Shown: piece after piece, positions 1-64,000 of the stretch
How the letters are laid out: each line of letters starts with the position of its first letter
How positions within the stretch are numbered: position 1 is the stretch's first letter
Assembly: GCA_947056845.1 (NCBI GenBank)
Contig: CAMSCJ010000001.1
Coordinates: 96,442-160,441 of the forward strand
DNA length: 64,000 nt
Direction of reading: 5' to 3'
Origin: an uncultured Mycoplasmatota bacterium
GTDB taxonomy: Bacteria; Bacillota_I; Bacilli_A; RF39; UBA660
Made by a program: the position numbers and the translations under genes
The notes under the pieces: generated by a model
Database searches by the model: none
What the model saw: the letters and a program-made list of their open reading frames with translations, nothing else
What the model was told of the DNA's origin: nothing

Positions 1-880
1 ACATTCCAACAATCATACCAATTGTTACTAAAGCTATAGCTACAAGGTAAATAAAAGGTTCTGGTTTTATTAATTGAATAATTTGAGTAAACAATTTGCC
101 ACCAAATTTATTATAAATAGCCACATAACCATATATAGTTATAACAACTGGCAAAATAGAACCAATAATTCCTAAAACTAAACCCTCTAGGATAAATGGA
201 ATCTTTATGTTTATATTGGATGCTCCAACTAAACGCATAATTTCAATTTCTCTACGACGTGAGAAAATTGTAATTTTTATTGTATTAGATATTAAGAAAG
301 CCGTAACTAAAATTAAAGCAATAACAACGATTAAACTAACATTTTTAATTGAATCAAAAACAGATACTAATTGTTCGACCATACCTTCTCCATATTTAAC
401 GACATCGACATGATTTATACCCTTTATTTGATTAGCAATATCTCCAATGGTATCAATATCAATAACCTTAACTTGAAATGTAGCTTGAAGTGGATTTTCC
501 TCTTCCTTCCATTCTGACATAATTGAACCAAAAATATCAGATGAATCCATCATCTCTTCAGTTATATCTGTTTTAGAACGATATACATAATTTTCGATAT
601 TATCAAGTTTTTTTATTTCTTCTTCAACCATTTTGGTTTCTTCCTCGGTAATATCAACATCAAGAAAAGCAACAATTGTGACATCTTTTTCTACTAAAGT
701 AGCAAAGTTATTTACATTATATGTTAAAATGATAGCAACAGCAACAACAATTAAGGTAATAGCTATACAAGAAATAGATGCTAAAGAAAGGGAAAAATTT
801 CTAAATACACTCTTAAAAGAATCACGTATATTTCTACTTAAAACTCTAAATGCCCTCATGTGTATAAGTTCCTTTCTCAT
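1..880 (-). CDS. ftsX: Cell-division ABC transporter permease FtsX. The start is at ATG 880 or 859 and the C-terminus runs off the window edge. Not in the ORF track because it is incomplete.
   Basis: My own minus-strand translation gives about 293 aa (MRKELIHMRALRVLSRNIRDS...IEIMRLVGAS...) with 4 TM helices and an extracellular loop, typical of FtsX. It overlaps the ftsE stop, as expected for the ftsEX operon. Confidence 0.75.
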   Translation of the reverse strand, partial: MRKELIHMRAFRVLSRNIRDSFKSVFRNFSLSLASISCIAITLIVVAVAIILTYNVNNFATLVEKDVTIVAFLDVDITEEETKMVEEEIKKLDNIENYVYRSKTDITEEMMDSSDIFGSIMSEWKEEENPLQATFQVKVIDIDTIGDIANQIKGINHVDVVKYGEGMVEQLVSVFDSIKNVSLIVVIALILVTAFLISNTIKITIFSRRREIEIMRLVGASNINIKIPFILEGLVLGIIGSILPVVITIYGYVAIYNKFGGKLFTQIIQLIKPEPFIYLVAIALVTIGMIVGM

Positions 881-1541
881 AATCTTTTAAAATTCTTCCA
901 GCATCTAATAAAATGACCCTCTTCTTCATTAAGGATACAATATTTGTATCATGAGTAACCATAATTATTGTTGTCCCTAATTTATTTATTTCTTCAAGGA
1001 CTTTCATAATTTCCATGCTTGTTGCCTCATCAAGATTTCCAGTTGGTTCATCGCAGATTAGAAGCTTTGGACCATTGACAATAGCTCTAGCTATTGCCAC
1101 TCTTTGTTGCTCACCACCTGATAGTTCAGTTGGATAATGTTTAGCCTTGTTTTTTAGGCCTACCAAATCTAAAACCTTTAAAACTTTTTCATGTATTTCA
1201 CTTTTAGGAAGCCCAAAAACTTCTAGAGCAAAAGCTACATTTTCATAAACAGTTAATTTTGAAAGTAACTTAAAGTCTTGAAAGACAACCCCAAGCTTCC
1301 TTCTAAGTTTATATACTTTACCATTACGTAATTTAGCAACATCTAAGCCACCAACAATAATTTTTCCACTTGTTGGTTTTTCTTCACGATATAACATTTT
1401 GATTAAAGTTGACTTACCGCATCCTGTTGACCCTATAATAAAAACAAAGTCTCCCTTTTCAATTGTTAAATCTAAATCATAAATGGCTGTAACACCATTT
1501 TTATATTGTTTATTAACGCCTTTCATTCTTATTAGATTCAT
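846..1541 (-). CDS. ftsE: Cell-division ATP-binding protein FtsE
   Basis: Walker A GSTGCGKST, ABC signature LSGGEQQRVAIARA, Walker B LLICDEPTGNLD. Sits directly upstream of ftsX. Confidence 0.9.
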   Translation of the reverse strand: MNLIRMKGVNKQYKNGVTAIYDLDLTIEKGDFVFIIGSTGCGKSTLIKMLYREEKPTSGKIIVGGLDVAKLRNGKVYKLRRKLGVVFQDFKLLSKLTVYENVAFALEVFGLPKSEIHEKVLKVLDLVGLKNKAKHYPTELSGGEQQRVAIARAIVNGPKLLICDEPTGNLDEATSMEIMKVLEEINKLGTTIIMVTHDTNIVSLMKKRVILLDAGRILKDYEKGTYTHEGI

Positions 1542-1558
1542 ACAACACCTCTATTCTT

Positions 1559-2434
1559 CTAAATTCCACCAGACACTTCATAAGCATCTGTAACAATGAA
1601 AAATGCTTCTTTATCAATTTGATAAATACCTTCTTTGACCATAAAATACTCTTTAGTTGGTATAATACACATAATTACTTTCTGATTATTACCTGTATAT
1701 CCGCCTCTTCCATCTAATACTGTAATTCCATGTTTCAAGGTATTAGTAATATATCTTTTAACTTCTGTCTCATGTTCAGTAATAATATAGAAAGCTTTTG
1801 ATTGGGAAATACCTAATATAACTTTATCGGTCATGATACTTATAATATAAAGTGAAATCATAGAATACATCAACTTTGTCCAGCCAAAAACAAAAACACT
1901 ACTAGCAATAATTAAACCATCAGTAAAAAACATCGATGTACCTAATGACATTTTAAAATACTTTGAAACGATTTGATTTAAAATATCAGTACCACCTGTC
2001 GTAAATCCAGATTTAAAAATTAAACCTAATCCAAAGCCGGCGATAACAGCCCCAAAAATAACAATAATAATAGGATCAGCATCACTTAAATTTACATATT
2101 GTGGTACCCATTCTGTTAAACTAACAAAAATAGGATATAATAATGACCCAATAATCGAATTTTTAGTTTTTTCGATACCTAATAATATAAAACTCAAAAT
2201 TAATAATAGAACTGAACCAATTAAAATTACAACTGATGGGCTCCAATTAAAAAGCTGTTTAAACATAACACCCAATCCGCCAACACCATAGACAACAGAA
2301 CTTGGTAACATAAATAAATTATATGAAAGAGCAGTAATAATCATTCCTAAAATAAATTGTGTATAGCGTTTTAATCGACCACGTTCATATATTTTTTTCA
2401 ATATATTTTCTTCATTTTTTCTTTTAAACAACAT
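1559..2434 (-). CDS. YitT-family membrane protein (DUF161 plus DUF2179)
   Basis: Polytopic N-terminal domain with GGTD motif and a soluble C-terminal domain (TVLDGRGGYTG), as in the YitT/YqfU family. Confidence 0.6.
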   Translation of the reverse strand: MLFKRKNEENILKKIYERGRLKRYTQFILGMIITALSYNLFMLPSSVVYGVGGLGVMFKQLFNWSPSVVILIGSVLLLILSFILLGIEKTKNSIIGSLLYPIFVSLTEWVPQYVNLSDADPIIIVIFGAVIAGFGLGLIFKSGFTTGGTDILNQIVSKYFKMSLGTSMFFTDGLIIASSVFVFGWTKLMYSMISLYIISIMTDKVILGISQSKAFYIITEHETEVKRYITNTLKHGITVLDGRGGYTGNNQKVIMCIIPTKEYFMVKEGIYQIDKEAFFIVTDAYEVSGGI

Positions 2435-3537
2435 TCTCGATTCTCCTCTTTAAATTAGCAGTTATAAATATATCTATATCACCATCTAAAACCTTTGAAA
2501 CATTACTTGTTTCCACATTTGTTCGATGATCTTTTACCATAGAATATGGATGCATAATGTAACTACGAATTTGAGAACCAAAATTTATATCTTTCAAATC
2601 ACCCTTTAGTTCACGCAAATCTTTTTCTCTTTTTTCAATTTCTAATTGATATAATTTACTTTTTAAAATTTCTAAGGCTTTTTCTTTATTTTGGATTTGA
2701 CTTCTCTCATTTTGAACAGTTACGACAATTTTAGTTGGCAAGTGAGTTATTCTAACTGCTGAATCAGTAGTATTAACACCTTGACCACCACATCCACTTG
2801 AACGATACACATCAATACGAAGATCAGTATCGTTAATTTCTATATTAATATCGCCATTTTCAAATAATGGTGTTATATCGATTGAAGCAAATGATGTATG
2901 TCTTCTAGAATTAGAATCAAATGGTGAAATTCTAATTAAACGATGAACACCCTTTTCGTTTTTCAAATAGCCATAGCTATTAATACCATGAATTAATAAT
3001 ACAGAGCTTTTAATTCCCGTTTCTTCTCCGGCTTGCTCATCAACTAATTCATATTTATATCCCTTTAAATCACACCATCTAAGATACATTCTTTTTAGCA
3101 TAAGTGCCCAATCACACGCTTCTGTGCCCCCTGCACCACTATGAATCTCAATCATCGCATCACCATGGTCATATAGTCCATCTAATAATAAGCCTACTTC
3201 TAAATTATTTAAATCTTGACGGAGTTTTTCCTGTTGGGCACTTAAAATCTCGATAAGTTCTAAATCAGGTTCTAACTTTAATAATTCTAATGTTTCAATA
3301 TCATTTTCAATATTATGCTTATATTGTTCAATATCATTTAATTGCTTTTTTAAATAATTAAGTTCACTAATTACTTTCTCGCTATTTACTCTATCACTCC
3401 AAAAGTCACTAGCTTCCATTTCTTTTTCTAGTTCTAAAATTTTTTTTCTTTTTTTATCAGGTTCAAAGTGACCTCCATAAATCTTTTATTCGTGTTAAAT
3501 AGTTATTATAAACATTAACTAATTCATTTATTTCCAT
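2424..3537 (-). CDS. prfB: Peptide chain release factor 2, with programmed +1 ribosomal frameshift
   Basis: ORF 2424..3419 carries SPF and GGQ motifs. The upstream frame 0 reads ATG(3537) MEINELVNVYNNYLTRIKDLWRSL then in-frame TGA (3465..3463), within the CTT TGA context preceded by the SD-like GGAGG. Shifting +1 continues into the track ORF. Confidence 0.9.
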
Positions 3538-3558
3538 AACTATCCTCCAATCTTTATT

Positions 3559-3587
3559 ATTATATCATTTAAAAATAAATAAGTAAA
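3559..3587 (-). promoter_or_regulatory. Sigma-A-type promoter for prfB (TTTACT, 17 nt spacer, TATAAT)
   Basis: Minus-strand sequence TTTACTtatttatttttaaatgaTATAAT lies 20-30 nt upstream of the prfB ATG. Confidence 0.4.
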
Positions 3588-3621
3588 TTAACTAAGAAAA
3601 AAAAGATAAAATATTATCTCC

Positions 3622-5202
3622 TTAATCAATCCATTTAACGGTTTGTTTTTCTAAATGGTAATAATCTAAATACCATGGTTCAACATAAGAAAAATCTTCT
3701 GGCATGTGAAAAGCATATTGGGGGTATTTTAATTTTTTTAAATAAACATCGATTGCTAAAGTTCGGTCAACATTATTAATAATATTTAGATTATAATCAA
3801 AAATCTTAGAATTTTCATGATAATAATAAATACATTTTGAAAAATTAAAAATATTAAATAAAACAAACAAACCAATTAGACTATATTTAAAATAAGGTAA
3901 TTTATCATTATGATATTTCTTAACAATGATAAAAATGATAAGCATGATAAGACCTAATAACCATTGTATATTTAAAATACAAATCCATAAAATAAATATT
4001 TTCAATTGATTATCACCATTATAATAACTATAAAATACATAAATTAAAAATAAAACAAGTAATGGAAAAAAGAATCTATAAGCTGTGTATTCGATTAAAA
4101 TAATAGATGTTAAATTAGCTACAATTCCTCCTAAAAGTAAATATCCTAGTTCAATATTATAATCCATTTTAATGATAAAGCAAGCATAAATATTAATAAA
4201 TAAATAGATTAAAAATATTATATCTATTAGTAAAGGTAATTGATTAAAATCAATGAAACGATAAATTGATATATTTATAAATATAAGGCAATTTATAATA
4301 ATTAGATATATACTAGCAATTTTATTAATGTTATTTTTTGCTTGTAAAAGGTAATATGTTAAAATCATTGACATAATAAATAAAATTGGTGTAAAACTAG
4401 AAGAAAATAAGTAGCCAAAATAATCTGGTAATTTGATAATAAATTTTTCAATAATATTAGCTTCAAAAAATGTTAATTCTTGCTTCGACAAGCGATTAAG
4501 ATTTCCTGGGATAAAATAACTACTAGTTAGCATTATTACAGAAAAAAACAAGAAAATTATCATTTTTTTATTAATATTCTTCTTTAATATATTATGAAAA
4601 TTAATCATAAATAAAAATACGACAATTAGTACAGTTGTACTTTCCATAGTGAAATTAATAATTGTAAAAAATATAAGGCTTAAAATAAATCGCAAAACAG
4701 TATAATTTTTATTATTAATACAATAATCTAAAATAAAGTAGATAATTAATAACATTGGTATATAGGCCCATAAATATAAAATAGTTCCATCAGCCCAGTA
4801 TAAAAGTTCATTAAGCATACTTATATTTAATCCTAGAATAATTAAAGTAATAAAGAAAGTTATTTGTAAAGTATTATGTTGTTTTTTAATGTTAATTATT
4901 TTAGCTATATAGAAACAGAATAAAAACAAAAATAATGGATTTAAAATTCTAAAAAACTGGATACCAAACCAATATAGGCCACTAGTGACAACCGCATGAC
5001 CGATTAAACGTCCCGACCAGTTTTTAAAATAAAGTATATAAAGATAGTCTAATAGACTATTACTTTTTCTTAAGAGTGCAACTATATTATAATCATCAGC
5101 ATACATTTGAACATTTTGCATTTGAATAAAAAATAATAAATAAACAATTATTAATAAAAGAGGATATTTATATCTTTTTATAAAATTAATTATTTTTGCC
5201 AA
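3622..5202 (-). CDS. Large polytopic membrane protein (12 or more TM helices), function unknown. Possibly a GT-C-like glycosyltransferase.
   Basis: 526 aa, almost entirely hydrophobic helices. No catalytic motif recognised. Confidence 0.4.
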   Translation of the reverse strand: MAKIINFIKRYKYPLLLIIVYLLFFIQMQNVQMYADDYNIVALLRKSNSLLDYLYILYFKNWSGRLIGHAVVTSGLYWFGIQFFRILNPLFLFLFCFYIAKIINIKKQHNTLQITFFITLIILGLNISMLNELLYWADGTILYLWAYIPMLLIIYFILDYCINNKNYTVLRFILSLIFFTIINFTMESTTVLIVVFLFMINFHNILKKNINKKMIIFLFFSVIMLTSSYFIPGNLNRLSKQELTFFEANIIEKFIIKLPDYFGYLFSSSFTPILFIMSMILTYYLLQAKNNINKIASIYLIIINCLIFINISIYRFIDFNQLPLLIDIIFLIYLFINIYACFIIKMDYNIELGYLLLGGIVANLTSIILIEYTAYRFFFPLLVLFLIYVFYSYYNGDNQLKIFILWICILNIQWLLGLIMLIIFIIVKKYHNDKLPYFKYSLIGLFVLFNIFNFSKCIYYYHENSKIFDYNLNIINNVDRTLAIDVYLKKLKYPQYAFHMPEDFSYVEPWYLDYYHLEKQTVKWID

Positions 5203-5485
5203 GATTTTTTTCCATCTTTCTTAATATAAAATAACGACATTCATAAGCGCAATGTTCTTTTATATATTCCTGGTGATTAGAGAAATCATTAATTTTATTA
5301 CATTTTTTATTTCCAGTCTTATAAAAGCCTTTTAAACGTAATTTACTATAAGCCCAATCACCAATAATATAATCATAATCATAAAAATAGTCAGTATATT
5401 TATGCTTGGTTTCCTCATAATCAAAACCATCTTTATAATTTTCTAGTAATTCATATTCTATATTTTCTAATACATACTTTTTCAT
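5186..5485 (-). CDS. yutD: YutD-family protein (DUF1027)
   Basis: DYDYIIGDWAYSKLRLKGF and C...YFILRK motifs match the B. subtilis YutD family. Confidence 0.55.
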   Translation of the reverse strand: MKKYVLENIEYELLENYKDGFDYEETKHKYTDYFYDYDYIIGDWAYSKLRLKGFYKTGNKKCNKINDFSNHQEYIKEHCAYECRYFILRKMEKNLGKNN

Positions 5486-5487
5486 AT

Positions 5488-7179
5488 CTAATACTCCTTT
5501 TGAAAAGATGGGGCTATATACTTATATTTTACCAAACTTGAACCAGAATTCCAAGTCATATAACCACCTTTTAATCCAGCATCATATAATCCTTGAATTT
5601 GATCAGATATTTTAGATGAATCATAAACAATATATGGGCTTTTTATTGTATCATAGGCTTGTACCCAAGTTCTGACAATTGCTGGAGTTGGAATTTCTTT
5701 TTGACGATTCGCAGCGTAGGTACCCCAAGTATACATAAGTTTATAAGGAACAGTCCAAACAACTTCTGAAATACCAAAATCATGAGCATTAAAATGATCT
5801 GGATATGGCATAGCGCTAATTACATCGACGACATTTGATATGCTTGGCCAGTACTGCCCATAAGCAGCTACATAAGTATAAGCTGACTCTCCGAAAACAT
5901 CGGCCGATACATAGGCCCCAACAGAGTGTATTTCATCACAAGCATACATTAAAAAACGTTGAATAGCTTGAGCCTTTTCCTCACCATAATCATTTCGCAT
6001 ATTCATAGTTCCATTTTCTTCTAATTTATAAGTACGGTCTGGGAAACGTACATAATCAAACTGAATTTCATTAAAACCCATTTCTGTAACAGCTTCTTTT
6101 GCTAATTTAACATTAAATTCCCATACCTTACGTTGATAGGCACTAGGCCAATAGGAACCATTATGTGAAAATAAAGCTCCATTTCCACTATTGACAATCG
6201 CATATTCGGGATGATCTTGGGCAAAATACTGGTCTTTAAAAACAGTAATTCGCCCAATTACATAGAACCCATTATCTTTTAATTTTTTAATAACAGCTTG
6301 ATAATTTTCAAAAGAGTTAATCGCATAGCGATAATTAGTTGGTGATAACTCCTCCATAATTTTTGATGCATAAGCAGGAGCTCCACTATCCTTAATATCA
6401 ACAACGAAAGCATTTATATTACTCTGTTTAGCTAAAGCAATATACTCATCAATATTTCCTAAAACTCCACCATTTAAATATAAACTTCTAACTTCATTAG
6501 GCATTACGTTGTTATCAAACACAGGTTTTTGATAAGGAAAATAGTCTAAATTACCACCCGATCCTCCACCATATATATCAGCCCTATTTAAATGAATTTG
6601 ATAATTACCATCTTGATCATAATTTTGATTAGCCTCTTCTATTGTTTTAACTGTATATTTTTGATAAATATAACCCTCAATATCATTATATTTTATTTTA
6701 TATTTTGAAACATTTCCATCGCTTAAAAATTTATCAAAACCAATTATTTCTATTTTTTCACCCTTTTTAACTATGCCTAAAATATCAACATTTTCACTAT
6801 CTTTATAGATAGAAGCTGGTGTTCTAACAAAACGTTCAGTCTCTAATACTGTATTTTGTAGTTCATCTACTAAATCATTTTTTAAAATTAAGTACTCTTT
6901 TTCGTTATAAATGATTTTAACATAAATATTATTATCTTCTTCGTTGTTTTCATTAGTTAAATCCTTAAAAAAAACTTTAACTTTTGTACCCCTAGTAATT
7001 GTCTCTACTTTGTTATATTCTAAATCATATAATTGAACAGTTAAGTCACCACTAGCAACATACATATCATTTTCAACTATTTTTTCAGGGATTATTTTTT
7101 TAAAGAATATATTTTTAATTGTAAAAAATAAACTTACTATTATTAAAATTGTTACAATAAATATTACTACTTTTTTCAT
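5488..7179 (-). CDS. Putative glycoside hydrolase of the GHL10/DUF4015 (YngK-like) family, with a TM anchor and SH3-like N-terminal repeats
   Basis: N-terminal TM, then the conserved block NAFVVDIKD...FDYVRFPD...VSADVFG typical of the YngK/GH114-like hydrolase family. Confidence 0.5.
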   Translation of the reverse strand: MKKVVIFIVTILIIVSLFFTIKNIFFKKIIPEKIVENDMYVASGDLTVQLYDLEYNKVETITRGTKVKVFFKDLTNENNEEDNNIYVKIIYNEKEYLILKNDLVDELQNTVLETERFVRTPASIYKDSENVDILGIVKKGEKIEIIGFDKFLSDGNVSKYKIKYNDIEGYIYQKYTVKTIEEANQNYDQDGNYQIHLNRADIYGGGSGGNLDYFPYQKPVFDNNVMPNEVRSLYLNGGVLGNIDEYIALAKQSNINAFVVDIKDSGAPAYASKIMEELSPTNYRYAINSFENYQAVIKKLKDNGFYVIGRITVFKDQYFAQDHPEYAIVNSGNGALFSHNGSYWPSAYQRKVWEFNVKLAKEAVTEMGFNEIQFDYVRFPDRTYKLEENGTMNMRNDYGEEKAQAIQRFLMYACDEIHSVGAYVSADVFGESAYTYVAAYGQYWPSISNVVDVISAMPYPDHFNAHDFGISEVVWTVPYKLMYTWGTYAANRQKEIPTPAIVRTWVQAYDTIKSPYIVYDSSKISDQIQGLYDAGLKGGYMTWNSGSSLVKYKYIAPSFQKEY

Positions 7180-7201
7180 AAAACACCACTCTTACTTCTT
7201 T

Positions 7202-7972
7202 TTAATTTGGGATTGTTAATGGAATTGAACTATTTGATAAACCTCCTAATAAATAATCAGGAACAATTCCTTGGACTAGTTTCATAGCAACAGGGATATC
7301 TGTTTCAACCGTAATTGTCTCAGTTATAAATGGTAAAATTACTCTTGCTTCAACTTGAACATTAATACTTACTTCAATTAAGGCATTATTAATTCCATAA
7401 TTTGTAACTTTTGTATTAACATTGCTAACAATATCACCTACTAGACTTAATTTAACAGGTATTTTAGGACCAATGTTAGAAAGTAAAGAATTTTTAAAAA
7501 TAACACCAGTTGGTATTTCATAAATAACTCCCTTAGATAATTTTTCTTCATCATAATCAATTAAAATATTATCTGGAAGCTCTAATAAATCTAATTTACC
7601 TTCTTCTAAGTATTTAAGGTTAAGCTGAATTGTATTTACAATTTTATTTAAAGTCTTATTAACTACAATAGGATCAAAATCAATTGTCCTAATTTCACCA
7701 GACTCAGACCTTGTTATTATGAACATATCTTCAACATTTAAATCCTCGGCAATCTGTTTAGAAATAGCTCTATTAATAATCAAATTTGAAAGTTTTCGTA
7801 CCTGACTAGAGGCATAGCCCATTAATACTGGTACCACATTTTTATTAAGATAATTTATCGAAAAAAAAGTCATAGTTAATATTAAAACAAAGATAATAAT
7901 AATTGTATTACCTATTCCAAGTTTCCATTTTTTCGCCTTTTTTAAATGAATTTTTTTTCGCATTTTCTTCAC
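7202..7972 (-). CDS. yunB: Sporulation protein YunB. The likely true start is ATG 7963; the track 'M' at 7972 is GTG.
   Basis: N-terminal TM plus conserved YGINNALIEV...ILPF region of the Spore_YunB family. RBS AGGAAG precedes ATG 7963. Confidence 0.6.
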   Translation of the reverse strand: MKKMRKKIHLKKAKKWKLGIGNTIIIIFVLILTMTFFSINYLNKNVVPVLMGYASSQVRKLSNLIINRAISKQIAEDLNVEDMFIITRSESGEIRTIDFDPIVVNKTLNKIVNTIQLNLKYLEEGKLDLLELPDNILIDYDEEKLSKGVIYEIPTGVIFKNSLLSNIGPKIPVKLSLVGDIVSNVNTKVTNYGINNALIEVSINVQVEARVILPFITETITVETDIPVAMKLVQGIVPDYLLGGLSNSSIPLTIPN

Positions 7973-8004
7973 TTCCTAATATAATTATATAAAAATATTA
8001 GGAA
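7973..8004 (-). promoter_or_regulatory. 10-bp perfect inverted repeat in the yunB 5' UTR that would sequester the SD
   Basis: TTCCTAATAT-12 nt-ATATTAGGAA. On the mRNA the 3' arm ATATTAGGAA contains the AGGAA ribosome-binding site immediately upstream of the start. Confidence 0.3.
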
Positions 8005-8088
8005 ATAAGAATTATATGTTATCGTTCATTATTATTATACCAAAAATAATAACTAATAAACCAAATTTTTGCGAATATATTTTGTAAA

Positions 8089-8574
8089 GTGTCAAATAAT
8101 ATAAATGGTGATAATATGTATATAAAAGATATAATGTCAAAAAGACTAATCATTGGTAGTATTACTAATAATTTAGCAGAAATTGCGATAATGATGAAAA
8201 AATATGATATTGGATTTTTACCAGTTAGTGATCAGAAAAAGATTGTTGGTATTATAACTGATCGCGATATTGTCGTTAATGCTTTAAGTAATAACTGTAG
8301 TCAAAATGATATTATTGATAAATATATCGTTAGAAATATTATTTCTATTGACCAAAATAAGGATGTTGGGGATGCTATTAAACTGATGGGTGAAAAAAAA
8401 GTTAGAAGAATAATTGTCACAGATTCTAATAAAATATCAGGAATACTATCTTTAGCTGATATTTTATCTATAAGTAATTATAAAGATTTAATTAATGATA
8501 ATTTGCAAAAAATATTTGAAATTAATCGTAATGATGATTTATTTAAAACCGAAATTGATGAATTTTACTTATAA
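8089..8574 (+). CDS. CBS-pair domain protein. The track start is GTG 8089; the likely start is ATG 8116.
   Basis: Two CBS motifs (GFLPV...IVGIITDRDI; RIIVTD...ISGILSLADI). Confidence 0.7.
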   Translation: MSNNINGDNMYIKDIMSKRLIIGSITNNLAEIAIMMKKYDIGFLPVSDQKKIVGIITDRDIVVNALSNNCSQNDIIDKYIVRNIISIDQNKDVGDAIKLMGEKKVRRIIVTDSNKISGILSLADILSISNYKDLINDNLQKIFEINRNDDLFKTEIDEFYL

Positions 8575-8576
8575 AA

Positions 8577-8603
8577 AAATATGAAATTTTTCATATTTTT
8601 TTT
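8577..8603 (+). terminator. Rho-independent terminator after the CBS gene
   Basis: AAATATGAAA-tt-TTTCATATTT followed by a T-run. Confidence 0.45.
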
Positions 8604-8675
8604 AATTTAAAATACCTAGATAATATAGCATAAAATTTATTATCTAATTATTTTTCATCATAATTTTTACAAAGT

Positions 8676-9830
8676 CTATCTTTTTATAGCTACTACTATT
8701 TTTTTTAAATTGCGATAAATATTAAAAGTCACATAATATATATAATAAAATAAGCGATTAACAACAAAATCAAATTCGCCAATATATTCAATAACGTTAC
8801 CACCAAAACCTCTTTTAAACTCATAAACGCCATAATCCTTAGAACCTAAAACAAAATTACCACTAATTCCCCCAAAATCATAAAGAGGTAATTTTTTCGT
8901 CTTCGCATATTTAATCATATCAAATTGAAGTTTATATTGAGCCATAAAAGGCATATACTCTTTATAAGTTCCTCCATAAACATAGTGCATATAATATTTA
9001 TCATAAATAAAAACACCAGCTGATAAAGGAATCAACTTTTCTGTTTCTGCTTTTATTTTATCGTATAATTTATCTTCCTTAAAATAAGTTAAATATTGCT
9101 CTTTATCTAGATAAACAATTAATAGTAAGGCTTTATCATTAAAGACTTCTTTTATTTTTTGATAATAAGAAATTGTACGGTCAAAGCAATTATGTCTTTT
9201 ACAAGTATGTTCCATAATTTTTTTAAACTCTTTAATATTTTGACTATTTACTTCCTTGGTTATTAAAGGATACTTTTGAGCTTTTTTTAAAGATCTCCGG
9301 CATCTTTTATCCATATTTAACATTATATCTGATATAGATTTATCAATTGGTAAATAAAAAGACCAACGATATTGAATTTCTTTTGTATAACCTATTGTAA
9401 AACCATTATGGTGATATCCTAAACGTTTCAAAAAGTTAACGAGTCCATTTTTATTATGTGAAGAAACAATCACCCCATCTTTATTTCTTTGACAGTACTC
9501 AACAAATGGATCAATTTTTAAAACTATACCATGGTGCTTTTTAATATATTTTTTTATTTCTTTTGTAAAAAAGGCTAATATTTCATAATTATTATAATCA
9601 GTTAAAAATCCTCTTGGGGCATAAAAAATACTTTTGTTTCCAAAAATATGTTTAGAAATTAATAGTGCTAAACAAACAAATTGATTGTTTTCAATAACAC
9701 CAACATAATGACTTTGCCAACCAGTTATTGCTTTTAAATCTCCCCAAGATGCAGTTTGACAATAATTACTATTTAAAAAATTATCTTGTAATTGCTTAAA
9801 TTGTTCTTTATCTAATTTAATAAATTCCAT
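8676..9830 (-). CDS. FemAB-family peptidoglycan interpeptide-bridge aminoacyltransferase (FemX/MurM-like)
   Basis: 384 aa, with the FemAB N- and C-lobes (WGDLK...; YDFGGISG...YEFKRGFGG). Confidence 0.7.
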   Translation of the reverse strand: MEFIKLDKEQFKQLQDNFLNSNYCQTASWGDLKAITGWQSHYVGVIENNQFVCLALLISKHIFGNKSIFYAPRGFLTDYNNYEILAFFTKEIKKYIKKHHGIVLKIDPFVEYCQRNKDGVIVSSHNKNGLVNFLKRLGYHHNGFTIGYTKEIQYRWSFYLPIDKSISDIMLNMDKRCRRSLKKAQKYPLITKEVNSQNIKEFKKIMEHTCKRHNCFDRTISYYQKIKEVFNDKALLLIVYLDKEQYLTYFKEDKLYDKIKAETEKLIPLSAGVFIYDKYYMHYVYGGTYKEYMPFMAQYKLQFDMIKYAKTKKLPLYDFGGISGNFVLGSKDYGVYEFKRGFGGNVIEYIGEFDFVVNRLFYYIYYVTFNIYRNLKKIVVAIKR

Positions 9831-9920
9831 TTTATCAACTCACTTCTTAATACTTTCTATATTAAGAATAAGTGATATTTGTATCAAGAAAAAATAATTT
9901 TTGTATCTTTTTTGTAAATT

Positions 9921-10637
9921 TTAATAATCAAATTCATTTTTATCATAAATGGCTTCTTTATAATAATTATTACTAATATGTAATGAAAAAATTTCACAGC
10001 CTTCAAAACATTCAGGATTAAAAGAGGCTTCAATAATATATTTGAATTTTGTATTTATATTTAAATATTCTCTAAAATCATTATCAATATTTTTAAAAGA
10101 TGTAGCAAAATCTAGTTTGTGCTGTTTAATGCCTGTATTATAAACTGACAGGCTAAAAATGGTATTATCATAAGCGTCCATTAAAACATATACTTGGAAA
10201 ACATCATTAGAATAAGATACATTTTTTATAGTTAAACCTTTATAATTATCACCATTTAAATAATTTTTGGTAATATCAATCATGCTTAAATGTTCATAAT
10301 CAAACATAAAGTTTTCTTCATAAATGTTCGCTAGTGCTGGATTTATTTTAGCTAATTCATCTTTAATACTATTTATATTCTGTTCATAATTTTCACGAGT
10401 TGGAACTTCTAACATAGGTAAACTACTATAATTATCAGAAAATAAAATATCTATTTTTTCGTCATTAGTTAAATTATAATTATCATAAATATTCTCTAGA
10501 TTAAGTTCTTTTTTACTAATAGTGTTAAGCATTTTTTTATCATACAAATTAAAATATATTTTAGGGAAATTAATGATTAAAAAAGATATTAACAAAAAGA
10601 TAATAAATACAAAGATATATTTTAGTTTATTTATCAT
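9921..10637 (-). CDS. Hypothetical membrane-anchored extracytoplasmic protein, third gene of a two-component operon
   Basis: N-terminal TM, no recognisable domain. Overlaps the histidine kinase stop by 11 nt, implying co-translation. Confidence 0.5.
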   Translation of the reverse strand: MINKLKYIFVFIIFLLISFLIINFPKIYFNLYDKKMLNTISKKELNLENIYDNYNLTNDEKIDILFSDNYSSLPMLEVPTRENYEQNINSIKDELAKINPALANIYEENFMFDYEHLSMIDITKNYLNGDNYKGLTIKNVSYSNDVFQVYVLMDAYDNTIFSLSVYNTGIKQHKLDFATSFKNIDNDFREYLNINTKFKYIIEASFNPECFEGCEIFSLHISNNYYKEAIYDKNEFDY

Positions 10638-12027
10638 TGACTACCTCCACTGAAAAAGATATTTTTGTGCCAACACCTAGTTTGCTTGTAATTAAAAGTT
10701 CGCTTTTATGTAATGTAGCTATTTCTTTACATAATGCTAATCCAAGTCCTGCTCCACCTTGTTTTCTAGCTCGTGATTTATCAACCATATAAAATGGTTC
10801 AGTTACTTTTTTCAAATTTTCCTCATCAATGCCCTTGCCAAAATCTTGTACTGAAATAATATATAGGTTATCATTTTTAATACCACTAATAATGATTTTA
10901 TTATTCTCTTCTGATGCTTTACAAGCATTATCGACCAAATTATATAAAAGAGATTTTAATAAAACAGGCTCAATAAAGATATTAACTTCTTCAATATTAA
11001 ATTCAAGATTTATACTATATTTCTTTAAAAGAATTGCTAATGTTTGTGTTAATTCTCTAAATAGTTGTTTAGAATTATATGTTTTAAAAGGAAACTTGTC
11101 CTGTTTCAAAATGATTAAATTAAGTAAATGAAATGATAAATCTTCTAATCTTTTTCCTTCTTTAAAAATATAATTAGCAAGTTCATATCTTTTTTTAGGT
11201 TCAATATCATAGGTACGTAAAATATCGGCATAGCCAATAATAGAAGTTAGTGGTGTTTTTAATTCATGAGTAAATCTTGATATAAAATTTTCTTGGCGTT
11301 CATTATAGTCTTCTAACTCTTTTATGTAATCTTCTACCCTGTTAGTCATATTATTAAAATCGGTAGCTAAAGCAACTAATTCTGGTGATTTCATCGCCTT
11401 TAGAGTATCATCATTTCTAATTGAGAAATTGCCACTAGCAATTTGATTTGTTGTTTGTTGTAATTTTTTTAGTGGGCTAGTGATATAAATGGAAAAAAAA
11501 GCTATTATACTAGAACTAATTAAAGACCCAATAATTAAAAACAAACAATAAAATTTATAATTTTGGCTTCTAAGTTCATAGATATTTGTGATATCTACTA
11601 AATTCTCTAAATAAATATCTTCATCATTAATGTTTAGCTTTGTAACTACTTGAAAAAAGGATTGTTCGCCATTTTTAAATATTCGACTTGCCTGTTCATT
11701 ATCATTTAACTCATTTATAAAAGTACTATTATCAATATATTTAAGATTCGCCTTTTCACCTATAAAAACTTCTCCGTTATTACTAATATTTTGAAATTGT
11801 TTTAATATATAATCCGTTATATTAAATTCATATACATATTCATTCAAATCATTTAAAGAAATACTATAGTATATCATTGTTAGCATTTTATTACTATTTA
11901 TAGTACTATCTTTTTTTATTAACAATTCATTATTAAAATTAGAGTTAATAATTAAAAATCCCCCAACTCCTAATAAACTAATAACAAGAAAAAAGGATAT
12001 AATAAATATTTTAAAGCTAAATCTCAT
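10627..12027 (-). CDS. Sensor histidine kinase (2 TM, extracellular loop of about 140 aa, HisKA plus HATPase_c)
   Basis: H-box FTHELKTPLTSIIGYADIL and G-boxes DFGKGI / GGAGLGLAL. Confidence 0.85.
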   Translation of the reverse strand: MRFSFKIFIISFFLVISLLGVGGFLIINSNFNNELLIKKDSTINSNKMLTMIYYSISLNDLNEYVYEFNITDYILKQFQNISNNGEVFIGEKANLKYIDNSTFINELNDNEQASRIFKNGEQSFFQVVTKLNINDEDIYLENLVDITNIYELRSQNYKFYCLFLIIGSLISSSIIAFFSIYITSPLKKLQQTTNQIASGNFSIRNDDTLKAMKSPELVALATDFNNMTNRVEDYIKELEDYNERQENFISRFTHELKTPLTSIIGYADILRTYDIEPKKRYELANYIFKEGKRLEDLSFHLLNLIILKQDKFPFKTYNSKQLFRELTQTLAILLKKYSINLEFNIEEVNIFIEPVLLKSLLYNLVDNACKASEENNKIIISGIKNDNLYIISVQDFGKGIDEENLKKVTEPFYMVDKSRARKQGGAGLGLALCKEIATLHKSELLITSKLGVGTKISFSVEVVNDK

Positions 12028-12683
12028 TCTAAAACCTCAAATCGATACCCAATTTTATATACTGTTTTTATTTCATTTTCTAAATTTAGTTTTTTTCGGA
12101 TACGTTGAATATGTAAGTCGACGGTTCTAGTATCACCAAAAAATTCATCTCCCCATATTCTTTCATAAATAACTTCTCTATATAAAGCCACGTTCTTGTT
12201 TTTTAAAAAAAGTAATAATAAATCAAACTCTTTTTTAGTTAAATCTACAATTTTATCATCCTTTTTTACAGTATGCGATGTAATATCTATCTCAATATTT
12301 TTATAAACTATTTTATCACTAGTTTTATTATTCCTTCTTAAAACAACTTCGACTCTAGCCAATAGTTCTTGAATATCAAATGGCTTAGTTATATAATCTT
12401 CGGCACCCAATTTTAAGCCTTTTACTTTATTGTCAACATTAGAAACAGCTGTAATAAAAATAACAGGTATTTTTAGTTCCTTAATATAATTCATAATTTC
12501 AAAGCCATCTATTTTAGGCAACATTATATCTAAAAGAATTAAATCATATTTATTTTGATTTATTCTTTCTAAAGCAGTTTCTCCATCATAAGTGGTATGA
12601 CAAGTATAACCAGCTTGTGTCAAACTTATTTTTAGTAAATTAGAGATTGATTCCTCATCCTCAACTATCAAAATATCTATCAT
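12024..12683 (-). CDS. OmpR-family response regulator
   Basis: Receiver domain (DLILLDIMLPKIDG) plus winged-helix Trans_reg_C (KIGYRF). Overlaps the kinase gene by 4 nt. Confidence 0.9.
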   Translation of the reverse strand: MIDILIVEDEESISNLLKISLTQAGYTCHTTYDGETALERINQNKYDLILLDIMLPKIDGFEIMNYIKELKIPVIFITAVSNVDNKVKGLKLGAEDYITKPFDIQELLARVEVVLRRNNKTSDKIVYKNIEIDITSHTVKKDDKIVDLTKKEFDLLLLFLKNKNVALYREVIYERIWGDEFFGDTRTVDLHIQRIRKKLNLENEIKTVYKIGYRFEVLE

Positions 12684-12851
12684 AAAAAACCTCCATGTTA
12701 TTAATACAAAAAAAATGTATCATAATTGTATACTAAAATATTTTAATTTTATTTTAACATATAGATACTTTATTTGTTAATAGATAACATTAATTTATTA
12801 AGGAAAAAATGGATAATTTTTTAAAGTTTTATACTTGTTTAATTAATTATT

Positions 12852-12885
12852 TTAATAAAAAAAATTGTAAGAATTTCTTACAATT
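12852..12885 (-). terminator. Rho-independent terminator downstream of glyQS
   Basis: AATTGTAAGAA-t-TTCTTACAATT hairpin followed by a U-run on the minus strand. Confidence 0.5.
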
Positions 12886-12890
12886 TCGAT

Positions 12891-14261
12891 TTAAAATTTT
12901 ATTTTGTCATTAATATAATCAATAACTTCATCAACATTTAAAATAATTTGTTCCATAGTATCCCTATTTCTTAAAGTAACAGTATTATTATTTAATGTAT
13001 CATCATCAACCGTTAAACAATATGGTGTACCACTAACATCTTGCCTGCGATATCGTTTACCAATATTTCCTGATTCATCATAAGTCGTCATAAAATACTT
13101 TGATAGATTTTGATATATTTCTAAGGCCTTCTCTCCATGATGTTTTTTGATAAGTGGCAAAATGGCTACTTTATATGGGGCTAGAGCGGGAATAAACTTC
13201 ATAACTTCTCTAGTAGTTCCATCAGCTAAAGTTTCTTCTAAATAAGCTTCACTTAAAATAGCTAGAGTTAATCGATCACACCCAACTGAAGATTCAACTA
13301 CATAAGGAATATATTTTTCATTTGTTTCTGGATCAAGATACTCCATTGCTTTATTAGAATATTCTTGATGTCTTGACAAATCATAATTAGTTCGATTATG
13401 TGTTCCCCACAATTCTCCCCATGCAAAAGGAAAATTATACTCAATATCACAAGCCTCTTTAGCATAATGGGCTAACTTCTCATGGTCTTTAAAGCGAATA
13501 TTTTCTTGGGTTATGCCTAGATCCATTAAAAATTTATAAGCATAATTCTTATAAAATTGATAAAAATCACTATCAGTTCCTTCTTTACAAAATAGTTGAT
13601 GTTCCATTTGCTCAAATTCTATTGTTCGAAATGTAAAATTACCTGGTGTAATTTCATTTCTAAAAGCTTTCCCAATTTGTCCAATTCCAAATGGTATTTT
13701 AGCACGCATTGTCCTTTGAACATTTAAAAAATTTACAAATTCTCCTTGAGCTGTTTCAGGGCGCAAATAAACTAAGTTAGTAGCATCCTTAACTACACCT
13801 CGATTAGTTTCAAACATTAAATTAAATTCACGAATATCTGTATAATTTACTTTCCCACATTTTGGACAAGGTATTTTATGCTCATTAATATAAGTTAACA
13901 TTTCTGAATCAGTTAAAGTATCAGGATTTATTTCATCAGTAAAGCCTTCAATTAACTTATCAGCGCGATGTCTTGTCTTACAACTTTTACAATCTAAAAG
14001 GGGATCAGTAAAACTACCAACATGACCACTCGCTTCCCAAACGCGTGAATTCATTAAAATAGCGGCATCCACTCCAAAACTATTTCTATTTTCTTGTACA
14101 AAACGTTTCCACCAACATTTTTTTACATTATTTTTTAATTCAACTCCTAATGGTCCATAATCCCAAGTATTAGCTAAACCATCATAAATTTCACTACCTT
14201 GAAAAATAAAACCATATTGTTTACATACATTAACCAATTTTTCCATTGTCAACTTTTCCAT
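12891..14261 (-). CDS. glyQS: Glycine--tRNA ligase (class II, dimeric type)
   Basis: N-terminus YGFIFQGSEIYDGLANTWDYGPLG plus the class II motifs. Confidence 0.9.
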   Translation of the reverse strand: MEKLTMEKLVNVCKQYGFIFQGSEIYDGLANTWDYGPLGVELKNNVKKCWWKRFVQENRNSFGVDAAILMNSRVWEASGHVGSFTDPLLDCKSCKTRHRADKLIEGFTDEINPDTLTDSEMLTYINEHKIPCPKCGKVNYTDIREFNLMFETNRGVVKDATNLVYLRPETAQGEFVNFLNVQRTMRAKIPFGIGQIGKAFRNEITPGNFTFRTIEFEQMEHQLFCKEGTDSDFYQFYKNYAYKFLMDLGITQENIRFKDHEKLAHYAKEACDIEYNFPFAWGELWGTHNRTNYDLSRHQEYSNKAMEYLDPETNEKYIPYVVESSVGCDRLTLAILSEAYLEETLADGTTREVMKFIPALAPYKVAILPLIKKHHGEKALEIYQNLSKYFMTTYDESGNIGKRYRRQDVSGTPYCLTVDDDTLNNNTVTLRNRDTMEQIILNVDEVIDYINDKIKF

Positions 14262-14448
14262 TATTCTTTCCTCCTTAAATTTAAAAAGACTCCTAGAAAA
14301 ATATAAGGACTCACGATATGAGCGGTTCCACCTTACTTATTCTAGAAGAATCATCTTTAACTATATTACTCCGAGTTTCCAACCTCATCATCGCATTTAA
14401 ATATAAAATATTCTAAATAAAGTATACCATATTTTTTTTAATAGTCAA
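14262..14448 (-). promoter_or_regulatory. Candidate glycine T-box leader with its promoter
   Basis: Promoter TTGACT-16-TATACT (14448..14421). GAUGA K-turn-like elements, the T-box motif AAGGUGGAACCGC, and a terminator hairpin plus U5 just before the SD AGGAGG. The UGGA bulge would pair with the UCCA 3' end of tRNA-Gly. The specifier codon was not identified. Confidence 0.45.
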
Positions 14449-15165
14449 TCAATTATTAAATATAAAAATAAAACGATTTCTTAACTGTAGATCTTTTTCA
14501 ATTATTATTTTGGCATTTGGTAAATATTTTAAAGCAATATTTTTTATTTGCTCACTTTGTGTATGACCTATTTCAAAAGCAATCATACTTTTTTTATTTA
14601 AATAATTAGAAGCATATTTTAATATTTCTTCATAAAAATATAACCCATTATTTTTAGCATATAAAGCTTGTTTAGGTTCATTATTTTTAACAATATCCAT
14701 TATTTCCTCATCATAAGCAATATATGGTGGATTACTTATTATACAATCATATTTTTTAGTTATATTATCAAATATATCACTATTAATAAAATTTACTTCT
14801 AAATGATTTTTTTTAGCGTTTTCTTTAGCTACCTCTAAGGCTTCAATAGATATATCTGAAGCATCTACAATACAATTTTTTAATTTTTTCTTTAACGTTA
14901 AAGCTATACATCCACTACCAGTTCCTATATCTAAAATACTAATAGTGGAAGAAAAATATTTAGCAATATATTTAAGTGTTTTTTCAACTAATTCTTCAGT
15001 TTCAAAACGTGGTATTAAAACATTTTTATTGACATTTAAATTTAAATCAAAAAAATCAACATTACCAATAATATATTGAACGGGTTCCCCGTTTTTTAGT
15101 CGTTCTAATCCTATTGCTAATTTACTAGGTTCTAAATATTTCTCTAAATATTCATAATCACTCAT
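14449..15165 (-). CDS. prmC: Release-factor glutamine N5-methyltransferase PrmC/HemK
   Basis: SAM motif DIGTGSGCIA and catalytic NPPY. Immediately downstream of prfA. Confidence 0.85.
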   Translation of the reverse strand: MSDYEYLEKYLEPSKLAIGLERLKNGEPVQYIIGNVDFFDLNLNVNKNVLIPRFETEELVEKTLKYIAKYFSSTISILDIGTGSGCIALTLKKKLKNCIVDASDISIEALEVAKENAKKNHLEVNFINSDIFDNITKKYDCIISNPPYIAYDEEIMDIVKNNEPKQALYAKNNGLYFYEEILKYASNYLNKKSMIAFEIGHTQSEQIKNIALKYLPNAKIIIEKDLQLRNRFIFIFNN

Positions 15166-15170
15166 GTTAT

Positions 15171-16229
15171 TTAAATATCACCTTTTAATTTACGAATTTG
15201 ATCTTCATGAATTAAGGCTTCAATAATTTCTCCTAATTCACCAGTCATAACTCTATCTAATTGTTTTAAAGTAAAACCAATACGGTGATCGGTAACACGA
15301 TTCTGAGGATAATTATAAGTTCGAATTTTTTCACTACGATCCCCAGTTCCAATTTTACTTCTTCGCTCAACACCAAGTTCTTGTTCTCTTTCTTGATTTT
15401 TCAAATCATAAAGCCTAGTTTGTAAGATTTTGATTGCCTTTTCTTTATTTTTTATTTGTGATCTTTCAGTTTGTGAATATACAACAAGTCCTGTAGGAAT
15501 ATGCGTTAATCTAACCGCTGAGTCAGTTGTATTAACACCTTGACCACCGCAACCACTACTCCTTGTGATGTCGATACGGACCTCATTCATATCAAGGGTG
15601 AAGTCAACTTCTTCGGCTTCTGGCATAACAAGGACTGTAGCAGTTGAAGTATGAACTCGTCCTTGAGTCTCTGTCGATGGTACTCTTTGAACTCGATGAG
15701 CACCACTTTCATATTTAAGTTTTGAATAAACGCTTTCACCTTTTACCATAAAACTAATAAGGGAATAACCGCCAGCTTCTGAATGTTCCTCTTCAATAAT
15801 ATCAATTTTCCAATTTTCATTTTCCGCATATTTTTTATACATCTCAAATAAGTCGCCAGCAAAAATATTGCCCTCATCACCACCAGCTGCACCTCTAATT
15901 TCAACAATAACATTTTTTAAATCATTAGGATCTTTTGGTAATAATAAAATTTCAAAATCACTTTCTAAATCTTGTTTATTAGTTTCTAAATTAGCTAATT
16001 CCTCTTTGGCAAATTCGCTCATTTCCTCATCTTTTAACATTTCCCTAGCAGCATCAATATCTTCCAATATTTTTTTGTATTCTTGATAAGTTTCATAAAC
16101 ATCTTTAATTGATGCTTGCTCTTTACTAAGTTCTGTCATTTTCTTTATATCAGTAATATTAGCAGGATCTAAAAGTTCAGCTGATATTTGATTATAGCGT
16201 TGTTCTATCGACTCTAGTCTTTCAATCAT
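15171..16229 (-). CDS. prfA: Peptide chain release factor 1
   Basis: PST tripeptide motif and GGQ motif (RSSGCGGQGVN). Confidence 0.9.
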   Translation of the reverse strand: MIERLESIEQRYNQISAELLDPANITDIKKMTELSKEQASIKDVYETYQEYKKILEDIDAAREMLKDEEMSEFAKEELANLETNKQDLESDFEILLLPKDPNDLKNVIVEIRGAAGGDEGNIFAGDLFEMYKKYAENENWKIDIIEEEHSEAGGYSLISFMVKGESVYSKLKYESGAHRVQRVPSTETQGRVHTSTATVLVMPEAEEVDFTLDMNEVRIDITRSSGCGGQGVNTTDSAVRLTHIPTGLVVYSQTERSQIKNKEKAIKILQTRLYDLKNQEREQELGVERRSKIGTGDRSEKIRTYNYPQNRVTDHRIGFTLKQLDRVMTGELGEIIEALIHEDQIRKLKGDI

Positions 16230-16265
16230 AAATAAGTTCCTTTCTAGTAAAAATTTGACCTTTTT

Positions 16266-16294
16266 ATTATACTATAAAAATTTGATTTAAGCAA
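16266..16294 (-). promoter_or_regulatory. Sigma-A-type promoter for prfA-prmC (TTGCTT, 17 nt spacer, TATAAT)
   Basis: Minus-strand sequence TTGCTTaaatcaaatttttatagTATAAT. Confidence 0.4.
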
Positions 16295-16342
16295 ATTATC
16301 TCAAACACATATAATACGCAACTTAGAGTATACTAATAACAG

Positions 16343-16885
16343 GTGAATTATATGAATTTAAAAGTTTTAAAAATAATTAGTATATTTGGTTGCTTCTTAC
16401 TAGCCTTTTTAACACATTTTTTATATGATTGGGTTCCAAATATTTTATTTTCAATTTTTTTCCCAGTTAACGAAAGTATTTGGGAACATATGAAAATGTT
16501 ATTTACTACTATTCTATTATATGAATTAATTGAATTTATTATTTTAAAATTAAAGAAAATTAAAGTTAATAATTTTTTATTTGCTGGTTTTACATCAGCC
16601 ATTTTAAGTATTCCAATATATTTGATTATATTTTTGCCAATTTTTTATAAAGTTGGTGAAAATATGTTTATAACACTTACTATTATGTTTATTACTATTA
16701 TTATTGTTCAAATTATCAATTATAAAATTATCACTTATAAGGAATTACATTTAGATATACTAGCTCTTATTTTTATAATTATTACTTATATTGTTATGGG
16801 TATTTTAACTTTCTATCCACCAGAAGCTGATTTATTTTTTGACACCAAAAATGAAAAATATGGTATTAATAAATATATAATTTAA
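16343..16885 (+). CDS. Hypothetical polytopic membrane protein. The track start is GTG; ATG 16352 is likely.
   Basis: About 5 TM helices. RBS AGGTGA. Confidence 0.5.
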   Translation: MNYMNLKVLKIISIFGCFLLAFLTHFLYDWVPNILFSIFFPVNESIWEHMKMLFTTILLYELIEFIILKLKKIKVNNFLFAGFTSAILSIPIYLIIFLPIFYKVGENMFITLTIMFITIIIVQIINYKIITYKELHLDILALIFIIITYIVMGILTFYPPEADLFFDTKNEKYGINKYII

Positions 16886-16912
16886 AAAAATAATTAATCT
16901 CTTAACTATTTT

Positions 16913-18112
16913 TTATACAACACATATTTTCTGTCCCAAAGAAAAAACTAATTTTTTTCCTTCTTTTTTATCTTCAGCATCCTTTAGAGCTTGTTTAAGA
17001 AATGTTTTAATTTCCTTATCAACAATACTAAGCTGATGAGAAAAACTTTTATTACTATCAAAATCTAAAGCACATTTAAAGTATAAAAAATCTAATACAT
17101 TTAGTTTAGTATGACTATCTAGATTAGGAATATCTAAAATATTACTTGTATATAAAGTTAATTTATTAAAAATTTTCTCAGCCTGCTTTAAATCTTTTAA
17201 TTTTAAACCAAAGTCTTTGATCTGCATGGCCAATTTATAATAAGCTAACTTATTAGCATAAATACCTGGATATTTTTGAATAGAATCTATCATTATTTGT
17301 CTTTCTAATGAAATCATTTCACTAAAGGTTTCGTTATTAAGATTTATTCTTTGATGAACTTTAAATACATCTTGAGACTCTACTGGTTTATCTATAAGAT
17401 TTTCATAAAATATATTACAACTGTATGGACCATTTAACAAATCTTTATATAAAAAGTCTAACACATTTAGTTTAATATAACTATCCAAATTAGGAATATC
17501 TAAAATATTATTTGTATATAAAGTTAATTTATTAAAAATTTCCTCAGCTTGCTTTAAATCTCTTAATTTTAAACCAAGACCTTTGATCTGCATGGCCAAT
17601 TTATAATAAGCTAACTTATTAGCATAAATACCTGGATATTTTTGAATAGAATCTATCATTATTTGTCTTTCTAATGAAATCATTTCACTAAAGGTTTCGT
17701 TATTAAGATTTATTCCTTGATGAACTTTAAATATATCCTGAGCCTCTACTGATTTATCTATAAATGATTTATAAAAATTATCTAAGTAGTCTATTTTAGA
17801 AGAATATCTTGAATTATTATCAATATATTTTTTTGATTGATAAAGTAAATATATAAAATCATTTTCTATTTGTTCTTTATTAAGGAAAAGCCCCATATCC
17901 TTTAAAACAACTGATAATTTATAATATAAATATTTGTTATTAAATAAAGTTCTAGTTCTAAAAAAGGAATTAATCATTAAATTATTTTCTAATTCAATTA
18001 TCTCTTTGGGGGCAATATTAAAATTATTGATACTTCTATATACTTTTAAAACATCACCTGCAACTACATTGTCATATAATGATTCCCATATATTTACAGA
18101 TATTTTATTCAT
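16913..18112 (-). CDS. Hypothetical protein containing a 122-aa tandem internal duplication. The track ORF extends to TTG 18136.
   Basis: Long ORF with two near-identical 122-aa blocks. No conserved domain recognised. Confidence 0.55.
   Translation of the reverse strand: MNKISVNIWESLYDNVVAGDVLKVYRSINNFNIAPKEIIELENNLMINSFFRTRTLFNNKYLYYKLSVVLKDMGLFLNKEQIENDFIYLLYQSKKYIDNNSRYSSKIDYLDNFYKSFIDKSVEAQDIFKVHQGINLNNETFSEMISLERQIMIDSIQKYPGIYANKLAYYKLAMQIKGLGLKLRDLKQAEEIFNKLTLYTNNILDIPNLDSYIKLNVLDFLYKDLLNGPYSCNIFYENLIDKPVESQDVFKVHQRINLNNETFSEMISLERQIMIDSIQKYPGIYANKLAYYKLAMQIKDFGLKLKDLKQAEKIFNKLTLYTSNILDIPNLDSHTKLNVLDFLYFKCALDFDSNKSFSHQLSIVDKEIKTFLKQALKDAEDKKEGKKLVFSLGQKICVV
17068..17770. repeat. Tandem direct repeat of about 366 bp, two copies at about 95% identity, inside the hypothetical gene
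   Basis: About 17068..17405 versus about 17432..17770 share long identical stretches (for example ctgcatggccaatttataataagctaacttattagcataaatacctggatatttttgaatagaatctatcattatttgtctttctaatgaaatcatttcactaaaggtttcgttattaagatttattc). Confidence 0.8.
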
Positions 18113-18148
18113 ATTTTTTTTATAACCTTCTTTCAAAGCCGCTTTTCC

Positions 18149-18177
18149 ATAATATCATTCTAAAATTAAAAAGTCAA
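18149..18177 (-). promoter_or_regulatory. Sigma-A-type promoter (TTGACT, 17 nt spacer, TATTAT) for the repeat-containing gene
   Basis: Minus-strand sequence TTGACTttttaattttagaatgaTATTAT. Confidence 0.4.
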
Positions 18178-18264
18178 CTATTTTTTTTATAATTTTTTTA
18201 GAAAAATTTCGACAAAATCAAATTTAAAAGAACCAGTTAATAATTGGTTCTTAATCTATATAAA

Positions 18265-18283
18265 ACGCTAAAAGCATTAGCGT
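18265..18283 (-). terminator. Hairpin ACGCTAA-5 nt-TTAGCGT, U-rich on the minus strand. Possible distal terminator of comEC.
   Basis: Perfect 7-bp stem. About 400 nt of non-coding or degenerate sequence lies between it and the comEC stop. Confidence 0.3.
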
Positions 18284-18687
18284 ACTAATTAATAGATATA
18301 GATTAAAATTAAGTATTTGAAAATCAATTATTATCATCTATATCTATCGTAAACTGATTAATACTATCTTTATATAACTCTTGATATTTCGTTATATGGT
18401 TAGCTATATTTATTAAATCTAACCCATGTTTTAAAATAAACACATCTAATAATATGCCATTAATAATATCTTTAGAACTTTAGTTCTATTTTTAATATAT
18501 CCAATTTTAGCAAACTATACATTTTTATAATATATTCTTTATTTTCAATCAAAACATTCTCTATAAATAATATATTCGCATTGTTTAATTTGGTGAATAC
18601 ATTATTATCATTTTCTAAATTAAATATTATCCAAAATCTTACTAATTGTGTGAATGACTTTATTGCAATAATTTATTTTTTGCCTAT

Positions 18688-20820
18688 TTATGGAGGACAT
18701 GTTTCTATTTCTAGTTTACTATTTTTAATTTTAATCATAATGCTTCCATCCAAATCAGTTCTATATACTCGAGATTTTTCTAAGTTCTTTAATACTTCAT
18801 TATTGGGATGTCCGTATCTATTATTTTTTCCAACAGATATTATTGAATACTTTGGTTTAATATAATCAATAAATTCGCGACCACTACTTGTTTTACTTCC
18901 ATGATGCCCTACTTTTAATATGTCAATATCTTCTAAATTATATTTTTTTATTAAATTATTTTCTACATCTATACTGGCATCCCCCATAAATAAAAATTTA
19001 TAATTGCTGATTTTAGTATAAATCACATTAGAATTATCATTTTCATTATCATAAGTTTTATGGTTTAAAAAAGATAATTTATTATTATTTATATTTAGCT
19101 TCTTTATATTTTGATAATATGGAATATTATTTTCTTTTAAAATTTTAATAAGCTCCAATTCTAATTCGTTATATTGGTCACTATTAAGAATAACTTTATT
19201 AATATTAAAATTATCTATTAATTTTTGAGCTTCACCAGCATGATCATAATCTCCATGGCTTAAAATTAAATAATCTAACTTTGTAATTCCTAATGATTTT
19301 AAATAAGGAATAGTTTTGTTTTTTACAATTGAATATTCATTTGTTTTTAATAGTTGATTATCATACTTCAATATCCCACCTGTATCGATTAAAATATTGC
19401 CATTATTATGGGGTAAAATAATTAATATACTATCACCTTGTCCAACATCAAGTACTGTAATAATTGGATATTTATTAAATAATTGGATATTATAGTGAAT
19501 TATTAAAATGGGCACTAATATTAAAATACTATAATATTTTTGTTTTTTAAATAGGAATAGTATTAATGTAATTACTAGATAATAGCCAACAAAGCAATAG
19601 ATATTTATTTTGCACAAAGTGATTACTAAAAGATTTATTTTTGAAAAAAATAATGACATATTTTCTAAGATATTAATCATAATTGCTAATATAGGACTTA
19701 ATACAGGAAAAATGAAAGTTATTAATGTTATAGGAAAAATAAAATATGCGACAAATGGTACAAAGATTAAATTTAATATAATAGATAATAAATTAATACT
19801 AAAAAAATTATTAATAACGATTGGCAAACTTGCTAAAAATGATATGATTGAAGTCATTAGTAATTTGATAAAATAATTATTATGTTTATTTATTATCTCA
19901 TTAAAAAGAATTAAATAAAAAGTAATTATGAAGCTAAAAATAAAGCCTATACTATGAATATAAAAAGGATTAAAAGCAAGTAAAATAATGCAAGTTAAAA
20001 TTAATAAATTAATTGTTTTTATATTAAGTCTAAATAGTTTATTTATAGAAATTAAAATAAAAAATAAAACGGTTCGCATTATTGATGGTGTAAAATTGGC
20101 TAAAAAAGCATAAATTAAAAGAAATGTTATAATAAACATATTATTAAATATATTATTTTTAGATACCTTTTTTATAATAAATAAAAGTAATGTTGAAAAT
20201 AAAGTAATATGCATACCAGAAATTGCAAATAAATGACTAATACCATTAATTTGATAACTATCTTTGATATTATCATCTATTAAACTAGTATCTCCTAAAA
20301 TAAAGGCTTTTAAATAATTAGAACCAGATATTTTGTTGATTCTAGAAATAATCATATTTTTTATTTTATAGGTAAAAGAAATATTTCTATTTATTTTTGT
20401 TATTGAAGTAGCATTATAAAGCCAATATATTTTTTGACTTTTTAAATAATTTTGATAATTAAATAAATTAAAAACAGTATTTTTACTTGGAACTACAAAA
20501 GTACCATAAATAAAAACTTTATCACCAAGTTGGTAATTATTTTTAATATTAGTTAATTCTTGTTCATCTTTTATGTAATAATTAACAAGAATTTTTTCTT
20601 TTGATTTTAATTCTAATTGGAGCTTATCTCCGTTAAATTTTAATGAATTTATAATGCCTTCAATTTTTGCCTCAGAACCATTATATTTAGATAATGGTAA
20701 ATTAATATTTTTATAAACTACATAAATAGATGTAAATAAAATTAGAAAAATATATAAATATTTAGACTGTAATACTATCCTTAATTTGTTCAAATACTTT
20801 TTCACCAATGCCTGTAACAT
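18688..20820 (-). CDS. comEC: DNA internalisation competence protein ComEC/Rec2
   Basis: Polytopic competence domain plus C-terminal metallo-beta-lactamase domain (HGDYDHAG, GHHGS). Confidence 0.85.
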   Translation of the reverse strand: MLQALVKKYLNKLRIVLQSKYLYIFLILFTSIYVVYKNINLPLSKYNGSEAKIEGIINSLKFNGDKLQLELKSKEKILVNYYIKDEQELTNIKNNYQLGDKVFIYGTFVVPSKNTVFNLFNYQNYLKSQKIYWLYNATSITKINRNISFTYKIKNMIISRINKISGSNYLKAFILGDTSLIDDNIKDSYQINGISHLFAISGMHITLFSTLLLFIIKKVSKNNIFNNMFIITFLLIYAFLANFTPSIMRTVLFFILISINKLFRLNIKTINLLILTCIILLAFNPFYIHSIGFIFSFIITFYLILFNEIINKHNNYFIKLLMTSIISFLASLPIVINNFFSINLLSIILNLIFVPFVAYFIFPITLITFIFPVLSPILAIMINILENMSLFFSKINLLVITLCKINIYCFVGYYLVITLILFLFKKQKYYSILILVPILIIHYNIQLFNKYPIITVLDVGQGDSILIILPHNNGNILIDTGGILKYDNQLLKTNEYSIVKNKTIPYLKSLGITKLDYLILSHGDYDHAGEAQKLIDNFNINKVILNSDQYNELELELIKILKENNIPYYQNIKKLNINNNKLSFLNHKTYDNENDNSNVIYTKISNYKFLFMGDASIDVENNLIKKYNLEDIDILKVGHHGSKTSSGREFIDYIKPKYSIISVGKNNRYGHPNNEVLKNLEKSRVYRTDLDGSIMIKIKNSKLEIETCPP

Positions 20821-21448
20821 TCATAATATCCTCTATTTTGGAGAAATTTCCATGTTCTTCTCGATACTTAATTATTGCTTTAGCCTTTGATTCACCAATA
20901 CCTGATAAAGATTGCAACTGTTCAAGGGTAGCTGTATTTATTGATACTTTATTAGAATTATCAATCTTATTATCAGGATTATTTATATCACTACTAATTA
21001 AACAAGCATCATTAGTAAGTTTTGGGCAATTACATTCTTTTTCAACATATTGCACCACGATATTATTACCTTTCATCGACTGGACTTCATCATGTGTATA
21101 AATGACAATAACCATCTCATCAAATAGATTTTTACTTAAATTTATAACTGAGGTATCAGCATTTTCTAACAATCCACCACTTTTGTTAATGGCATCAATC
21201 ACCCTTTCCCCACTAGAAAAACTATAAACGCCAGGATTCACAACTGCCCCTTTAATATTGACTTTAATATCATTAGAGATTTTTGTTTCAATTTCTTGAT
21301 CATTTATTAATAATTCTTCAAATGTATCGTTAGGCGATTTATTTTTAATATTAACTAAATAAAGAATTACTAATAATATAATTAAGGGTCCTAATATAAC
21401 TAATGCCTTTCGATAATATTTTTTTATGTATATCATTTTATCACCCAA
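20762..21448 (-). CDS. comEA: Competence protein ComEA (SLBB plus tandem helix-hairpin-helix)
   Basis: N-terminal TM, SLBB domain, C-terminal HhH (LQSLSGIGESKAKAII...VTGIGEKV). Overlaps the comEC start. Confidence 0.8.
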   Translation of the reverse strand: MGDKMIYIKKYYRKALVILGPLIILLVILYLVNIKNKSPNDTFEELLINDQEIETKISNDIKVNIKGAVVNPGVYSFSSGERVIDAINKSGGLLENADTSVINLSKNLFDEMVIVIYTHDEVQSMKGNNIVVQYVEKECNCPKLTNDACLISSDINNPDNKIDNSNKVSINTATLEQLQSLSGIGESKAKAIIKYREEHGNFSKIEDIMNVTGIGEKVFEQIKDSITV

Positions 21449-21496
21449 TTATAAATATATACATAAATTATTGAAAACCCTTTTTTAATAAAAAAA

Positions 21497-21523
21497 ATCT
21501 AGTATCTTATATTTACTAGATTT
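21497..21523 (-). terminator. Rho-independent terminator (AATCTAGTA-9 nt-TACTAGATT plus U-run)
   Basis: Perfect 9-bp inverted repeat followed by T8 on the minus strand. Confidence 0.4.
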
Positions 21524-21525
21524 AA

Positions 21526-21992
21526 TTACTTTTTAACATATTTCTTGTTATATCCCTGCCACTTTTGAATAATTTCTTCCATATCTTTATTTTCCATATT
21601 CAAATATGTATTTAAATCTCTAAAGGTTATTTGATCTGGAAATAAAATTTGATTTTGACTAATCGTAAATAATGTGTCATCTTCTGTTAAATAATCATAC
21701 ATAATACTGAACTAGTCCAATAATCATTATTTTTAGCTAAGTTAACAATTGGAATAATCTTACCCGTTTTAATTTCTTTAATATGATTACAATCTACGAC
21801 AGTTGCTAAAATACTTCCCATAAGTCTAAATACATCTTCTAATTTTTAATCTTCAACATAATATGGCTTATTTCCATCTTTAAAACTATATAAAAGTATT
21901 TTATAAACATTTGAATAAGTGGTTTTATTTTGTGCTTTAATGTCATTTTTTTCGTTAACAATTTTGCTTAAATCTTTATTCTCATCTGTCAT
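21526..21992 (-). pseudogene. Disrupted ORF of about 155 codons: an in-frame TAA at 21846 and a frameshift near 21710
   Basis: Three contiguous pieces read MTDENKDL...YYVED*KLEDVFRLMGSILATVVDCNHIKEIKTGKIIP...SVLCMII / YDYLTEDDTLFTISQNQILFPDQITFRDLNTYLNMENKDMEEIIQKWQGYNKKYVKK. Only the first 62 codons are in the track (21846..22034). Confidence 0.4.
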
Positions 21993-22069
21993 GTTATCAC
22001 CTCTTTGCAAGGTGTATATTATCACTATAAACACATAAAGTCAAGAAAAAAATCAAATGGACATTTGAT

Positions 22070-22315
22070 TTAAAAAAACTTATCTATATCTTTTGGAACC
22101 TTATCGTTAACAACAGCCTCAATTATTTTATTTTCCTTTTCTTTTGGAACCTCTTTGCCAGTAAGTGCTCCAAGTTCTTGAATAACTTCTCTTAAAGTAG
22201 CTTCATTCTTTAAATCATTTTGCTGAAGTTTTCTGGCTAATTCTAGGATAGTATCCTTTCCAACATTGGTCTTCTTTTCAATCTTATTAAAAAATTTATC
22301 AGAAAAATTAAACAT
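22070..22315 (-). CDS. Small protein resembling stage VI sporulation protein F (SpoVIF/YjcC family)
   Basis: 81 aa: FF.KIEKKT.V.....LELARKLQ...LK.E.TLREVI....G.KEVPKEKENKII..VVNDKVP. This resemblance is recalled from memory. Confidence 0.35.
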   Translation of the reverse strand: MFNFSDKFFNKIEKKTNVGKDTILELARKLQQNDLKNEATLREVIQELGALTGKEVPKEKENKIIEAVVNDKVPKDIDKFF

Positions 22316-22365
22316 ATACTTTTCCTCCTAATTTAGTATATGTTTTAATCTTTTTTTGGTTAATA

Positions 22366-23688
22366 TTATAGTTCTTGTTCTCCTTTATTCTTAAAGTTTA
22401 AAACAATTGGTGTTCCTTCAAAATCAAATGATTCACGAATTTTATTTTCTAAATATCGTTTATATGAAAAATGAACTAATCCTTTACTATTAACTTGAAT
22501 ATTAAAAGTTGGTGGGCATGTATCAGTTTGGTTAGAAAAGTAAATTTTTAAACGTTTACCTTTATAAGAAGGTGGTAAATTTAGCGCATAAGCTTCATTA
22601 ATAACATCGTTTAAAATATTCGTTTTAATTTCTTTTTTACTATTGTTATATACTTTAATTACTTCAGGCATTAACGTATGAATTCTTTTTTTAGTTAGAG
22701 CTGATAAGAAAACAATTGGAGCATAAGGAATAAATTGAAAGTTAGCTCTTATATCTTTAATAAATTTCTTCATATTTTCATCTTTTTCAGCAATTAAATC
22801 CCATTTATTAACTGCAATAATGATTGCTTTACCGGCTTCTAGGGCATAACTTGCGATATGTTTGTCGTGTTCAATAATGCCTTCTATCGCATTAATAACT
22901 AGGATACATACATCAGATCTATCAATTGCTCTCAAACTTCTAAGTAAACTATATTTTTCAATCTTTTCATACACTTTACCTTTTTTGCGCATTCCGGCTG
23001 TATCAATAACAACAAATTCTTCACCATGATAAGTAAAAACGGTATCAATAGCGTCTCTTGTTGTTCCTGCCTCACTACTAACAATGACTCTGTCTTCATT
23101 TAGAATAGCGTTAACAAGACTACTTTTTCCAACATTAGGACGTCCAATAAGCGAAAATTTAATCATATTAGAGTTGTATTCATCATCAACAATTTCCTTA
23201 AAATTTTCAGTAATTTTATCTAATAATTCAAATATACCATTATTTTGTTCACCACTTATGTTAATGTAAGTATCAAAGCCCAATTCATAAAAATCGTATT
23301 GGTGTTCTAAAAATAATTTACTATCTGTCTTATTAATTGCTACAATAACTCTTTTTTGGCTCTTTAGCAACATATCTCTAACAATTAAATCATTGGAAGT
23401 AAGGCCCTCTTTTCCATCAACAACAAAAACAATAGTATCAGCTTCATCAATAGCTAATTCCACTTGAACTTTTATTTCATCATTAAAAAGGTCTTTACTA
23501 ATATCAATTCCACCAGTATCAATCAAATGAAATTTATAATTTTCAAATTCAACTAAACCATAAACGCGATCTCTTGTAACTCCTGGTGTGTCTTCTATTA
23601 TGGCGATTTTTTTACCAACTAGGCAGTTAAAAAGCGTCGACTTTCCGACATTAGGTCTACCTACTAGTGCAACAACTGGCTTTTTCAT
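22366..23688 (-). CDS. der: Ribosome-biogenesis GTPase Der (EngA), with two G domains plus a KH-like domain
   Basis: Two GRPNVGKS(T/S) P-loops and DTAG/DTGG motifs. Confidence 0.9.
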   Translation of the reverse strand: MKKPVVALVGRPNVGKSTLFNCLVGKKIAIIEDTPGVTRDRVYGLVEFENYKFHLIDTGGIDISKDLFNDEIKVQVELAIDEADTIVFVVDGKEGLTSNDLIVRDMLLKSQKRVIVAINKTDSKLFLEHQYDFYELGFDTYINISGEQNNGIFELLDKITENFKEIVDDEYNSNMIKFSLIGRPNVGKSSLVNAILNEDRVIVSSEAGTTRDAIDTVFTYHGEEFVVIDTAGMRKKGKVYEKIEKYSLLRSLRAIDRSDVCILVINAIEGIIEHDKHIASYALEAGKAIIIAVNKWDLIAEKDENMKKFIKDIRANFQFIPYAPIVFLSALTKKRIHTLMPEVIKVYNNSKKEIKTNILNDVINEAYALNLPPSYKGKRLKIYFSNQTDTCPPTFNIQVNSKGLVHFSYKRYLENKIRESFDFEGTPIVLNFKNKGEQEL

Positions 23689-23727
23689 TTTATCACCCCT
23701 AATATTAAAAAAACTTATCTAAGTAAG

Positions 23728-24225
23728 TTATTTATTATAAAACAATAAATTGTTTTTTTTCATAATTCCATCTATATCATAACATATTTCTTTACAATAT
23801 TCTAGTAAATTACCAAAATTTATACTATCAATTTGGCCATTTAATTTTATATATAACTCATTATCATATTTATATAACGAATAATCAATATTATTTAAAC
23901 AATTTTTCGCACCAAAAAAATCAGCTATTTTATATAAAAATTTGGCATTACTATGAATCGTCACTTGTGTATCGATTTGATCAATTAAATAATCATAATA
24001 TTCAATATCCTCATGTTTCATTGTAATAATAACACCATAGTTATCATCTATATATGCATCAATACTATAATAACCATTTACTTTAAGATTATAACAATTT
24101 TTAAGTTTTAGAAATAAATCATTCATATATTCTTCTAAGGTATTTAAGTCCAAAAAATCAATTTGTTTTGTATAATATTTATTTAAATAAATAATAATAT
24201 CTTCATCAATTACATTAATTTTCAT
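23728..24225 (-). CDS. Hypothetical protein, possibly a short MecA-like adaptor
   Basis: 165 aa. N- and C-terminal blocks loosely resemble MecA (YKYDNELYIKLNG...LLEYCKE versus the MecA C-terminal ClpC-binding region). Weak. Confidence 0.3.
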   Translation of the reverse strand: MKINVIDEDIIIYLNKYYTKQIDFLDLNTLEEYMNDLFLKLKNCYNLKVNGYYSIDAYIDDNYGVIITMKHEDIEYYDYLIDQIDTQVTIHSNAKFLYKIADFFGAKNCLNNIDYSLYKYDNELYIKLNGQIDSINFGNLLEYCKEICYDIDGIMKKNNLLFYNK

Positions 24226-24268
24226 CTTACCACCTAAATTATTGTATGAATAAGATTGAAATTTGCGC

Positions 24269-24850
24269 TTACATTGTTCGTTCTATTTTTTCTAGTGTTT
24301 CATCACGACCCAATTTAGTAACATTTGAAAACATCACAAAATCGTCTCCGACAACTAATTCTAAATCTTCTAGTAGCTGTGCTCTTTGTTTTTGTTGTAA
24401 TGTAATTCCTACTTTATCGGTTTTGGTAGCAACAATTGTAACAGGTATTTTATAATGTTTTAAAAAATTATACATTATTGTATCATCATTACTTAATTTA
24501 TTTCGAAAATCAATCAACATAAAAACTTGTTTTAAATTAGGTCTATTTACTAAATAATCTTCCATCATTAAACCAAACTTTTTTTGTTTCTGTTTACTTA
24601 AATTGGCATAACCATAACCCGGAGCATCAACTAAATAGAAACTATTATTAACTAAATAAAAATTTATTGTTTGTGTTTTTCCAGGATTAGAAGAAGTTCT
24701 AGCATAATTTTTGCGACTTATAATGGTATTGATAAAACTGCTTTTGCCAACATTAGAACGCCCCACTAATAAATATTCTGGTAATTCGTCTGTTGGATAT
24801 TGACTACGTCTTACGGCACTAATAACTAAATCAACACTAGTGATTTTCAT
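24269..24850 (-). CDS. engB: Ribosome-biogenesis GTP-binding protein EngB/YsxC
   Basis: GRSNVGKSSFIN P-loop and DAPGYGY; of YihA/YsxC length. Confidence 0.85.
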   Translation of the reverse strand: MKITSVDLVISAVRRSQYPTDELPEYLLVGRSNVGKSSFINTIISRKNYARTSSNPGKTQTINFYLVNNSFYLVDAPGYGYANLSKQKQKKFGLMMEDYLVNRPNLKQVFMLIDFRNKLSNDDTIMYNFLKHYKIPVTIVATKTDKVGITLQQKQRAQLLEDLELVVGDDFVMFSNVTKLGRDETLEKIERTM

Positions 24851-24980
24851 TTTTCCACCTTTTTTCTACTAATATTATTATCTTAATTATACCCTACCAT
24901 CTATTTTTAGTCAACTTTCGGTTTAATATTGACTTTTTAATTATTAAGGTTATAATATTTGAAAAAAAGGGGGAAATTTT

Positions 24981-25877
24981 ATGGAAAGCAAAATTATAAA
25001 AGGTTTAAACCTTTCAGAAGATAATATGATAAATATAAGTTTTTATAAAGAACCGATAACAATTAGTGAAATGCAACCAATATATGAAAGTGATAAGCAA
25101 AAAGTAGAGTTAATTTCTATGGAAACAGGCATACCAATAACATATATATCTAATAATGCACTCAATTATATAAGAAATTGGATTAAAATTGATAATAAAT
25201 GGTTTTTTATTAAAAAGCCAAATAGTTATTTAAAATTTTTTAACGAACTACTTGGTCAAGAAATATCTAATTACTTTGAATTAGAGAGTGTTAGTTATAA
25301 GATTGCTAAAAAATTTGAAGATTGTTGTTTTGATACTTGTTTAATGTCTGAAAACTTTTTTGATAATAATTATCGTTATTTGACTTTTGACGATTTAAAA
25401 ATTGATACATCGAATAAAAAATTATCAGAACGTTTAGATCTAATTAAACAACTATGTCAAAAAAATAATGATAAAGAATATTTATTATTGCAAGATATTA
25501 TAAAAATGAGCATTCGCGATTTATATTCGAATATGGAAGATCGACATCAACGAAATTTTTTCTTTAAAAAAGATGATAAAGAGATTAGATTAGCCCCATT
25601 ATTTGATTATGAACTTTCTTTTATGATGCCACCTACTATATATCGAAATCCATTATTAAACCTTGATATTCATGATAACAATACTAGTAATTTAATTAAA
25701 AATGATGATATGTTTCAAGAATATATAAATAAATTAATGGATATAAATATTGAGAAATTATTAGAAATTACCCAAGAAAAAAATGGTATAAATATTTCAG
25801 ATGGTCTTAGGGAAATTTTTATTAATCATGATAGGAATGCTAAAAATATAGTTAAGACTTTCTACTTAAGAAAATAG
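24981..25877 (+). CDS. Protein carrying only the HipA C-terminal domain (putative Ser/Thr kinase, CtkA/HipA_C-like)
   Basis: Catalytic-loop-like DRHQRNFFF and LAPLFDYELSF match the HipA_C D-H-x-x-N and LAPAYD signatures. No HipB-like neighbour. Confidence 0.45.
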   Translation: MESKIIKGLNLSEDNMINISFYKEPITISEMQPIYESDKQKVELISMETGIPITYISNNALNYIRNWIKIDNKWFFIKKPNSYLKFFNELLGQEISNYFELESVSYKIAKKFEDCCFDTCLMSENFFDNNYRYLTFDDLKIDTSNKKLSERLDLIKQLCQKNNDKEYLLLQDIIKMSIRDLYSNMEDRHQRNFFFKKDDKEIRLAPLFDYELSFMMPPTIYRNPLLNLDIHDNNTSNLIKNDDMFQEYINKLMDINIEKLLEITQEKNGINISDGLREIFINHDRNAKNIVKTFYLRK

Positions 25878-25902
25878 AGACAAAAATTTGTCTCTATTTT
25901 TA
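25876..25902. terminator. Bidirectional rho-independent terminator between the HipA_C gene and uvrC
   Basis: AGAGACAAA-aa-TTTGTCTCT followed by ATTTTTA. Confidence 0.6.
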
Positions 25903-27681
25903 TAGATTATTTAAAAATTCTAATAAATTTTTAGCTACTTTTTCAGGAATAATTTTTGATAATTCTTCTATACTGGCCTCTTTCATTTTAGTTATATTGT
26001 GATATTTTTTTAATAATTCTTTTTTTCTTTTCTCACCTATTCCTTCAATATTATCTAAAGTACTAGATAAGCTACCCTTACTCCTTATTTGTTTATGATA
26101 ATTAATTGTAAAGTTGTGAACTTCATCTTGCATTCTTTCTAAATAGTAAAATAAATTGCTTTTTCTATCGATTGGTATTTCAACGATTGGATTATGAGCT
26201 AATAGTGCATTAGTAGCATGGTGATCGTCTTTTTTTAATCCCACAACAGGAATACTTAAACCAAGTGAATTAATGACTTCTCTAGCGACATTAATTTGTC
26301 CTAGACCACCATCAACAATAATTAAATCTGGTTTGGTTAAATCATCCTTTAAAACACGAAAATATCTACGGTAGATAACTTCATGCATCGTTCCATAATC
26401 ATCATTTTTATCTAGAGTTATTTTAAATTTTCGATAATCATTTTTACTTGGCTTTCCATCAATGAAAACGACCATTCCTGAAACATTGAAGGTTCCAAAT
26501 AAATGGGCATTATCAAAAAGTTCAATTCTATCTAGTTTATTTAAACCTAAAATATTTTTTAACTCTTCGTTTGCTCCAATTGTCTTTTCTTCGTCTCTTT
26601 TAATAAGTTCAAATTTTTCTTCTAATAAAATTTTCGCATTATTATTGGCCATCTCAACTAATTTATTTTTAACACCTTTTTGTGGTTTAATTATTTTAAC
26701 ATTTAAATATTCAAATAAAAGTTTTTCATCAACAATACTTGGTACAATAATTTCTTTAGGTAGTATTATACCTTTATCATAAAATGTAGCTATATACCTA
26801 TTAACTTCCGCATCTAATTCATCTATTAAAGGCATAATTTTAGAATGTTTTTCAACAATTTTTCCACCACGAATAAAAAATACTTGCATAGATAAATAGC
26901 CTTTATCTGTATAAAAACCAAATATATCGGTATTAATATTGTCTTTTATTTCAACTTTTTGTTTTGTTAAAACAAGTTTTATATAATCAAGCATCTCTTT
27001 TAATTCTTTAGCTTTTTCATAATTCATATTTTCACTTTGAAGATACATTTCATCTTCAATTTTTTTAGTTATAAAACTATGATCACCATTCAAGAAATGA
27101 ATTATTTCATTTTTTATTTGATCAGTTATTGTTTTATCAATCTTATACTGACAATATCCTAAACATTCGTGAATATGGTAATATAAGCAAGGTTTCTTAT
27201 CAAATGTCTTACATTTACGTAAAGGATATAATCTATTTAATAAATTAACAGTATTCCTTGCAGCTGTAACATTTGGATAAGGTCCATATAAATTAGTATT
27301 TTTTTTTCGTTTACGATTAATATTTCTAACAATTGATAATTTTGGTATATCCTCATTTATAAATTCAATATAAGGATAACTTTTATCATCACGTAATAAA
27401 ATATTATATTTAGGGTCATATTTTTTAATTAAATTATTTTCTAAAATTAATGACTCAATTTCTGATTCAACAACAATATATTCAAAATCAACAATTTCAC
27501 TAACTAGTTTAGCTGTTTTTCCAGTATGAGTCCCTCTAAAATAAGAACTTAAGCGTCGTTTTAATCTTTTAGCTTTACCAACATAAATAATTACACCATC
27601 GCAATTTTTCATTTGGTAACAGCCTGGTTTTTCAGGTACTAAGCTTAATTTTTGTTTTATTTTTTGATTTATTTCATCCAT
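25900..27681 (-). CDS. uvrC: Excinuclease ABC subunit C
   Basis: GIY-YIG N-terminus (GCYQMKN...IIYVGKAK), UvrBC motif, C-terminal HhH (GIGEKRKKELL). Confidence 0.9.
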   Translation of the reverse strand: MDEINQKIKQKLSLVPEKPGCYQMKNCDGVIIYVGKAKRLKRRLSSYFRGTHTGKTAKLVSEIVDFEYIVVESEIESLILENNLIKKYDPKYNILLRDDKSYPYIEFINEDIPKLSIVRNINRKRKKNTNLYGPYPNVTAARNTVNLLNRLYPLRKCKTFDKKPCLYYHIHECLGYCQYKIDKTITDQIKNEIIHFLNGDHSFITKKIEDEMYLQSENMNYEKAKELKEMLDYIKLVLTKQKVEIKDNINTDIFGFYTDKGYLSMQVFFIRGGKIVEKHSKIMPLIDELDAEVNRYIATFYDKGIILPKEIIVPSIVDEKLLFEYLNVKIIKPQKGVKNKLVEMANNNAKILLEEKFELIKRDEEKTIGANEELKNILGLNKLDRIELFDNAHLFGTFNVSGMVVFIDGKPSKNDYRKFKITLDKNDDYGTMHEVIYRRYFRVLKDDLTKPDLIIVDGGLGQINVAREVINSLGLSIPVVGLKKDDHHATNALLAHNPIVEIPIDRKSNLFYYLERMQDEVHNFTINYHKQIRSKGSLSSTLDNIEGIGEKRKKELLKKYHNITKMKEASIEELSKIIPEKVAKNLLEFLNNL

Positions 27682-27774
27682 TTAAATCACCAACTAATTT
27701 TATTATACCATGGCATAAGAAAAAAGAATTAAAATTAATCCTCTTTTCTTCCTATTTTCTTAACTTTTACCTTT

Positions 27775-28115
27775 TTAAAATCTTCTCCACCATCAGCAAT
27801 ACGTTGACTGCGAATTAATTTTGCAGCATCATAATAAGATATAAATGCTTCATCTATATTTATTGGTTTCATAATTGAAACCCTAACTTCACCACCATTA
27901 TATTTATCAGTATCCCACTGATTATAGAGCCCATATTCTATATTAGTTAAAATATCAACACAATTTGCATTATTATTTTTTTAACTAATACATAATCACC
28001 AATAGTAAGTTTTTTTCCCTATAATTGCATCGTTATCAACTTCATCAACTATTTCAATTAAACGACTCATATATAAGTCTTTCGTACTAATATTTTTTAT
28101 ACTCTTGTCATTCAT
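27775..28115 (-). pseudogene. ORF of about 113 codons broken by two homopolymer-A frameshifts
   Basis: MNDKSIKNISTKDLYMSRLIEIVDEVDNDAIIGKK / LTIGDYVLVKK / NNANCVDILTNIEYGLYNQWDTDKYNGGEVRVSIMKPINIDEAFISYYDAAKLIRSQRIADGGEDF is readable only by shifting frame at A7 runs. Could be sequencing error rather than decay. Confidence 0.3.
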
Positions 28116-28178
28116 AAATTTATTTCCCCTTTAAAATATTACCTATTATAACATCTAATTTTAGTTATGTAAATAATA

Positions 28179-28224
28179 TTTTATAAATAAACAATTGAAA
28201 CTTTTATAAATAAACAATTGAAAC
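28179..28224 (+). repeat. Two perfect tandem 23-bp direct repeats (TTTTATAAATAAACAATTGAAAC) abutting the -35 of the promoter below
   Basis: 28179..28201 and 28202..28224 are identical. Each contains the CAATTG palindrome. Confidence 0.8.
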
Positions 28225-28227
28225 TTT

Positions 28228-28256
28228 TTGACAAAAGTAGCTAAATATGATAATAT
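28228..28256 (+). promoter_or_regulatory. Near-consensus sigma-A promoter (TTGACA, 17 nt spacer, TAATAT)
   Basis: TTGACAaaagtagctaaatatgaTAATAT. No protein-coding gene follows on the plus strand for about 400 nt. Confidence 0.55.
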
Positions 28257-28262
28257 GAATAT

Positions 28263-28385
28263 GTCAAGGCAACTTGAATATAATAAAAAAGGGAAATACT
28301 TAAACTTAGCACGTTGAGTACTTACCCAAAGTTATTTGTTTAAGTACTTAATCTACGTAAGGTAAATTGAGTACTTTTCTTTTTC
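28263..28385 (+). ncRNA. Candidate small RNA of about 120 nt (type I antitoxin-like) with three AAGTACTT palindromes
   Basis: Transcript predicted from the promoter at 28228. Copies at 28315-24, 28341-50 and 28367-76 can pair 1:2 or 2:3, with 16-nt loops in both cases. The 2:3 hairpin is followed by UUUUCUUUUU. Fully antisense to the 3' end of the convergent peptide gene. Confidence 0.3.
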
Positions 28386-28392
28386 ATAGTTA

Positions 28393-28476
28393 CTAGATTA
28401 CAAAAGTAAAAAGTAGGGCTATATGTAAAAGGATAATTAAAATCAAAGCAAAAATTAAAAAGTCTTTCTTAGACAT
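28393..28476 (-). CDS. 27-aa hydrophobic peptide (candidate type I toxin)
   Basis: MSKKDFLIFALILIILLHIALLFTFVI, a single TM helix. Strong SD GAGAGGAGG 8 nt upstream of the ATG. Not in the ORF track because it is under the size cut-off. Confidence 0.4.
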   Translation of the reverse strand: MSKKDFLIFALILIILLHIALLFTFVI

Positions 28477-28656
28477 AATTATCAGCCTCCTCTCATAAGA
28501 AAATCGGCAAGTACCCAACAATTAGTATTTCCTAAACACATTATACTACTTGTTAACAATCTAAATAATTAAATTTTTAATTATAAATTTATACTAACTA
28601 TTATATATAATTTGAAAAAATAAAATAAATCATATATAATTATAACGGTGATTTAA

Positions 28657-29250
28657 TTGAAAACAATCAAAAAAAACATAACTAATGAAATTATAGTAAA
28701 TAAATCAAAATTTATTACTAAATTAATAAAAATTAATAATGAAGAAGAAGTTAAAAACAAACTAGATTTTTTAAAGAAAGAATATAAAGATGCAACCCAT
28801 CACTGTTACTCATATATTACTGGTAATATAAAAAGATTTAATGATGACGGAGAGCCAGGGGGAACCGCTGGTATGCCTATTTTAAATGTCTTAGAAAATA
28901 ATAATTTAACAAATATTTTGGCTGTTGTTATTAGATATTTTGGTGGCATTAAATTAGGAGCTGGTGGTTTAGTTAGGGCATATACTAAAGCTATAACAGA
29001 ATGTTTAAATAATATAGAAATAGTTAATTTAACTAACGGCATAAATTTTAAAATTGAATTTTCTTATGATAACATCAAAAAAATTGATAATATTTTAAAA
29101 GATACTAAAATTACTTATAAAGAATATGATAACAATATTATTTATGAATGTAGTTTGACTATAGAAAATTTTGAAAAAATAAAAAAAGAATTAGAAACTA
29201 ACTCTTTAAATTTAGAAATATTAAATGAAACATTAGTCGAAATTGATTAA
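28657..29250 (+). CDS. yigZ: YigZ/IMPACT-family protein (UPF0029), with TTG start
   Basis: Conserved NDDGEPGGTAGMPIL and YFGGIKLGAGGLVRAY motifs. Confidence 0.8.
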   Translation: MKTIKKNITNEIIVNKSKFITKLIKINNEEEVKNKLDFLKKEYKDATHHCYSYITGNIKRFNDDGEPGGTAGMPILNVLENNNLTNILAVVIRYFGGIKLGAGGLVRAYTKAITECLNNIEIVNLTNGINFKIEFSYDNIKKIDNILKDTKITYKEYDNNIIYECSLTIENFEKIKKELETNSLNLEILNETLVEID

Positions 29251-29262
29251 TGTTTTTCTTTC
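29133..29262. repeat. Direct-repeat copy 1 (about 128 bp): the authentic 3' end of yigZ
   Basis: About 98% identical to 29987..30118. Confidence 0.85.
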
Positions 29263-29278
29263 AATTTACAATATATTT

Positions 29279-29581
29279 TTACTTAAATAATTCACTATGA
29301 CTTCCAGTTGCAAAAAGCAATAGAATTAATGAATCGTCTTCAATTTTATAAACTAAAAGCCAGTCTGGCTCAATATGGCATTCATAACAATCTTTATACA
29401 TTTTATTATTTATAAGATTATGATTTTTATATTTAGACGACAATTCTTGACCATTTGCTAATACATTAAGAACGTCTAAAAATTTATTTTCATCTTTACC
29501 TTGTTTCAAAACTTTTTTAAAATCCTTTTTAAATTGACTGGTAAATTTTACTTCATACTTTGTACTTTGCAAATTAAACAT
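29279..29581 (-). CDS. yafQ: Type II toxin, YafQ/RelE family
   Basis: HIEPDWLLVYKIEDDSLILLLFATGSHSELF matches the YafQ signature H..PDWLL.Y...LVL.RTGSH.DLF. Confidence 0.8.
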   Translation of the reverse strand: MFNLQSTKYEVKFTSQFKKDFKKVLKQGKDENKFLDVLNVLANGQELSSKYKNHNLINNKMYKDCYECHIEPDWLLVYKIEDDSLILLLFATGSHSELFK

Positions 29582-29872
29582 TTATTTTTTTAAATCCTCA
29601 ATCATTTCATACATATTATGATAGCCTTTTGCCTTTATTTTTCCATTTAATATATTTTCACCATCTTGTAGTGCTTCTAATAAATGTTCACTAGGTTTAG
29701 GATTTTTAACCTCAAATGGTAAACCATCTTTATATATCAATTGTTTAATAGCCATATTTACAAATGTACTCATATTAAGTCCTAAACTTTTTAAAATTCC
29801 ATTTGCAACTTCTTTATCATGATTATCTACTTGAACACTAATTGCGCTTGTCAATGGTTCCATATTCTCCAC
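29582..29872 (-). CDS. dinJ: Type II antitoxin, RelB/DinJ family
   Basis: 96 aa. Ribbon-helix-helix-like N-terminus (SVQVDNHDKEVANGILKSLGLNMSTFVNMAIKQLI). Its stop abuts the yafQ start. Confidence 0.8.
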   Translation of the reverse strand: MENMEPLTSAISVQVDNHDKEVANGILKSLGLNMSTFVNMAIKQLIYKDGLPFEVKNPKPSEHLLEALQDGENILNGKIKAKGYHNMYEMIEDLKK

Positions 29873-29888
29873 CTCTTTTTCTGAATTA

Positions 29889-29934
29889 ATATTACCATAT
29901 AATATTGTATGTTGTCAATATAATATTATATGGT
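29889..29934 (-). promoter_or_regulatory. Promoter and operator of dinJ-yafQ: TTGACA-18-TAATAT flanked by a 13-bp inverted repeat
   Basis: ACCATATAATATT (29894-906) and AATATTATATGGT (29922-934) bracket the -35 and -10. Typical autorepression architecture. Confidence 0.5.
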
Positions 29935-29986
29935 ATCGATATGGCATTATAAGCATATTCAATAATATTATATGCAGAATAAAAAA

Positions 29987-30118
29987 ATATATTATTTATG
30001 AATGTAGTTTGACTATAGAAAATTTTGAAAAATTAAAAAAGAATTAGAAACTAACTCTTTAAATTTAGAAATATTAAATGAAACATTAGTCGAAATTGAT
30101 TAATGTTTTTTTCTTTTG
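29987..30118. repeat. Direct-repeat copy 2: a duplicated yigZ 3' end downstream of the TA cassette
   Basis: attatttatgaatgtagtttgactatagaaaattttgaaaaa...ttagtcgaaattgattaatgttttt is repeated 854 bp downstream of copy 1. Confidence 0.85.
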
Positions 30119-30508
30119 AAATGAATTTGCACTATCATTATTCACTGTATCTTTGTCACAATTTGCATTATTTATTCGGTTCAATAATTCAGCAGCCTCA
30201 CTATATGTGATATATGGTGCTGAAATAGAAATTGGAATAGTTGCATTAATGAAAAAATCTCCAATGTTACAATCATCAAATTCAAATTTATAGATGTTTT
30301 TGGTAAAAATATCTTGATAACAATTTTTTCTTATTTTTTTGACCAAGATGACTTTTTTTATAACCTCAAACTCATAGTGATATAAAGTACTGAAAAAAAA
30401 ATATTTATTGGGAATCGATTGTTTTACAACACAATACCTTAAAGCAGAATAATAAAGATTTTTTGTTGATATTTTTTTATTAAACCAATTTTCAAACATA
30501 TTAATCAC
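30086..30508 (-). CDS. Hypothetical protein. Its last 8 codons lie in repeat copy 2.
   Basis: 140 aa, no recognisable domain. Confidence 0.45.
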   Translation of the reverse strand: MINMFENWFNKKISTKNLYYSALRYCVVKQSIPNKYFFFSTLYHYEFEVIKKVILVKKIRKNCYQDIFTKNIYKFEFDDCNIGDFFINATIPISISAPYITYSEAAELLNRINNANCDKDTVNNDSANSFQKKKTLINFD

Positions 30509-30522
30509 CTATACTCATTACA

Positions 30523-30927
30523 TTATAAAGCATTTATAAAATCAATTATCTTAGGAACGAAGATAATTGAGCCTGCAATCGCAGCTGTAATAGCAAAAAC
30601 GAAAACAGCAGCTGAGGCTGTATCTTTAGCAATTTTAGCTAAAGGATGAATTTTGGGGCAAGTTAAATCGACAACTGCTTCAATAGCTGTATTAATAAGT
30701 TCAGTCGCAATTACTAATCCACATAAAATTGTACAAATAATCCATTCCATTAATGATATTCTTAAGATAAGTCCAAATATAATTACAAAACATAGCATAG
30801 TAAGATGAATGAACATACTTTGTTCATATTTATAAGCATATTTTAGTCCTTCTATCGAATAGCCAAAACTTTTAAAAAATCTTTTTAAGCCTCTTTTTTT
30901 TTGCTCATCGCGTGATGCCGAATCCAT
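30523..30927 (-). CDS. dgkA: Diacylglycerol/undecaprenol kinase DgkA family
   Basis: 3 TM helices. Conserved E..NTAIE motif. Confidence 0.8.
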   Translation of the reverse strand: MDSASRDEQKKRGLKRFFKSFGYSIEGLKYAYKYEQSMFIHLTMLCFVIIFGLILRISLMEWIICTILCGLVIATELINTAIEAVVDLTCPKIHPLAKIAKDTASAAVFVFAITAAIAGSIIFVPKIIDFINAL

Positions 30928-31351
30928 TTAATATCTCCTCCTGTTTTGCAAACATTACTTTTTCTTCTTCTTCTTTTATATGATCATAACCTAAAAGATG
31001 TAAAAAACCATGTATCATTAAAAAGCAAATTTCTCGTAAATTACTATGGCCATATTCTTTAGCTTGTTCATAGACTTTATCAATAGAAATATAAATATCA
31101 CCTAAAACGCGCAAATCACTTTCAATTAAATCTTCATTATCTTCTAAAGCAAAACTGATAACATCAGTTGGTCGATCAATTCCTCGATATTCTTTATTTA
31201 ATTTATGAATATATTTATTATCAACAATGATAATATTAAAGATAACATTTTTTATTTTTTCATGTTTTATGGCATATTCAATTAAATCTTTCATCGTTTT
31301 AATATAGTCTAAATCAATACCTGTTTCATTTATTATTTCCACATTATTCAT
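30905..31351 (-). CDS. ybeY: Endoribonuclease YbeY (16S rRNA 3' maturation)
   Basis: HGFLHLLGYDH zinc-binding motif. Confidence 0.9.
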   Translation of the reverse strand: MNNVEIINETGIDLDYIKTMKDLIEYAIKHEKIKNVIFNIIIVDNKYIHKLNKEYRGIDRPTDVISFALEDNEDLIESDLRVLGDIYISIDKVYEQAKEYGHSNLREICFLMIHGFLHLLGYDHIKEEEEKVMFAKQEEILNGFGITR

Positions 31352-31965
31352 AAAATACCACCAATATTTATAAAGTTAAACAAATATAAAATTATTAAAA
31401 TTATTATGATAATTACACAAGAATTTAAAAACAATTGACTTCTAAAAAAACTTGGTAGATGATTTTTTATTTTATTCAAATATATAAATATATAAAATCC
31501 TAGCATGCCTCCCAAAATATTAAGCATAATATCATCAATATCAAATACTCGCCCAATTAACATCTGTGTTACTTCAATAGAAATTGATGTAATTAAACTT
31601 AATATCAAGCCAACATACCATTTTTCGCTTCGAACATAATATCCAACAAAGAAGCCGTATGGTAAGAACATGAGCATATTTCCTAAAATATTTTTAATAA
31701 ACAATTTGCTCCCAAATTCATAACGCATAATTTCCCTAAATGGTACAAAATTAGAAGTACTCCAATCAACGTCCTGAAAAGTTACAACATAAAATAAAAA
31801 CATGATATATAAAATGAAACCAAGGGTTAATAATTCTTTATATAAAACAAATTTTATTTTGTTGTGAATTATATAAGTAATTCTCAATGAGGAAACAATA
31901 ATAGTGAATAGAAATAATGTTGGCCACACATTAGATAATAATTCGATAATTGTTTTTTGTAACAC
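31348..31965 (-). CDS. VanZ-family membrane protein
   Basis: 4 TM helices. NFVPF and EVTQ motifs of VanZ-like proteins. Confidence 0.55.
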   Translation of the reverse strand: MLQKTIIELLSNVWPTLFLFTIIVSSLRITYIIHNKIKFVLYKELLTLGFILYIMFLFYVVTFQDVDWSTSNFVPFREIMRYEFGSKLFIKNILGNMLMFLPYGFFVGYYVRSEKWYVGLILSLITSISIEVTQMLIGRVFDIDDIMLNILGGMLGFYIFIYLNKIKNHLPSFFRSQLFLNSCVIIIIILIILYLFNFINIGGIL

Positions 31966-31969
31966 AACA

Positions 31970-33163
31970 TCACTCCTGTTCTTGCTCCTCCAAACTAATA
32001 TTATCTATAACTTGATAATCTGTTATATCTTCATAGACGGAAAAAAACATTTCTAATTCTATTTTACTCTCTTTTATATCAACTTTCAAATCTTTTGAAG
32101 AAATTATATATTCTTTGTCATTCAATTTACTTTCCATAGCTTTAATACTTTTTTCTCTAGCAATAGCAATGGCCTCATCAATTGTATATATTTTGTCGGT
32201 TTTTTCCACCTCTCGCTGATTTTCATATACAAGGCTAATTGGCAAAAAATTGTGACTTAATAACTTTTTTTCTTCAATTTCCTTATTTTCAAATTTATGA
32301 AAATTGAATAATTCAAATCGTTGATTTAAAAATTTGAGCGTTAATACCTTTTTAGTATTTGCCGTATAATTTTCCTCATTATAAACAAAAGGTATTTCAA
32401 CTTTACTCTTATACCATACTTCACCATAAACACTACCTTTAGCCGATACAACATTTTTTAACGTTTCATTTAAATAGACACTGCCTGACACAATAATATC
32501 GCCTGGTTTAACATAGTCATTAATATTTTTAACAACGACTCCATTTTCCGCAATAATTGTTTTAATCACTGCCGATTTTTTTGCAACAATATTTCTATTT
32601 TCCTCCTTTTCATTAGTAATTGGTATTTTCCTTTCCTCTACTCTAACAATATATTTAGTTCCACTCCGTTCAATTTCAATCCATTCTAATTTATCCTTAT
32701 ATTTATTTAAAATTTCTTCTTTTATTTTTTCGATATCTTTAAAACTTTTAACAAATTTCTTTTCGGTTATTCCATATTTTTTCAGTTCACTAATCAATAA
32801 CTCCTGAATTTCCTTTTTATTATGGACCACTTCAACATCAAAAATAATATTTGTGAGTAGTAATAGAAAAGCAAATCCTATAAACATAAAAAATAATAAT
32901 ATCTTATTTTTATTTAGTATTTTTTTTATTTTAATCAGACCATATATATTTACTTCTTGTAGTTCATATGTTGTTTTAATCTTTTCTACTTTTTCTAAAT
33001 CACTTTTATAAATTCTTATTTCTACTTCTTTATAATTAATATTTTTTAAATCAAGTATTTCTATATTTTGTTTAACTAAACGATTAATAAAGCGATTAAT
33101 ATTTTTACCTTTAATATTTAATTTAATAGAACTTTTAAAACTAGATAAAAAAGAATTCTTCAT
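31970..33163 (-). CDS. yqfD: Sporulation protein YqfD
   Basis: About 397 aa with a single central TM. Sits downstream of yqfC and upstream of ybeY-dgkA, the same order as in B. subtilis. Confidence 0.65.
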   Translation of the reverse strand: MKNSFLSSFKSSIKLNIKGKNINRFINRLVKQNIEILDLKNINYKEVEIRIYKSDLEKVEKIKTTYELQEVNIYGLIKIKKILNKNKILLFFMFIGFAFLLLLTNIIFDVEVVHNKKEIQELLISELKKYGITEKKFVKSFKDIEKIKEEILNKYKDKLEWIEIERSGTKYIVRVEERKIPITNEKEENRNIVAKKSAVIKTIIAENGVVVKNINDYVKPGDIIVSGSVYLNETLKNVVSAKGSVYGEVWYKSKVEIPFVYNEENYTANTKKVLTLKFLNQRFELFNFHKFENKEIEEKKLLSHNFLPISLVYENQREVEKTDKIYTIDEAIAIAREKSIKAMESKLNDKEYIISSKDLKVDIKESKIELEMFFSVYEDITDYQVIDNISLEEQEQE

Positions 33164-33167
33164 ATAT

Positions 33168-33407
33168 TCACCTTAATTCTATTTTTTTTATTACTCCAGA
33201 TATTAAAATTTCATCATTCAATAATTTGTTTAATACTAATTTTTCGCCTGTTATTAAAACATTTTTATCATCACTATTGACAGATATTTTATTATCATCA
33301 ATAGTTCCTAAGCTTGTATAATTAATAATATTAATTTTATCATTATAGATATTTATTACAAATTCATTGTTAACCATATATTCGCGAAAGTTATCAATTA
33401 TTTTCAT
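33168..33407 (-). CDS. yqfC: Sporulation protein YqfC (YabP family)
   Basis: 79 aa with a YabP/YqfC-like beta-rich pattern. Position conserved relative to yqfD. Confidence 0.6.
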   Translation of the reverse strand: MKIIDNFREYMVNNEFVINIYNDKINIINYTSLGTIDDNKISVNSDDKNVLITGEKLVLNKLLNDEILISGVIKKIELR

Positions 33408-33469
33408 AATACCACCTATATAATTTTATTATAATTTAGATTCATTATGATTTAAAATTCTTAATCATA

Positions 33470-33506
33470 AAAAAAATCAAACAATTTGTCTTCGTTTGAT
33501 TTTTTA
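33470..33506 (-). terminator. Rho-independent terminator of the YihY gene (ATCAAAC-11 nt-GTTTGAT flanked by A/T runs)
   Basis: Hairpin followed by U8 on the minus strand. Confidence 0.45.
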
Positions 33507-33638
33507 ATTAAATAAAAAAAGGAGAAAATTACCGATATCCATACTTCTTTAGTTCCAATTAAACTAGGTTTAGTACGCTACAGTCTACATCTGAATACAT
33601 ACTGGTAACACATATGTATCTAATATTATTATAATTAG

Positions 33639-34475
33639 TTAATTTGTATCTATACTGCCACTTTTTAGCACTTCATAAGAATTACTATTGATAGCAATTC
33701 CTAAAACTAAAATATATGATAAAAAATAAATATACATCATTAAAATAATAATATTTGATAAGCTACCATAAAAAATGTCATATTTAGAAAAATGTGAAAC
33801 ATAATAAGAATAAATAGCAGTTGTCAAAACCCATCCTAAAGTGGTAAAAATTGCTCCCTTATTTACATATCTACTAGGTACATTTTTATCTGGAGCAATT
33901 GTATATATAAGTTTAATGTTGAAAAAAATGATAAAAAAAGCAATAGGCCATTTTAAATACACAAATAATGAATAAGCAAAATTAGAAAAGTTTTTTAAAA
34001 TACCTATTTCAAAAATTGCCATTAGAATACTATTACCAAAAGCTAAAACGACAATAATAAAGATAAATAGCATTACTAATAATATGGTTAGGATTATAGC
34101 TTTTATACGTCGATTTAAGTAACTACCTTGTTCAAAGTTATAAAGAGTATTAGATGTGACAATAATTGAATGTGGTCCGTTAGAAGCTAAAATAAAAGCA
34201 GTGATTGTAAAAAATCCGACATTAAAATCGATTCCTTTTCCACTAATGAAGGTTGCTAAAATCTCAGTTACTTGTGAGGGTAGATTTTCACCAATAAAGT
34301 CAATTACAGCATCCAAAGAAAGTGAAAAAGTTGAGGCTATTAAACCAATTAAAATAAAAATAGGAATAACTGATAGTACAAGAAAAAAAGCCAAATTTGC
34401 TGGTAGAATAAGCATTTCAGGTTTTCTAATTATACAATACAGTTTTTTTAAAATCGCTTTAATCTTTTTAACCAT
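33639..34475 (-). CDS. YihY/BrkB-family membrane protein. The ORF track labels this '+', but the sequence places it on the minus strand.
   Basis: Reverse complement of 34475..34440 reads ATG GTT AAA AAG ATT AAA GCG ATT... (MVKKIKAIL), and the stop TAA is the reverse complement of 33639-41. The plus strand there has early stops. 6 TM helices. Confidence 0.7.
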   Translation of the reverse strand: MVKKIKAILKKLYCIIRKPEMLILPANLAFFLVLSVIPIFILIGLIASTFSLSLDAVIDFIGENLPSQVTEILATFISGKGIDFNVGFFTITAFILASNGPHSIIVTSNTLYNFEQGSYLNRRIKAIILTILLVMLFIFIIVVLAFGNSILMAIFEIGILKNFSNFAYSLFVYLKWPIAFFIIFFNIKLIYTIAPDKNVPSRYVNKGAIFTTLGWVLTTAIYSYYVSHFSKYDIFYGSLSNIIILMMYIYFLSYILVLGIAINSNSYEVLKSGSIDTN

Positions 34476-34504
34476 TCTTTTTCTCCTTTTAAAAGAAGCA
34501 AATA

Positions 34505-36553
34505 TTAATTATTCGCTTCCTCTTTATTATTTCGCATTTCTAATGTTGCTTCATTAATAGCATCATCAATAGTTTTAATGGCGTCGTTAATCATACTATA
34601 GCCTAAAGCAACACCAAAGCCATGGGCTAATTCTTTAAATTCTTTATTTAGTTTTCTTATATAGGAAATAATTTGTTTTTCCTCATAACCAACTAAATAT
34701 ATTAAGAATTCATTACCGTTAGTTCTAATAATCTCAGAATTAGAGATTTGGTTTTTAATTAAAATATTTGCAGCTTCTTTAATTAAATTGTCACCCTCAT
34801 TATGACCATAGTTATCATTAATATAAGCAACATTATTTAAATCAGCTATAACAATAGTTTGTGGATATACTTCACTATTATCCCACTTTTCAATATTATC
34901 ATTTAGATAGTTTCTATTTTTTAACGACGTTAGCATATCTATATAACGTAATTTATCCTCCTTAGTTAAACTACTAGAGGCTTTTTTAGTTTTTGATATA
35001 TTTTTAATCAAAAGGAATGCTAAAACTAATAAAATGATAATTCCGCTAGTTGTAATTAATGTACGGTAATCAAAACTACTAGTAACTTCTGTAGATATAG
35101 AATTATATTTACTGTTAATTAATTTTTTATCGTTCATAAATGATAAATAAAAATTAAGCAAATTATAAAAAATCTCATTATCAGAAATATCTCTAACAAT
35201 ATAATTATAATCATCATTTAAATTAAATATATATTTTAAATCACTATTATTAAAATGTGTATTAAGATAATATTTATATGTAAGATAGTCAATGACAATT
35301 AAATCCGAAGAATCAATATTATTTATAATTTGATCAATGTTCTTGTGACCATTTACATCAAATCCTTGGCTATCTAAATAAGCAGCAATTTTAGTATCAC
35401 TTATAACATTAATATCATGATTTAATAATGAATTAATGGAGTTTATGACTAATTCATTACTTTTATCTGAAACAACGACAAATGCCTCATCATAATTTGA
35501 TGTTGTTGTAAATACATCTAAGTCGTAATCTTTATTAGCAACATTATTAAACATAAAATCAATATTATTTTGATTAAAGGCATTTATTAAATCACTATAG
35601 GAATTAAAGTGTTCAAATGATACTTCTGTATTTGAAAACTTCATAAAGTCATTTATTATCTGTGTATTTATACCATTATCATCCATATCGAATGGAGCAT
35701 TATTAACATACCCATATATATATCTTTTGCTACGGAATTGAACTTTTTGTTTTTCATCTATGTCATTAGCTGAAAAATATATATCAAGTAGATAATCATT
35801 AAAAGCATTATCAAAATTCTCTGTTGACCACTTATTATAATATTTAATTAAAATATCATTTAAACGATCATTATCACCTAATTTTAACACAATCTTTTTT
35901 GAAAATTCCGTAATATTATAACTAATATTATAGTCTTTGTAAGTTAAAATCTGATCTAAATAAAGCGTTTTGGGCAAAATAATCGCATCAACAAGAGGAA
36001 CAATATTGTTTTTAGGATCGTTTTTAATCGCTTCAAACAAACCATCAATATCTTCACTAGTTTTAAATGTGGCATTAACGCCCTTTAAGTAATAATCAAT
36101 TTGTGAAACCTCTGAACTTAAGGTTCCAATAACTAGATTATCAATATCTTTTAAATTTTCATATCTAACATTTTTATTAGCCAAAATAATATAATTATCT
36201 TCATAGATTAAAATATCACCATCATCTTTAGTATCAACGATATCAAATCCATAATCAGATGTTGATGTTGCATCCAATTTCGTTGATATACGGTTAAATT
36301 TTAATCCTGTGACTTCTTCCATATTATCTAAAAAATCTAAGAAAATACCTTTACCTTCATAACTAAATAATGGAACATCTGTAACTATTGAAAAATCAAA
36401 TCGCTGATTTTTGTTACTTTCAATCCATTGTTTTTCAATAATGTTTAATGTTGTAGTTTGGTCTTCTTTGGTTAGAAGAAAATAAATTGATATTCCTGAT
36501 ATAACAACTACTACACTAATAATAATACCTATTAATAATTTATTTTTTTTCAT
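34505..36553 (-). CDS. Membrane receptor with a large extracytoplasmic domain and a C-terminal degenerate GGDEF domain (NGNEF instead of GGDEF)
   Basis: Signal/TM, about 480-aa ectodomain, second TM, then DLNNVAYINDNYGHNEGDNLIK...RTNGNEFLIYL. Confidence 0.7.
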   Translation of the reverse strand: MKKNKLLIGIIISVVVVISGISIYFLLTKEDQTTTLNIIEKQWIESNKNQRFDFSIVTDVPLFSYEGKGIFLDFLDNMEEVTGLKFNRISTKLDATSTSDYGFDIVDTKDDGDILIYEDNYIILANKNVRYENLKDIDNLVIGTLSSEVSQIDYYLKGVNATFKTSEDIDGLFEAIKNDPKNNIVPLVDAIILPKTLYLDQILTYKDYNISYNITEFSKKIVLKLGDNDRLNDILIKYYNKWSTENFDNAFNDYLLDIYFSANDIDEKQKVQFRSKRYIYGYVNNAPFDMDDNGINTQIINDFMKFSNTEVSFEHFNSYSDLINAFNQNNIDFMFNNVANKDYDLDVFTTTSNYDEAFVVVSDKSNELVINSINSLLNHDINVISDTKIAAYLDSQGFDVNGHKNIDQIINNIDSSDLIVIDYLTYKYYLNTHFNNSDLKYIFNLNDDYNYIVRDISDNEIFYNLLNFYLSFMNDKKLINSKYNSISTEVTSSFDYRTLITTSGIIILLVLAFLLIKNISKTKKASSSLTKEDKLRYIDMLTSLKNRNYLNDNIEKWDNSEVYPQTIVIADLNNVAYINDNYGHNEGDNLIKEAANILIKNQISNSEIIRTNGNEFLIYLVGYEEKQIISYIRKLNKEFKELAHGFGVALGYSMINDAIKTIDDAINEATLEMRNNKEEANN

Positions 36554-36569
36554 TTCCTACACCTAACTT

Positions 36570-37022
36570 TTAAAACGTGAATCCCGTTTTCGTTTTATGT
36601 TTATAACCAATAACTGGATAATTTTGATTTTCTGAATCCTCGTTAACTATCATAACTTGAATATCATAAAAACTTTTAACATCATCTGGTAAATATTCAA
36701 GAATTTTATCAGCAAATCCTTTAGAAGTAATAATATCAACATCGGACTTTACTTTAATTATAAAGTCTGCCCTTTTTCCAACAATATTATTATCAACACT
36801 AATAATCTGTTCTAAACTTTCTAATTCATTTTTAATTTTATCTAATTGTTCATTTGTCATCTTATGTTCTTCTATTCCATCTAGTCTATTACCAAAAATA
36901 TCACCATGGCTAGAGAAAAATAAATTTTTAGCAACAACAACACCTACAATTAAAACAATCAAGATAATTACTAAAGCAATAACTAAAAGGCAATGCTTTT
37001 TTAAAAATTCTAAAAATTTCAT
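36570..37022 (-). CDS. Hypothetical N-terminally anchored protein (possibly YhcN/YlaJ-like)
   Basis: TM followed by a soluble domain of about 110 aa. Weak family resemblance only. Confidence 0.45.
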   Translation of the reverse strand: MKFLEFLKKHCLLVIALVIILIVLIVGVVVAKNLFFSSHGDIFGNRLDGIEEHKMTNEQLDKIKNELESLEQIISVDNNIVGKRADFIIKVKSDVDIITSKGFADKILEYLPDDVKSFYDIQVMIVNEDSENQNYPVIGYKHKTKTGFTF

Positions 37023-37159
37023 ATATCCACCTCAATAATAATAATTATACTATAAATAATTATATTTTTCAAATTTTTAATTTATTTACACAATTGGTTG
37101 TATATAAATTGTAAACAAAAATGACAACCTCTTATGAATTTCAGAAGTTGCCGTATTTA

Positions 37160-37588
37160 TTATTTTTCAGTTCCTTCAAGTTTTTTTAAGACTTCACGAG
37201 TTACCGCAATAGCCTTTTCCCTAACGGCTACAGCAGCGTCTTCTAAAACAGGAGTGCCCTTTTCAATTGCGTAGCTAACTAATTCTTCAGCCATATTTTT
37301 TATATCATTAGCTTTTTTCTTCGCAATTTTTAAAACTTTTTCTTTATCTAAATCTTCTAATTCAGTTTTAATTTCAAAAATTTTAGCCTCTATATTTTCT
37401 TTTACCTCTTTAGCATCTATATTTTTGACCTTTTCAATTAATTCATCAATTTTTTGTTTCAATTCTTTTCTTGTTTCACTACCTTTTTTAGGTGCAAATA
37501 GAACACCTAATGTCGCTCCTACACCTGCTCCTAATATAAATTTACCTAAGCCTCTTTTTTTCTTTCCTTCTTTATTCTTCATTATCAT
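37160..37588 (-). CDS. ytxH: YtxH-domain protein (DUF948-associated general stress family)
   Basis: GLGKFILGAGVGATLGVLFAPKKGSETRKELK N-terminus typical of YtxH, then coiled coil. Confidence 0.6.
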   Translation of the reverse strand: MIMKNKEGKKKRGLGKFILGAGVGATLGVLFAPKKGSETRKELKQKIDELIEKVKNIDAKEVKENIEAKIFEIKTELEDLDKEKVLKIAKKKANDIKNMAEELVSYAIEKGTPVLEDAAVAVREKAIAVTREVLKKLEGTEK

Positions 37589-37898
37589 CGTCTCCTTTTT
37601 TATTTTTTCTTTTAAATAATTTTCTAATACTGTTAGCTATAAAACTTACAACCTTATCATTAATGCTTGATAAAGTATCGGTTAGAGTATCAATTACATC
37701 AAAAGCTCCATCTAATTTACTAACCTTAGTATTTACATTAGTGACAATTTCATCAACTTTCTTTAAAGTATTAATCATTCTAAACACTAAAATAATTAAT
37801 ACTACTAATAATATAATCGCTAATATAAATAATATGACAGGAAAAATATCATACATTAAATCCATTTTATTCGTCACCTTTCTCGTACATTGAATCAA
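37572..37898 (-). CDS. DUF948 (YtxG-like) membrane protein
   Basis: Single TM plus coiled coil of the DUF948 pattern. The likely start is the internal ATG (MDLMYDIF...). Adjacent to ytxH, as in B. subtilis ytxG-ytxH. Confidence 0.5.
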   Translation of the reverse strand: MIQCTRKVTNKMDLMYDIFPVILFILAIILLVVLIILVFRMINTLKKVDEIVTNVNTKVSKLDGAFDVIDTLTDTLSSINDKVVSFIANSIRKLFKRKNKKGDDDNEE

Positions 37899-38916
37899 TT
37901 AAATTAAATAAATCGCTTTGTGTTAAATCATCGTCATCTTTAGTTTCTTCAATTTTTGTATTATTATTCATAATATAATCTTCCACTAAATTATCATCAT
38001 CATAAGAATTGATAATTAAATCATCTAAAGAAGATGTAGCATCTTTTTCTTCATCCATATTATCTAGAGTATTATTAATGGATAATTCTAAATTGTCTAA
38101 AGTATTATTTAAATTAAATTCAGTTTCCATTTCATCATCTTGTTCATGTTTAGCTTTATAATTTTCAATTGGAGAATTTAAAAATTCATCTACACTACTA
38201 TATTCATTATCATCAACCAAATCTGTTAAAAGATTATTTTTACTCTCTTCTTTTTCTTCTTTATCATTATCAGGTTCCATGAATATTGACGATTTTGTAA
38301 ATAATGATGTTTCTAAATCGTCCTCCAATGTCCCATAAGCTTTTTTTCTAACATCATCAATTGTTAATGGTTTTGATGGATCACGATATTCTTGGCGAAC
38401 AACTTTTTTCGATGAAATATCTTCTTTATGATAATTTTTATCAAGAACACCATAAATAGGCGAAATAATTGGAGTTGGTTTAAAAATCTTTGGTTCTTCC
38501 TTTTTTTCAATTTTAGCCCCATAAATTTCCTTTTTTTCTATAGGCTTTTTTGCTTCAACCTTTTTAGGTTTTTCTTCTATTTTTTCAAAATCTTTATCAT
38601 CAAAATAGACTGGAAAAACAAATTTTTCTTCTCTTTTTAAAACTTTTTTTTCTTCTAAAACAGAATTACTTTTATCCTCATGCTGAATAACTGGTTCATC
38701 CAATTTGTATTTTTTAATAATATCATTATCTTCTAAAGAAGTTGTAGATCGTGATAAATTTATCCTTGTAGGTACTGGTTTAGGTTGATAATCAGTACTT
38801 CTCTTTGGCGTTTCTTCTTTTTCGATGCGTTCACTTTTAATTGGTTGTTTATCTTCTACTACTTCTTCTTCAACCTCTTCTGTAAACATATTTTTAAATT
38901 TATCTATTAATCCCAT
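37867..38916 (-). CDS. Highly acidic, low-complexity protein with an N-terminal amphipathic helix
   Basis: MGLIDKFKNMF..., then E/D/K-rich repeats. No domain recognised. Confidence 0.45.
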   Translation of the reverse strand: MGLIDKFKNMFTEEVEEEVVEDKQPIKSERIEKEETPKRSTDYQPKPVPTRINLSRSTTSLEDNDIIKKYKLDEPVIQHEDKSNSVLEEKKVLKREEKFVFPVYFDDKDFEKIEEKPKKVEAKKPIEKKEIYGAKIEKKEEPKIFKPTPIISPIYGVLDKNYHKEDISSKKVVRQEYRDPSKPLTIDDVRKKAYGTLEDDLETSLFTKSSIFMEPDNDKEEKEESKNNLLTDLVDDNEYSSVDEFLNSPIENYKAKHEQDDEMETEFNLNNTLDNLELSINNTLDNMDEEKDATSSLDDLIINSYDDDNLVEDYIMNNNTKIEETKDDDDLTQSDLFNLIDSMYEKGDE

Positions 38917-38938
38917 TTAAATCACCTTATTCTTTCAT

Positions 38939-39538
38939 TTATTCATTAGTATCATATTTTAAATTATCTGTATTTTCAACTCGTGATGTGAAAATATCAT
39001 ATTTTTCCTCTTTATTAACAAAATACTCATCATTAAGCATTAGTTTAATAACATTATTATTAAATTTAATAGTTGATAAAATGTATGTTGAATTTAGAAT
39101 GACATCATTTATATCATCTTCATATACCATTGCCTCAATTTTAGCATAATTATACATAAATTCAATTAAATAACGATCATTTACTTTATTAATCTCTAAG
39201 TATCCTTCCTGTCCATTAATATCAATATAGCGTGAATAATAGGCATCCTTATTTTCCTTATAAGTAAACGCAATTTTATTATAATAACTAATTACATCTA
39301 TATAAAGATAATAATAATAACCATTAGAGTACAATTTATCATTTAACTCGGTTGTATCGATATAACTCATACCACGAGGTACATAATATTTATATCCTTT
39401 TCCTACACGATTATAAAGTTTATTATTTTTTGATAGTACTACATCAATAATATTATCAATATTATCAGTATCTATTCTAACAATTGTACAACCAGTAAAT
39501 AAAAGTAAACAAAGTACAATTAAAATTATCTTTTTCAT
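38939..39538 (-). CDS. Lipoprotein, hypothetical
   Basis: Signal peptide with lipobox LFTGC. Confidence 0.55.
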   Translation of the reverse strand: MKKIILIVLCLLLFTGCTIVRIDTDNIDNIIDVVLSKNNKLYNRVGKGYKYYVPRGMSYIDTTELNDKLYSNGYYYYLYIDVISYYNKIAFTYKENKDAYYSRYIDINGQEGYLEINKVNDRYLIEFMYNYAKIEAMVYEDDINDVILNSTYILSTIKFNNNVIKLMLNDEYFVNKEEKYDIFTSRVENTDNLKYDTNE

Positions 39539-39607
39539 ATTTCACCACTCTTATATAAGTATAACAAAATTACAGAATTAAATAAAGTTTTTTTAAGATG
39601 AAAATAT

Positions 39608-40237
39608 TTATTTAGTTACTTCAATATAATAAATTGTCATTCCTTTAGCAACAAATTTTTTTTCATACTCAGTTTGGATATTTAGACTCACATCATCGGC
39701 ATATAAATCCAAACTAAGATGCTCAATTTTATAGCCATAATCAGTAAATGATTTTATAGAGTATTCAAATAAATGGCGATTATCAGTTTTCATAATAATT
39801 TTTTTACTATTTTTAAAAATATAATCATACTTTTGTAAAAAAAGTAAACTAGTTAATCGTCGATTAGTATGCCTTTTTTTAGGCCAAGGATCAGAAAAAT
39901 TTAAATATAAACAAGAAATTTCTTTATTAAAGATATTTTGAATTTCTAAAGCATCAGTTTTAATTAATCTTAAATTAGGCAAGTCTATATCTTCTAATTT
40001 TTCTACTGCTCTAACCATAACACTATCAAATTTTTCAATTCCAATAAAATTAATATTAGGATACTCATACGCATTTTTAATAATGAAGTCCCCTTTACCC
40101 ATTCCTATTTCTATATATATCGGGTTATCGTTTTTAAAAATGCAATTAAAATTTCCTTTATAAGTTGTGGGATTTTTTATTATATAGTTAGATTCATCTA
40201 TTTTTATTTGAGCATTTTTTACTTTTCTAAGTCGCAT
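39608..40237 (-). CDS. trmB: tRNA (guanine46-N7)-methyltransferase
   Basis: EIGMGKG SAM motif and FSDPWPKKRH. Confidence 0.9.
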   Translation of the reverse strand: MRLRKVKNAQIKIDESNYIIKNPTTYKGNFNCIFKNDNPIYIEIGMGKGDFIIKNAYEYPNINFIGIEKFDSVMVRAVEKLEDIDLPNLRLIKTDALEIQNIFNKEISCLYLNFSDPWPKKRHTNRRLTSLLFLQKYDYIFKNSKKIIMKTDNRHLFEYSIKSFTDYGYKIEHLSLDLYADDVSLNIQTEYEKKFVAKGMTIYYIEVTK

Positions 40238-40321
40238 AAAATCACCATACTTTAATTAATTATATCACATATTCATGATAATAGCATATAATTAATTAGA
40301 ATAATTAAAGGAGAGTGTAAA

Positions 40322-40648
40322 GTGAAAAAAGATAGAAATTGTGGAATGAATCCATACCCTGTATATCAGCCATACCCACAAGTAGGTCCTATGATGAATC
40401 CTGGTATGATGGCTCCTAATATGATGCCACCTGTTATGGCTCCTGGGAATGTTCAGATGCCACCACAATATTCAATAAGTCAAGATGGTGTTAGCTCTAA
40501 TACTATTGAACAACAAATGGCACAAATGCAACGACAAATCAATAATTTAGATGCTCGTGTTTCTAAATTAGAGAGTTCTATAAATACGATTGGTAATTCT
40601 TCATTTAATTCCAATCAATATTCAAGTGGCAACTATCACATTGTTTAA
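40322..40648 (+). CDS. Small protein with a Pro/Met-rich N-terminus and a C-terminal coiled coil (GTG start), function unknown
   Basis: PYPVYQPYPQVGPMMNPGMMAPNMMPPVMAPG then a heptad region. RBS AAGGAGAG. Confidence 0.45.
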   Translation: MKKDRNCGMNPYPVYQPYPQVGPMMNPGMMAPNMMPPVMAPGNVQMPPQYSISQDGVSSNTIEQQMAQMQRQINNLDARVSKLESSINTIGNSSFNSNQYSSGNYHIV

Positions 40649-40842
40649 AAAAAGCGTCTTAGACGTTTTTCTTTTGCCTTTTAACAATTTTTTTAAATAA
40701 ACCAATGATAATATGATAATTTATCTTCGTTATAATAGCATATATAAATAAAAAATATATAATATTGTTAATTAATATAGTATTTTAAAATAATTATTTA
40801 TGATATATAAAAATATTAAAATAAAAATAACCTTAGTTATCT

Positions 40843-41595
40843 TTATTTTAATACTTCATATTTTATTAATATATAATTGCTATCTTGTTTTTTAAAGGTG
40901 TATTTATATTTTGTCAATTTTTCCTTTAGTTCATCCTTATGTTCATTATAATAATTTTCTATCAATTTCTTATTTTCATCTAAATTTTCTGTAAGTTCTA
41001 ATGTAAACAATGCATTATCTAAATTATAATTATTGTTTTTTGATAATAAGGCATTTTCATAGCTACCAAAAAAACCATTTTTTAAATTACCATCTTGCAT
41101 ATTATAAAATATTTTCGTTATAGTTAATTCATAAATATCATTACTATTTTTAAAGTTGGTAACATCAATATGGTCTGACATGATAATATCTTTATTATTA
41201 TATTCACTATTTAGGCTAAATTTATTATTTTCATATTTGTAAACAATCGTATCATTATCAGTCACATCAGTAAATTCAATATCTATATCATTTCCAAAAA
41301 TATCTGTCAAATATTTTTCTACATCTTCTTCATCAGTTGATTCAATCCCATTAAGGGCTAATTGCAATTTAAAATTGTTTGATAACTCATTTATATTATT
41401 AATTGTTGCATTATTTATATCCATATATTCTAACTTATAATTTGTCATAAGATTTAAAAAATATTCTTCAGTTAATTTTTCTTCTTTAGATGAATTTGTG
41501 AATAGTTTAATTATATTAAAAATTAAAAATACACTTAATATAGCCAATATAATAATTCTAAATATATCTATTTTATTTAAATTTAGTTTTTTCAT
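40843..41595 (-). CDS. Hypothetical N-terminally anchored protein
   Basis: Single TM, then a soluble domain of about 220 aa. Confidence 0.5.
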   Translation of the reverse strand: MKKLNLNKIDIFRIIILAILSVFLIFNIIKLFTNSSKEEKLTEEYFLNLMTNYKLEYMDINNATINNINELSNNFKLQLALNGIESTDEEDVEKYLTDIFGNDIDIEFTDVTDNDTIVYKYENNKFSLNSEYNNKDIIMSDHIDVTNFKNSNDIYELTITKIFYNMQDGNLKNGFFGSYENALLSKNNNYNLDNALFTLELTENLDENKKLIENYYNEHKDELKEKLTKYKYTFKKQDSNYILIKYEVLK

Positions 41596-41609
41596 AATCT
41601 TCTCCTATT

Positions 41610-42974
41610 TTAATTATTACTTATAAATGCTTTAGCTGTTTCTAAATCGCTAAAATGAACTTTTTCATGATTTATAATTTGATAGTCCTCATGACCTTTA
41701 CCTAAAATAAGTAAAATATCATTTTGATGGAGCATCTTGATTCCTTCTTCAATTGCTTCTTTACGGTCATATTTAATTATAAAATTATTTTTTGATAAAG
41801 AACTAGTAATATCACTCATAATAGCTTTTTCATCTTCAGTTCGTGGATTATCATTAGTGAATATTACAAAATCAGATTTGTTAGTTGCAATAGAACCCAT
41901 GATTGGCCGTTTAGTTTTATCACGATCACCACCACAACCAATAATTGTAATAATACGCCCTTTTTTATATTCATTAGCACTATTAATAATATTTTCTACT
42001 GCATCTGGTGTGTGAGCATAATCTATAACAATAACAGCGTCTTTATATCTAAATGACTCAAAACGACCACTTGGCGCATTTAACGTTTTTGATAATTCGA
42101 TTAACTGCTCAATACTATAACCCATTTTATTTAAAATAATAAGAAGATTCATATAATTATAAACATTATATTTACCAGGAATATTTAATTTAACATTATA
42201 CTCTACTTCATCATATATAAATGTAAATTCGCTAGAATCGATATTTAAATTATAAGAAGTAATCCTATAATCAGCATTAGAATTAGTTCCATAAATAATA
42301 TTATTATTTTGTTCTAAGCAAAAATCTTTATAATATGGATTATCACCATTTATAATCGCAAATTTATTATTTCTTAAATTTTCAAACAGCTTTATTTTAG
42401 CTTTTTTATAATTTTCTAAAGATGTATGAAAATCCAAATGATCTTGGGTTAAATTAGTAAACGCAGCATAATCAAATTGCAAATTTAAAACACGATCTAA
42501 AGCTAAAGCATGGCTACTTACTTCCATCGCTATCACTTCAACTTTGTTTTGAATACAATAATCAAACATTTCGTATAAATCAATTAAATCTGGTGTGGTA
42601 TTATCTAAATCTTTAACTTTTCCATCGACATAAAAACCAATGGTTCCTATATAGGCTGTTTTAACACCTAATTTATTTAAAGCTTGATAAATTAAATAGC
42701 AACTTGTTGTCTTACCATTAGTCCCTGTAACACCAATAAATTTTATTTTTGATAAATCACTACTATATTTTTCTTTTAAATAATTAGCTAAATAAACACG
42801 AGTATTTTCAACAATTTTAGTTTTAACCTTATAGTCACCCTTTTCAGCGATTATTTCAGTAGCGCCATTTAAAATAGCTTTATCAATAAAATCATGACCA
42901 TCAATATTTAAACCTTTAATGGCTACAAAAGTGTCACCACTTTTTACCTTACGTGAATCAACCTTAATACTCAT
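41610..42974 (-). CDS. murE: UDP-MurNAc-L-Ala-D-Glu:meso-DAP ligase MurE. The start is taken at ATG 42974 (MSIKVDS...) with SD GGGAGGA.
   Basis: GVTGTNGKTT P-loop and the DNPR motif (DAP-type). Confidence 0.85.
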   Translation of the reverse strand: MSIKVDSRKVKSGDTFVAIKGLNIDGHDFIDKAILNGATEIIAEKGDYKVKTKIVENTRVYLANYLKEKYSSDLSKIKFIGVTGTNGKTTSCYLIYQALNKLGVKTAYIGTIGFYVDGKVKDLDNTTPDLIDLYEMFDYCIQNKVEVIAMEVSSHALALDRVLNLQFDYAAFTNLTQDHLDFHTSLENYKKAKIKLFENLRNNKFAIINGDNPYYKDFCLEQNNNIIYGTNSNADYRITSYNLNIDSSEFTFIYDEVEYNVKLNIPGKYNVYNYMNLLIILNKMGYSIEQLIELSKTLNAPSGRFESFRYKDAVIVIDYAHTPDAVENIINSANEYKKGRIITIIGCGGDRDKTKRPIMGSIATNKSDFVIFTNDNPRTEDEKAIMSDITSSLSKNNFIIKYDRKEAIEEGIKMLHQNDILLILGKGHEDYQIINHEKVHFSDLETAKAFISNN

Positions 42975-42975
42975 A

Positions 42976-44565
42976 TTATCCTCCCTCATTAAATAAATCT
43001 GGTAAATCATTTTCTAATAAAACGAAAGTCTCTTTACCTTTTAATTTTTCAATTAAAATAAATGCTTCTTTAACATCGTTTAATATATATATATGCTTTT
43101 TATCATATTTTTTTAGCATCAAACCATCATAGATTGGTTTAGTTTGCTGTTTTCCAACTAAAATTACATCATCACAGGTATCAGCGATATATTCACCAAA
43201 TTTGCAATTTAGTTCATACTGGCTACTACCAAGTTCAATCATACCAGGAGTCACAATAATTTTTTTACCTGGCATTAAGTTTAAAACTTCTAAAGCCATT
43301 TTTGAACCAGTTGGATTAGAATTAAAAGCATCATCAATTAAATACATATCTTTATATTTTTTTAATTCTAATCGATGTTCTGTTGGCATTAATGCCTTAA
43401 CAGCAGCTTGCATTTTTGGAATAGGAATATTTAATACATGACCTAAGGCTAAACCATCTAAAATATTATAAATATTATGTCTACCTAATAATTTTGTTTC
43501 AAATGTATATGAAGATTTATCATCTTTAAACTTGACTTTAAAAATAGTTCCATCACTTGATAATTCAATATCAGTTGCCATTACATCGGCTTCATTTTCA
43601 ATGCCAATCCAAATAACTTGACAATTATTTTTAATTTTATAATTAACTTGTTTTTTATCATCACGATTTAAGATTGCAATGCCATCACTTGGCAAAGATT
43701 CAATAAGTTCAAATTTCCCCTTAACAATATTATCTTCGTTTTTAAATGTTTCTAAATGCGCTACCCCAATTGTCGTTATAATTCCATATTTAGGTTTAAC
43801 TAAATCACAAAGTATTTTTATATCCTTAAGTTTACATGCACCCATTTCGGCAATAAAAATATTATCAAATTTATCAAGTCCATTGTTAATAGATTTCATA
43901 AGTCCATACGGTGTATTAAAGCTTTTAGGTGTTGGATAAGAATTATATTCACTACTTAGAATTGTATTTAAAATATTTTTACTACTTGTTTTACCATAAC
44001 TACCAGTAATTCCAACAATTTCTAAATTAGACATATTTTTTAATTTTTTCTTAGCCTTATTTAAATAATAGAAATAAACAAACTTTTCAGCGGGGATATT
44101 TATAATGTTAATTATATAAGTTACTATAAAAGATAAGTAACCAAATAAAGTAATAATTAAGTAATAATATAATATATTATCAAAATTATAAGTTTTATAA
44201 ATTATATATAATAAAGCAATAAATAATATAAACAATGTTACAAATAATCTTTTTACACGACTCGTTATAACAAATGGTTTCTTTTGTTGTTCTTTTTTAA
44301 TTAAACTGAATTCTATATAAAAAGATATCGCAAATAATAAAAAGGCTACATACATATAATAATTTTTTAATACTAAAACTATTAATAATAACGGAAAAAG
44401 AAATATATCATAAGTAATTAGTGATTTAAAAGGATTTTTAAATATCCATTTTAAATATCTATTACTAACATTATAAGAATTTTGTTGTAACATATAAATA
44501 GCTTTTCGATACTTTAAAATCATATATAAAATAAATGGTATTAACGAAATTAATAAATCTTGCAT
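42976..44565 (-). CDS. murF: UDP-MurNAc-tripeptide:D-Ala-D-Ala ligase MurF fused to an N-terminal polytopic membrane domain of about 180 aa
   Basis: P-loop GITGSYGKTS lies near residue 190. Downstream motifs FNTPYGL, GRHNIYNIL and DDAFNSNP match MurF. Residues 1-180 form about 5 hydrophobic helices in the same frame with no intervening stop. Confidence 0.7.
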   Translation of the reverse strand: MQDLLISLIPFILYMILKYRKAIYMLQQNSYNVSNRYLKWIFKNPFKSLITYDIFLFPLLLIVLVLKNYYMYVAFLLFAISFYIEFSLIKKEQQKKPFVITSRVKRLFVTLFILFIALLYIIYKTYNFDNILYYYLIITLFGYLSFIVTYIINIINIPAEKFVYFYYLNKAKKKLKNMSNLEIVGITGSYGKTSSKNILNTILSSEYNSYPTPKSFNTPYGLMKSINNGLDKFDNIFIAEMGACKLKDIKILCDLVKPKYGIITTIGVAHLETFKNEDNIVKGKFELIESLPSDGIAILNRDDKKQVNYKIKNNCQVIWIGIENEADVMATDIELSSDGTIFKVKFKDDKSSYTFETKLLGRHNIYNILDGLALGHVLNIPIPKMQAAVKALMPTEHRLELKKYKDMYLIDDAFNSNPTGSKMALEVLNLMPGKKIIVTPGMIELGSSQYELNCKFGEYIADTCDDVILVGKQQTKPIYDGLMLKKYDKKHIYILNDVKEAFILIEKLKGKETFVLLENDLPDLFNEGG

Positions 44566-44836
44566 ACTACTCACCAATATAATTATACAATAAATTGAAA
44601 TAATTTCATAATAAAAAAGACAAAATCTGTTTTTTCTTTATATTGTATTAAATATAATACGCAATAATTTGATATTTTGTTAAATTTTAATGTGAGTATT
44701 ATTTACTAAAAACTTTATAAATTCTAGTATCTATTTTGGAGTGAATTAATTTTATAATATAGCCATTTTACTACATTAAAAATTTTTTGACAAATTAGAA
44801 AAGAAAAATGATAACATCAAATATTATCATTTAAAC

Positions 44837-46651
44837 TTAAGCAAAATATCTATCATACCAAACTAGAAAAACATAAATGGTCCATACTTTTCTACTATTA
44901 TCGTATTTTCCATTCTTATGATCATCTAATAATTTGACAATTTCATTTGGATTAAAAAATTCACTTGCACTCAAAAATCTTGTTTTAATCTTTGTATAAA
45001 TATCATCATCTTTAATCCAATTTCGAATTGGTACTGGAAAGCCTAATTTTTTCTTATTCGAAACTTTATCTTCCAATACTTCATTAGCAACACGCCTAAA
45101 ACATTTTTTGGTTGTATTTTTATCAACTTTATACTTAGTTGGTAGATGTCTTGCATAATCAATTACCATTCTATCTAAGTATGGAACCCTAACTTCTAAA
45201 GAATTAGCCATACTCATCTTATCGGCTTTAAGTAATATATCACCAATTAACCAAAAATTAAAATCAATATACTGCATTTTTGTAACATCATCTTTATTTT
45301 TAACTTTTTCATAATATGATTTAGTTATATTTTGATAACCTTTTTTATATGGTTTATAAGATAAAATTTTTTTTACTTCTTTATTATTAAAAATAAAAGC
45401 ATTTCCTACATATCGATTTTCAAGTTTTTGACCACGTCTTATTAAAAAATTAATACCTCTTTTATGTTTAAATATGGAAGCGATTCTTCCAATTAAATTT
45501 CTAATTGGATATGGTATTTTATAATACCATGACAAAGTATAAGGCTCTGAATAAATATTATAACCACCAAAAATTTCATCGGCACCTTCACCAGATAGTG
45601 AAACTTTAACATTTTGGCTAGCGATATTGGCAACAAAATATAAAGCTATACATGATGGATCTGCTAAAGGCTCGTCCATATAATACATAATATCAGAAAT
45701 ACTATCAAAGTATTCTTCTTTAGTTATTACTTTACTTATATTTTTCGTTTCTATTTTTTGTGATAAATCTTTAGCGTAATCTATCTCACTATAATTTTTA
45801 TTTTCAAAACCAACTGTAAATGTTTTATCAACATCACTTAAAGTCGCAATCAAAGATGAGTCAACTCCACTTGATAAAAATGATCCAACCTCAACATCGC
45901 TTATTTTATGAGCCTTTATGGAATCATCCAAGTGCTCTCTAATACCCTTTTCCCATTCTTCTAAAGTTTTATTGTCATCCGCTTCAAATTTTAATTCATA
46001 ATATTGTTCAATTTCTAATTTTTTATCCTTATATTTTAAATAATGACCAGGTCTTAATTTATAAACATTTTTAAAGAAAGTTTCTTCACCTACACTATAT
46101 TGAAATGTTAAATAACTTTCTAACATTTCTTTATTTAATTCTTTTTTAAAATTTGGATGCGCTAAAAAGCTTTTTATTTCTGATGAAAATAAAAATTCAT
46201 CATTTTCCAAATAATAATAAAAAGGCTTAATACCATAGAAATCACGAGCAGCAAATAATTCTTTACTATTGGTATCATAAATAACAAAGGCAAACATACC
46301 ACGCAATTTCATTAGAATATTCTCTTTGTATTCCTCATATCCGTGTAAAATAACTTCTGTATCAGCACTAGTTTTAAAAGTGTGACCTTTAGAGATTAAA
46401 TCCTCTTTTAATTCCTGATAGTTATAAATTTCACCATTAAAAATAATGACCTTTGTATTATCTTCATTATAAATAGGTTGACTACCGTTATTTAAATCTA
46501 TAATACTAAGGCGTCTAAAGCCTAAAGCTACATTGTCATCACAATAATAACCATCAGAGTCTGGACCACGATGTTTAATTAAATCAGCCATATCTTTAAT
46601 GATTTTTTTCTTATTTTTTTCTTTATCAACAAATCCAGCAAAACCACACAT
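44837..46651 (-). CDS. asnB: Asparagine synthetase (glutamine-hydrolysing)
   Basis: MCGFAGF N-terminal nucleophile and SGGVDSS PP-loop. Confidence 0.9.
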   Translation of the reverse strand: MCGFAGFVDKEKNKKKIIKDMADLIKHRGPDSDGYYCDDNVALGFRRLSIIDLNNGSQPIYNEDNTKVIIFNGEIYNYQELKEDLISKGHTFKTSADTEVILHGYEEYKENILMKLRGMFAFVIYDTNSKELFAARDFYGIKPFYYYLENDEFLFSSEIKSFLAHPNFKKELNKEMLESYLTFQYSVGEETFFKNVYKLRPGHYLKYKDKKLEIEQYYELKFEADDNKTLEEWEKGIREHLDDSIKAHKISDVEVGSFLSSGVDSSLIATLSDVDKTFTVGFENKNYSEIDYAKDLSQKIETKNISKVITKEEYFDSISDIMYYMDEPLADPSCIALYFVANIASQNVKVSLSGEGADEIFGGYNIYSEPYTLSWYYKIPYPIRNLIGRIASIFKHKRGINFLIRRGQKLENRYVGNAFIFNNKEVKKILSYKPYKKGYQNITKSYYEKVKNKDDVTKMQYIDFNFWLIGDILLKADKMSMANSLEVRVPYLDRMVIDYARHLPTKYKVDKNTTKKCFRRVANEVLEDKVSNKKKLGFPVPIRNWIKDDDIYTKIKTRFLSASEFFNPNEIVKLLDDHKNGKYDNSRKVWTIYVFLVWYDRYFA

Positions 46652-46716
46652 TTAAAACACCTCCATAGTGAATATATTTATATTCTAACACATAAATATA
46701 CAAAATTCTAGGGATA

Positions 46717-46738
46717 AGTAATCTTTACATGTAAAGAT
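46717..46738. promoter_or_regulatory. Perfect 22-bp palindrome TAATCTTTACATGTAAAGATTA between divergent asnB and sspI
   Basis: The sequence is its own reverse complement. Confidence 0.4.
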
Positions 46739-46789
46739 TAGGTAACTAAATATATTATTGCCTATAATGGCATTTTTTATAAAAAAAGT

Positions 46790-46818
46790 GCATAAAAATA
46801 TAAATTTTAGTCAGTATA
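46790..46818 (+). promoter_or_regulatory. Forespore sigma-G/F-type promoter (GCATA, 17 nt spacer, CAGTATA) upstream of sspI
   Basis: Matches the GCATR-N17/18-CATnnTA consensus apart from one position. RBS AAGGAG precedes ATG 46837. Confidence 0.35.
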
Positions 46819-46836
46819 TATTTAAGGAGTGATTCT

Positions 46837-47040
46837 ATGCAGATAGATATAAGAGAAAGTATTAAAAATAATTTTAAGAATGCTAGTACTAGTGATATTA
46901 AATCTTCAATTGAAGAGGCCATATTAGAAAATGATGAAATAACATTACCAGGTCTAGGCGTTTTTTTTGAGACTCTATGGAAAAATTCAACAGATAGTCA
47001 AAAAACAGAAATTTTAAACAAAATAAAAAAGTATATATAA
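46837..47040 (+). CDS. sspI: Small acid-soluble spore protein SspI family
   Basis: ITLPGLGVFFETLW...SQKTEIL matches B. subtilis SspI (MLPGLGVLFEVIW...ESDKTEML). Confidence 0.55.
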   Translation: MQIDIRESIKNNFKNASTSDIKSSIEEAILENDEITLPGLGVFFETLWKNSTDSQKTEILNKIKKYI

Positions 47041-47069
47041 AAAAGGCTAGATACATCGTACCTAACCTT

Positions 47070-48341
47070 TTATTTTATCATAAAGCTAACACCTTTCCTC
47101 TCATTTTTTACAATGATTTCATAGCCAAGAAGTGATACTGTCTTTTTTACAATTGATAATCCCAAACCAAATTGCCCTTTAATGCCTTTAGTATACGGAG
47201 TGAATATATCATCTAAGACATTTTCGTTTATATTTGGTCCATCATTATAGAATATTATTTTCCCGTTTTTTATAGTAATTTTAACTATTTTTTCTGCATA
47301 ACGCATGAAATTATTTAGAATATTATCAATAATTGTTTCCCACATATCATAAGTTCCATTAAATAACACATTTTTATCTATAATAGATATTTTAAATGTA
47401 ATTTCTGGTCTTTGAATTTGGAATTTTTCAATACATGATTTTAAAATTTGTGATAAATCAATTTCTTGATTTTTATATTCATTATAATCTTTAATATAAT
47501 TTAGTTTATTTAAATATAGTAAGGAGTGTACTTTTATTTCTAATTTATTGATTTGTTCTTTGATTATTTTAGCAGCCTCTTCTTCGGTTTCTACACCATC
47601 TTCAACTGCTTCAAGATAAGATTTTATCACTGTAAGAGGAGTTTTAAAATCATGTGATATATTTTGATACATTTGATTTTTATATTCTTCTTCTTTTTTT
47701 AAATGTAATTTCATATTATCAATTGCTTCAGATAGTACTTTTAATTCATCATCAAAATCATAGCTATAATTATCAACATAATCATCGTTATCTAAATTAT
47801 CAATTTTTTCTTTTAAATGTTCAATTTTTAGTGCTAAATTACTTGCCCAAAAAACAAGAAAAGCGGATATAATCAACAATGTTATAAATAAAATTGGATA
47901 TATTGTAAAAAGAATGTCTTTTCTTATTTCTAAGATATAATTGTTAGTTGAGATTGATAGTCGATAGTCATCATCAGTCGACATAGTATAATAATAGTAG
48001 GTTTTACCTAAATAGCGGAAATTACCAAATTCTTTATCGGCTTTCTCCAAAACAAATTTATAATCAGCATTTATAATACTATTAAAATTATTGGATGCAA
48101 CAATCTCATTGTTAGGCTTAATATAGATATAAGCCATATCAACTGATGTTACGTTATAATTATTATTAATATTATTATCAATTAATTCTAATGGTTGTTT
48201 TAAATATTCATAGATATTTTTTTCATAGATTGGCAATAACAATTTTGGCAACAAAATTATTAAACTTAATGATATAATACCAACTATAATAATACCAATA
48301 GTAAATAATTGTTTCATTAGATTATTTTTTAATGGTTTCAT
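47070..48341 (-). CDS. Sensor histidine kinase
   Basis: 2 TM helices, H-box ISHDFKTPLTVIKSY, ATPase G-box. Confidence 0.8.
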   Translation of the reverse strand: MKPLKNNLMKQLFTIGIIIVGIISLSLIILLPKLLLPIYEKNIYEYLKQPLELIDNNINNNYNVTSVDMAYIYIKPNNEIVASNNFNSIINADYKFVLEKADKEFGNFRYLGKTYYYYTMSTDDDYRLSISTNNYILEIRKDILFTIYPILFITLLIISAFLVFWASNLALKIEHLKEKIDNLDNDDYVDNYSYDFDDELKVLSEAIDNMKLHLKKEEEYKNQMYQNISHDFKTPLTVIKSYLEAVEDGVETEEEAAKIIKEQINKLEIKVHSLLYLNKLNYIKDYNEYKNQEIDLSQILKSCIEKFQIQRPEITFKISIIDKNVLFNGTYDMWETIIDNILNNFMRYAEKIVKITIKNGKIIFYNDGPNINENVLDDIFTPYTKGIKGQFGLGLSIVKKTVSLLGYEIIVKNERKGVSFMIK

Positions 48342-48991
48342 ACTAAACGATATCCAAATCCATAAATAGTATTTATTTTAATTTTAGGCATTTTTCGTCT
48401 TAATCTTCTAACTAAATCGTCTACAACCCTATCACTTCCAAAATAGTCACTACCCCAAACACCTGTTAAAATATCATCGCGGCTTAATGATGTATTTTGA
48501 TTATTAATAAATAACATTAATAATTCAAATTCTAAGGTAGTAAGTTCAATTTCTTTAGAGTTTTCGATAACCACTCTTTTCTCAAAATCTATTTCGTATG
48601 TTTCATAAATCTTTTTTTGAGGTTTATTATAAACTCTTTTAATAATATTATTTATTCTTAAAATTAATTCTTTAGGAGAATAGGGTTTTGTTATATAATC
48701 ATCACTTCCTAACTCTAAGCCAATTATTTTATCCAAATCTTGATCACGAGCTGAGGTAAAAATAACCGGTTTATTAGAATCTATTTGTCTTATTTTTTTT
48801 ATAATATCATAACCACTTATTTCATCACCTAACATGATGTCTACAACCCATAAGTCAAAATCATCAGTTATATGGTCTATCGCATCTTTACCTGTTAGGT
48901 AAGATGTAACAGAATAATTTTCTCGCTCTAAGTATGATTTAATTAGATGATTTAAATCCTTTTCATCTTCAACTAAGCAAATATTATACAT
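48338..48991 (-). CDS. OmpR-family response regulator
   Basis: Receiver domain plus winged helix. Overlaps the kinase gene by 4 nt. Confidence 0.9.
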   Translation of the reverse strand: MYNICLVEDEKDLNHLIKSYLERENYSVTSYLTGKDAIDHITDDFDLWVVDIMLGDEISGYDIIKKIRQIDSNKPVIFTSARDQDLDKIIGLELGSDDYITKPYSPKELILRINNIIKRVYNKPQKKIYETYEIDFEKRVVIENSKEIELTTLEFELLMLFINNQNTSLSRDDILTGVWGSDYFGSDRVVDDLVRRLRRKMPKIKINTIYGFGYRLV

Positions 48992-49179
48992 ATTTACACC
49001 TCAATTTATAGTATATCACAATTTTTATTTATTTTTTTAATCACCTCATAATTATTAAATTTTTAATTTTTAGTTTTTAATTTTTCTACTATAACCACCT
49101 CCACTATATCCAGTATAAAAAATAAATGTGTTTAAATTTTGATAGAATTATGTAAAATTATGGTAAAAATATTTTAAAT

Positions 49180-49208
49180 AAAAAAATCCTTAAGACTTTA
49201 CTTAAAGA
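49180..49208 (-). terminator. Putative terminator of the SEDS gene (8-bp stem with one G-U pair, then U7)
   Basis: Minus-strand sequence TCTTTAAG-taaagt-CTTAAGGA-TTTTTTT. Confidence 0.3.
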
Positions 49209-49223
49209 TTAAAAATACATTTT

Positions 49224-50417
49224 TTATTTTTCTATTAAATTATCTAATTTTGTTTCAATATTAATTCTTTGTGCTACTGCAATCGAACACATCAGGCAAA
49301 TCGTGAATGATCCTCCATAACTTAGAAATGGTAAAGGGACACCAGTTAATGGAATAATTCCAAATAAACCACCTAGGTTAAAGAAAATATGCATAAATAT
49401 ATAAATGGCTATTCCTAAAGCCATATATTTACCTCTAATAGTACTTGCACGACTAGATATTGCAAGAATTCGCCCAAGAACTAAGGCATAACAAACAAAA
49501 ATTATAAATGCAGTAATAAGTCCCCATTCCTCAACAAAAATTGAAAAAATTGAATCTGTATGTGGATCGTTAATATAGGAATATTTTTGTTTACTTTTAC
49601 CGATACCTAGACCAGTTAAGCCACCATTATTTATGGCAATAAAAGCATTACATACTTGATACCCACCATCTTCATAGTTGGTACAAGGGTTAAAAAAATT
49701 AAATCGTGAACGTTGCTCATCTGTAAAAAAACTACCAGTCCTAACAACGATCATAACAATAAATAACAGTCCTGCCGCAAATAAAATCCCAAGTGTTTTA
49801 AGTTTCTCTATTCTTAAAATTGGACTAGCTAAAAACATAAAGCCAAAAATAGACATTAAAATCATCATCGTTCCAAAATCTTTTTGTACAAAAATAATAA
49901 CTGGAATGGAAACACCGATAAATAGTATAATAGCAATAATATTAAAATGATTTATGTTTTTAGTTCTTAATCTTTTATAGAATTTTTCAAATAAGATAGC
50001 TAAAAAAATTATTATAACTGGTTTTGCGAATTCACTTGGTTGAAATCTAACCCCAAAAATTTCTATCCAATTTTGGGCTCCTCTATGATAAGCCCCATAA
50101 AGCAATAAATAAATTAGAACGCCAACAATTAATAGAAAAATTAAAGGAACCCATTTCTTATAATTTTTTGTATCAATTAATACTATAAAAATAGACAAAA
50201 ATAATCCTATACCTAACATGACTATATGTTTATAAAAATAATAATATAGGTTAGCGTCGTTATTTATAGCTTCCCTACTAGAAGCGGTAACAATATTAAA
50301 AAGCCCAAACAAAAATAAAAAGATAGTAACAAATAATAATGGTTTATCCATATTACTAAATATATTTTTAATCTTCTTTAGTATTATATTCATTACTATC
50401 ACCCTATTATTAATCAT
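49224..50417 (-). CDS. SEDS-family peptidoglycan glycosyltransferase (FtsW/RodA/SpoVE)
   Basis: 10 TM helices and the conserved C-terminal SEDS motifs. The true start is probably an internal Met. Confidence 0.85.
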   Translation of the reverse strand: MINNRVIVMNIILKKIKNIFSNMDKPLLFVTIFLFLFGLFNIVTASSREAINNDANLYYYFYKHIVMLGIGLFLSIFIVLIDTKNYKKWVPLIFLLIVGVLIYLLLYGAYHRGAQNWIEIFGVRFQPSEFAKPVIIIFLAILFEKFYKRLRTKNINHFNIIAIILFIGVSIPVIIFVQKDFGTMMILMSIFGFMFLASPILRIEKLKTLGILFAAGLLFIVMIVVRTGSFFTDEQRSRFNFFNPCTNYEDGGYQVCNAFIAINNGGLTGLGIGKSKQKYSYINDPHTDSIFSIFVEEWGLITAFIIFVCYALVLGRILAISSRASTIRGKYMALGIAIYIFMHIFFNLGGLFGIIPLTGVPLPFLSYGGSFTICLMCSIAVAQRINIETKLDNLIEK

Positions 50418-50485
50418 AACATAAATATAAAAAAAAATATATAATTTTGTATTTTACTTTACAAACAATTATATATTTTGTAATT

Positions 50486-50776
50486 CTATCTTTGTCTATT
50501 CATAGTATCAGATTCATTTAATGAATTTCCAAATGTATTAGTAAGCGTATCAAAATAATTAATAGCAGCTGTTCCTTTTTTCATATCATTTTTTGCTATA
50601 TGACTTTTTGCTTTATCTGTTACCTCTAAACCCTGCATAATGGCTATAGAAGCACGTAATGCACGAATTTCCTCTTCTAAAGCTACATTTTTATCATGTA
50701 ATCTTTGTATTTCTGCACATGCATTTTGAAGCATTTTATATAACATTTGTATGTTTAAATCATCTTTATTATCCAT
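50486..50776 (-). CDS. Hypothetical coiled-coil protein
   Basis: 96 aa. Locally higher GC than its surroundings. Confidence 0.4.
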   Translation of the reverse strand: MDNKDDLNIQMLYKMLQNACAEIQRLHDKNVALEEEIRALRASIAIMQGLEVTDKAKSHIAKNDMKKGTAAINYFDTLTNTFGNSLNESDTMNRQR

Positions 50777-50933
50777 ATAAAATTCCCTCTTTTCTATTTT
50801 TCTACTTATAGAATAGCAAAGTCATTATACTTTTTCAACACTTTTGTACTTTTTTTACAAAAACTGTACATTTGCATTAGCATTTTTTCTAAAATTTAAT
50901 AAAATATATTGAATACTAGATGGGAGGTATATT

Positions 50934-51134
50934 ATGTATTATTATGGCGGATACCAAGGATACGGTAGTGGATGCTGTGGATATGGTCAAGGCGGATACG
51001 GTTATGGCGCTGGCTATGGTGCAGCAATTATCTTAGTATTATTTATATTATTAGTAATTATAATTGGTGCTAGATCATTTGGTAATGGTAACAACTGTGG
51101 TTGTGGCAACAACTCTTGTAATGGTTGTAACTAA
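50934..51134 (+). CDS. YjcZ-family small sporulation protein (Gly/Tyr/Cys-rich with a central TM)
   Basis: [17 protein letters not shown]...[15 protein letters not shown]... matches the YjcZ-like pattern. Confidence 0.5.
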
Positions 51135-51179
51135 AGGGAAGAATATCTTCCTTTTTTTGTTTAATATAGTTACTTTTTA

Positions 51180-52673
51180 TTAATCCTCAAAAATTATATA
51201 ATATTGACCCCCAATATTATTTCTATCAATTTGAAATAGATCAGATGTCCCATCTTTATAATGGATATTAATATTTAAAGGTTCAACAGCTACCCGCATT
51301 TGTCTCATTGTCATTTGCATTATATTCCCATTAGAAGCATCAATATTTACTTCGTATTCAATTGAGGATACTTGTTTTTCAGTATGCTTATTAACTTTAA
51401 TATCACTTTTTATTACATCACTACAACTATTTAAATTAGTTTTATATAAATAATTATCTAACCCTAATATAAATGTATCACAACTATTAGTAGTAAAAAT
51501 CTGCTTCGCAACAACTTTTTTACCATCACTTTTTAATATGTCATAAAACTTTTTTGTGTTAATAAATTATTTATCATAATTGCCAATCCCTAAAGTACCA
51601 TTTTCATAAATTGCTACTTGTAATGGATTATTTATTTCCTTTCCATCTAAACGATACCCAAAAGGTGACATAGTTGCGTATGTATATATTAATAATGGTA
51701 CGTTACCACCAACTCTCAAATCGGCTGTACTAATTAATTCATTATTAACGGTTAAACCATAATTAATAGCCTTACTGCTTCCAGTTGGTGATAACTGCAT
51801 AATTTCTTTAAATTTATAATTAGTATCTACTTTTTTTAATTGAATATCGTACTTACATTCTAAAGAATTACAATTTTCTCCAGAAATTATATCTTCATAA
51901 ATGTTTTGATTTTCAGTTAATACCATTATATTAATATTATAATTCCAAGTATTGTAATCAATAGAAATATATTTAGCTTTTTCATTATTTAAATTAATCA
52001 CTTGTTTTTTACAATTAACTTCTTCACAATTATAGTTTTGCCTTGTCATAGCTGGAGCCTTTTCTAATTGATATAAAACTAAATTTCCATTTTCTATTTT
52101 AAACATTATGGGATTTAGATTTTGACCTATGTATCCTTCATAAGATGTTTCATGTGAGTAATTATTTAATGATTTGTTAAGTTCTTCTTTTTGTTTTTGT
52201 AAATTAGCACTTAATTTAGCTGTTTTTAAAAATTCTAAGTCAGACGCTGAAATATTTTCATTTGCCTTATTATTGCCATCATCATTTATATTATGTTCTA
52301 ATTGAGGATCATTATTTTTATTATTATTTTTATCGTTTTTATCTTTATTTAGAAAATAAAAAATGCCACCAACTAATAATAAAATAATTATTATCAAAAA
52401 TATTACTATACCAACACCTGATTTTTTCCTATTGTTTCCTTTATTCTTAGGATTTTCTTTTATATTGCTACCAATCCAATCGCTAGTTGATGGTTGTGAT
52501 TGGATAAATTCTTGATTTGTATTTATATCAGCCGATTGCATATTTTGGACATTTTGATGATTTAACTGATTATTAGTACTATCAACTATAGTAATTACTT
52601 CACCACAAATCCCACAAAATTTTTCTCCATCTTTAATTATTGTTCCACATTTTCTACATTGCATAATACACAC
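51180..52673 (-). pseudogene. Zinc-ribbon membrane protein gene interrupted by a single in-frame TAA at 51567-51569
   Basis: The track ORF 51567..52673 ends GNYDK*. The same frame continues for another 128 codons (FINTKKFYDILKSDGKKVV...QYYIIFED*) to 51180. Confidence 0.45.
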
Positions 52674-52821
52674 CTCTATTCTTTTTTTATTGTATCATTT
52701 AAAATCAAAAAATGAGATTATTAACATTAATTTTTTTCAATTTTCTATTTTATATACTAAGAAAAAGAAATCATATTTTTATAAATCTATTCACTAAAAC
52801 ACTTTATAATTTATCTTAAAA

Positions 52822-53400
52822 ATGTTAAAATGTTATATGGAGTTGATATATATGTTTAAAAAACTAGATATATTAGATGAAAAAGATAAAAGATTACGAA
52901 TTGTCAGTAAAGAAGTGACTTTTCCAATTAGTAAAGAATATAAAAATTTAATTCAAAGAGCAATTGATCATTTAACATATAGTCAAATTGAAGAATATGA
53001 AAAGAAATATAATTTAAGACCTGGCATGGGATTAGCTTTTCCACAATTAGGAATTAATGAAAGAATTATCATAATTGTAAATGAAGTTGATGATGGTATC
53101 TTTGAAAATTACGTTGTAATTAATCCGAAAATTGTTAGTAATTCGGCCGAAATGGTGGCTGTTGAAGCTGGTGAGGGATGTTTAAGTGTTAATCGTGAAG
53201 TACCCGGACAGGTTTTAAGATATGCGCGCGTTACGGTTGAAGGATTTGATGAAGATGGTAATAAAATTAGAGTTAGGGCTCGTGAAGATTTATCAGTAGC
53301 TTTTCAACATGAAATTGATCATTTAAATGGTATTTTATTTTTTGATAGAATTGATCCTAACAAACGCTTTTATTCTGATATAGAGATTAGATTAATATAG
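52822..53400 (+). CDS. def: Peptide deformylase
   Basis: GLAFPQLG, EGCLS and HEIDHLNG motifs. Confidence 0.85.
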   Translation: MLKCYMELIYMFKKLDILDEKDKRLRIVSKEVTFPISKEYKNLIQRAIDHLTYSQIEEYEKKYNLRPGMGLAFPQLGINERIIIIVNEVDDGIFENYVVINPKIVSNSAEMVAVEAGEGCLSVNREVPGQVLRYARVTVEGFDEDGNKIRVRAREDLSVAFQHEIDHLNGILFFDRIDPNKRFYSDIEIRLI

Positions 53401-53413
53401 AGGAGTTTAAAAT

Positions 53414-55348
53414 ATGAAAAAAATTATAAAATTTGCCTTTTTTGTTTTTTTAGCTTTTGCTTGTCCAATTTTAATTTATTATACAGCTTTGCAAATTAAG
53501 GACTTAGAAGAGATACCTAGTCTAATAACAACGCAAGCTAGTTTAGAAGAACAATTTTTAAATGATATTGATGACTATTCAATCGATAATCCGAAAGTTA
53601 TATTAAATCCTTATGGCATATCGCCTCTTTCAGCTTTAATTATTTTTAAAACTAATGATTTAGCAACACCAACAGTTACAATTAAAGGTAAAGACGAGCT
53701 TTCAACTTATGAGCACACATTTACACAAGATAATATTCACATGTTACCAATTTATGGTTTATATGCAGATAGCGAAAATGAGGTTATTATTTCTATTAAT
53801 GGCAAGGAAAAAATAGTAAAAATTAAGACCGAGCCACTTCCAGAAGATTTTATTTTGCCAACAAAAGTTACTGCTAAAAAAGAAAAATTAAATGATGACT
53901 TATATTTTTTTACACCATCCAGTAAAGGATATACATGTGCTTATGATGTTAATGGTGATGTTCGATGGTATTTAACTGATTATTTTATTTGGGACATTAA
54001 TCGCTTAAATAATGGACACTTAATTTTAAGTAGTAATAGACTTATTAATAAACCTTATTATATGACAGGATTAATGGAAATGGACTTATTAGGAAAAGTT
54101 TATTATGAATATAGTCTACCTGGTGGATACCACCATGATGTTTATGAGATGCCAAATAACAATTTGTTAATTGCTAGTGACAATTTTGGTAGTGGTACTG
54201 TTGAAGATTTTATTGTAGAAATTGATCGGACTAGTGGTGAAATAGTTAAAACATTTGATTTAACAGAAATTTTACCAACAGAGGCCAGCAAAAGTGAGAA
54301 TTGGGTTGAATATGATTGGTTTCATAATAACGCTGTTTGGTATGATGAAAAAACAAATTCAGTTACACTATCTGGTCGACATCAAGATGCGGTCATCAAT
54401 ATTGATTATAAATCAGGAACCTTAAACTGGATAATTGGTGATGCTACTCATTGGCCTAATGATTATCAAAAATATTTCTTTACACCAGTTGGTGAAGATT
54501 TTGAATGGCAATGGAGTCAACATGCTTCTATGATCCTACCAAATGGTGATATCTTCTTATTTGATAATGGAAACAACCGTTCTAAAATAAAAGAAAATTA
54601 TATAAACGCAGAAAATAATTATAGTCGTGGTGTAATTTATAAAATAGATACTACAGATATGACGATTGAAACTGTTTGGCAATATGGTAAAAATAGAGGA
54701 AGTGATTACTACTCCCCTTATATATCTGATGTTGATTATTTAGGTGAAAATCATTATATTGTACATTCTGGCGGACATAATGTTGTTGATGGGAAAATAT
54801 CTAATAATCCGGCAGGATTTGGCAAAGTTGATAGTTTAAATAGTATTACAACAGAATTGTTGAACGATGAAATAATTTTTGAAATTGAATTACCAACTAA
54901 TAATTATCGCGTTCAAAAAATGAATTTATATTCAAAAGAAGTATATTCACCAGGATTAGGGAAAACTGTTGGGAATATGGGCATTACTAAAACAGATGGA
55001 AATCGTCAATTAATTTTATTTTCTAAAAATGGTAATGAGGTTATAGAAAAATATAATATTAAATTCACAAAAGAATTTGATCGTTTAGTTTTTGAGGGAA
55101 CATTTAAAAAAGAGGACAAAGTTTCAATTATTTTGCATCGTATGAGTAGCCAAAAAAATTATGATGTTATTATATCTAACAAACCTTATGCGGCTATGTG
55201 TGTCGATTTATTTAATCAAGATAATAATAGTGATGAAATTAATGTAACAAAATATATTAACGATTTAGGTCTCCATGATCGCTATGAAATTTATTTAAAA
55301 ATAAATGGAACCATTTATAAAATGAATAAAGCTGTTACATTTAACTAA
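53414..55348 (+). CDS. Secreted arylsulfotransferase (ASST)-family beta-propeller protein
   Basis: Signal peptide. YHHDVYEMPNNNLLIASDNF and WFHNNAVWYDEKTNSVTLSGRHQDAVINIDYKSGTLNWIIGD resemble ASST (PF05935). Confidence 0.5.
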   Translation: MKKIIKFAFFVFLAFACPILIYYTALQIKDLEEIPSLITTQASLEEQFLNDIDDYSIDNPKVILNPYGISPLSALIIFKTNDLATPTVTIKGKDELSTYEHTFTQDNIHMLPIYGLYADSENEVIISINGKEKIVKIKTEPLPEDFILPTKVTAKKEKLNDDLYFFTPSSKGYTCAYDVNGDVRWYLTDYFIWDINRLNNGHLILSSNRLINKPYYMTGLMEMDLLGKVYYEYSLPGGYHHDVYEMPNNNLLIASDNFGSGTVEDFIVEIDRTSGEIVKTFDLTEILPTEASKSENWVEYDWFHNNAVWYDEKTNSVTLSGRHQDAVINIDYKSGTLNWIIGDATHWPNDYQKYFFTPVGEDFEWQWSQHASMILPNGDIFLFDNGNNRSKIKENYINAENNYSRGVIYKIDTTDMTIETVWQYGKNRGSDYYSPYISDVDYLGENHYIVHSGGHNVVDGKISNNPAGFGKVDSLNSITTELLNDEIIFEIELPTNNYRVQKMNLYSKEVYSPGLGKTVGNMGITKTDGNRQLILFSKNGNEVIEKYNIKFTKEFDRLVFEGTFKKEDKVSIILHRMSSQKNYDVIISNKPYAAMCVDLFNQDNNSDEINVTKYINDLGLHDRYEIYLKINGTIYKMNKAVTFN

Positions 55349-55357
55349 AATATTAAC

Positions 55358-55394
55358 AAAATAGTACTTAATTAACTAGATTAAGTACTATTTA
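55358..55394 (+). terminator. Terminator hairpin (ATAGTACTTAAT-7 nt-ATTAAGTACTAT)
   Basis: Perfect 12-bp inverted repeat containing AAGTACTT, followed by TTTAAAT. Confidence 0.45.
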
Positions 55395-55413
55395 AATATA
55401 TGGTGGTGATGAT

Positions 55414-56193
55414 ATGAATGAACAAGAATTAATTAAATATTATAATAAATTTAACGAGGAAAAAAGGCTAAATACTAGACATGGCCAAGTGGAATATCAA
55501 ACTTCATTAAAATATATTAATATGTACTTAAAAAAAATGAATAATCCTTCTATTATAGATATAGGTGCAGGAAGTGGTAGATATTCAGCTTTTTTAGCCG
55601 ATAGTGGGTACAAAGTAACAGCTATTGAACTTATTAAACATAATGTTAGAAAAGTTGAGGCTCTAAAAAAAAATATCACCGTTTTTCAAGGTAACGCTAT
55701 TAATTTGAAAAAATTTAAAGATGAAAGTTTTGATTTAACATTACTATTTGGTCCTATGTATCATCTATTGACGAAAGAAGAAAAATTAAAGGCCTTAAAT
55801 GAGGCTAAAAGAATAACTAAAACAAATGGTATTATTATGGTAGCTTACTGTATGAACGATTATGCTGTAATAACGCATGGTTTTAAGGATAATTATATTA
55901 TGGAATGTCTTCATGATAATCAACTAGATAAAGACTTTCATTGCTTAGTTAAAACAAATGATTTATATAGTATGGTTAGACTAGAAGATATTGATGAGTT
56001 AAATGAATTGGCTAATTTAGATAGAATAAAAATTATTGCTACTGATGGTCCGGCTAATTATATGCGAAGTACATTAAATAAAATGGATGATGAAACTTTT
56101 AATATATTTTTAGAATATCATTTTAAAACTTGCGAGCGAATGGATATGATGGGTGCCTCAGCCCATACTTTAGATATATTAAAGAAAAATTAA
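55414..56193 (+). CDS. Class I SAM-dependent methyltransferase
   Basis: Motif I IIDIGAGSGRYS; post-I D/E. Confidence 0.75.
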   Translation: MNEQELIKYYNKFNEEKRLNTRHGQVEYQTSLKYINMYLKKMNNPSIIDIGAGSGRYSAFLADSGYKVTAIELIKHNVRKVEALKKNITVFQGNAINLKKFKDESFDLTLLFGPMYHLLTKEEKLKALNEAKRITKTNGIIMVAYCMNDYAVITHGFKDNYIMECLHDNQLDKDFHCLVKTNDLYSMVRLEDIDELNELANLDRIKIIATDGPANYMRSTLNKMDDETFNIFLEYHFKTCERMDMMGASAHTLDILKKN

Positions 56194-56218
56194 AAGAAAC
56201 CAAATTTTGGTTTCTTTT
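56193..56218. terminator. Bidirectional terminator between the methyltransferase gene and smc
   Basis: AAAGAAACCAAA / TTTGGTTTCTTT inverted repeat followed by T-runs. Confidence 0.55.
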
Positions 56219-56231
56219 AATAATAATAAAA

Positions 56232-59180
56232 CTATTTATCGATATCCTCTAATTTAACACTTACAAGTTTACTAACACCCGATTCTTGCATTGTAATTCC
56301 ATATAGGATATCAGCATATTCCATGGTTTTCTTTTTATGGGTAATTAGAATAAATTGTGTTTTTTTCTTTAGACCCATTAAATATTGACCAAAGCTATCA
56401 ACATTAACCTCATCTAAAGCTGCCTCTACCTCATCTAAAATACAGAATGGAATAGGTCTTGACTTTAGAATAGCAAATAATAAACTAATAGCTGTGAATG
56501 TTTTTTCACCACCTGATAATAAGGAAATACTTTTTAATGTTTTGCCTGGTGGTGAAGCAACAATCTCAATGCCTGTTTCTAATAAATTATTAGGATCGGT
56601 CATTTTTAAGTCAGCGGTTCCTCCTTTAAATAATTCAGTAAATGTTTGTTTGAAATTAGTTCTAACTAGTTCAAAAGTTTTTGAGAACTCTTGCTCCATA
56701 ACAGTATCCATCTCTTTAATAATATCTAGTAAAATATTTTCAGCATTAACTAAATCATTACGTTGATTTATTAAAAATTCATATCTTTCACTTACTCTAT
56801 CATACTCATCTGGAGCAGCTAGATTTACAACACCTAAATCTTTTATTGTTTGTTTCAATTTACTAACCTTTAATCTTGCCTGCTCTATATCCATCTCTAG
56901 TTTGTATAAATTTACAGCTTTCTCATAAGTCATATTGTAAGTTTCATTTAAAGTATTTAGTAAATTATCTAATTTTACATCAATACGGGTAACAGAAATT
57001 TCTAATTCTTTTAACTCTTTATTTTTAACAGATAAACTCGAATTTTCTCGTTTCAATTCATATTCATATTCACTAAGTGAATCATTTAAATTATTTTTTT
57101 CTGTAATAAGTGCTTCTAACTCAGTTGTAGTATTATCTTTTTGTTTTAATGCATCATAATAACGGGTTAAAACCTCTTCCTCTTCTTTAGATAAATTATT
57201 ATTAATAATATTATTTGTTCCATCAATTTCCATATTATGTTGTTTTAATAAATCAGTTGTACTTACTAAAGCTTTGTTTTTGCTATTAATAGCTTCCTCT
57301 TTTTCGATTTTATCTTTTAATAGTAGATATTGTTTATCTTCTAAAGCCTTTAGATCATAATCAGCTTGATTAATATCTTCTTCAATTAATTTTATTTCTT
57401 CATTTAAAATTTTTAATTCATTTAGATTTTTCTCTAATTCATATTTCTCATTTATGATATTTCTATTTTTATTACTATTACCACCAGTTAATGAACCACC
57501 AATATGAAATAATTCGCCAGATAATGTAACAATTCGATAAGTATAGTTAATTTTTTTACTAATAATATTAGCTGCATCTATATCCCTAACGACAATAACA
57601 TTGCCAAGTTGATTGGCTACAATATTATGATATTTTTTATCATATTTAACTAAATTAGAGGCAACATCAATAAAACCATCAAGATTCTTTATATTATTTA
57701 TAGCTGTATCATCAATAAATCTAGGTTTTATTATATTTAGAGGAAAGAACGTTGCCCTACCTATATTTCCATTTTTTAAATAATTAATTGCCTCTTTAGC
57801 ACACTGTTCATTATCAACAACAATATTGCTAACATTAGCACCTAAACAAGTGGATATTGCTAAACTATATTCATCAGATACCTCAATAATATTGCCAACA
57901 ACATTATGAATACCTCTTAGTTTTGGATTATTCAAAATACTTTTAACAGCTACAGGTAATAAATTATTATTTTCAATACTTTCTTGTAATGACTCAATTT
58001 TATTTTCTAAGTTTGTTCTAAAACGAATTTTTTCAGTTAAACTATTATTAAGTTTATAACGTTTATTCTTTTTATTATCAATTTCTTTGTTCTTATCAGA
58101 TATTAAATTATTAATATGGTTTAATTCATTATTTAATAATGAAATTTCGTTATTTAAATTATTAATATCATTCTCCAATTTTAAAGTTTCTTCTTTTAAA
58201 TTAAGAATGTTATTATGTAACTTCGAATCATCAACATCATATTTTTTTCTTTCTAATATTATTGATTTTTCTCCATTTATCTTTTCAACTAAGGCTGTTA
58301 AGTCCAATAATTTCGCTTGATTTTCTTTAATTTTTTCATTTAGATCATTGATTTTAATTTTGAATTGTTCAATTTTAGCTTCACTAGTTGTATTAGCTGA
58401 CATCATATTGACAATTTCGTTATTTATATTTTCGATTTTATTTTTACTATCTTGATATTTATAATTTAAAGTAGTTATATCATTACTAATTAAAGCTATT
58501 TCAATATGTTTAAGTTCTTCAGAAGTATCTATATATAAAATAGCTTTTTCTTTTTGCTCTTTTAATGGACCAACTTGATGTTCTAATTCGTTAATAATAT
58601 CGTCCACACGATTCATATTATCGTGAGTTCGTTCTAATTTTCTTAAAGCCTCATCTTTTCGTTTTTTATATTTTAAAACACAGGCTGCTTCTTCAAAAAT
58701 AATTCTTCTATCACTAGGTTTAGTCGAAATAATTTGTTCTATTTGACCTTGTGAAATAATATTAAAACTATCTCTACCAATCCCACTATCTAAAAATAAA
58801 TCATTAATATCTTTAAGGCGACATTGTTCTCCGTTTATAAAATATTCATTTGTTCCATCTTTGTAAACACGTCTTTTAATAGATACTTCATCAAAATTAA
58901 GTGGTAAATAATGGCCTTTATTATCAAAGATTAAGGTAACACTGGCAACATTTAATGGTTTTCTTGATTTACTACCAGAAAAAATGACATCTGTCATATT
59001 TCCGTCACCTCTAAGTGTTTTGACTGATTGCTCACCTAATACCCATTTAATAGCGTCAACAACATTACTTTTTCCGCTACCATTTGGTCCTACAATTCCG
59101 GTTATTCCATTCGTTAACTCAAAATTCAATTTATCTGCAAATGATTTAAATCCATGTGTTTTAATTTCACGTAAATACAT
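56232..59180 (-). CDS. smc: Chromosome segregation protein SMC. At 982 aa it is a short version.
   Basis: N-terminal Walker A GPNGSGKSN, long coiled coils, a hinge, and a C-terminal signature LSGGEKT plus Walker B. Confidence 0.9.
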   Translation of the reverse strand: MYLREIKTHGFKSFADKLNFELTNGITGIVGPNGSGKSNVVDAIKWVLGEQSVKTLRGDGNMTDVIFSGSKSRKPLNVASVTLIFDNKGHYLPLNFDEVSIKRRVYKDGTNEYFINGEQCRLKDINDLFLDSGIGRDSFNIISQGQIEQIISTKPSDRRIIFEEAACVLKYKKRKDEALRKLERTHDNMNRVDDIINELEHQVGPLKEQKEKAILYIDTSEELKHIEIALISNDITTLNYKYQDSKNKIENINNEIVNMMSANTTSEAKIEQFKIKINDLNEKIKENQAKLLDLTALVEKINGEKSIILERKKYDVDDSKLHNNILNLKEETLKLENDINNLNNEISLLNNELNHINNLISDKNKEIDNKKNKRYKLNNSLTEKIRFRTNLENKIESLQESIENNNLLPVAVKSILNNPKLRGIHNVVGNIIEVSDEYSLAISTCLGANVSNIVVDNEQCAKEAINYLKNGNIGRATFFPLNIIKPRFIDDTAINNIKNLDGFIDVASNLVKYDKKYHNIVANQLGNVIVVRDIDAANIISKKINYTYRIVTLSGELFHIGGSLTGGNSNKNRNIINEKYELEKNLNELKILNEEIKLIEEDINQADYDLKALEDKQYLLLKDKIEKEEAINSKNKALVSTTDLLKQHNMEIDGTNNIINNNLSKEEEEVLTRYYDALKQKDNTTTELEALITEKNNLNDSLSEYEYELKRENSSLSVKNKELKELEISVTRIDVKLDNLLNTLNETYNMTYEKAVNLYKLEMDIEQARLKVSKLKQTIKDLGVVNLAAPDEYDRVSERYEFLINQRNDLVNAENILLDIIKEMDTVMEQEFSKTFELVRTNFKQTFTELFKGGTADLKMTDPNNLLETGIEIVASPPGKTLKSISLLSGGEKTFTAISLLFAILKSRPIPFCILDEVEAALDEVNVDSFGQYLMGLKKKTQFILITHKKKTMEYADILYGITMQESGVSKLVSVKLEDIDK

Positions 59181-59268
59181 ACTAAAATACCACCTATCAA
59201 TTTAGTTAAACTATTAAAATTATACTATATTAAAAGGAAAAAAGCAAAGTTTTCTTTGCTTTCTGATA

Positions 59269-60108
59269 TTATTTATTACATTCTATCTTATCATTATTCA
59301 TTGTACATTTATATCCGTTTATAACAAGTGGCTTTTTAATAGATGCCTCCAAATTACTGTCTAATAAAACTTCACCATCAGTTGGACTTGTTCCTTTAAA
59401 ATCAAGATAAATTGGTTCCTTACCATTTGGAGTATATGAGCACTTCCCATTACTACATACAAATACGACGCCAACTTTAGGGTCATTAACAGGGATTGCC
59501 TCTCCATGATTATCAAGCATATATTCTATTACAACTGCTTCAGCCGATTTTAAAATTCCATAGGCACTATCTTCAGCAGCACTTTTCCTTGAATTATTTA
59601 AGGATCCTAATACTCCATCGCTTTTTAAAACGGGATCCATTTTTTTATCGGAATCAAAGACACACATATCTTGCTCATAAGTATTACTTTCATATAATTC
59701 TTTAAATTCATTATATGTAAAATTAAAAGGAAGATTTTCTTTTTCACTATCAGTGAGCTTATCGTATTTATAAGTTACAGTAATAGAAATTTTATTATTG
59801 TCTTCAGTAGATTTACAATTAACATTTTTAGACATTGATGATAATTCACCCTTAACAAATTCACAAACATCATTGTTAGCTTGTCCAATAAATTCATCTA
59901 AATCTTCTTTATTTTCAAATTCTACATCCATAATCAATTCAAGTGTTTTTAAAGTATCTCCACTTTTATCATAATTAAAAGTGTAATCGTAAGTCATTTT
60001 AAAATCAGATGATTGTTCATAATATGCACACTCTATTTTTTTCCCTTTTCCACAACCAGTTAAACATAATCCCACTAATAAAAAACTTAATATTTTCATT
60101 TTTTTCAT
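59269..60108 (-). CDS. Lipoprotein, hypothetical (Cys-rich)
   Basis: Lipobox LTGC. Confidence 0.55.
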   Translation of the reverse strand: MKKMKILSFLLVGLCLTGCGKGKKIECAYYEQSSDFKMTYDYTFNYDKSGDTLKTLELIMDVEFENKEDLDEFIGQANNDVCEFVKGELSSMSKNVNCKSTEDNNKISITVTYKYDKLTDSEKENLPFNFTYNEFKELYESNTYEQDMCVFDSDKKMDPVLKSDGVLGSLNNSRKSAAEDSAYGILKSAEAVVIEYMLDNHGEAIPVNDPKVGVVFVCSNGKCSYTPNGKEPIYLDFKGTSPTDGEVLLDSNLEASIKKPLVINGYKCTMNNDKIECNK

Positions 60109-60252
60109 TGCTAAACACTCCTATCTTTACTATTCTAATATATAATATATTTTTAAAGAAGGCAACTTTTTTAATGTTATATTTAACTTATTTACACTAT
60201 TTTTTATTAATAAACTTCAAACTGTAATTTAATGTTTTTTAATTTATAGCAC

Positions 60253-60279
60253 AAAAAAAGCCTTATTTCTAAAGACTTT
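60253..60279 (-). terminator. Terminator downstream of tRNA-Glu
   Basis: AAAGTCTT-8 nt-AAGGCTTT (one G-U pair) followed by U7 on the minus strand. Confidence 0.35.
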
Positions 60280-60290
60280 TATTTTTAAAA

Positions 60291-60367
60291 TGGTGACTCG
60301 TATGGGTTTCGAACCCATGAATACCACCTTGAGAGGGTGGCGTGTTAAACCACTTCACCAACGAGCC
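60291..60367 (-). tRNA. tRNA-Glu (anticodon CUC)
   Basis: Cloverleaf folded by hand: acceptor GGCTCGT/ACGAGTC, anticodon stem CCACC/GGTGG with loop CTCTCAA, T-arm ATGGG-TTCGAAA-CCCAT, encoded CCA. Confidence 0.75.
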
Positions 60368-60433
60368 ATTAATAATATCAATTGACATTATTAATTTTAG
60401 CATAACCGTTATTTATTTTCAACCTATTTATTT

Positions 60434-62047
60434 TTATTTTTCATAACTTTTATAAATTTTAGCTATATTTTCAGCAACAATAATACCATCTATAGCGGCT
60501 GAAGTGATACCTCCAGCATATCCAGCTCCTTCTCCTGCTGGATAAATTCCCTTGATATTGCTTTCGCAAAACTCATCGCGTATTATTTTAATTGGTGAAG
60601 ATGTTCTACTCTCAACACCCGCTATAATCGCATCATCCGTTGCATACCCCTTTATCTTTTTGGAAAAACTTTCGATACCTTCTATTAATGCATCGTTTAT
60701 ATAATTTGGGAAAATATTTCTTATATTGCCAAATGTATAGTTACCTTTAAAAATAGGTTTTATATTACCAAAATGATTGGATAATTTATTATTTTTAAAA
60801 TCGCCATATAATTGTATAGGAATATTCCCTTTACCTTCAATAAAGGACTTTTGTTCTAAATCTCTTTGAAATTCAACACCAGCCATTACATCATCACCAA
60901 AGTCATCAGGATTAACAGTTACAATAACAGCGCTATTAGCATTGCCACTATCTCTTTTATAATTGCTCATTCCATTAATTGCTAACATATTTTTTTCTGA
61001 TGAAGCATTTACCACATATCCGCCTGGACACATACAGAAAGTATAAACCCCTCGGGCATTGCTAGCTTTATGTGTTAATTTATAACTAGCATTAGGGAGA
61101 ATTGTATGGCTTTCAACCCCATATTGTGATTTATTTATTAAATCTTGTGGATGCTGAATACGAATACCAACCGCAAACGGTTTAGACTGCATATTAATTG
61201 ATGATTCAGATAACATTTTAAATGTGTCACGAGCACTATGACCAATAGCTAAAACTAATATATCTGTATTTATAATTTGATTATTATTAACTTTAATACC
61301 GACTAAATGTTTATTATCATAAATTATATCAGTTAAACAAGTATTAAATCTAAATTCACCACCCATAGAAATAATTTTGCGACGAATATTCTTAATAATA
61401 TTTCTAAGCAAATCAGTTCCAATATGGGGTTTACTATCATAAAGGATTTCTTCGGGAGCTCCAGCTTCTACAAATATTTCAAAAACTTTACGATGGCGAT
61501 TAAGTGGATCTTTTACTAAAGTATTAAGTTTTCCGTCAGAAAATGTTCCTGCTCCACCTTCACCAAATTGGACATTAGAATTAGGATTTAAAATACCTTT
61601 TTTCCATAAATTTTCAACATCTAAAATTCGCTTATCTACATCTTGACCACGTTCAATAATAATCGGTTTATAATTATTCATAGCAAGCATATAAGCACAA
61701 AATAAACCAGCTGGGCCACTACCAACAATAATTGGGCGATTAGTTAACATAGTTTTACCTGTTATCTGAAAATTATACTTATAAATAGGTTTTAAAAAGA
61801 TGTCACTTGATTTTACATCAGTTAAAACTTTTAATTCATTTTCAACCTCAATGTCAATTTCATAAACATAATATAAATCTGGTTTTTTTCGGGCATCAAT
61901 AGATCTTTTTATAATTGATATGCTTTTAATATCTACCGGTTTTATTTTTAATTTTTTAGCGCATTTTTCTAATATTTGTTCTTTAGATGACTCAAATACA
62001 TTTATCTTTATTTGTCTTAATCTTATCATTTCAATTATCTCCTGCAA
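60434..62047 (-). CDS. FAD-dependent dehydrogenase of the COG2509 family
   Basis: Rossmann GSGPAGLF followed by a long FAD-binding domain. Confidence 0.7.
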   Translation of the reverse strand: MQEIIEMIRLRQIKINVFESSKEQILEKCAKKLKIKPVDIKSISIIKRSIDARKKPDLYYVYEIDIEVENELKVLTDVKSSDIFLKPIYKYNFQITGKTMLTNRPIIVGSGPAGLFCAYMLAMNNYKPIIIERGQDVDKRILDVENLWKKGILNPNSNVQFGEGGAGTFSDGKLNTLVKDPLNRHRKVFEIFVEAGAPEEILYDSKPHIGTDLLRNIIKNIRRKIISMGGEFRFNTCLTDIIYDNKHLVGIKVNNNQIINTDILVLAIGHSARDTFKMLSESSINMQSKPFAVGIRIQHPQDLINKSQYGVESHTILPNASYKLTHKASNARGVYTFCMCPGGYVVNASSEKNMLAINGMSNYKRDSGNANSAVIVTVNPDDFGDDVMAGVEFQRDLEQKSFIEGKGNIPIQLYGDFKNNKLSNHFGNIKPIFKGNYTFGNIRNIFPNYINDALIEGIESFSKKIKGYATDDAIIAGVESRTSSPIKIIRDEFCESNIKGIYPAGEGAGYAGGITSAAIDGIIVAENIAKIYKSYEK

Positions 62048-63302
62048 TATGTTTCCCAGCTAAAATACCAGATATCCATGCAAATCCTAGATTATAACCT
62101 CCACAGTCACCATCAACATCCAATAGTTCACCTATGATATAAAGACCCTTACTTTTTTTAGATTCCATGGTCCTAGGGTCTATTTCACTTAGCGGAACAC
62201 CTCCTGAACAAACTTGAGCCTTATCAAAGGAATTTGTAGACACAATTTCTTGTCGAAATGCTATAATATTTTGAGCCAAAGTAAGTTTAAATTGTTCATT
62301 TAATTTAAGCCATTTAGTTTCTTTTTTTATATTAGACTGTTTCATCAATAAATTAACAAGTTTATAGTTTAAAATGCCATCTAATAATTCTGTGATATTT
62401 CTATTTAATACTTTTTTAGAACGGTTATCCATCCACTTTATGAATTCCTGAGGTGTATCACCAATCCAAGGCACAAAATTAATAATAACCGTTTCTTTAT
62501 TCCCTGAATCTAAACCACGAGCAATTGCTCCACTTAATTGCATAATGCAAATTCCACTAAGGCCATAATCAGTTAAAATAATTTCCCCTTTTTCTTTTTT
62601 TATAAAAACATCATTTTCTAAAAGTGAGACTTTTACATCTTGTTTAATCCCCGCCCATTGTTTAAAATAATTATTGTTGCCCCTTAATTGAACTAAAGCT
62701 GGCAAAGGTTTAATAATAGAGTGCCCTAATCTTTTAACAAGTTCGTATCCATTCCCATCACTACCTGTTTTTGGAGCAGCCTTAGAACCTGTTGCAATAA
62801 TTACTTTATCAGCGAAATATTCCCTATTATTAGTTTTAATGTAATACTTATTTTCTTGTTTTATAATATCTTCAACATAAATATTATTTTCTATCGTAAC
62901 TCCAGATAATTTAGCTTCTAATATTAAAGCTGTTTGCACGCTAGTAGCTTGATTAGAATATGGGTAGTAATATCCATTTTTTATTTTAGGAACAATGCCT
63001 ATACTCTCAAAAAAAATCTTAACTTCATCTTGTAGCTTGGTAGTAATTATTTGCGGTAGGAATTCTTTATTCATTGAATGATAGTTTTGCAAATTATAAT
63101 TACTATTCCAATAATTACATTTGCCATTACCTGTTGATAATATTTTTTTTCCACATGTATTATTTCTTTCTAAAATAATAACTTCGCTACCGCCTTTTGC
63201 TGCAAAAATAGCTGATACTAGTCCAGACGCTCCTCCGCCTATCACAATTACTTTCATTCTTAGCCCCCTAACAAGATTATGCATAAATATATTATAACAC
63301 AT
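62031..63302 (-). CDS. HI0933/YtfP-like NAD(P)/FAD flavoprotein. The likely start is ATG 63257 (MKVIVIGGGASG).
   Basis: GXGXXG dinucleotide fold and the C-terminal GG..L motifs of the aminoacetone-oxidase-like family. Confidence 0.7.
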   Translation of the reverse strand: MCYNIFMHNLVRGLRMKVIVIGGGASGLVSAIFAAKGGSEVIILERNNTCGKKILSTGNGKCNYWNSNYNLQNYHSMNKEFLPQIITTKLQDEVKIFFESIGIVPKIKNGYYYPYSNQATSVQTALILEAKLSGVTIENNIYVEDIIKQENKYYIKTNNREYFADKVIIATGSKAAPKTGSDGNGYELVKRLGHSIIKPLPALVQLRGNNNYFKQWAGIKQDVKVSLLENDVFIKKEKGEIILTDYGLSGICIMQLSGAIARGLDSGNKETVIINFVPWIGDTPQEFIKWMDNRSKKVLNRNITELLDGILNYKLVNLLMKQSNIKKETKWLKLNEQFKLTLAQNIIAFRQEIVSTNSFDKAQVCSGGVPLSEIDPRTMESKKSKGLYIIGELLDVDGDCGGYNLGFAWISGILAGKHIAGDN

Positions 63303-63364
63303 TTTAAGCTAAAAATTATATTGAAACAAAAAACACCAAAAGGTGCTTATTTTTTAAAATAATA

Positions 63365-63438
63365 TGGCTGCCTCAGCTAGATTCGAACTAGCGATCATGG
63401 AGTCAGAGTCCACTGCCTTACCGCTTGGCTATGAGGCA
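63365..63438 (-). tRNA. tRNA-Gln (anticodon CUG)
   Basis: U1-A72 pair and discriminator G73 typical of bacterial tRNA-Gln. Anticodon stem GTGGA/TCCAT with loop CTCTGAC. T-arm GCTAG-TTCGAAT-CTAGC. Encoded CCA. Confidence 0.75.
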
Positions 63439-63497
63439 ATAACCATTTTAATTTTACTACAATTTGTATTTATATTCAACTCTTTTATAATTAATTA

Positions 63498-63941
63498 TTA
63501 AAAAATAACATATATAAGTACAAGTGAACAAAAGATAGACCAAATAATTCCCATTAAAACTTCTAAAGGTTTATGACCCAATTGCTCTTTTAAATGCTTA
63601 ATTCCTATTTTAGTATTTCTAAAAAATATTTCATCAGCTATTTTATTAATAGCGATTGCTTGTTTTCCACTTTCCATTCTAAGTCCCATCGCATCATATC
63701 CAACGACGCAGGAAAATACTAATGCTATAGCAAATAAGGGACTTGTAATACCTTGTAGAATTCCGACAGTTATAGTAAGAGAAAAGGTAAACGATGTATG
63801 AGTACTTGGCATACCACCATTTCCATTAAATAATCTTTCCCAATTTAGTTTTTTATATTTAATTGATTCGCCAATAAATTTAATTATTTGAGCACTTAAT
63901 GCTGAAATAACTGGTACAATTAAATAGATATAGTCTTTCAT
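63498..63941 (-). CDS. Divergent PAP2-family membrane protein (YuiD-like, DUF212)
   Basis: NGNGGMPSTHTSFTFSL and GYDAMGLR motifs. Confidence 0.7.
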   Translation of the reverse strand: MKDYIYLIVPVISALSAQIIKFIGESIKYKKLNWERLFNGNGGMPSTHTSFTFSLTITVGILQGITSPLFAIALVFSCVVGYDAMGLRMESGKQAIAINKIADEIFFRNTKIGIKHLKEQLGHKPLEVLMGIIWSIFCSLVLIYVIF

Positions 63942-64000
63942 ATTTCACCTACTTTATATATTATTATAATCGAAAAAAAATAACTTATCTAGTAAAAACG

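What the first reader, a model, noticed from the sequence alone, without database searches (positions are those of the whole stretch)
24981..25877. Orphan kinase carrying only the HipA C-terminal domain, between engB and uvrC
The 298-aa protein carries the HipA_C catalytic-loop pattern (DRHQRN...LAPLFDY) but lacks the HipA N-terminal domain and any HipB-like HTH partner. It is bounded by its own perfect terminator. Short HipA-like or CtkA-like kinases are poorly characterised, and a stand-alone copy in a reduced AT-rich genome suggests either a toxin with an unlinked antitoxin or a signalling kinase.
Basis: partly seen in the sequence, partly recalled or inferred. Interest (0 to 1): 0.5.

Follow-up and report, generated by a model that had tools for sequence, protein, structure and literature searches.

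The report
Stand-alone, fast-evolving HipA/CtkA-like kinase
The gene is real and encodes a small, probably active protein kinase distantly related to the bacterial HipA toxin and the Helicobacter CtkA kinase; it belongs to an unannotated family found only in uncultured gut bacteria, has no antitoxin partner, and evolves much faster than its housekeeping neighbours.

Summary
The 298-aa ORF at 24981..25877 (+) is real. It has a conserved sigma-70-type promoter, a strong ribosome-binding site and a perfect 14-bp hairpin terminator shared with convergent uvrC. There is no upstream ORF, HipB, HipS or HIRAN partner.

The family has at least 404 clusters, none with a functional annotation or Pfam assignment in the sources searched. 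Every locus recovered comes from low-GC uncultured gut Bacilli; none from phages, plasmids or viral contigs. No neighbour is conserved across the family.

Within the window's clade the gene keeps its slot beside engB. It has diverged to 36-72% identity while EngB, Der and UvrC stay 85-99% identical. dS is similar, but dN/dS is 0.25-0.5 against 0.01-0.10.

It lacks a recognisable Gly-rich loop, and its catalytic loop is DRxxxN rather than Hip's DxHxKN.

Verdict: a new variant of a known kind, not a classical hipBA module. Substrate unknown.

The parts
24886..24914 (-). Context: divergent sigma-70-type promoter of engB (TTGACT-17-TATAAT). It lies back-to-back with the kinase promoter in the 130-nt intergenic region.
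   Evidence: 11 of 12 consensus positions matched. The AGTCAA element is invariant in 5 orthologous loci.
24929..24934 (+). -35 hexamer TTGACT of the kinase promoter
   Evidence: TTGAC is invariant in window, L028, L006, L001 and L004. TTGACT is also present in L034.
24951..24956 (+). -10 hexamer TATAAT, 16 nt downstream of the -35 hexamer
   Evidence: It is invariant in 5 orthologous loci and present in L034.
24967..24974 (+). Ribosome-binding site AAGGGGGA, 6-7 nt before the ATG
   Evidence: Read. A purine-rich equivalent is present in the orthologues.
24981..25877 (+). CDS of the 298-aa HipA/CtkA-like kinase, monocistronic
24981..25160 (+). N-terminal module, aa 1-60: three short beta-strands, then a helix-turn-helix-like segment. 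This is the most variable part among orthologues.
   Evidence: AF2 secondary structure. The 10-aa indel and variability are seen. Segment dN/dS is 0.24-0.80.
25113..25136 (+). Subfamily motif I-S-M-E-T-G-I-P (aa 45-52). It sits where the Gly-rich loop would be expected. Its function is unknown; S46 and T49 as autophosphorylation sites is speculation.
   Evidence: E48, T49 and P52 are each 21/23 in A3; each of those positions keeps that residue in about 40% of the 105-member set. There is no similarity to the HipH HTH or to HipB.
25179..25214 (+). Beta-hairpin W67..W74-F-F-I-K78, ending in the putative ATP-binding lysine K78 (25212-25214)
   Evidence: K78 is kept in 102/105 and W67 in 81/105. 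The hairpin aligns to HipA 158-171.
25242..25256 (+). N-E-L-L-G motif in the alphaC-like helix. E89 (25245-25247) is the putative partner of K78.
   Evidence: E89 103/105, G92 104/105, N88 87/105. It aligns to HipA 'DNEYY'.
25539..25556 (+). Catalytic loop D187-R-H-Q-R-N192
   Evidence: D187 103/105, R188 97/105, N192 100/105, H189 only 26/105. It aligns to HipA D309/H311/N314 and to Legionella HipT DMHLKN.
25590..25613 (+). Mg-binding motif L-A-P-L-F-D209-Y-E
   Evidence: D209 is kept in 105/105. It aligns to HipA D332 and to HipT 'SPAYD'.
25870..25901 (.). Bidirectional intrinsic terminator. A 14-bp perfect stem with an AAAU loop, flanked by an A-tract and a U-tract. It overlaps the kinase stop codon (25875-25877) and the uvrC stop codon (25900-25902).

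Best explanation
The gene encodes a self-contained, cytoplasmic, catalytically competent atypical protein kinase. It belongs to the HipA/CtkA branch of the PI3/4-kinase-like fold.

Proposed mechanism:
- K78 and E89 position ATP.
- N192 and D209 bind Mg2+.
- D187 acts as the catalytic base that transfers the gamma-phosphate to a Ser or Thr hydroxyl.
These residue assignments are shown by conservation and alignment. Their roles are inferred from HipA, HipT and CtkA.

Expression: the gene is transcribed alone, from a conserved sigma-A-type promoter that diverges from engB, and ends at a bidirectional hairpin.

It is not a two-gene hipBA, hipBST or hipIN module. There is no HipB, HipS or HIRAN partner, no HipA N-subdomain and no HipH-type HTH. 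Whatever restrains the kinase must therefore act in cis or from an unlinked factor. The N-terminal 60-aa module with its conserved S-x-E-T-G-[IV]-P motif, possibly through autophosphorylation, is a candidate (inference).

The closest functional analogue is the monocistronic HipH/YjjJ, an endogenous regulatory or growth-modulating kinase. Its known substrates are L31 and CsrA. No substrate is known here.

The gene is a vertically inherited, syntenic member of a lineage-specific family. Its catalytic core is conserved, but its peripheral surfaces evolve 5-15 times faster than neighbouring housekeeping proteins.

Confidence is about 0.8 that it is an active HipA/CtkA-like kinase and about 0.45 for the whole statement.
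For: Fold:
- The AF2 model has pLDDT 82.6 and pTM 0.84.
- Foldseek gives CtkA E = 6.9e-7, then HipA and HipT.

Sequence:
- Pfam HipA_C E = 6.4e-5 for the window protein.
- The family consensus scores 31.7 bits against a 30.5 cut-off.
- PADLOC PDC-M03A (a HipA-like kinase) E = 2.7e-8. 58 of 105 relatives hit it, best 9.7e-14.

Active site:
- K78 102/105, E89 103/105, D187 103/105, N192 100/105, D209 105/105.
- These residues align to HipA D309, N314 and D332 and to the HipT catalytic loop.

Monocistronic:
- Promoter TTGACT-16-TATAAT, conserved in orthologues.
- Hairpin terminator.
- No flanking small ORF.
- Neighbours are engB and uvrC.

No partner: no neighbour is shared across 22 loci.

Not mobile: nothing in phages, plasmids or IMG/VR.

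Vertical but fast:
- dS equals that of the flanks (0.58-0.65, and about 1.0-1.1 for L034).
- dN/dS is 0.25-0.50, against 0.01-0.05 for engB and der and 0.03-0.10 for uvrC.
- The syntenic orthologue in L034 is 36% identical while EngB is 95% identical.
- The catalytic segment is the most constrained.

Precedent for a monocistronic Hip kinase: PMC8262856 and PMC9948734.
Against: - No Gly-rich loop is recognisable. HipA_C profile positions 1-33 stay unmatched, so nucleotide binding may differ or be weak.
- Family-wide, the catalytic loop is DRxxxN. The His and Lys that Hip kinases conserve are absent, and this pattern resembles lipid kinases.
- hhalign against single HipA and HipH sequences gives low probabilities, 12.6% and 5%. 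The family profile finds no PDB chain significantly by sequence.
- Which residue is the ATP-binding Lys is not settled. hhalign puts K78 opposite HipA K171, not K181.
- The substrate class, regulation and phenotype are all inferred.
- An unlinked antitoxin cannot be excluded from one 64-kb window.
Confidence: 0.45

Rival explanations
1. It is a HipA-type growth-arrest toxin of a type II TA system whose antitoxin is encoded elsewhere or is not a protein. The antitoxin could be a small RNA or a metabolite, as c-di-GMP has been proposed for HipH.
For: It is related to Hip toxin kinases. Its catalytic residues are intact. The monocistronic HipH is toxic when overproduced, and a paper title listed proposes c-di-GMP as its antitoxin. 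Two distant family loci (L017, L026) carry a 69-71-aa ORF immediately upstream.
Against: No partner is conserved in 22 loci. There is no tandem-repeat or antisense feature of type III or type I systems. The gene is syntenic and vertically inherited in the clade, and absent from plasmids, phages and viral contigs. A near-consensus promoter plus a strong RBS would be dangerous for an unguarded toxin. No PADLOC match to a HIRAN-type partner (PDC-M03B) was found among 10 small window proteins. A canonical YafQ-RelB pair in the same window shows what a linked TA looks like in this genome.
Confidence: 0.15
2. It is a conflict gene. It could be a single-gene anti-phage sensor kinase acting by abortive infection, or a kinase aimed at phage or competitor proteins. 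An arms race would drive its rapid evolution.
For: Its best curated sequence match is PADLOC PDC-M03A, the kinase of a candidate defence pair made of HipA plus a HIRAN protein. dN is 5-15 times that of the neighbours at equal dS, and the peripheral segments reach dN/dS of about 1. Gerdes et al. propose phage-triggered activation for related short Hip kinases. The DNA just downstream is variable: a T7SS cluster in L001 and glycosyltransferase remnants in L006.
Against: The HIRAN partner that defines PDC-M03 is absent. The gene is not in a defence island, and its flanks are engB, der and uvrC. It is a fixed syntenic gene, not a patchily distributed one. Overall dN/dS is below 1, which fits relaxed constraint just as well. 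PDC-M03 is itself only a candidate system.
Confidence: 0.15
3. It phosphorylates a non-protein substrate such as a lipid, glycan or small molecule, as PI4K type II and Fam20B do.
Against: The top structural and sequence matches are protein kinases: CtkA, HipA, HipT and PDC-M03A. The PI3_PI4 score is below threshold, 19.4 vs 27.1 bits. There is no membrane-binding or lipid-related context.
Confidence: 0.1
4. It is a sporulation or spore-coat kinase analogous to CotH.
Against: The conserved promoter is sigma-A-like, not sigma-E or sigma-K-like. Identity to CotH is 7%, and only 1 of 105 members touches Pfam CotH. Sequence affinity is to the Hip family.
Confidence: 0.07
5. It is a decaying or inactive pseudokinase.
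For: The protein evolves fast, and no Gly-rich loop can be recognised.
Against: The reading frame is intact in all syntenic orthologues. dN/dS is below 1. All five catalytic residues are kept in at least 95% of 105 diverse relatives, and the catalytic segment is the most constrained.
Confidence: 0.03

Closest known systems
CtkA (JHP0940), the Helicobacter pylori cell-translocating Ser/Thr kinase (PDB 3AKJ)
   Different: Identity is only 15-19%, and no sequence-level hit was found. CtkA is cargo of the tfs3 ICE, depends on a T4SS, and has a disordered basic C-terminal tail ending KRRR (PMC5536186). The window protein is chromosomal and syntenic, lies on no mobile element, and ends in a long helix.
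Short clade-XI Hip kinases (HipI, HipJ, HipM, HipG), equivalent to PADLOC PDC-M03A
   Same: This is the best curated sequence match, E = 2.7e-8, hit by 58 of 105 relatives. The length class is the same, 279-321 aa. These kinases are also core kinase only and occur in Firmicutes (PMC8262856).
   Different: Those kinases are bicistronic with a HipS-, HipS-HIRAN-, Stl-like or resolvase-like partner, and they keep a Gly-rich loop near the N terminus. Here there is no partner, no recognisable Gly-rich loop, and a 60-aa N-terminal module instead.
HipH (YjjJ) of E. coli
   Same: It is a monocistronic Hip-family kinase without a linked antitoxin. It acts as an endogenous Ser/Thr kinase on cellular proteins, L31 and CsrA.
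   Different: HipH is 443 aa and has an N-terminal HTH domain. The window family shows no similarity to that domain, and only a weak C-lobe alignment was obtained.
HipA of the hipBA module (E. coli K-12)
   Different: HipA is 440 aa and has N-subdomain-1, the Gly-rich loop with S150, a DxHxKN catalytic loop, and an upstream hipB. All four are absent here.

Membership tests
Pfam HipA_C (PF07804) | Whole-protein score at or above the gathering cut-off of 30.5 bits | tested here: inconclusive
   The window protein scores 23.1 bits, E = 6.4e-5, below the cut-off. 13 of 14 close homologues and 20 of 105 distant ones give sub-threshold hits. The consensus of the 105-member alignment scores 31.7 bits, E = 1.5e-7, over profile positions 34-206 of 213, just above the cut-off.
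Hip kinases (Gerdes et al. 2021, four core motifs) | Gly-rich (P-) loop with an adjacent Ser or Thr | tested here: not met
   No GxQxK-like motif is present. HipA_C profile positions 1-33 are unmatched. hhalign starts only after HipA's loop, at residue 158. A different subfamily motif, I-S-x-E-T-G-[IV]-P, lies 15-25 residues upstream of the hairpin. Whether it is equivalent is untested.
Hip kinases (Gerdes et al. 2021, four core motifs) | Catalytic motif D-x-H-x-K-N | tested here: inconclusive
   D187, H189 and N192 are present in the window protein and align to HipA D309, H311 and N314. The Lys is replaced: position +4 is R191 and is variable. Across 105 relatives only D, R(+1) and N are conserved, and His occurs in 26 of 105.
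Hip kinases (Gerdes et al. 2021, four core motifs) | Mg2+-binding Asp | tested here: met
   D209 is kept in 105 of 105. It aligns to HipA D332 and to HipT 'PAYD'.
Hip kinases (Gerdes et al. 2021, four core motifs) | Activation loop | not testable with these tools
   No reliable residue-level structural alignment or coordinates were available. The loop 79-82 between K78 and the alphaC-like helix is very short.
hipBA / hipBST / hipIN-type toxin-antitoxin module | Adjacent co-transcribed antitoxin gene (HipB, HipS, HipN, HipR or HipP) | tested here: not met
   No ORF of 20 aa or more lies in the 130-nt upstream gap. The gene has its own promoter and terminator. The neighbours are engB and uvrC. 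No neighbour is conserved in 22 loci.
HipA sensu stricto | N-subdomain-1 of about 100 aa (Pfam HipA_N / Couple_hipA) | tested here: not met
   No such Pfam hit appears even at E up to 10. The protein is 298 aa. The N-terminal 37 aa are three short, variable strands.
HipH (YjjJ) | Monocistronic gene plus an N-terminal HTH domain | tested here: not met
   The monocistronic criterion is met. The HTH criterion is not: hhalign of A3 against HipH residues 1-127 gives probability 0.08%, and against HipB 0.07%.
PADLOC PDC-M03 (candidate defence pair, HipA-like plus HIRAN) | Both components present: an A kinase and a B HIRAN protein | tested here: not met
   The A model is hit, E = 2.7e-8. No B component is adjacent, and none was found among 10 small window proteins. 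The system's composition is taken from PMC13245101.
CtkA-like kinases | Detectable sequence homology to CtkA; for CtkA proper, an ICE/T4SS context and a basic disordered C-terminal tail | tested here: not met
   The similarity is structural only. No sequence hit was found with the single protein or with profiles. There is no mobile-element context. The C terminus is helical.
CotH (PF08757) and PI3_PI4_kinase (PF00454) | Pfam score at or above the gathering cut-off | tested here: not met
   CotH is hit by 1 of 105 members, below threshold. PI3_PI4 is hit by 4 of 105, and the consensus scores 19.4 vs 27.1 bits.

The most novel reading that the evidence does not exclude
This is a previously unrecognised class of Hip-like kinase: partner-less, fixed at a housekeeping locus, yet evolving at arms-race speed. 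The positional orthologue is 36% identical beside a 95%-identical EngB. The kinase would work as a single-gene sensor-effector in conflict with phages or other gut microbes. Its variable outer surfaces would recognise a fast-changing trigger or target, and its N-terminal S-x-E-T-G-P module would replace the Gly-rich loop and antitoxin as the built-in switch.
Probability: 0.15. Interest if true: 0.65.

Novelty: new variant of a known kind. Interest (0 to 1): 0.42.

Why it matters
Hip kinases are the textbook persistence toxins, and their diversity is still being mapped. This family is not captured by Pfam or NCBIfam and is reached by PADLOC only through its PDC-M03A kinase models. It is confined to uncultured low-GC gut Bacilli. 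It combines features not described together:
- It is monocistronic, with no HTH, HipS or HIRAN.
- It has no recognisable Gly-rich loop.
- Its catalytic loop is of the PI3/4-kinase type, DRxxxN.
- It is stably syntenic but evolves very fast at the protein level.

If the kinase is active, it extends the range of ways a Hip-like kinase can be kept in check without an antitoxin. It would also give a tractable single-gene test case for heterologous expression, since the host cannot be cultured. If it is only a lineage-specific regulatory kinase, it is a useful annotation but not a surprise.

Tried and rejected
- A small upstream antitoxin ORF in 24851..24980: none.
- Type I or type III RNA antitoxin features (tandem repeats, antisense structure): none. 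Rfam found only two tRNAs in the window.
- The N-terminal 'ISMETGIPITYI' looked HTH-like to me. hhalign against the HipH HTH region and against HipB gave nothing, so the HTH reading is not supported.
- Sequence search of PDB with the protein and with two family profiles gave no significant hit. The best was Legionella HipT at E = 0.055.
- NCBIfam gave no hit. PHROGs gave only noise.
- Choline-binding-repeat hits on the W-x6-W-Y-Y hairpin are sub-threshold and were judged a compositional or beta-hairpin resemblance.
- Mobile-element origin: tblastn against phages and plasmids and a pattern scan of IMG/VR all found nothing.
- A conserved partner by neighbourhood clustering of 22 loci: none. A 69-71-aa upstream ORF occurs only in L017 and L026, and only the last 18 residues are similar.
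- Allelic replacement by horizontal transfer as the cause of low identity: rejected. dS of the kinase equals that of the flanking genes at three divergence levels.
- A link to the T7SS cluster next to the gene in L001: rejected as a local insertion, since it is absent from the window, L004, L006 and L034.
- The afdb50 fold library was unavailable.
- Host taxonomy via UvrC homologues returned only unnamed metagenomic proteins.
- The search for related loci failed with the 105-member alignment because no stretch was conserved enough. It was rerun with the 23-member alignment.
Full report
**1. Observation**

DRHQRN is residues 187-192 (25539..25556). LAPLFDY is residues 204-210.

The left neighbour, at 24269..24850 (-), is an MMR_HSR1 GTPase of EngB/YsxC size and context. 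The right neighbour, at 25900..27681 (-), is UvrC with GIY-YIG, UvrC RNaseH and HhH domains.

The 130-nt gap to engB holds two back-to-back near-consensus sigma-70-type promoters. TTGACT-16-TATAAT at 24929..24956 serves the kinase. TTGACT-17-TATAAT on the minus strand at 24914..24886 serves engB. Each matches 11 of 12 consensus positions. An AAGGGGGA ribosome-binding site lies 6-7 nt before the ATG. The gap contains no ORF of 20 aa or more, apart from a 21-aa out-of-frame TTG ORF.

The 22 nt between the convergent stop codons are filled by a perfect 14-bp inverted repeat. It folds at -15.7 kcal/mol, z = -6.55. With its A-tract and U-tract it should terminate both genes. The window is 25.3% GC.

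**2. What the protein is**

*Single-sequence searches.* On its own the sequence is only weakly HipA-like.
- Pfam HipA_C scores 23.1 bits, E = 6.4e-5, below the 30.5-bit cut-off, and covers only the C-lobe.
- NCBIfam finds nothing.
- PDB sequence search finds nothing.
- The best curated match is PADLOC PDC-M03A, E = 2.7e-8 over aa 72-253.

PDC-M03 is a two-gene candidate defence system made of a HipA-like kinase and a HIRAN protein (PMC13245101). This composition resembles the hipIN organisation that Gerdes et al. describe for short clade-XI Hip kinases (PMC8262856).

*Family size.* The word-indexed search of 5.8 billion proteins found 13 homologues at 49-97% identity. One is labelled 'hypothetical protein' by NCBI; none carries a functional annotation or a Pfam assignment. 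An exhaustive profile search of 1.84 billion cluster representatives found 404 proteins at E up to 1e-3 and 228 at E up to 1e-10. Among the 150 listed hits the full-length proteins are about 250-320 aa; some hits are fragments.

*Conservation.* In an alignment of 105 diverse members:
- D209 is invariant.
- K78, E89, G92, Y133, D187, R188 and N192 are each kept in 97-104 sequences.

*Family-level assignment.* The consensus of that alignment passes Pfam's HipA_C cut-off, at 31.7 bits, E = 1.5e-7, over profile positions 34-206 of 213. 58 of the 105 members hit PDC-M03A, best 9.7e-14. Superfamily assignment is therefore statistically supported at the family level. The family itself is not curated.

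*Structure.* The AlphaFold2 model built from 14 homologues is confident, with pLDDT 82.6 and pTM 0.84.
- Next come CotH (13.1), Shewanella HipA (12.3), Legionella HipT (12.1), Fam20 kinases (about 11.5), E. coli HipA (11.4), HipT (11.2) and PI4KIIalpha (10.9).
- Foldseek agrees: CtkA at E = 6.9e-7, TM 0.54-0.58, then HipA and HipT.

*Residue alignments.* hhalign of the family against E. coli HipA is weak, E = 0.0023 and probability 12.6%. It is nevertheless chemically sensible.
- D187, H189 and N192 fall on HipA D309, H311 and N314.
- D209 falls on D332.
- The NELLG helix falls on HipA's DNEYY.
- The W-x6-W hairpin falls on HipA 158-171.

The family profile also aligns its catalytic loop and Mg-binding motif with Legionella HipT, at E = 0.055.

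The order of secondary-structure elements is hairpin ending in K78, then a helix carrying E89, then two long strands, then the C-lobe. This is the canonical beta3-Lys / alphaC-Glu arrangement; that reading is my inference. The protein therefore has the whole core kinase, not a fragment.

**3. Departures from known Hip kinases**

(a) There is no recognisable Gly-rich loop. The first 33 positions of the HipA_C profile are never matched. The stretch before the hairpin is helical. In its place sits a subfamily motif, I-S-x-E-T-G-[IV]-P. E48, T49 and P52 are each present in 21 of 23 closer relatives; each of those positions keeps that residue in about 40% of the 105. I first read it as an HTH, but it shows no similarity to the HipH HTH or to HipB.

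(b) The family-wide catalytic loop is D-R-x-x-x-N. Arg at +1 is kept in 97 of 105, His at +2 in only 26 of 105, and there is no Lys at +4. This is the PI3/4-kinase pattern rather than Hip's D-x-H-x-K-N.

(c) There is no HipA N-subdomain.

(d) There is no partner gene (see section 4).

**4. Context and evolution**

*Distribution.* The genome collection yielded 22 loci. All come from uncultured metagenome-assembled genomes at 23-31% GC: most are labelled 'Bacilli bacterium', a few carry other labels (Muribaculaceae, Clostridium sp., 'bacterium'), and where a sample origin can be read from the title it is gut or faecal (mouse, rabbit, deer, human). Clustering all neighbouring ORFs found no gene shared across the family. 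A 69-71-aa upstream ORF occurs in only two loci. One genome has two paralogues 2 kb apart (L012). tblastn against 50,697 phage and 72,556 plasmid records and a pattern scan of IMG/VR all found nothing.

*Synteny within the window's clade.* The gene keeps its slot, divergent from engB. The promoter hexamers are invariant. The DNA downstream varies:
- directly uvrC in the window, L004, L028 and L034;
- a type VII secretion cluster in L001, with an EssC-like protein carrying FHA and FtsK domains, DUF4176, and an 84-88-aa ORF I recognised by eye as YukD-like (not confirmed by any search);
- two ORFs in L006 that look by eye like fragments of a family-2 glycosyltransferase (not confirmed by any search).

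*Rate contrast.*

| Comparison with window | EngB identity | UvrC identity | Kinase identity |
|---|---|---|---|
| L006 / L001 | 99% | 97% (L006) | 72% / 69% |
| L004 | 97% | 95% | 55-59% |
| L034 | 95% | 85% | 36-38% |

Nei-Gojobori estimates show that the kinase's dS matches its neighbours: 0.58-0.65 against 0.5-0.9, and about 1.1 against about 1.0 for L034. Its dN, however, is 5-25 times higher. That gives dN/dS of 0.25-0.50, against 0.01-0.05 for engB and der and 0.03-0.10 for uvrC.

Equal dS argues against allelic replacement by horizontal transfer and for fast evolution in place. Constraint is strongest on the catalytic segment 166-215, with omega 0.06-0.38. It is weakest on the N-terminal 60 aa, on 126-165 and on 216-256, where omega reaches about 1 in some pairs. 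In a more distant relative (UvrC 75% identical) the synteny is broken and no kinase lies beside uvrC.

**5. Interpretation**

*Shown:*
- a real, expressed-looking, monocistronic gene;
- a HipA/CtkA-type kinase fold;
- a complete and strongly conserved K-E-D-N-D catalytic set;
- no linked partner;
- vertical, syntenic inheritance;
- no association with mobile elements;
- unusually fast protein evolution outside the active site.

*Inferred:*
- It is an active protein Ser/Thr kinase acting inside the cell.
- Its activity is restrained in cis, or by something unlinked.
- Functionally it is closest to the monocistronic HipH/YjjJ, which phosphorylates L31 and CsrA and perturbs ribosome assembly (PMC9948734).

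The adjacency to two ribosome-assembly GTPases, EngB and Der, is suggestive. It is clade-specific, however, and I do not rely on it.

*Rivals.* The classical reading of a toxin with an unlinked antitoxin is possible but disfavoured by the promoter and RBS strength, the fixed locus and the lack of any co-occurring partner. The main live alternative is a conflict or defence role, given the rate pattern and the PDC-M03A affinity. A non-protein substrate (suggested by the DRxxxN loop) and a CotH-like spore role are minor rivals.

**6. Comparison and novelty**

- The protein works like a short Hip/CtkA kinase.
- It is not a member of HipA sensu stricto: no N-subdomain, no hipB, no Gly-rich loop.
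- It is not HipH: no HTH.
- It is not a hipIN / PDC-M03 module: no HIRAN partner.
- It is not CtkA: no sequence homology, no ICE or T4SS context, no basic tail (PMC5536186).
- Its Pfam HipA_C membership is marginal.

I rate it a new variant of a known kind: an uncurated, lineage-restricted, partner-less Hip-like kinase family with an altered nucleotide-binding and catalytic-loop signature and arms-race-like evolution. Interest is moderate, at 0.42. It is worth a bench test. It is not categorically new, and no substrate or phenotype can be claimed.

Noticed in passing
window 29279-29872 (-): A canonical type II toxin-antitoxin pair. The 100-aa toxin hits YafQ_toxin/ParE_toxin (E = 1e-30) and overlaps by one base the 96-aa RelB antitoxin. 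The pair is present in L006 and L028 but absent from the syntenic region of L004, so it is an accessory insertion in this clade.
   Followed up: partly
window 27735-28115 (-): The 127-128-aa gene that follows uvrC in relatives (L028 2889-3272, L004 8755-9141; no Pfam) is broken here. tblastn shows 86% identity, with two in-frame stops and a 1-residue gap around residues 36-50. This leaves ORFs of 39 and 45 aa. It is either a pseudogene or an assembly error.
   Followed up: yes
window 23728-24225 (-): A 165-aa ORF between der and engB has no Pfam or PADLOC hit. It is conserved in position in every close relative. It is also fairly fast-evolving: 65-87% identity and dN/dS 0.10-0.27.
   Followed up: partly
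L001 6926-12855; L006 5927-6640: The interval between the kinase gene and uvrC is an insertion hotspot in otherwise collinear genomes. L001 carries a type VII secretion cluster: an 84-88-aa ORF that looks YukD-like by eye (not searched), a 1545-aa EssC-like protein with FHA and FtsK domains, and DUF4176. L006 carries two ORFs that look by eye like fragments of a family-2 glycosyltransferase (not searched).
   Followed up: partly
L012 4881-5747 and 7749-8687: Two paralogues of the kinase family lie 2 kb apart in one Hadza-gut MAG. They are separated by ORFs that look by eye like a GntR-type regulator and ABC-transporter genes. Some genomes therefore carry several copies.
   Followed up: no
L017 4668-4883; L026 4633-4842: A 69-71-aa ORF that looks coiled-coil by eye ends 2-21 nt before the kinase start in two distant family loci. 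The two ORFs share only their last 18 residues (61% identity). This may be a clade-specific partner. It is absent from the window and from 20 other loci.
   Followed up: partly
L024 5873-6811; L026 5830-7311: In one subclade the family gene lies directly upstream of an ORF I recognised by eye as spoIVA-like, and in L017, L023 and L024 downstream of an efp-like ORF plus a 142-aa ORF of unknown function. None of these identities was confirmed by a search. The family seems to sit repeatedly among housekeeping and sporulation genes rather than in islands.
   Followed up: no
L007 and L018 record titles: Two MAGs carrying this low-GC Bacilli-type locus are labelled 'uncultured Muribaculaceae bacterium' in their records. 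The L007 contig is syntenic with, and up to 97% identical in protein to, the 'Bacilli bacterium' loci. This looks like a mislabelled or chimeric bin.
   Followed up: no

Follow-up and report, generated by a model that had tools for sequence, protein, structure and literature searches.

A candidate type I toxin-antitoxin module of a previously uncatalogued family in an uncultured Mycoplasmatota bacterium

What is encoded in the 340 bp between positions 28228 and 28568 of the window (the whole stretch of DNA analysed, 64,000 nucleotides from an uncultured Mycoplasmatota bacterium), where a short hydrophobic open reading frame (ORF) on the minus strand faces a promoter-driven palindromic RNA on the plus strand? 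Type I toxin-antitoxin (TA) loci are almost never annotated, as their peptides fall under the length limits of gene callers and their RNAs are recognised only if they are in Rfam. We consider it probable, at roughly 65%, that this interval is a chromosomal type I TA locus of a previously uncatalogued family. Support for this reading comes, at the level of sequence and its comparison between genomes, from the presence and conservation of the parts, from the predicted RNA structures and the coding constraint, and from the module's independence of neighbouring genes, and each prediction of it that could be tested on sequence held.

On the plus strand, a promoter scan found the TTGACA-17-TAATAT promoter at 28228..28256 where the original prediction had placed it, with a TG extended -10 in addition. 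The putative antitoxin, an sRNA of ~123 nt (~28263..28385, ends taken from the promoter and the U tract), is predicted to consist of a 5′ leader, a hairpin (HP1) and an intrinsic terminator. HP1 spans 28291..28327 with core arms at 28297-28303/28314-28320, and in the consensus structure it is closed by outer G:C pairs between GGG (28291-28293) and CCC (28325-28327). The terminator, already recognised in the original prediction as a hairpin followed by TTTCTTTTTC, has arms at 28342-28356/28362-28376, with 13 pairs of which several are compensatory, and a U tract at 28376-28385. The ~400 bp downstream of the promoter had been described as free of plus-strand ORFs, and indeed no credible one was found before the next gene past the sRNA, a yigZ/UPF0029 gene at 28657 on the same strand; nor is any ORF conserved along the sRNA strand in the four loci compared below.

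Relatives of the module were found by two routes. A scan with the YigZ protein gave at least five syntenic loci in MAGs of uncultured Bacilli. One of these (L001, CAYOYB010000009.1), with a YigZ that is 91% identical, carries the entire module at 81% DNA identity and encodes the peptide MSKKDFLVFALILIILLLIALLFTFVI. In the sister genome L002 (YigZ 87%) the flanks are kept and the module is absent (~28260-28609 in window numbering), with a degenerate copy of the sRNA promoter (TTCGACA...TTAGAT) left behind. The syntenic loci L003-L005 are also without the module, and uvrC directly abuts yigZ in L003 and L004. A metagenome scan with the peptide alignment gave at least two further modules in different contexts: L006 (JAEEGL017367544.1; peptide MSKKDFLIFVLLFIILTQIALLFVILK), flanked by an HTH-WYL regulator and a Ham1-family gene, and L007 (OURU01010299; peptide MSKKDFLVTALILIIFSLIALLYLK), adjoining a DUF1848 gene. 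There are thus at least three homologous modules, one syntenic and two in unrelated contexts, and the architecture that had been likened to type I TA systems, with a convergent promoter, an sRNA and a selected ORF, is kept in all four loci. The three unrelated contexts and the absence from L002 indicate that the module is self-contained and dispensable. Within the 64-kb window it occurs once, without paralogues by blastn, tblastn or a covariance model, in surroundings that show no obvious prophage or plasmid. The hotspot that holds the module also contains a type II TA cassette.

The minus-strand ORF (28393..28476, TAG stop at 28393-28395) encodes the 27-aa hydrophobic peptide MSKKDFLIFALILIILLHIALLFTFVI, the putative toxin. 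The GGAGG expected as its ribosome-binding site lies 9 nt from the ATG within a longer Shine-Dalgarno (SD) sequence, GAGGAGG at 28486-28492. Across the four loci the peptides are 25-27 aa long and start with MSKKDFL[IV]; their GRAVY values range from 1.6 to 2.4 (2.17 in the window) and their uncharged stretch from 19 to 22 residues (22 in the window), and all four are short (<60 aa), hydrophobic and predicted to contain a transmembrane segment. Their charge is N-terminal (KKD). The C-terminus reads FTFVI in the window and L001 and has a single K in L006 and L007, so none of the four carries the charged C-terminal tail that is usual, if not universal, in type I toxins (PMC6563280).

The ORF is maintained as a coding sequence. 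All six pairwise comparisons gave pN/pS values of 0.10-0.30, which indicates purifying selection, and of the eight ORF substitutions that separate the window from L001, six are synonymous (binomial p = 0.002). Even the Ser2 codon differs: two loci use TCT and two use AGT. The conservation that the original prediction depended on is therefore present.

Database searches gave no relatives of the peptide beyond these loci. No Pfam or NCBIfam toxin family model matched at E ≤ 10 and E ≤ 1, and a search of the peptides and neighbour genes against Pfam, NCBIfam and PHROGs returned for the peptides weak phospholamban-type noise only. A word-indexed protein search with the 42-aa extended ORF gave no candidates, an exhaustive phmmer search of 1.84 billion representatives gave 0 matches, and the 41-42-aa extended ORF forms are absent from both large protein libraries. 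This is as expected, because the ORFs fall below gene-caller length limits. With tblastn no match to the peptide was obtained in plasmids or phages, a search in which the low-complexity filter may have masked the query, and nothing related was seen in viral contigs scanned by the peptide pattern and by an SD+MSKKDFL DNA pattern. The string MSKKDFL does not occur in the searchable literature. One further candidate, L008, was rejected as a relative, as it encodes an unrelated soluble protein (MTKKDFLEKV...).

We propose an mRNA of ~250 nt for the peptide, with a 5′ UTR of ~60 nt, 27 codons and a 3′ UTR of ~110 nt. Its promoter, read from the sequence as TTATTT (28563-28568)-17-TATAAT (28540-28545) at 28540..28568 on the minus strand, has a poor -35 and falls below the threshold of the promoter scan (8/12 matches); in L001 and L006 it reads TTGTTT-17-TATAAT. 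The sRNA promoter outranks it in strength and is a good sigma-A-type promoter at the equivalent position in all four loci: TTGACA-17-TAATAT with TG in the window, TTGACA-18-TAATAT with TG in L001, TTGCTA-17-TATAAT in L006 and TTTGCA-18-TATGAT with TG in L007.

The mRNA is predicted to end at the T tract CCCTTTTTTATT (28282..28293, minus strand). In each of the four loci the HP1 complement is predicted to fold into a modest 3′ terminal hairpin (-7.8 to -12 kcal/mol) with a U run behind it, which sets the predicted overlap with the sRNA at ~87-112 nt. In the window the overlap would be ~104 nt (28282-28385), shorter than the ~130 nt originally put forward, and would lie entirely in the 3′ UTR and not in the ORF. 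Going by the predicted ends, the terminated sRNA stops 8 nt short of the ORF stop codon in the window, with a gap of ~8 nt in L001 as well; in L006 it overlaps the stop codon only, and in L007 the last two sense codons and the stop. Complementarity in trans between the sRNA and the 5′ region of the mRNA, as known from Fst, was not above chance (27-193 of 300 shuffled sRNAs were as good). Without overlap of the ORF or the ribosome-binding site, and without 5′ complementarity, any control of translation by the sRNA would necessarily be indirect.

The first ~30 nt of the 5′ UTR are a same-sense near-copy of HP1 in all four loci; in the window this is the element AGGAAAUACUAAUUGUUGGGUACUUGCC (28506..28533, minus strand), and in L006 both RNAs contain AGGAACAUUCAAU. 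The 5′ UTR is consequently complementary to the 3′ terminal hairpin of its own mRNA, and the minimum free energy (MFE) structure of the full mRNA joins the 5′ UTR to the 3′ end in 4/4 loci. The 5′-3′ duplex has predicted energies of -31.5 to -44 kcal/mol, whereas dinucleotide shuffles reach -10 to -16 kcal/mol (z = -5.3 to -8.5; 0/500 shuffles as good); the values for the window are -31.8 kcal/mol and z = -5.3. The pairing is specific to the 3′ terminal part of the mRNA, and at six aligned column pairs between 5′ UTR and 3′ hairpin the two clades differ by compensatory changes that keep the pairing. A 5′ UTR that copies the antitoxin hairpin, and so is predicted to pair with the mRNA 3′ end, is the distinctive trait of the module.

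The ribosome-binding site is predicted to be covered locally as well. In the window an anti-SD sequence, UUUUCUU at 28497-28503, could form an SD-sequestering hairpin with GAGGAGG (28486..28503 in all, minus strand). An anti-SD hairpin is predicted in all four loci from differing sequences, the anti-SD/SD strand pairs in the others being CUUUCUU/AGGGAGG, GCCUCCAU/AUGGAGGU and UAUCUUCAUUA/UAGUGGAGGUG. The SD is mostly paired in every modelled state of the four mRNAs, and in L006 and L007 its sequestration rises, to predicted full pairing, once the 3′ UTR is occupied.

In a different reading the locus is no TA system: the small membrane protein is harmless, for instance a regulatory or accessory subunit, and a cis-antisense RNA on its 3′ UTR adjusts how much of it is made. 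We hold this to be unlikely, though with a real chance of being right. Type I toxins typically end in a charged tail, which the peptide lacks (PMC6563280), the module is single-copy in the window and outside any obvious prophage or plasmid, and the coding constraint would suit any functional peptide. A subunit tied to a partner operon is, however, hard to reconcile with a module that moves as a unit, turns up beside unrelated genes and can be missing from a sister genome. Repression is predicted at several levels, by a hairpin over the SD, by the 5′-3′ lock and by an antisense promoter that outranks the sense one. Such layers are hallmarks of a product that must be kept off, and the sharing of a hotspot with a type II TA cassette is a further point against this reading.

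Could the plus-strand RNA instead be a cis-acting leader? Its repeats seem at first to suggest this. The three copies of one octamer that had been reported are related but not identical: GAGTACTT occurs at 28316 and 28369 (copies 1 and 3) and AAGTACTT once, at 28342 (copy 2), so that the shared unit is only the heptamer AGTACTT, three of whose eight occurrences in the window are in the sRNA region. A fourth, degenerate copy, AAATACTT, lies at 28294 (copy 0). As originally proposed, copies 1 and 3 are alternative partners for copy 2 in the window, and for the window alone the full-length MFE structure nests 1:2 within 0:3; the MFE structure of the 115-nt nascent chain is the two-hairpin form. 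The consensus fold of the four loci (RNAalifold) pairs copy 0 with copy 1 in HP1 and copy 2 with copy 3 in the terminator. It has 22 pairs, eight of them with compensatory double changes, and the covariation is found in both hairpins, though it essentially reflects one deep split because the four loci fall into two close pairs. The 128-nt RNA as a whole (28263..28390) folds at -33.6 kcal/mol, better than all 200 shuffles (z = -4.5), in line with the structured RNA that had been predicted. A covariance model built from the four sRNAs has a single match in the window, the module itself, and finds no extra copy in the other loci.

A riboswitch-like switch between 1:2 and 2:3 pairing is thus possible in the window, yet the two-hairpin fold is the conserved one. 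More broadly, the plus-strand RNA could be a terminator/antiterminator leader or riboswitch of the yigZ-like gene, with the minus-strand ORF incidental, and the gene downstream does share the sRNA strand in three contexts, at ~260-270 nt past the terminator in the window and L006. We nevertheless consider a leader very improbable. The downstream genes are unrelated across the three contexts (UPF0029, Ham1, DUF1848), yigZ has a conserved promoter of its own (TTGAAA-17-TATAAT, 28612-28640), the element is absent at yigZ in L002-L005, the conserved fold is HP1 plus the terminator and not the 1:2 antiterminator, and the opposite-strand ORF is under purifying selection. Nor did Rfam point to a leader: searches of the whole window at the gathering score and of 28100-28700 at E ≤ 10 together gave only two tRNAs and one chance rRNA fragment. 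No family matched the sRNA region in either search, so that the RNA is not a riboswitch, leader or antitoxin of a known family.

Less probable still is a MITE-like miniature mobile element whose termini would be the inverted repeats at 28291-28327 and 28506-28533, co-evolving via one transposase, with the RNA structures as by-products. The inverted repeat is indeed conserved at the DNA level and co-varies between clades, and the module varies in context and in presence or absence. Yet conservation reaches both promoters, which lie outside the repeats, the boundaries of the L002 deletion (~28260-28609) do not fall at the repeats, no flanking target-site duplication is visible in the window sequence, the 64 kb contain a single copy and the other loci none extra, the left repeat is itself a hairpin with internal covariation, and purifying selection acts on the ORF between the repeats.

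The layout has published parallels among type I TA systems. Gram-positive type I families place the antisense RNA at the 3′ side of the short mRNA for the toxin (PMC8594479), and the module resembles bsrG/SR4 and txpA/RatA of Bacillus subtilis in having a convergent sRNA with its own promoter at this position that matches the 3′ region perfectly over ~100 nt. As for bsrG/SR4, the free mRNA is predicted to have its SD partly sequestered and, in L006 and L007, more tightly so with the 3′ region occupied, an effect that was shown experimentally for SR4 (PMC3834814). SR4 acts on both the decay and the translation of bsrG and makes its first contact via the terminator loop (PMC3834814); a similar first contact could here be made with an internal 3′ UTR hairpin that is predicted to be free. 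T1TAdb describes ORF overlap for the TxpA/RatA and BsrG/SR4 families (PMC8594479), unlike the window and L001, where the predicted RNA ends leave the sRNA and the ORF without overlap. The module also differs in that its sRNA has no Rfam match and its peptides, at 25-27 aa, are unrelated in sequence to these toxins and lack a charged C-terminal tail. BsrG/TxpA-type toxins are 38-59 aa long. The module further has a long fold-back from the 5′ UTR to the 3′ end, and we know of none in bsrG or txpA.

With par (Fst/RNA II of Enterococcus faecalis pAD1) and SprA1/SprA1AS the module shares its convergent promoters. As in par, the antisense RNA overlaps only the 3′ non-coding end of the mRNA, and an intramolecular 5′ stem-loop would sequester the SD, here in silico. 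RNA I of par has both a 5′-SL and a 5′-UH (PMC7472228), and the predicted lock resembles the latter as an intramolecular helix that ties the extreme 5′ end of the toxin mRNA. The module peptide, like Fst, has charged residues after the initiator Met (KKD, and KD in Fst). Unlike par, however, the module has no DRa/DRb-type direct repeats that give a second complementary region at the translation start; its repeat is inverted at the DNA level, so that the two RNAs share sequence and not complement. The overlap of ~100 nt comprises two hairpins in place of one shared bidirectional terminator, the sRNA is ~120 nt long as opposed to ~40 nt for RNA II, and the four peptides have no PXXXG motif, Trp or charged C-terminus and no match to a Pfam or NCBIfam toxin.

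A toxin mRNA closed on itself is familiar from other systems. In aapA1/IsoA1 of Helicobacter a 5′-3′ long-distance interaction keeps the primary toxin transcript inert. The hok fold-back keeps its primary transcript inert as well (Franch et al. 1997, as cited in PMC8594479). Like hok/sok (tac-fbi) and aapA1/IsoA1, the full-length mRNA of the module is predicted to be closed, with its 5′ end on its 3′ end. The antisense RNAs of those two systems bind the 5′ part of a 3′-processed mRNA, whereas here it is the 3′ partner of the fold-back that would be covered. The host is moreover a low-GC Bacilli lineage and not Gram-negative, and the module has no Hok_Gef or other peptide homology in Pfam and no mok-like reading frame.

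Judged by its sequence, the module therefore belongs to none of bsrG/SR4, txpA/RatA, par or hok, as it has no Pfam, NCBIfam or Rfam match, no PXXXG motif, Trp or charged tail, no DRa/DRb complementarity and, in the window, no ORF overlap. It is most likely a new family inside a well-known class, a possibility already raised in the original prediction. By analogy, the layout is best read as the Gram-positive 3′-overlap type, with a logic closest to that of bsrG/SR4, to which a fold-back lock as in hok and par is added.

How such a module might work can be sketched from thermodynamic prediction and from the parallels above. The weak minus-strand promoter would give an mRNA for a single-pass membrane peptide, and the strong extended -10 promoter on the plus strand would give the convergent, two-hairpin sRNA of ~120 nt, perfectly complementary to ~100 nt of the 3′ UTR. 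The free mRNA would be locked, with the local anti-SD hairpin over the ribosome-binding site and the 5′ UTR paired with the 3′ terminal hairpin, and we propose that it is stable and inert because of these two structures. First contact would probably be between the terminator loop of the abundant sRNA and the complementary internal hairpin of the 3′ UTR, which is free in the locked form. From there the sRNA could zip along the 3′ UTR and displace the 5′ UTR, to give a long duplex. This ~100-bp duplex might then be subject to RNase III-type decay, possibly together with tighter sequestration of the SD, as in bsrG/SR4, and the outcome would be that the peptide, which we infer to be membrane-damaging, is not produced.

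As HP1 carries the 5′ UTR sequence, the sRNA and the 5′ UTR would compete for the 3′ terminal hairpin of the mRNA. A more specific and more tentative proposal, which we rate as doubtful, is that the antitoxin RNA imitates the 5′ UTR of the toxin mRNA and opens the 5′-3′ lock by strand displacement of that UTR, leaving an RNase-sensitive duplex and a ribosome-binding site refolded more tightly, in a new family confined to uncultured low-GC gut Bacilli. To our knowledge, such a control logic of mimicry and strand displacement is undescribed for type I TA systems.

If the type I reading is correct, the module represents a family of uncultured low-GC gut Bacilli that Pfam, NCBIfam and Rfam all miss, and it would extend the catalogue of small membrane toxins. 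Within ~340 bp it would combine three predicted RNA control devices, namely an anti-SD hairpin, a 5′-3′ lock and, at the 3′ side, an antisense RNA with the sequence of the 5′ UTR, and these could together show a relay from 3′ UTR binding to the ribosome-binding site. If the peptide is only a regulated small membrane protein, the locus is still a clean example of a conserved micro-ORF that annotation has overlooked.

Upstream of the sRNA -35 the window has a tandem repeat of two 23-bp copies of TTTTATAAATAAACAATTGAAAC (28179-28201 and 28202-28224, together 28179-28224). They are exact copies (100% identity), just as first described. A role as operator or iteron was considered for this repeat and rejected, as the relatives are single-copy: L001 and L002 have one copy each, so that the duplication is specific to the window genome and not a conserved regulatory part of the module. 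The tandem repeat is thus a recent duplication in the window genome.

The candidate type I toxin-antitoxin (TA) module, a 27-aa peptide gene convergent with a predicted antitoxin RNA (sRNA), is absent from L002, a syntenic locus in an uncultured Bacilli MAG. Positions 3900–3960 of L002 align to window 28225–28262 and 28610, and the locus retains a degenerate version of the sRNA promoter (TTCGACA...TTAGAT), which is joined directly to the promoter of the yigZ-like (UPF0029) gene. Because this promoter remnant persists and runs straight into the yigZ promoter, the alignment suggests that L002 once had the module and lost it through a deletion of ≈350 bp, rather than never having possessed it.

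In the window, the module and the pseudogene of an orphan 122–128-aa protein (27735–28115, minus strand) make up an island of ≈900 bp between uvrC and yigZ. The syntenic loci L003 and L004 do not have this island. The orphan gene is uninterrupted in L001 (3037–3423), the syntenic locus that carries the module, and in L002 (3464–3832). The window copy contains two in-frame stop codons and shares 42% identity with the L001 protein. No match to the orphan protein was found in Pfam or PHROG.

The window also carries a type II TA cassette of a YafQ toxin and a RelB antitoxin (ORFs 29279–29581 and 29582–29872, minus strand), which is present in L002 and absent from L001. It is flanked by direct repeats of ≈123 bp (29135–29257 and 29989–30110, 96–98% identical), so that cassette and repeats together span 29135–30110. 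The repeats are a duplication of the yigZ-like gene's 3′ end, and the cassette looks like an insertion with target duplication. An imperfect 21-bp tandem repeat (ATATAATATTGTATGTTGTCA / ATATAATATTATATGGTATCG; 29897–29938) immediately upstream of the RelB-like antitoxin gene may be an autoregulatory operator of the cassette.

Homologs of the type I module were also found in two unrelated contexts, L006 and L007. The gene that comes next past the peptide gene has the orientation of the sRNA in each of the three contexts (window 28657, L006 2821, L007 2922/2846), and in the window and L006 it lies ≈260–270 nt beyond the sRNA terminator. These neighbors are unrelated to each other (UPF0029, Ham1 and DUF1848), and with only three contexts the pattern may be due to chance. 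The L006 module is located directly downstream of a short HTH_11 and WYL-domain regulator (3206–3676, minus strand). Regulators of this type often adjoin defense or mobile modules.

The closely related MAG contigs of L001 and L005, another syntenic locus, carry the title "uncultured Muribaculaceae bacterium." In both gene content and order, however they are named, these contigs match the "Bacilli bacterium" MAGs (L002–L004) and the 25%-GC window, and the MAGs are probably mislabeled or chimeric bins.

Follow-up and report, generated by a model that had tools for sequence, protein, structure and literature searches.

Gene Content and Repeat Structure of the Locus

The window, by which we mean the whole 64-kb stretch of DNA analyzed, contains an intact yigZ gene (28657..29250, plus strand) and, facing it, a convergent gene on the minus strand (30086..30508). 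The 197-aa product of the former belongs to the YigZ/IMPACT family (PF01205, 6e-38; TIGR00257, 175.7 bits, above the curated cut-off of 167.95), and that of the latter, 137–140 aa long, matched no Pfam or NCBIfam family. In exact-protein look-ups neither the 197-aa YigZ nor the convergent product in its 140-aa form was matched. The 137-aa version of the convergent product was matched, the failure of the longer form reflecting a difference in start codon.

The 3' end of yigZ occurs twice as a direct repeat. Copy 1 (29135..29257, plus strand; core of 123 nt) lies within the intact gene, spanning the final ~39 codons together with the 7 nt that follow the stop. Copy 2 (29989..30110, plus strand; core of 122 nt) is a pseudogene fragment, orphaned, frameshifted relative to copy 1 and with no listed open reading frame. 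The cores are identical at 121 of 123 positions (~98–99%), differing by one A/T substitution and a 1-nt deletion in an A-run. The match extends by 4 nt if a 2-nt indel is allowed in a T-run, and the copies lie 853–854 nt apart from start to start. Our alignment thus essentially reproduces the repeat of the first-pass annotation (29133–29262 and 29987–30118, ~98% identity, 854 apart). The stop codon of the convergent gene (30086–30088) falls inside copy 2, and so its final 8 codons and stop codon come from duplicated sequence, as had been claimed. In related lineage L010 the repeat is 140 nt long, and in copy 2 of L010 and L019 a diverged stretch is seen to the left of the core; the left edge of the ancestral duplication was probably near 29119. 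Only two other direct repeats of at least 40 nt occur in the 64-kb window: one is a tandem repeat of 366 nt within a single gene, and the other is formed by the paralogues prfA and prfB. The repeat–cassette–repeat arrangement recurs in separate conspecific metagenome assemblies, L001 (98.4% identity), L005 and L112, and is therefore no assembly artefact. One of these, L005, is an 878-bp contig with the repeat at both ends and a 25-nt terminal overlap; its reading as an excised circle was dropped, because a repeat collapsed in the assembly graph would look identical.

The ~730 bp between the copies hold only an intact relB–yafQ pair and its promoter, in agreement with the complete dinJ–yafQ operon described in the first-pass annotation. 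The antitoxin gene (29582..29863, minus strand; ATG at 29863) lies immediately upstream of the toxin gene (29279..29581, minus strand) in one operon, the relB stop codon abutting the yafQ ATG. The antitoxin is 93 aa long, as in public gene calls; an alternative GTG start at 29872 would give 96 aa. Profile searches place both proteins in the families assigned to them earlier: the 100-aa toxin in the RelE superfamily of mRNA interferases (PF15738 YafQ_toxin, 106.2 bits, 1e-30, cut-off 30; TIGR02385 RelE_StbE, 80.6 bits, cut-off 27.9) and the antitoxin in RelB/DinJ (PF04221, 34.5 bits, 2e-8, cut-off 22.4; TIGR02384, 54.6 bits, cut-off 45.65). Structural relatives are HP0892/HP0894 and E. coli YafQ (4ML0, 4Q2U) for the toxin, with catalytic motifs aligned, and the DinJ chain 9LEW_A (1.4e-5) for the antitoxin. 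By BLASTP, toxin residues H54, H69, D72, H95 and F99 align with H50, H63, D67, H87 and F91 of what we take to be the E. coli YafQ sequence, its catalytic positions. The pair resembles E. coli DinJ–YafQ in both families, in gene order, in these conserved positions and in a palindromic promoter region. In contrast, the toxin is only 35% identical to the E. coli protein, presuming the same E. coli sequence, the antitoxin matches at family level, and the narrower TIGR00053 YafQ model scores 72.5 bits, below its cut-off of 87.25. This is an ordinary type II operon, whose toxin is predicted to cleave mRNA endonucleolytically in a ribosome-dependent manner and whose antitoxin would neutralize it and repress their common promoter.

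A putative promoter (29889..29918, minus strand) reads TTGACA, 18 nt, TAATAT, with a TG before the -10 element and 10 of 12 consensus matches. Its -35 hexamer, identical and identically placed in the sequences of L010, L019 and L024, is flanked by the two arms of an inverted repeat (29893–29910 and 29918–29935), much as previously described; we measured the arms at 18 nt, 94% complementary. A putative operator (29893..29974) takes in this inverted repeat and a third ATAATATTATATG box at 29962–29974, with box spacings of 21 and 42 nt. Exact ATAATATTAT matches number six in the 64-kb window against 2.9 expected, an excess that is not significant, and two of the six lie in the putative operator. 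Their clustering there, rather than their number, is suggestive, and RelB may bind these palindromic boxes.

Empty Sites and a Common Junction in Related Lineages

Orthologs of yigZ are present in lineages L009–L014, L019 and L024, and a metagenome scan with YigZ added a single syntenic locus, that of L014. The search for an empty site proposed in the first-pass annotation was successful in four sister or outgroup lineages. L009, L011, L012 and L014 have one copy of the repeat, with yigZ directly convergent with a homolog of the 140-aa gene or, in L011, facing dgkA directly. The single copy of L009 matches each window copy at 93% identity and sits between collinear flanks; L012 and L014 present the same picture. 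The yigZ stop codon of L009 overlaps that of the downstream open reading frame by 4 nt, and thus no intergenic space exists at the target. Copy 2 of the window is contiguous with the ancestral downstream flank and so marks the ancestral junction, as had been proposed. The yigZ–dgkA interval varies between lineages: homologs of the 140-aa gene, 33–48% identical, occur in L009, L012, L014 and L024, while the gene is degraded in L010, deleted in L019 and absent altogether in one lineage.

The cassette is also present, at an identical junction, in L010, L019/L020 and L024, which represent three further species-level lineages. In all four cassette-bearing lineages the insert consists of the operon alone (~705–730 bp). 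The window, L010 and L019 have in common the junction 'ATGCAGA..AAAAAAATATATT' and copy-2-specific changes. The downstream copy itself has diverged in L010, carries an internal deletion in L024 and survives only as a truncated form in L019. Within the window species we found no presence/absence polymorphism of the cassette, with strains 1–3% diverged all carrying it, and a look-up of the 137-aa product gave no conspecific empty site. Thus, nothing shows current excision or mobility.

Age of the Insertion and Concerted Evolution of the Repeats

A neighbor-joining tree built from flanking genes (4434 nt) places the cassette-bearing lineages in one clade, with the empty L009 as its sister. Bootstrap support for this clade is only 77.5% (100% for an inner clade), and the empty site of L009 could instead represent a secondary precise loss through the repeats. 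Between the window and its relatives, nucleotide identity of the cassette and of the flank is 88.3% and 89.6% for L010, 89.6% and 88.4% for L019, and 88.1% and 87.3% for L024. Synonymous divergence agrees, with dS of 0.45–0.81 for relB/yafQ against 0.37–0.85 for dgkA/ybeY/vanZ. Overall dN/dS is 0.02–0.21 (yafQ, 0.08–0.21; relB, 0.02–0.07). The insertion is therefore old and not recent; the cassette has diverged together with the flanking housekeeping genes, vertically inherited under purifying selection.

How, then, do the two copies in the window remain so similar? Within genomes, copies 1 and 2 are ~99% identical in the window and 93% in L010, whereas copy 2 of the window and copy 2 of L010 are only 87% identical. 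At least two window-specific and at least three L010-specific derived states occur in both copies of their own genome, and the L024 copies have 'ATTAATTGAAATTGATTAA' in common. As both copies share lineage-specific substitutions in the window species, L010 and L024, the 98% identity observed here reflects gene conversion. In L010 and L019 the left part of copy 2 is unconverted, giving a mosaic typical of conversion tracts. The near-identity of the window copies is concerted evolution and not a fresh duplication, and the conversion presumably proceeded by a RecA-type mechanism.

These data bear directly on the recency and ongoing mobility that the first-pass annotation implied. The idea of a recent insertion of an actively mobile cassette, whose near-identical repeats would be a fresh target-site duplication, draws on the 121/123 identity, on the empty site of relatives and on the compactness of a cassette with its own promoter. 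Against it, three lineages ~12% diverged share both cassette and junction and have a decayed copy 2, cassette and flank dS are equal, and no strain 1–3% diverged is without the cassette. Related genomes, inside the cassette-bearing clade, thus share the duplication with diverged repeats, the very finding named beforehand as refuting a recent insertion. A transposon or insertion sequence is equally at odds with the structure: there is no transposase, none of the 25 longest inverted repeats listed joins the cassette ends, and 124–140 bp is far too long for a transposase-type duplication. We regard a recent mobile insertion as scarcely credible. Of the earlier reading as a target-site duplication or recombination footprint of a mobile cassette, the insertion itself stands, supported by the empty sites, and the recency and mobility do not.

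Separate insertions into one hot spot, each lineage having its local sequence duplicated and no gene conversion taking place, would also explain why each copy is closer to its partner in the genome than to its positional counterpart in another, and the variable yigZ–dgkA interval might be taken in its favor. However, the cassette junction and copy-2-specific derived states are common to the window, L010, L019 and L024, the left part of copy 2 in L010 and L019 has escaped conversion, and cassette divergence matches that of the hosts. Independent insertions are accordingly very improbable.

Mode of Insertion

Insertion with long target duplication has so far been described for restriction–modification systems (Nobusato et al. 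2000, Gene 259:99; PMC2853133). We adapted the criteria of Furuta et al. 2010 (PMC2853133) from restriction–modification to toxin–antitoxin cargo: a complete gene pair in an insert of less than 20 kb, no mobility genes in or adjoining the insert, direct repeats longer than 30 bp, and an empty site with one sequence aligning to both repeats and to the outer flanks. All of these are found here, with an insert of ~730 bp, repeats of 123/122 nt (140 nt in L010) and empty-site relatives. No integrase or transposase domain was detected in the open reading frames from 14449 to 43010, some 14 kb on either side of the insert, in line with the earlier remark that none is nearby. Neither the window nor L001, L010, L019 or L024 has a recombinase in or near the insert. 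The interval 27000–32000 gave no Rfam match at E <= 0.1. The locus is a real, clean, old and recombinase-free insertion footprint.

Elements flanked by attL and attR but devoid of an integrase are cis-mobilizable leftovers of integrative elements that target gene 3' ends. The locus recalls them in its direct repeats at a gene 3' end around a small recombinase-free insert, but it has no short att-like core, no relative has a recombinase, and the repeats are host sequence over 124–140 bp. The cassette could in principle be what is left of a larger integrative element, one that entered the 3' end of yigZ by site-specific recombination, supplied a replacement gene end (attL/attR) and then lost everything except the toxin–antitoxin pair. 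Elements targeting gene 3' ends are well known to leave direct repeats (see also PMC2853133), and a homologous cassette elsewhere (L025; YafQ 78% identical) adjoins two large serine recombinase genes. Yet the four cassette-bearing lineages contain no recombinase or other foreign DNA and their insert is the operon alone, both copies show host-lineage-specific states along their full length, and an att core of 140 bp would be a long one. Neither a recombinase in the insert nor att repeats with a short identical core, as expected of a site-specific integrative element, were found, and we judge such a remnant improbable.

A further alternative is a homology-driven first event, either a Campbell-type single crossover with a circle or incoming fragment that bore the cassette and a 3' segment of yigZ, or homology-facilitated illegitimate recombination anchored in yigZ, with one copy derived from a donor. 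The repeat–insert–repeat geometry is what a single crossover produces, the DNA-uptake genes comEA and comEC are present in the window (18688–21448), and strain differences in yigZ form a tract that stops at 29104, close to the duplication's left edge, as crossovers there would allow. This event would, however, require a donor with the cassette beside a yigZ end, and our search identified none: the closest YafQ homologs on known plasmids and phages are less than 60% identical and those on viral contigs at most 57%. A viral-contig scan with the L025 serine recombinase gave no matches. A donor signature in the repeats is no longer readable, as gene conversion has erased any. We consider a homology-driven origin unlikely.

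Overall, we favor an old, single, recombinase-independent insertion with long target duplication, followed by vertical inheritance and later gene conversion, as the probable history of the locus. The operon would have entered the chromosome once, in an ancestor shared by four or more species-level lineages of gut Bacilli, uncultured and low in GC, landing where the convergent yigZ and 140-aa gene abut. Its recombinase-independent insertion would have duplicated ~140 bp of target; both genes were kept intact because the duplication spanned their junction. The orphan copy 2, non-coding save for the final codons of the 140-aa gene, would then have decayed in the other lineages, and in the window species the yigZ copy would have overwritten it by gene conversion. 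Entry may have been by illegitimate joining or by template switching, while DNA was being repaired or taken up; the original mechanism is not observable, since the ancestral junctions are too diverged for microhomology to be read. Toxin–antitoxin addiction might oppose deletion between the repeats, but this role is doubtful because chromosomal E. coli dinJ–yafQ neither prevented large deletions nor stabilized a plasmid, according to a review (PMC2654758).

Comparison with Known Systems and Wider Pattern

The parallels with restriction–modification insertions are a small addictive gene pair with no mobility gene, repeats that are single copy at the empty site and a target at a gene 3' end. Most published insertions with long target duplication are from naturally competent species, and the H. 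influenzae targets also overlap a gene 3' end (PMC2853133); the DNA-uptake genes of the window fit this picture. Two differences stand out. The cargo is an mRNA-interferase toxin–antitoxin pair that does not cleave DNA, and so the double-strand-break explanation proposed for restriction–modification cargo does not apply. Furthermore, this is an old insertion that has become fixed in several species, and its repeats have evolved in concert in one lineage and decayed in others. In the literature searched we found no toxin–antitoxin example of such an insertion, which is no proof of absence. A chromosomal toxin–antitoxin islet is similar in standing alone at a fixed position between housekeeping genes; it is described as absent or decaying in some relatives, with its mode of entry unexplained (PMC7167474, PMC3184786). 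In contrast to the cassette studied here, fixed and under purifying selection, that islet is presented as polymorphic within a species and REP-linked, and the texts consulted mention no long target duplication.

Cassettes 72–78% identical occur at two other chromosomal sites and are likewise bracketed by local direct repeats, of 111 nt at 90% identity in L025 and of 40 nt in L031–L034 (identical in L031, 90–92.5% in L032–L034). Bracketing repeats of at least 50 bits were found at 14 of 78 loci, which represent four independent sites; of 265 shifted control intervals, only 1 had them. Single-copy, cassette-free sites matching the L025 locus exist in L109 and L110. L025 was nevertheless not retained as a clean parallel: its cassette is separated from the downstream copy by ancestral sequence of 85 nt or more, and similarity beyond the 111-nt repeat is not significant (198 of 500 shuffles scored as high). 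Similarly, the 32-nt repeat of L070 is probably not a target duplication, as it covers the ribosome-binding site and initial codons of two small genes that seem to be paralogs.

Fraikin et al. 2020 (PMC7167474) describe the movement and integration of chromosomal toxin–antitoxin modules as an unsettled question. The present locus offers a natural series, from the empty site, through the insertion in four lineages, to a copy 2 that is homogenized, diverged, internally deleted or truncated. It also carries a caution: since flanking repeats are reset by gene conversion, near-identity between them is no dependable mark of recency. Insertion with long target duplication is here extended from DNA-cleaving restriction–modification cargo to an RNA-cleaving toxin, which weakens the idea that breakage of DNA by the cargo itself drives such insertions. 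It is conceivable, although we propose it only tentatively, that this is a general path of entry for addiction modules that needs no DNA cleavage by the cargo, with the repeats kept alike by conversion and loss selected against; the bracketed cassettes at other sites hint in this direction. For the Bacilli studied here, the locus indicates that a bare toxin–antitoxin operon can insert without a recombinase, with a ~140-bp duplication of its target, and that purifying selection can then maintain it while lineages diverge to the level of species.

Structure of the Toxin-Antitoxin Locus

The last part of yigZ (28657-29250, a YigZ/IMPACT family match) occurs twice at this locus. Copy 1 (29135-29257) is the true 3' end of the gene, and copy 2 (29989-30110) is a frameshifted orphan yigZ fragment. 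The direct repeat reported in the first-pass annotation is borne out on alignment, with 121 of 123 positions alike and the differences limited to one substitution and one single-base deletion; the match runs 4 nt further if a 2-nt difference in the length of a T-run is allowed, and with this extension the coordinates first proposed are recovered. Only two other direct repeats of at least 40 nt occur in the 64-kb window, a tandem repeat within one gene and a pair of release-factor paralogues. The repeat-cassette-repeat structure is also present in independent metagenome assemblies of the same species, namely L001 (98.4% identity), L005, and L112 (L-numbers denote loci from other genomes or metagenome contigs).

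A two-gene operon on the minus strand occupies the interval between the copies. The antitoxin of the RelB/DinJ family (29582-29863, minus strand) has 93 aa with the ATG used in public gene calls, or 96 aa from an alternative GTG at 29872, and its stop codon abuts the ATG of a 100-aa toxin of the YafQ family (29279-29581, minus strand). Profile matches confirm both identities: the toxin scores well above the cut-offs of the RelE/StbE and Pfam YafQ models, and falls below that of the narrow NCBIfam YafQ model. In pairwise alignment, it keeps all five catalytic positions of what we take to be the E. coli YafQ sequence. Among solved structures, it matches those of the YafQ-family proteins HP0892/HP0894 of H. 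pylori and YafQ of E. coli (4ML0/4Q2U). The pair adds a member to a family that is already well known. A promoter scan likewise recovers the TTGACA-18-TAATAT element noted earlier, with a TG extension (29918-29889); the arms of an 18-nt inverted repeat flank the -35 hexamer, and the box that they carry occurs a third time at a distance of 42 nt. Promoter and operator boxes are predicted to be functional. Judging from family membership, the antitoxin would occupy the palindromic boxes that overlie the promoter and would also neutralise the toxin, which, also from what is established for DinJ-YafQ, would cleave mRNA on the ribosome. Separately, three metagenome contigs from a roughly 97%-identical strain (L002, L003, and L004) all stop at the same point of relB (window ~29799), and L002:1-40 has a different sequence in place of the N-terminal, DNA-binding part of the antitoxin, which suggests an allelic variant or an assembly-breaking paralogue.

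The convergent 140-aa gene downstream (30086-30508, minus strand) ends inside copy 2, and its product had no match in family profile searches. Together with its homologues (L009, L010, L012, L014, L019, and L024) it shows 33-48% aa identity between lineages, with flanking proteins at 85-97%, a pattern that either very fast evolution or replacement would produce. It is reduced to a degraded 86-aa version in L010, deleted in L019, and absent from L011.

Domain searches from 14449 to 43010 turned up no integrase, transposase, or other recombinase, as the first-pass annotation had claimed for the vicinity, and Rfam gave no match within 27000-32000. Several other features mark the neighborhood. A perfect 23-nt tandem duplication, TTTTATAAATAAACAATTGAAAC, is present in two copies between uvrC and yigZ (28179-28224) and single in L001. 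A 127-aa ORF (27735-28118, minus strand), intact in L001-L004, is broken in the window by two stop codons that follow small indels, and is either a strain-specific pseudogene or a sequencing error. A 366-nt tandem repeat (17082-17747, two copies 94% identical) lies within a 407-aa ORF (16913-18136) without a Pfam match. Adjoining uvrC, a 298-aa ORF (24981-25877) has a weak, sub-threshold HipA_C-like match in Pfam (23.1 vs 30.5 bits), which may point to a further toxin-like kinase or have arisen by chance.

Empty Sites and Age of the Insertion

Scanning species-representative genomes for YigZ gave five loci, a metagenome scan one further syntenic locus, and look-ups of close YafQ homologues more; all derive from uncultured low-GC gut Bacilli. 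The empty sites sought in relatives do exist. In L009, yigZ and a 139-aa homologue of the 140-aa gene converge directly, with a 4-nt overlap of their stop codons, and the single repeat copy is 93% identical to each window copy; L012 and L014 have the same arrangement, and in L011 yigZ directly faces dgkA. The same cassette fills the same place in L010 (copy 2 of about 140 nt, 91-93% identical to copy 1), in L024 (internal deletion in copy 2), and in L019-L023, where a deletion has truncated copy 2 and left almost nothing of the 140-aa gene. The cassette/copy-2 junction 'ATGCAGA..AAAAAAATATATT', from which the window lacks 9 nt, is common to the window, L010, and L019, as are copy-2-specific changes. 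Thus, the copy-2 fragments are orthologous and stem from one duplication event.

A neighbor-joining tree of 4434 nt of flanking genes (uvrC, dgkA, ybeY, vanZ-like, and yqfD) recovers ((window, L001), (L010, L019)) with 100% support; the next lineage to join is L024 (77.5%), followed by the empty L009 as sister to the cassette-bearing group, and L011/L012/L014 form the outgroup. Nucleotide identities of cassette and flank are 88.3% and 89.6% between window and L010, 89.6% and 88.4% between window and L019, 88.1% and 87.3% between window and L024, and 95.4% and 92.2% between L010 and L019. Synonymous divergence of the window from the other lineages is 0.45-0.81 for relB/yafQ, in the same range as the housekeeping flanks (0.37-0.85), with dN/dS of 0.02-0.21. 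Since the cassette has diverged as much as its flanks, it entered before the lineages split; from these sequence comparisons, it is evidently inherited vertically and under purifying selection. The insertion footprint proposed at first was therefore right in kind, but the recency and current mobility that it implied are not supported: an entry older than the lineage split is the ancient, fixed arrangement that the first-pass annotation had named as the contrary outcome.

Gene Conversion between the Repeats

Given this age, a copy 2 free of constraint would be expected to have diverged from copy 1 by tens of percent. The two are 99% identical in the window and 93% in L010, and the copy 2 sequences of window and L010 are 87% identical to each other. 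Lineage-specific derived states appear in both copies; their alignment columns are 93 and 95 for the window species and 112, 143, and 157 for L010, and 'ATTAATTGAAATTGATTAA' is common to both L024 copies. The left part of copy 2 retains older states in L010 and L019, making it a mosaic. These patterns indicate that the likeness within genomes is concerted evolution by gene conversion, acting on repeats separated by about 730 bp. Conversion in the window species covered everything from 29989 up to where the homology ends; L001 copy 2 carries one further difference, and the conversion is older than the split of the window strain and L001. Differences between these two strains are dense in yigZ (25 in about 440 nt, 28668-29104) and end at 29104, close to the left border of the ancestral duplication, the next lying only at 29642; this end point may be a recombination tract boundary.

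Related Cassettes at Other Sites

Cassettes with YafQ 72-78% identical reside at other chromosomal sites of related genomes: beside two large serine recombinase genes (L025), upstream of rimP-nusA (L027-L030), and beside a DDE transposase gene (L031-L034). The cassette is bracketed by direct repeats, made up of local sequence and unrelated between sites, at two of the three. Those of L025 (4493-4603 and 5468-5578; 111 nt, 90% identity) are single-copy in the cassette-free relatives L109 and L110; we rejected this locus as a clean target duplication on repeat geometry. Those of L031 (3446-3485 and 4354-4393; 40 nt) are identical and their equivalents in L032-L034 90-92.5% identical, which would again fit conversion in a single lineage. 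A crude test found bracketing repeats of at least 50 bits at 14 of 78 YafQ loci, representing four independent sites, versus 1 of 265 shifted control intervals. The repeat at L070 is probably not a target duplication, as it looks like paralogous gene starts. Bracketing repeats at YafQ loci generally are a lead rather than a result.

The L025 region has features of its own. A 39-41-aa ORF and two tandem large serine recombinase genes (L025:5664-8808) lie directly upstream of yabG (Peptidase_U57), whose product is longer in L109 (244 aa) than in L025 and L110 (154-162 aa); each of the three has different DNA upstream of the small ORF. Such an arrangement could represent an element, intervening or integrative, at a sporulation gene.

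Route of Entry and Retention

For restriction-modification systems, Furuta, Abe and Kobayashi set criteria for "insertion with long target duplication" (PMC2853133). By analogy, the present insertion would belong to this known category: it comprises a complete addictive gene pair in a small insert without mobility genes, flanked by direct repeats longer than 30 bp, and an empty-site genome has one sequence aligning with both repeats. The target overlaps the 3' end of a gene, a trait shared with their H. influenzae cases. Most of their cases are from naturally competent species; here, homologues of comEC and comEA, DNA-uptake machinery, lie at 18688-21448, 8-10 kb from the cassette, circumstantial support for an uptake-linked insertion.

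With yigZ and the downstream gene abutting or overlapping, an insertion can spare both only if it duplicates their junction, and this need may explain why a duplication-bearing event survived. Entry could have proceeded through template switching or illegitimate joining during repair, homology-facilitated illegitimate recombination, or single-crossover integration of a circle carrying a yigZ end. Conversion has erased any donor signature in the repeats, and homologue searches found no donor. An integrative element deleted down to its operon is less likely, because four lineages carry the operon and nothing else. Homologous recombination between the two repeats could excise the cassette precisely, yet the only products seen are those of conversion. 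Speculatively, post-segregational toxicity might account for the absence of excision products; in E. coli, according to a review, chromosomal dinJ-yafQ neither prevented large deletions nor stabilised a plasmid (PMC2654758).

None of the features of the locus is mechanistically unexpected. We found no toxin-antitoxin example of insertion with long target duplication in the literature searched, and a 2020 review regards how these systems move and integrate as still unelucidated (PMC7167474). For the study of toxin-antitoxin insertion and of how repeats are homogenised, the locus provides a neat natural series.

Follow-up and report, generated by a model that had tools for sequence, protein, structure and literature searches.

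The 64-kb window (the whole stretch of DNA analysed) encodes a MurF-type ligase in which, as the original prediction had proposed, the canonical N-terminal domain is replaced within one frame by a polytopic membrane domain; the 529-codon ORF, Pfam and hydropathy agree on this arrangement. The protein, named TM-MurF here, belongs to a large, undescribed family, for which at least 514 species representatives were counted in a genome scan. In open-access papers and preprints, no published description of a membrane-bound or TM-fused MurF was found. Judged from sequence, we favor with moderate confidence an assignment of TM-MurF as a membrane-integral, D-Ala-D-Ala-adding MurF. Support for a MurF role comes from the retained catalytic motifs and from genetic linkage, in the window to murE and in most relatives to ddl. 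The positions of all features are collected in Table 1.

Table 1. Features of the TM-murF region (positions in the window).
Feature	Residues	Position	Strand	Remarks
TM-MurF CDS, complete		42976..44565	minus	529 aa + stop; single intact ORF
Shine-Dalgarno-like GGTGAG		44570..44575	minus	4 nt 5' of ATG 44565; read from sequence
N-terminal membrane domain	1-170	44056..44565	minus	five predicted TM helices
Predicted cytoplasmic loop 1	20-47	44425..44508	minus	family alignments, K+R content
Predicted cytoplasmic loop 3	89-104	44254..44301	minus	family alignments, K+R content
TM5 end and predicted cytoplasmic linker helix	156-180	44026..44100	minus	alignments, AlphaFold
P-loop GITGSYGKTS	185-194	43984..44013	minus	ATP-binding
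Mur ligase central (ATPase) domain	186-373	43447..44010	minus	Pfam PF08245 (Mur_ligase_M), E 4.8e-40
Mur ligase C-terminal domain	397-516	43018..43377	minus	Pfam PF02875 (Mur_ligase_C), E 7e-9
C-terminal motif L-E-N-D-L-P-D	516-523	42997..43020	minus	invariant throughout the TM-MurF family
murE (mDAP-type)		41610..42974	minus	downstream of TM-murF, translationally coupled
AsnB-like asparagine-synthase-type amidotransferase	604 aa	44837..46651	minus	upstream of TM-murF

The MurF-type central and C-terminal ligase module spans approximately residues 172–517. Both Mur ligase domains for which a search had been suggested were found, the C-terminal one with 37 bits against a cut-off of 28.4. The P-loop fits the GxxGKT/S pattern, and its proposed shift was also confirmed, as the equivalent element of E. 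coli MurF aligns at about residue 104 (PDB sequence comparison). According to the alignments, the P-loop, E240, H270, K284 and the motifs DDxxNxNP and GMxELG are kept family-wide; in the window protein the C-terminal domain contains DDAFNSNP and TPGMIELG. The ENDLPD motif at the C-terminus is specific to the TM-MurF family. The canonical uridine-binding N-terminal domain (PF01225) gave no match, either with the whole protein or with residues 1–170 alone.

That the C-terminal part matches MurF holds with a restriction. MurF is the best family in sequence and fold, but the match to the MurF model TIGR01143, which begins at residue 172 and covers profile positions 65–403, reaches 223.8 bits and stays below the curated cut-off of 288.6. 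Three further family members (231–245 bits) likewise score under it. Since the score lies under the NCBI cut-off, the MurF assignment is one by best match and gene context, not by family membership. All NCBIfam models scoring above the best MurE-only model include MurF (223.8, 176, 146, 131 and 115 bits), compared to at most 90 bits for MurE models, 72 for MurC and 68 for MurD. The seven top-scoring PDB sequence matches are MurF enzymes, and so are the top ten Foldseek matches (e.g. 4qf5, E 2e-25, TM 0.71). Identity to solved MurFs amounts to about 20–26%, with the last ~55 residues left unaligned in the PDB sequence comparison. TM-MurF is thus closest to MurF in sequence and fold, ahead of MurC, MurD, MurE, Mpl and MurT. 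MurT models were not among the NCBIfam matches of the window protein at E≤0.01, nor was a DUF1727 match obtained; another family member (P0351) scores 33–34 bits with MurT models, whose cut-offs are 800.

The fusion itself was followed through related taxa, as had been advised, and proved intact in all 82 related loci fetched. These comprise MAGs as well as isolate genomes, and the full-length homologues have 519–544 residues. For the N-terminal part dN/dS values of 0.12 and 0.22 were obtained, for the ligase part 0.10 and 0.12; purifying selection acts on both halves of TM-MurF. A frameshift or misassembly that linked a small membrane-protein gene with a shortened murF could mimic such a fusion, as could translation from Met178 (MSNLEIVG), and a 350-residue ligase-only protein (P0114) is present in the database. 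One locus on a low-coverage contig (L087) moreover holds a 5'-truncated copy that begins at the equivalent Met beside a divergent cmk-like gene. We nevertheless regard an artefact as hardly credible. The ORF preserved across 82 independent loci, together with the N-terminal dN/dS, rules out a frameshift or two separate genes, and the same dN/dS values together with the invariant motifs rule out an internal start behind an untranslated leader. No ribosome-binding site precedes Met178. The split in locus L086, from which the ligase-only entry P0114 stems, is due to an N run at a scaffold join and is an artefact in its own right. The truncation in L087, though of low coverage, looks like a real variant.

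The TM-MurF reading frame starts with ATG at 44565 and ends with TAA at 42978–42976. The ORF listing lengthens the frame to a TTG at 44577; the aligned homologues begin at the equivalent of the ATG, not of the TTG. A TATAAT hexamer is located just 5' of the GGTGAG site. It is not counted as a promoter, since the promoter/terminator scan was uninformative, with 62 sites in comparison to 60 expected by chance in this 25% GC DNA.

About five hydrophobic helices had been anticipated upstream of the P-loop, and hydropathy analysis returned exactly five segments (about 3–19, 48–66, 70–88, 105–123 and 131–155), all of which are helices in the AlphaFold model with pLDDT values of 82–95. No Pfam family was matched by residues 1–170 alone, and the domain showed no match to any solved fold. 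Lysine and arginine are concentrated in loop 1, loop 3 and the segment following TM5 (K+R approximately 6, 5.4 and 5), with less than 1 in the other loops. By the positive-inside pattern this is consistent with an N-out, C-in topology that would place the ligase in the cytoplasm. Column conservation is highest in the predicted cytoplasmic loops (0.57–0.71), followed by the TM helices (0.22–0.59) and the outer loops (0.10–0.37). Because the conserved residues lie in the K/R-rich cytoplasmic loops and not in the helices, the membrane domain is, by its conservation pattern, more than a passive anchor.

In the family alignments, loop 1 carries the motifs H-M-L-Q-Q-N-x-Y and R-Y-L-K-W, with Q27 and Y31 invariant and H24, L26, W40 and N44 nearly so. 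Loop 3 contains K-K-P-x-x-x-T-x-R, running on as V-K-R into TM4, with K95, T101, R103 and R106 invariant. The TM5 end and linker comprise a conserved N-x-P-x-E (P158 and E160 invariant) and A171, and are followed by the P-loop strand. With HMLQxNxY, KKPxxxTxRVKR and NxPxE in front of a MurF-type ligase, the window protein shows the defining features of the family. When 1.84 billion representative proteins were searched with the membrane domain, 308 representative clusters were obtained, in which the domain is confined to the N-terminus of MurF-like proteins; shorter database entries with this domain are contig-end fragments.

Concerning gene order, the original prediction of murF downstream of murE was wrong: both genes lie on the minus strand, and TM-murF is the upstream one. 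The murE ATG (42974) follows 1 nt past the TM-murF TAA, and its ribosome-binding site GGGAGGA (42979–42985) is located inside the final TM-murF codons. MurE homologues in related loci likewise begin just past the TM-murF stop. The AsnB-like gene has the same orientation and position in two related loci (L006 and L007); RodA/FtsW and FemAB genes are found within the window as well. The usual context of TM-MurF is a cassette of alpha/beta-hydrolase, TM-MurF and Ddl, with Ddl directly downstream in 65 of 83 copies. The window copy departs from it, being coupled to murE instead. An identity of the cassette Ddl as a Van-type ligase was rejected, as its scores clear the curated cut-offs of D-Ala-D-Ala ligase subfamilies and stay far under those of Van ligases. 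No second MurF-type gene was found in the window or in 20-kb flanks of related genomes, and the roughly 1.4 Mb of sequence that flanks TM-murF in related genomes contained no canonical MurF; the additional Mur ligases encoded close to it in these loci, considered as candidates, all turned out to be MurE.

Most members of the family belong to uncultured gut Bacilli, and cultured haloalkaliphilic Bacillales and Paenibacillus are also represented, among them Evansella cellulosilytica, Gracilibacillus and Paenibacillus. One member (P0379) stems from Lachnospiraceae.

As a membrane-integral MurF, TM-MurF would add D-Ala-D-Ala in an ATP-dependent reaction to the MurNAc-L-Ala-D-Glu-mDAP stem delivered by MurE, the presumed substrates being UDP-MurNAc-tripeptide and D-Ala-D-Ala. 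The five N-terminal helices would embed the enzyme so that its N-terminus faces outwards and its ligase the cytoplasm. The strongly conserved loops on the cytoplasmic side, rich in K/R and aromatic residues, may stand in for the canonical uridine-binding N-terminal "cap", where they would probably bind the acceptor by its diphosphate-sugar end or dock MraY. The pentapeptide precursor would then be formed on the membrane surface, the very site at which MraY takes it up, and a coupling to MraY may follow. MurF function without an N-terminal cap is documented for the MurE-MurF protein of B. pertussis (PMC10214165). A soluble UDP-linked substrate alone, on the other hand, would not require a polytopic membrane domain.

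The occurrence in large genomes at non-syntenic positions and the VanX-like neighbors resemble an accessory module, so that a specialized, paralogous role of TM-MurF is possible. In such a case the enzyme would act within a hydrolase/TM-ligase/Ddl module, attach a different dipeptide (D-Ala-D-X) or alter a non-canonical acceptor, for instance when the cell is stressed or exposed to antibiotics, and leave the housekeeping step to a canonical MurF elsewhere. We rate this as unlikely, yet as deserving serious consideration. It is in accordance with the score under the MurF cut-off, the invariant ENDLPD of the family, and the NCBI label of some members, which reads only "Mur ligase family protein". 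Some genomes harbor two TM-MurF copies. In the 4–5 Mb genomes of the Bacillales and Paenibacillus hosts the cassette occupies variable positions; a VanX-like M15 dipeptidase adjoins TM-MurF in two such cases, and a LiaF-like gene stands beside the cassette in some. However, the window gene no longer belongs to the cassette, being coupled to murE, and TM-MurF is near-ubiquitous in the gut lineages, with housekeeping genes as neighbors. The subfamily of the cassette Ddl and the lack of canonical MurF in the flanking sequence of related genomes also speak against a paralogue.

An acceptor other than the UDP-linked one was considered as well. TM-MurF might act on undecaprenyl-PP-MurNAc-tripeptide, i.e. 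lipid I/II with a tripeptide stem, with a membrane domain that binds the lipid-pyrophosphate head group, and the addition of D-Ala-D-Ala, or its re-addition after trimming, would become a membrane step. The lost N-terminal domain is indeed the uridine-binding part of Mur ligases, and the Mur-ligase homologue MurT uses lipid I/II, not UDP-linked precursors (PMC6085368). In the polytopic domain that replaces it, the conserved residues are basic or aromatic and lie at the predicted membrane-cytosol interface. The alpha/beta-hydrolase partner and, in some genomes, the M15 dipeptidase would fit a cycle in which stem peptides are trimmed and re-armed; in locus L079 the complete cassette has been duplicated as one block. 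In comparison, the cap-less B. pertussis MurE-MurF still takes UDP-linked substrates (PMC10214165), the translational coupling to murE suits the classical order of soluble steps, and MraY would need to accept the tripeptide nucleotide efficiently. We therefore consider a lipid-linked acceptor rather improbable, and doubt even slightly more the strict version in which the membrane domain serves as a module for lipid-pyrophosphate binding and D-Ala-D-Ala is added to the undecaprenyl-PP-linked MurNAc-tripeptide instead of the UDP precursor. In that version TM-MurF and the co-inherited hydrolase and Ddl would form a membrane-level module completing or editing stem peptides. If true, the MraY step would precede the MurF step in a large gut Bacillota clade, and the textbook pathway would be reordered.

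Several known systems share individual traits with TM-MurF. The poly-gamma-glutamate synthetase CapB/PgsB is an amide ligase of the Mur ligase superfamily with an N-terminal membrane anchor and works in a membrane complex; it has one anchor helix, polymerizes glutamate and is devoid of MurF-type C-terminal motifs. It was absent from the NCBIfam and PDB matches of TM-MurF. With canonical MurF (TIGR01143, EC 6.3.2.10; 1GG4, 4CVK/4CVM, 4QF5, 3ZL8, 2AM1) the central ATPase and C-terminal domains are shared, as are the P-loop, the catalytic Glu/His/Lys, DDxYNxNP-type and GxMxELG-type motifs and the linkage to ddl and murE. In contrast, TM-MurF lacks the N-terminal domain of approximately 80–100 residues (profile positions 1–64) and has the five-helix membrane domain of approximately 170 residues instead, and it differs by its low identity, its score under the curated cut-off and its own ENDLPD motif.

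The linker-less MurE-MurF chimera of B. pertussis (PDB 8F5D; PMC10214165) also contains a MurF module without the classic cap; there the surface left exposed is covered by a different part of the protein, which makes the cap replaceable. In the chimera this part is the soluble C-terminus of MurE, whereas TM-MurF has a polytopic membrane domain instead and leaves MurE as a separate, translationally coupled gene. The survey of such chimeras took only Mur proteins of more than 600 residues, and no TM-MurF was contained in it (PMC10214165). Cytoplasmic precursor enzymes fused to integral membrane proteins are known from MurD-FtsW and MraY-MurG chimeras (PMC10214165). In these, an enzyme or SEDS protein can be recognized in the membrane part, and all three domains of the Mur ligase are retained, while the small membrane domain of TM-MurF has no known family and takes the place of a ligase domain. 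MurT of the MurT/GatD lipid II amidotransferase, which is among the Foldseek structural matches to the ligase part, has no uridine-binding N-terminal domain either and acts at the membrane on lipid I/II (PMC6085368). Unlike TM-MurF it is soluble, has a DUF1727-type C-terminal domain and a GatD partner, and amidates D-Glu. VanT, the membrane-bound serine racemase of VanC-type clusters, is encoded within a D-Ala-D-X module and likewise places a soluble-type enzyme behind an N-terminal polytopic membrane domain (PMC9866002). It is a PLP-dependent racemase with an unrelated membrane domain, and no homology to TM-MurF was detected.

When the soluble steps of peptidoglycan synthesis in the cytoplasm are described, MurC to MurF serve as the standard examples. 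A direct handover from MurC–MurF to MraY is an old question that, to our knowledge, has been approached only via weak interactions and soluble chimeras. With TM-MurF, hundreds of Bacillota species from gut and soil appear to have made MurF an integral part of the membrane. As some of the hosts are cultured, direct experiments on channelling and on what the N-terminal domain of MurF does come within reach. Since TM-MurF scores under the curated HMM cut-off, MurF is possibly reported as missing in RF39-like gut lineages, where pathway reconstructions could miss or mis-score it. Inhibitors built against three-domain MurF may fail to carry over to TM-MurF, and the conserved cassette of hydrolase, TM-MurF and Ddl represents an uncharacterized cell-wall module.

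The reading frame of TM-murF, the gene for a MurF-type ligase with an N-terminal membrane domain, lies in a window of 25% G+C. An automatic ORF list begins the gene at a TTG 12 nt before the ATG at 44565; this ATG is the start in the aligned homologues and carries a GGTGAG site 4 nt on its 5' side. Pfam assigned the middle and the C-terminal Mur ligase domains and found no N-terminal one; the MurE of the adjoining gene has all three. Since the P-loop aligns to residue ~104 in E. coli MurF, the residue count of the original prediction (about 190 instead of about 110) was right.

Positions of TM-murF, its parts and neighbouring genes in the window (aa, residues of TM-MurF)
Feature	Position	Strand	Remarks
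TM-murF ORF	ATG 44565, TAA 42978-42976	-	529 aa, unbroken
Five hydrophobic stretches	aa ~3-19, 48-66, 70-88, 105-123, 131-155		Kyte-Doolittle
P-loop GITGSYGKTS	aa 185-194		
Mur_ligase_M	aa 186-373		Pfam, E 5e-40
Mur_ligase_C	aa 397-516		Pfam
murE start	42974		likely true ATG; 43010 in ORF list (35-nt overlap with TM-murF) too long
AsnB-type glutamine amidotransferase	44837-46651	-	604 aa, directly upstream of TM-murF
FemAB-family protein	8676-9830	-	peptidoglycan branch/bridge aminoacyl transferase
YqfD	31970-33163	-	sporulation gene
Small ORF	40322-40648	+	108 aa, Pro/Met/Gln/Asn-rich, divergent from neighbour genes

The proposed MurF nature of the C-terminal part is supported in sequence and fold. 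Among NCBIfam models TIGR01143 (MurF) ranked first, matching from profile position 65 to 403 of 418 with 223.8 bits, followed by MurE (at most 90 bits), MurC (72) and MurD (68). Loss of the first 64 profile positions, along with divergence over the rest, keeps the score under the curated cut-off of 288.6. The seven top-scoring PDB sequence matches are MurF (E 1e-25 to 4e-32), as are the ten top Foldseek matches to the model (A. baumannii 4QF5, E 2e-25, TM 0.71), with MurE, MurC and MurT ranking after them. In the alignments, the P-loop, E240, H270, K284, LLGxHN, DDxxNxNP and TPGMxELG are kept family-wide, which we take to be the Mur-ligase catalytic set together with the MurF-type C-domain motifs. 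An L-E-N-D-L-P-D motif towards the C-terminus is shared without change by the aligned family members; canonical MurF has a KGSR-type motif around this position. Most likely, the chemistry stays that of MurF.

The fusion is real and widespread. Relatives number in the thousands among the 5.8 billion proteins searched; of the best 120, which were examined, 119 have 502-535 residues, and in 118 of these the query is covered to 95% or more. When one genome per GTDB species was scanned with the aligned N-terminal domain, at least 514 species proved to encode it. The fused ORF is intact (519-544 aa) in all 82 related loci fetched, so that the same fusion is present in the homologues and the single frame is upheld against a sequencing frameshift. 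The membrane domain alone gave 308 matches in 1.84 billion cluster representatives (HMMER), all at the protein N-terminus; the short matches inspected are contig-end fragments that reach into the P-loop or end before it. Against L004 and L003, two related loci, dN/dS is 0.12 and 0.22 for residues 1-177 (0.10 and 0.12 for the ligase part), indicating that the membrane part is translated and constrained. These values, and the lack of a ribosome-binding site 5' of Met178 in the window sequence, speak against an internal start with an untranslated upstream part. An artefactual fusion is thus extremely improbable.

The odd one among the best 120, P0114 (350 aa), is a curiosity that says nothing about the window gene. 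Its 'ligase-only' form in L086 was rejected, as the apparent split (L086:3420-5053) reflects a stretch of N where scaffolds were joined within the gene. On a low-coverage Hadza-metagenome contig (L087:1-1335), P0114 is a 5'-truncated copy preceded by an adjoining, divergent cmk-like gene; it retains only the end of TM5, the last predicted helix, and its first residue is the counterpart of M178. This truncation may be a true TM-less strain variant or a misassembly.

AlphaFold2 modelled the five N-terminal segments as helices with high confidence, both in the full-length protein (mean pLDDT 84, pTM 0.72) and in the membrane domain alone (pLDDT 88, pTM 0.81); together with the Kyte-Doolittle profile this agrees with the about five in-frame hydrophobic helices of the original prediction. 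In 18 close and 20 distant homologues, Lys+Arg amount to ~6 in loop 1, ~5.4 in loop 3 and 4.5-5.8 in the segment after TM5, and to <1 each in the N-tail, loop 2 and loop 4. By the positive-inside rule, an N-out, C-in topology is predicted, which would place the ATP-dependent ligase in the cytoplasm. The column majority is 0.57-0.71 in the cytoplasmic loops, 0.22-0.59 in the helices and 0.10-0.37 in the outer loops. Among aligned proteins of 37-61% identity, Q27, Y31, K95, T101, R103, R106, P158, E160 and A171 are invariant and H24, L26, W40, N44, K96, K105, T110 and N153 nearly so; they make up the motifs HMLQxNxY, (K)KKPxxxTxRVKR and NxPxE. Judged by this concentration of conservation in the cytoplasmic loops, the membrane domain is not a mere anchor. 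A predicted polar, aromatic and basic surface where membrane and cytosol meet, by the ligase cleft, may resemble a diphosphate-sugar head-group site or a partner-protein site.

The 82 loci contain 83 family genes, whose neighbourhoods were counted. The order alpha/beta-hydrolase, TM-murF, Ddl was found for 65, with a hydrolase of ~246 aa and a Ddl of ~397 aa; 7, the closest relatives of the window, lie upstream of murE, and the remainder have unrelated housekeeping neighbours. This cassette, also present in L001 (L001:9256-12787), L083, L084, L088 and L089, is common to gut Bacilli MAGs, cultured Bacillales and Paenibacillus. The stop of the hydrolase gene (~246-276 aa; best match the EstV lipase model, under its cut-off) overlaps the TM-murF start. 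The Ddl is long (~390-407 aa), above the D-Ala-D-Ala ligase subfamily cut-offs and far under those of Van ligases. A tandem duplication of the full cassette (L079:9232-16543; copies 57% identical in the ligase, 60% in Ddl) implies that the three genes behave as a unit. MAG CAKOXL has two TM-MurF genes on separate contigs (L071, L081). Canonical MurF was not found in the flanks of the related loci, where the extra Mur ligases are all MurE; two MurE paralogues, both above the mDAP-type equivalog cut-off, lie near each other in L030:12425-15199 and L077:12506-17002. In two genomes TM-murF is immediately followed by a gene for a LiaF-like membrane protein of the cell-wall-antibiotic stress family (L058:2422-3090, where it separates TM-murF from ddl, and L078:11590-12258). 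In two genomes a VanX-like Peptidase_M15 gene directly follows ddl (L083:13048-13761, Alkalihalobacillus sp. AL-G, under the VanX/DdpX model cut-offs; L089:12795-13499, Paenibacillus, based on a precomputed Pfam match only), which hints at D-Ala-D-Ala turnover tied to the cassette.

In the window, TM-murF lies upstream of murE and not downstream as originally described: the murE ATG follows 1 nt after the TM-murF stop. This gap and the murE ribosome-binding site GGGAGGA inside the last TM-murF codons indicate, from sequence, translational coupling. The MurE is mDAP-type (NF001126, 509 bits) and coexists in this genome with the FemAB-family protein. The loci L006 and L007 likewise have an AsnB-type gene upstream of TM-murF; in peptidoglycan precursors, mDAP is amidated by related AsnB/LtsA enzymes. 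A RodA/FtsW protein is encoded as well. The window comes from a walled Bacillota chromosome, its proteins being ~88-99% identical to those of MAG JAAWGF01 'Bacilli bacterium'. YqfD here and Spo0A in a relative (L066:9024-9797) mean that at least some of these reduced gut Bacilli keep sporulation machinery. The 108-aa ORF is 96% identical in L004, without assigned family.

We lean towards TM-MurF as a putative membrane-integral D-Ala-D-Ala-adding enzyme with classical substrates, in which the conserved loops would take the place of the uridine-binding cap and keep the enzyme where MraY acts. The B. pertussis MurE-MurF structure shows that MurF can do without its cap where a different element shields the surface (PMC10214165). 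A specialised paralogue with another dipeptide or acceptor is conceivable and rather unlikely. That the acceptor is lipid-linked has a precedent in the Mur-ligase homologue MurT, whose substrates are lipid I and II and not UDP-linked precursors (PMC6085368); we consider it quite unlikely here.

The fusion is apparently undescribed so far, as no description of a transmembrane MurF was found in open-access papers and preprints. A systematic inventory of Mur chimeras found in nature took in proteins >600 aa only and lists MurE-MurF, MurG-MurC, MurC-MurB, MurC-Ddl, MurD-FtsW and MraY-MurG (PMC10214165). A peptidoglycan-gene study of RF39, RFN20 and ML615J-28 reports missing pathway steps and leaves MurF unmentioned (PMC10868615). 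In databases the proteins are named MurF or 'Mur ligase family protein'.

Among the matches listed, uncultured genomes from gut and rumen supplied the closest members; their labels are Bacilli, Tenericutes, Mycoplasmatota or Erysipelotrichaceae, or else Clostridium sp. CAG:524 and CAG:1000 or Acholeplasma sp. CAG:878. More distant members belong to Oscillospiraceae, Lachnospiraceae and Clostridia MAGs. Unexpectedly, TM-MurF is also carried by many haloalkaliphilic Bacillales in culture (Alkalihalobacillus, Pseudalkalibacillus, Salsuginibacillus, Alteribacillus, Evansella cellulosilytica, Salipaludibacillus, Gracilibacillus, Geomicrobium, Alkalicoccus) and by Paenibacillus, with the same cassette at non-syntenic positions. 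The protein is tractable and open to experiment. We expect these 4-5 Mb genomes to hold a canonical murF too; if so, the cassette is an accessory module there. In the reduced gut lineages, TM-MurF may be the sole MurF.
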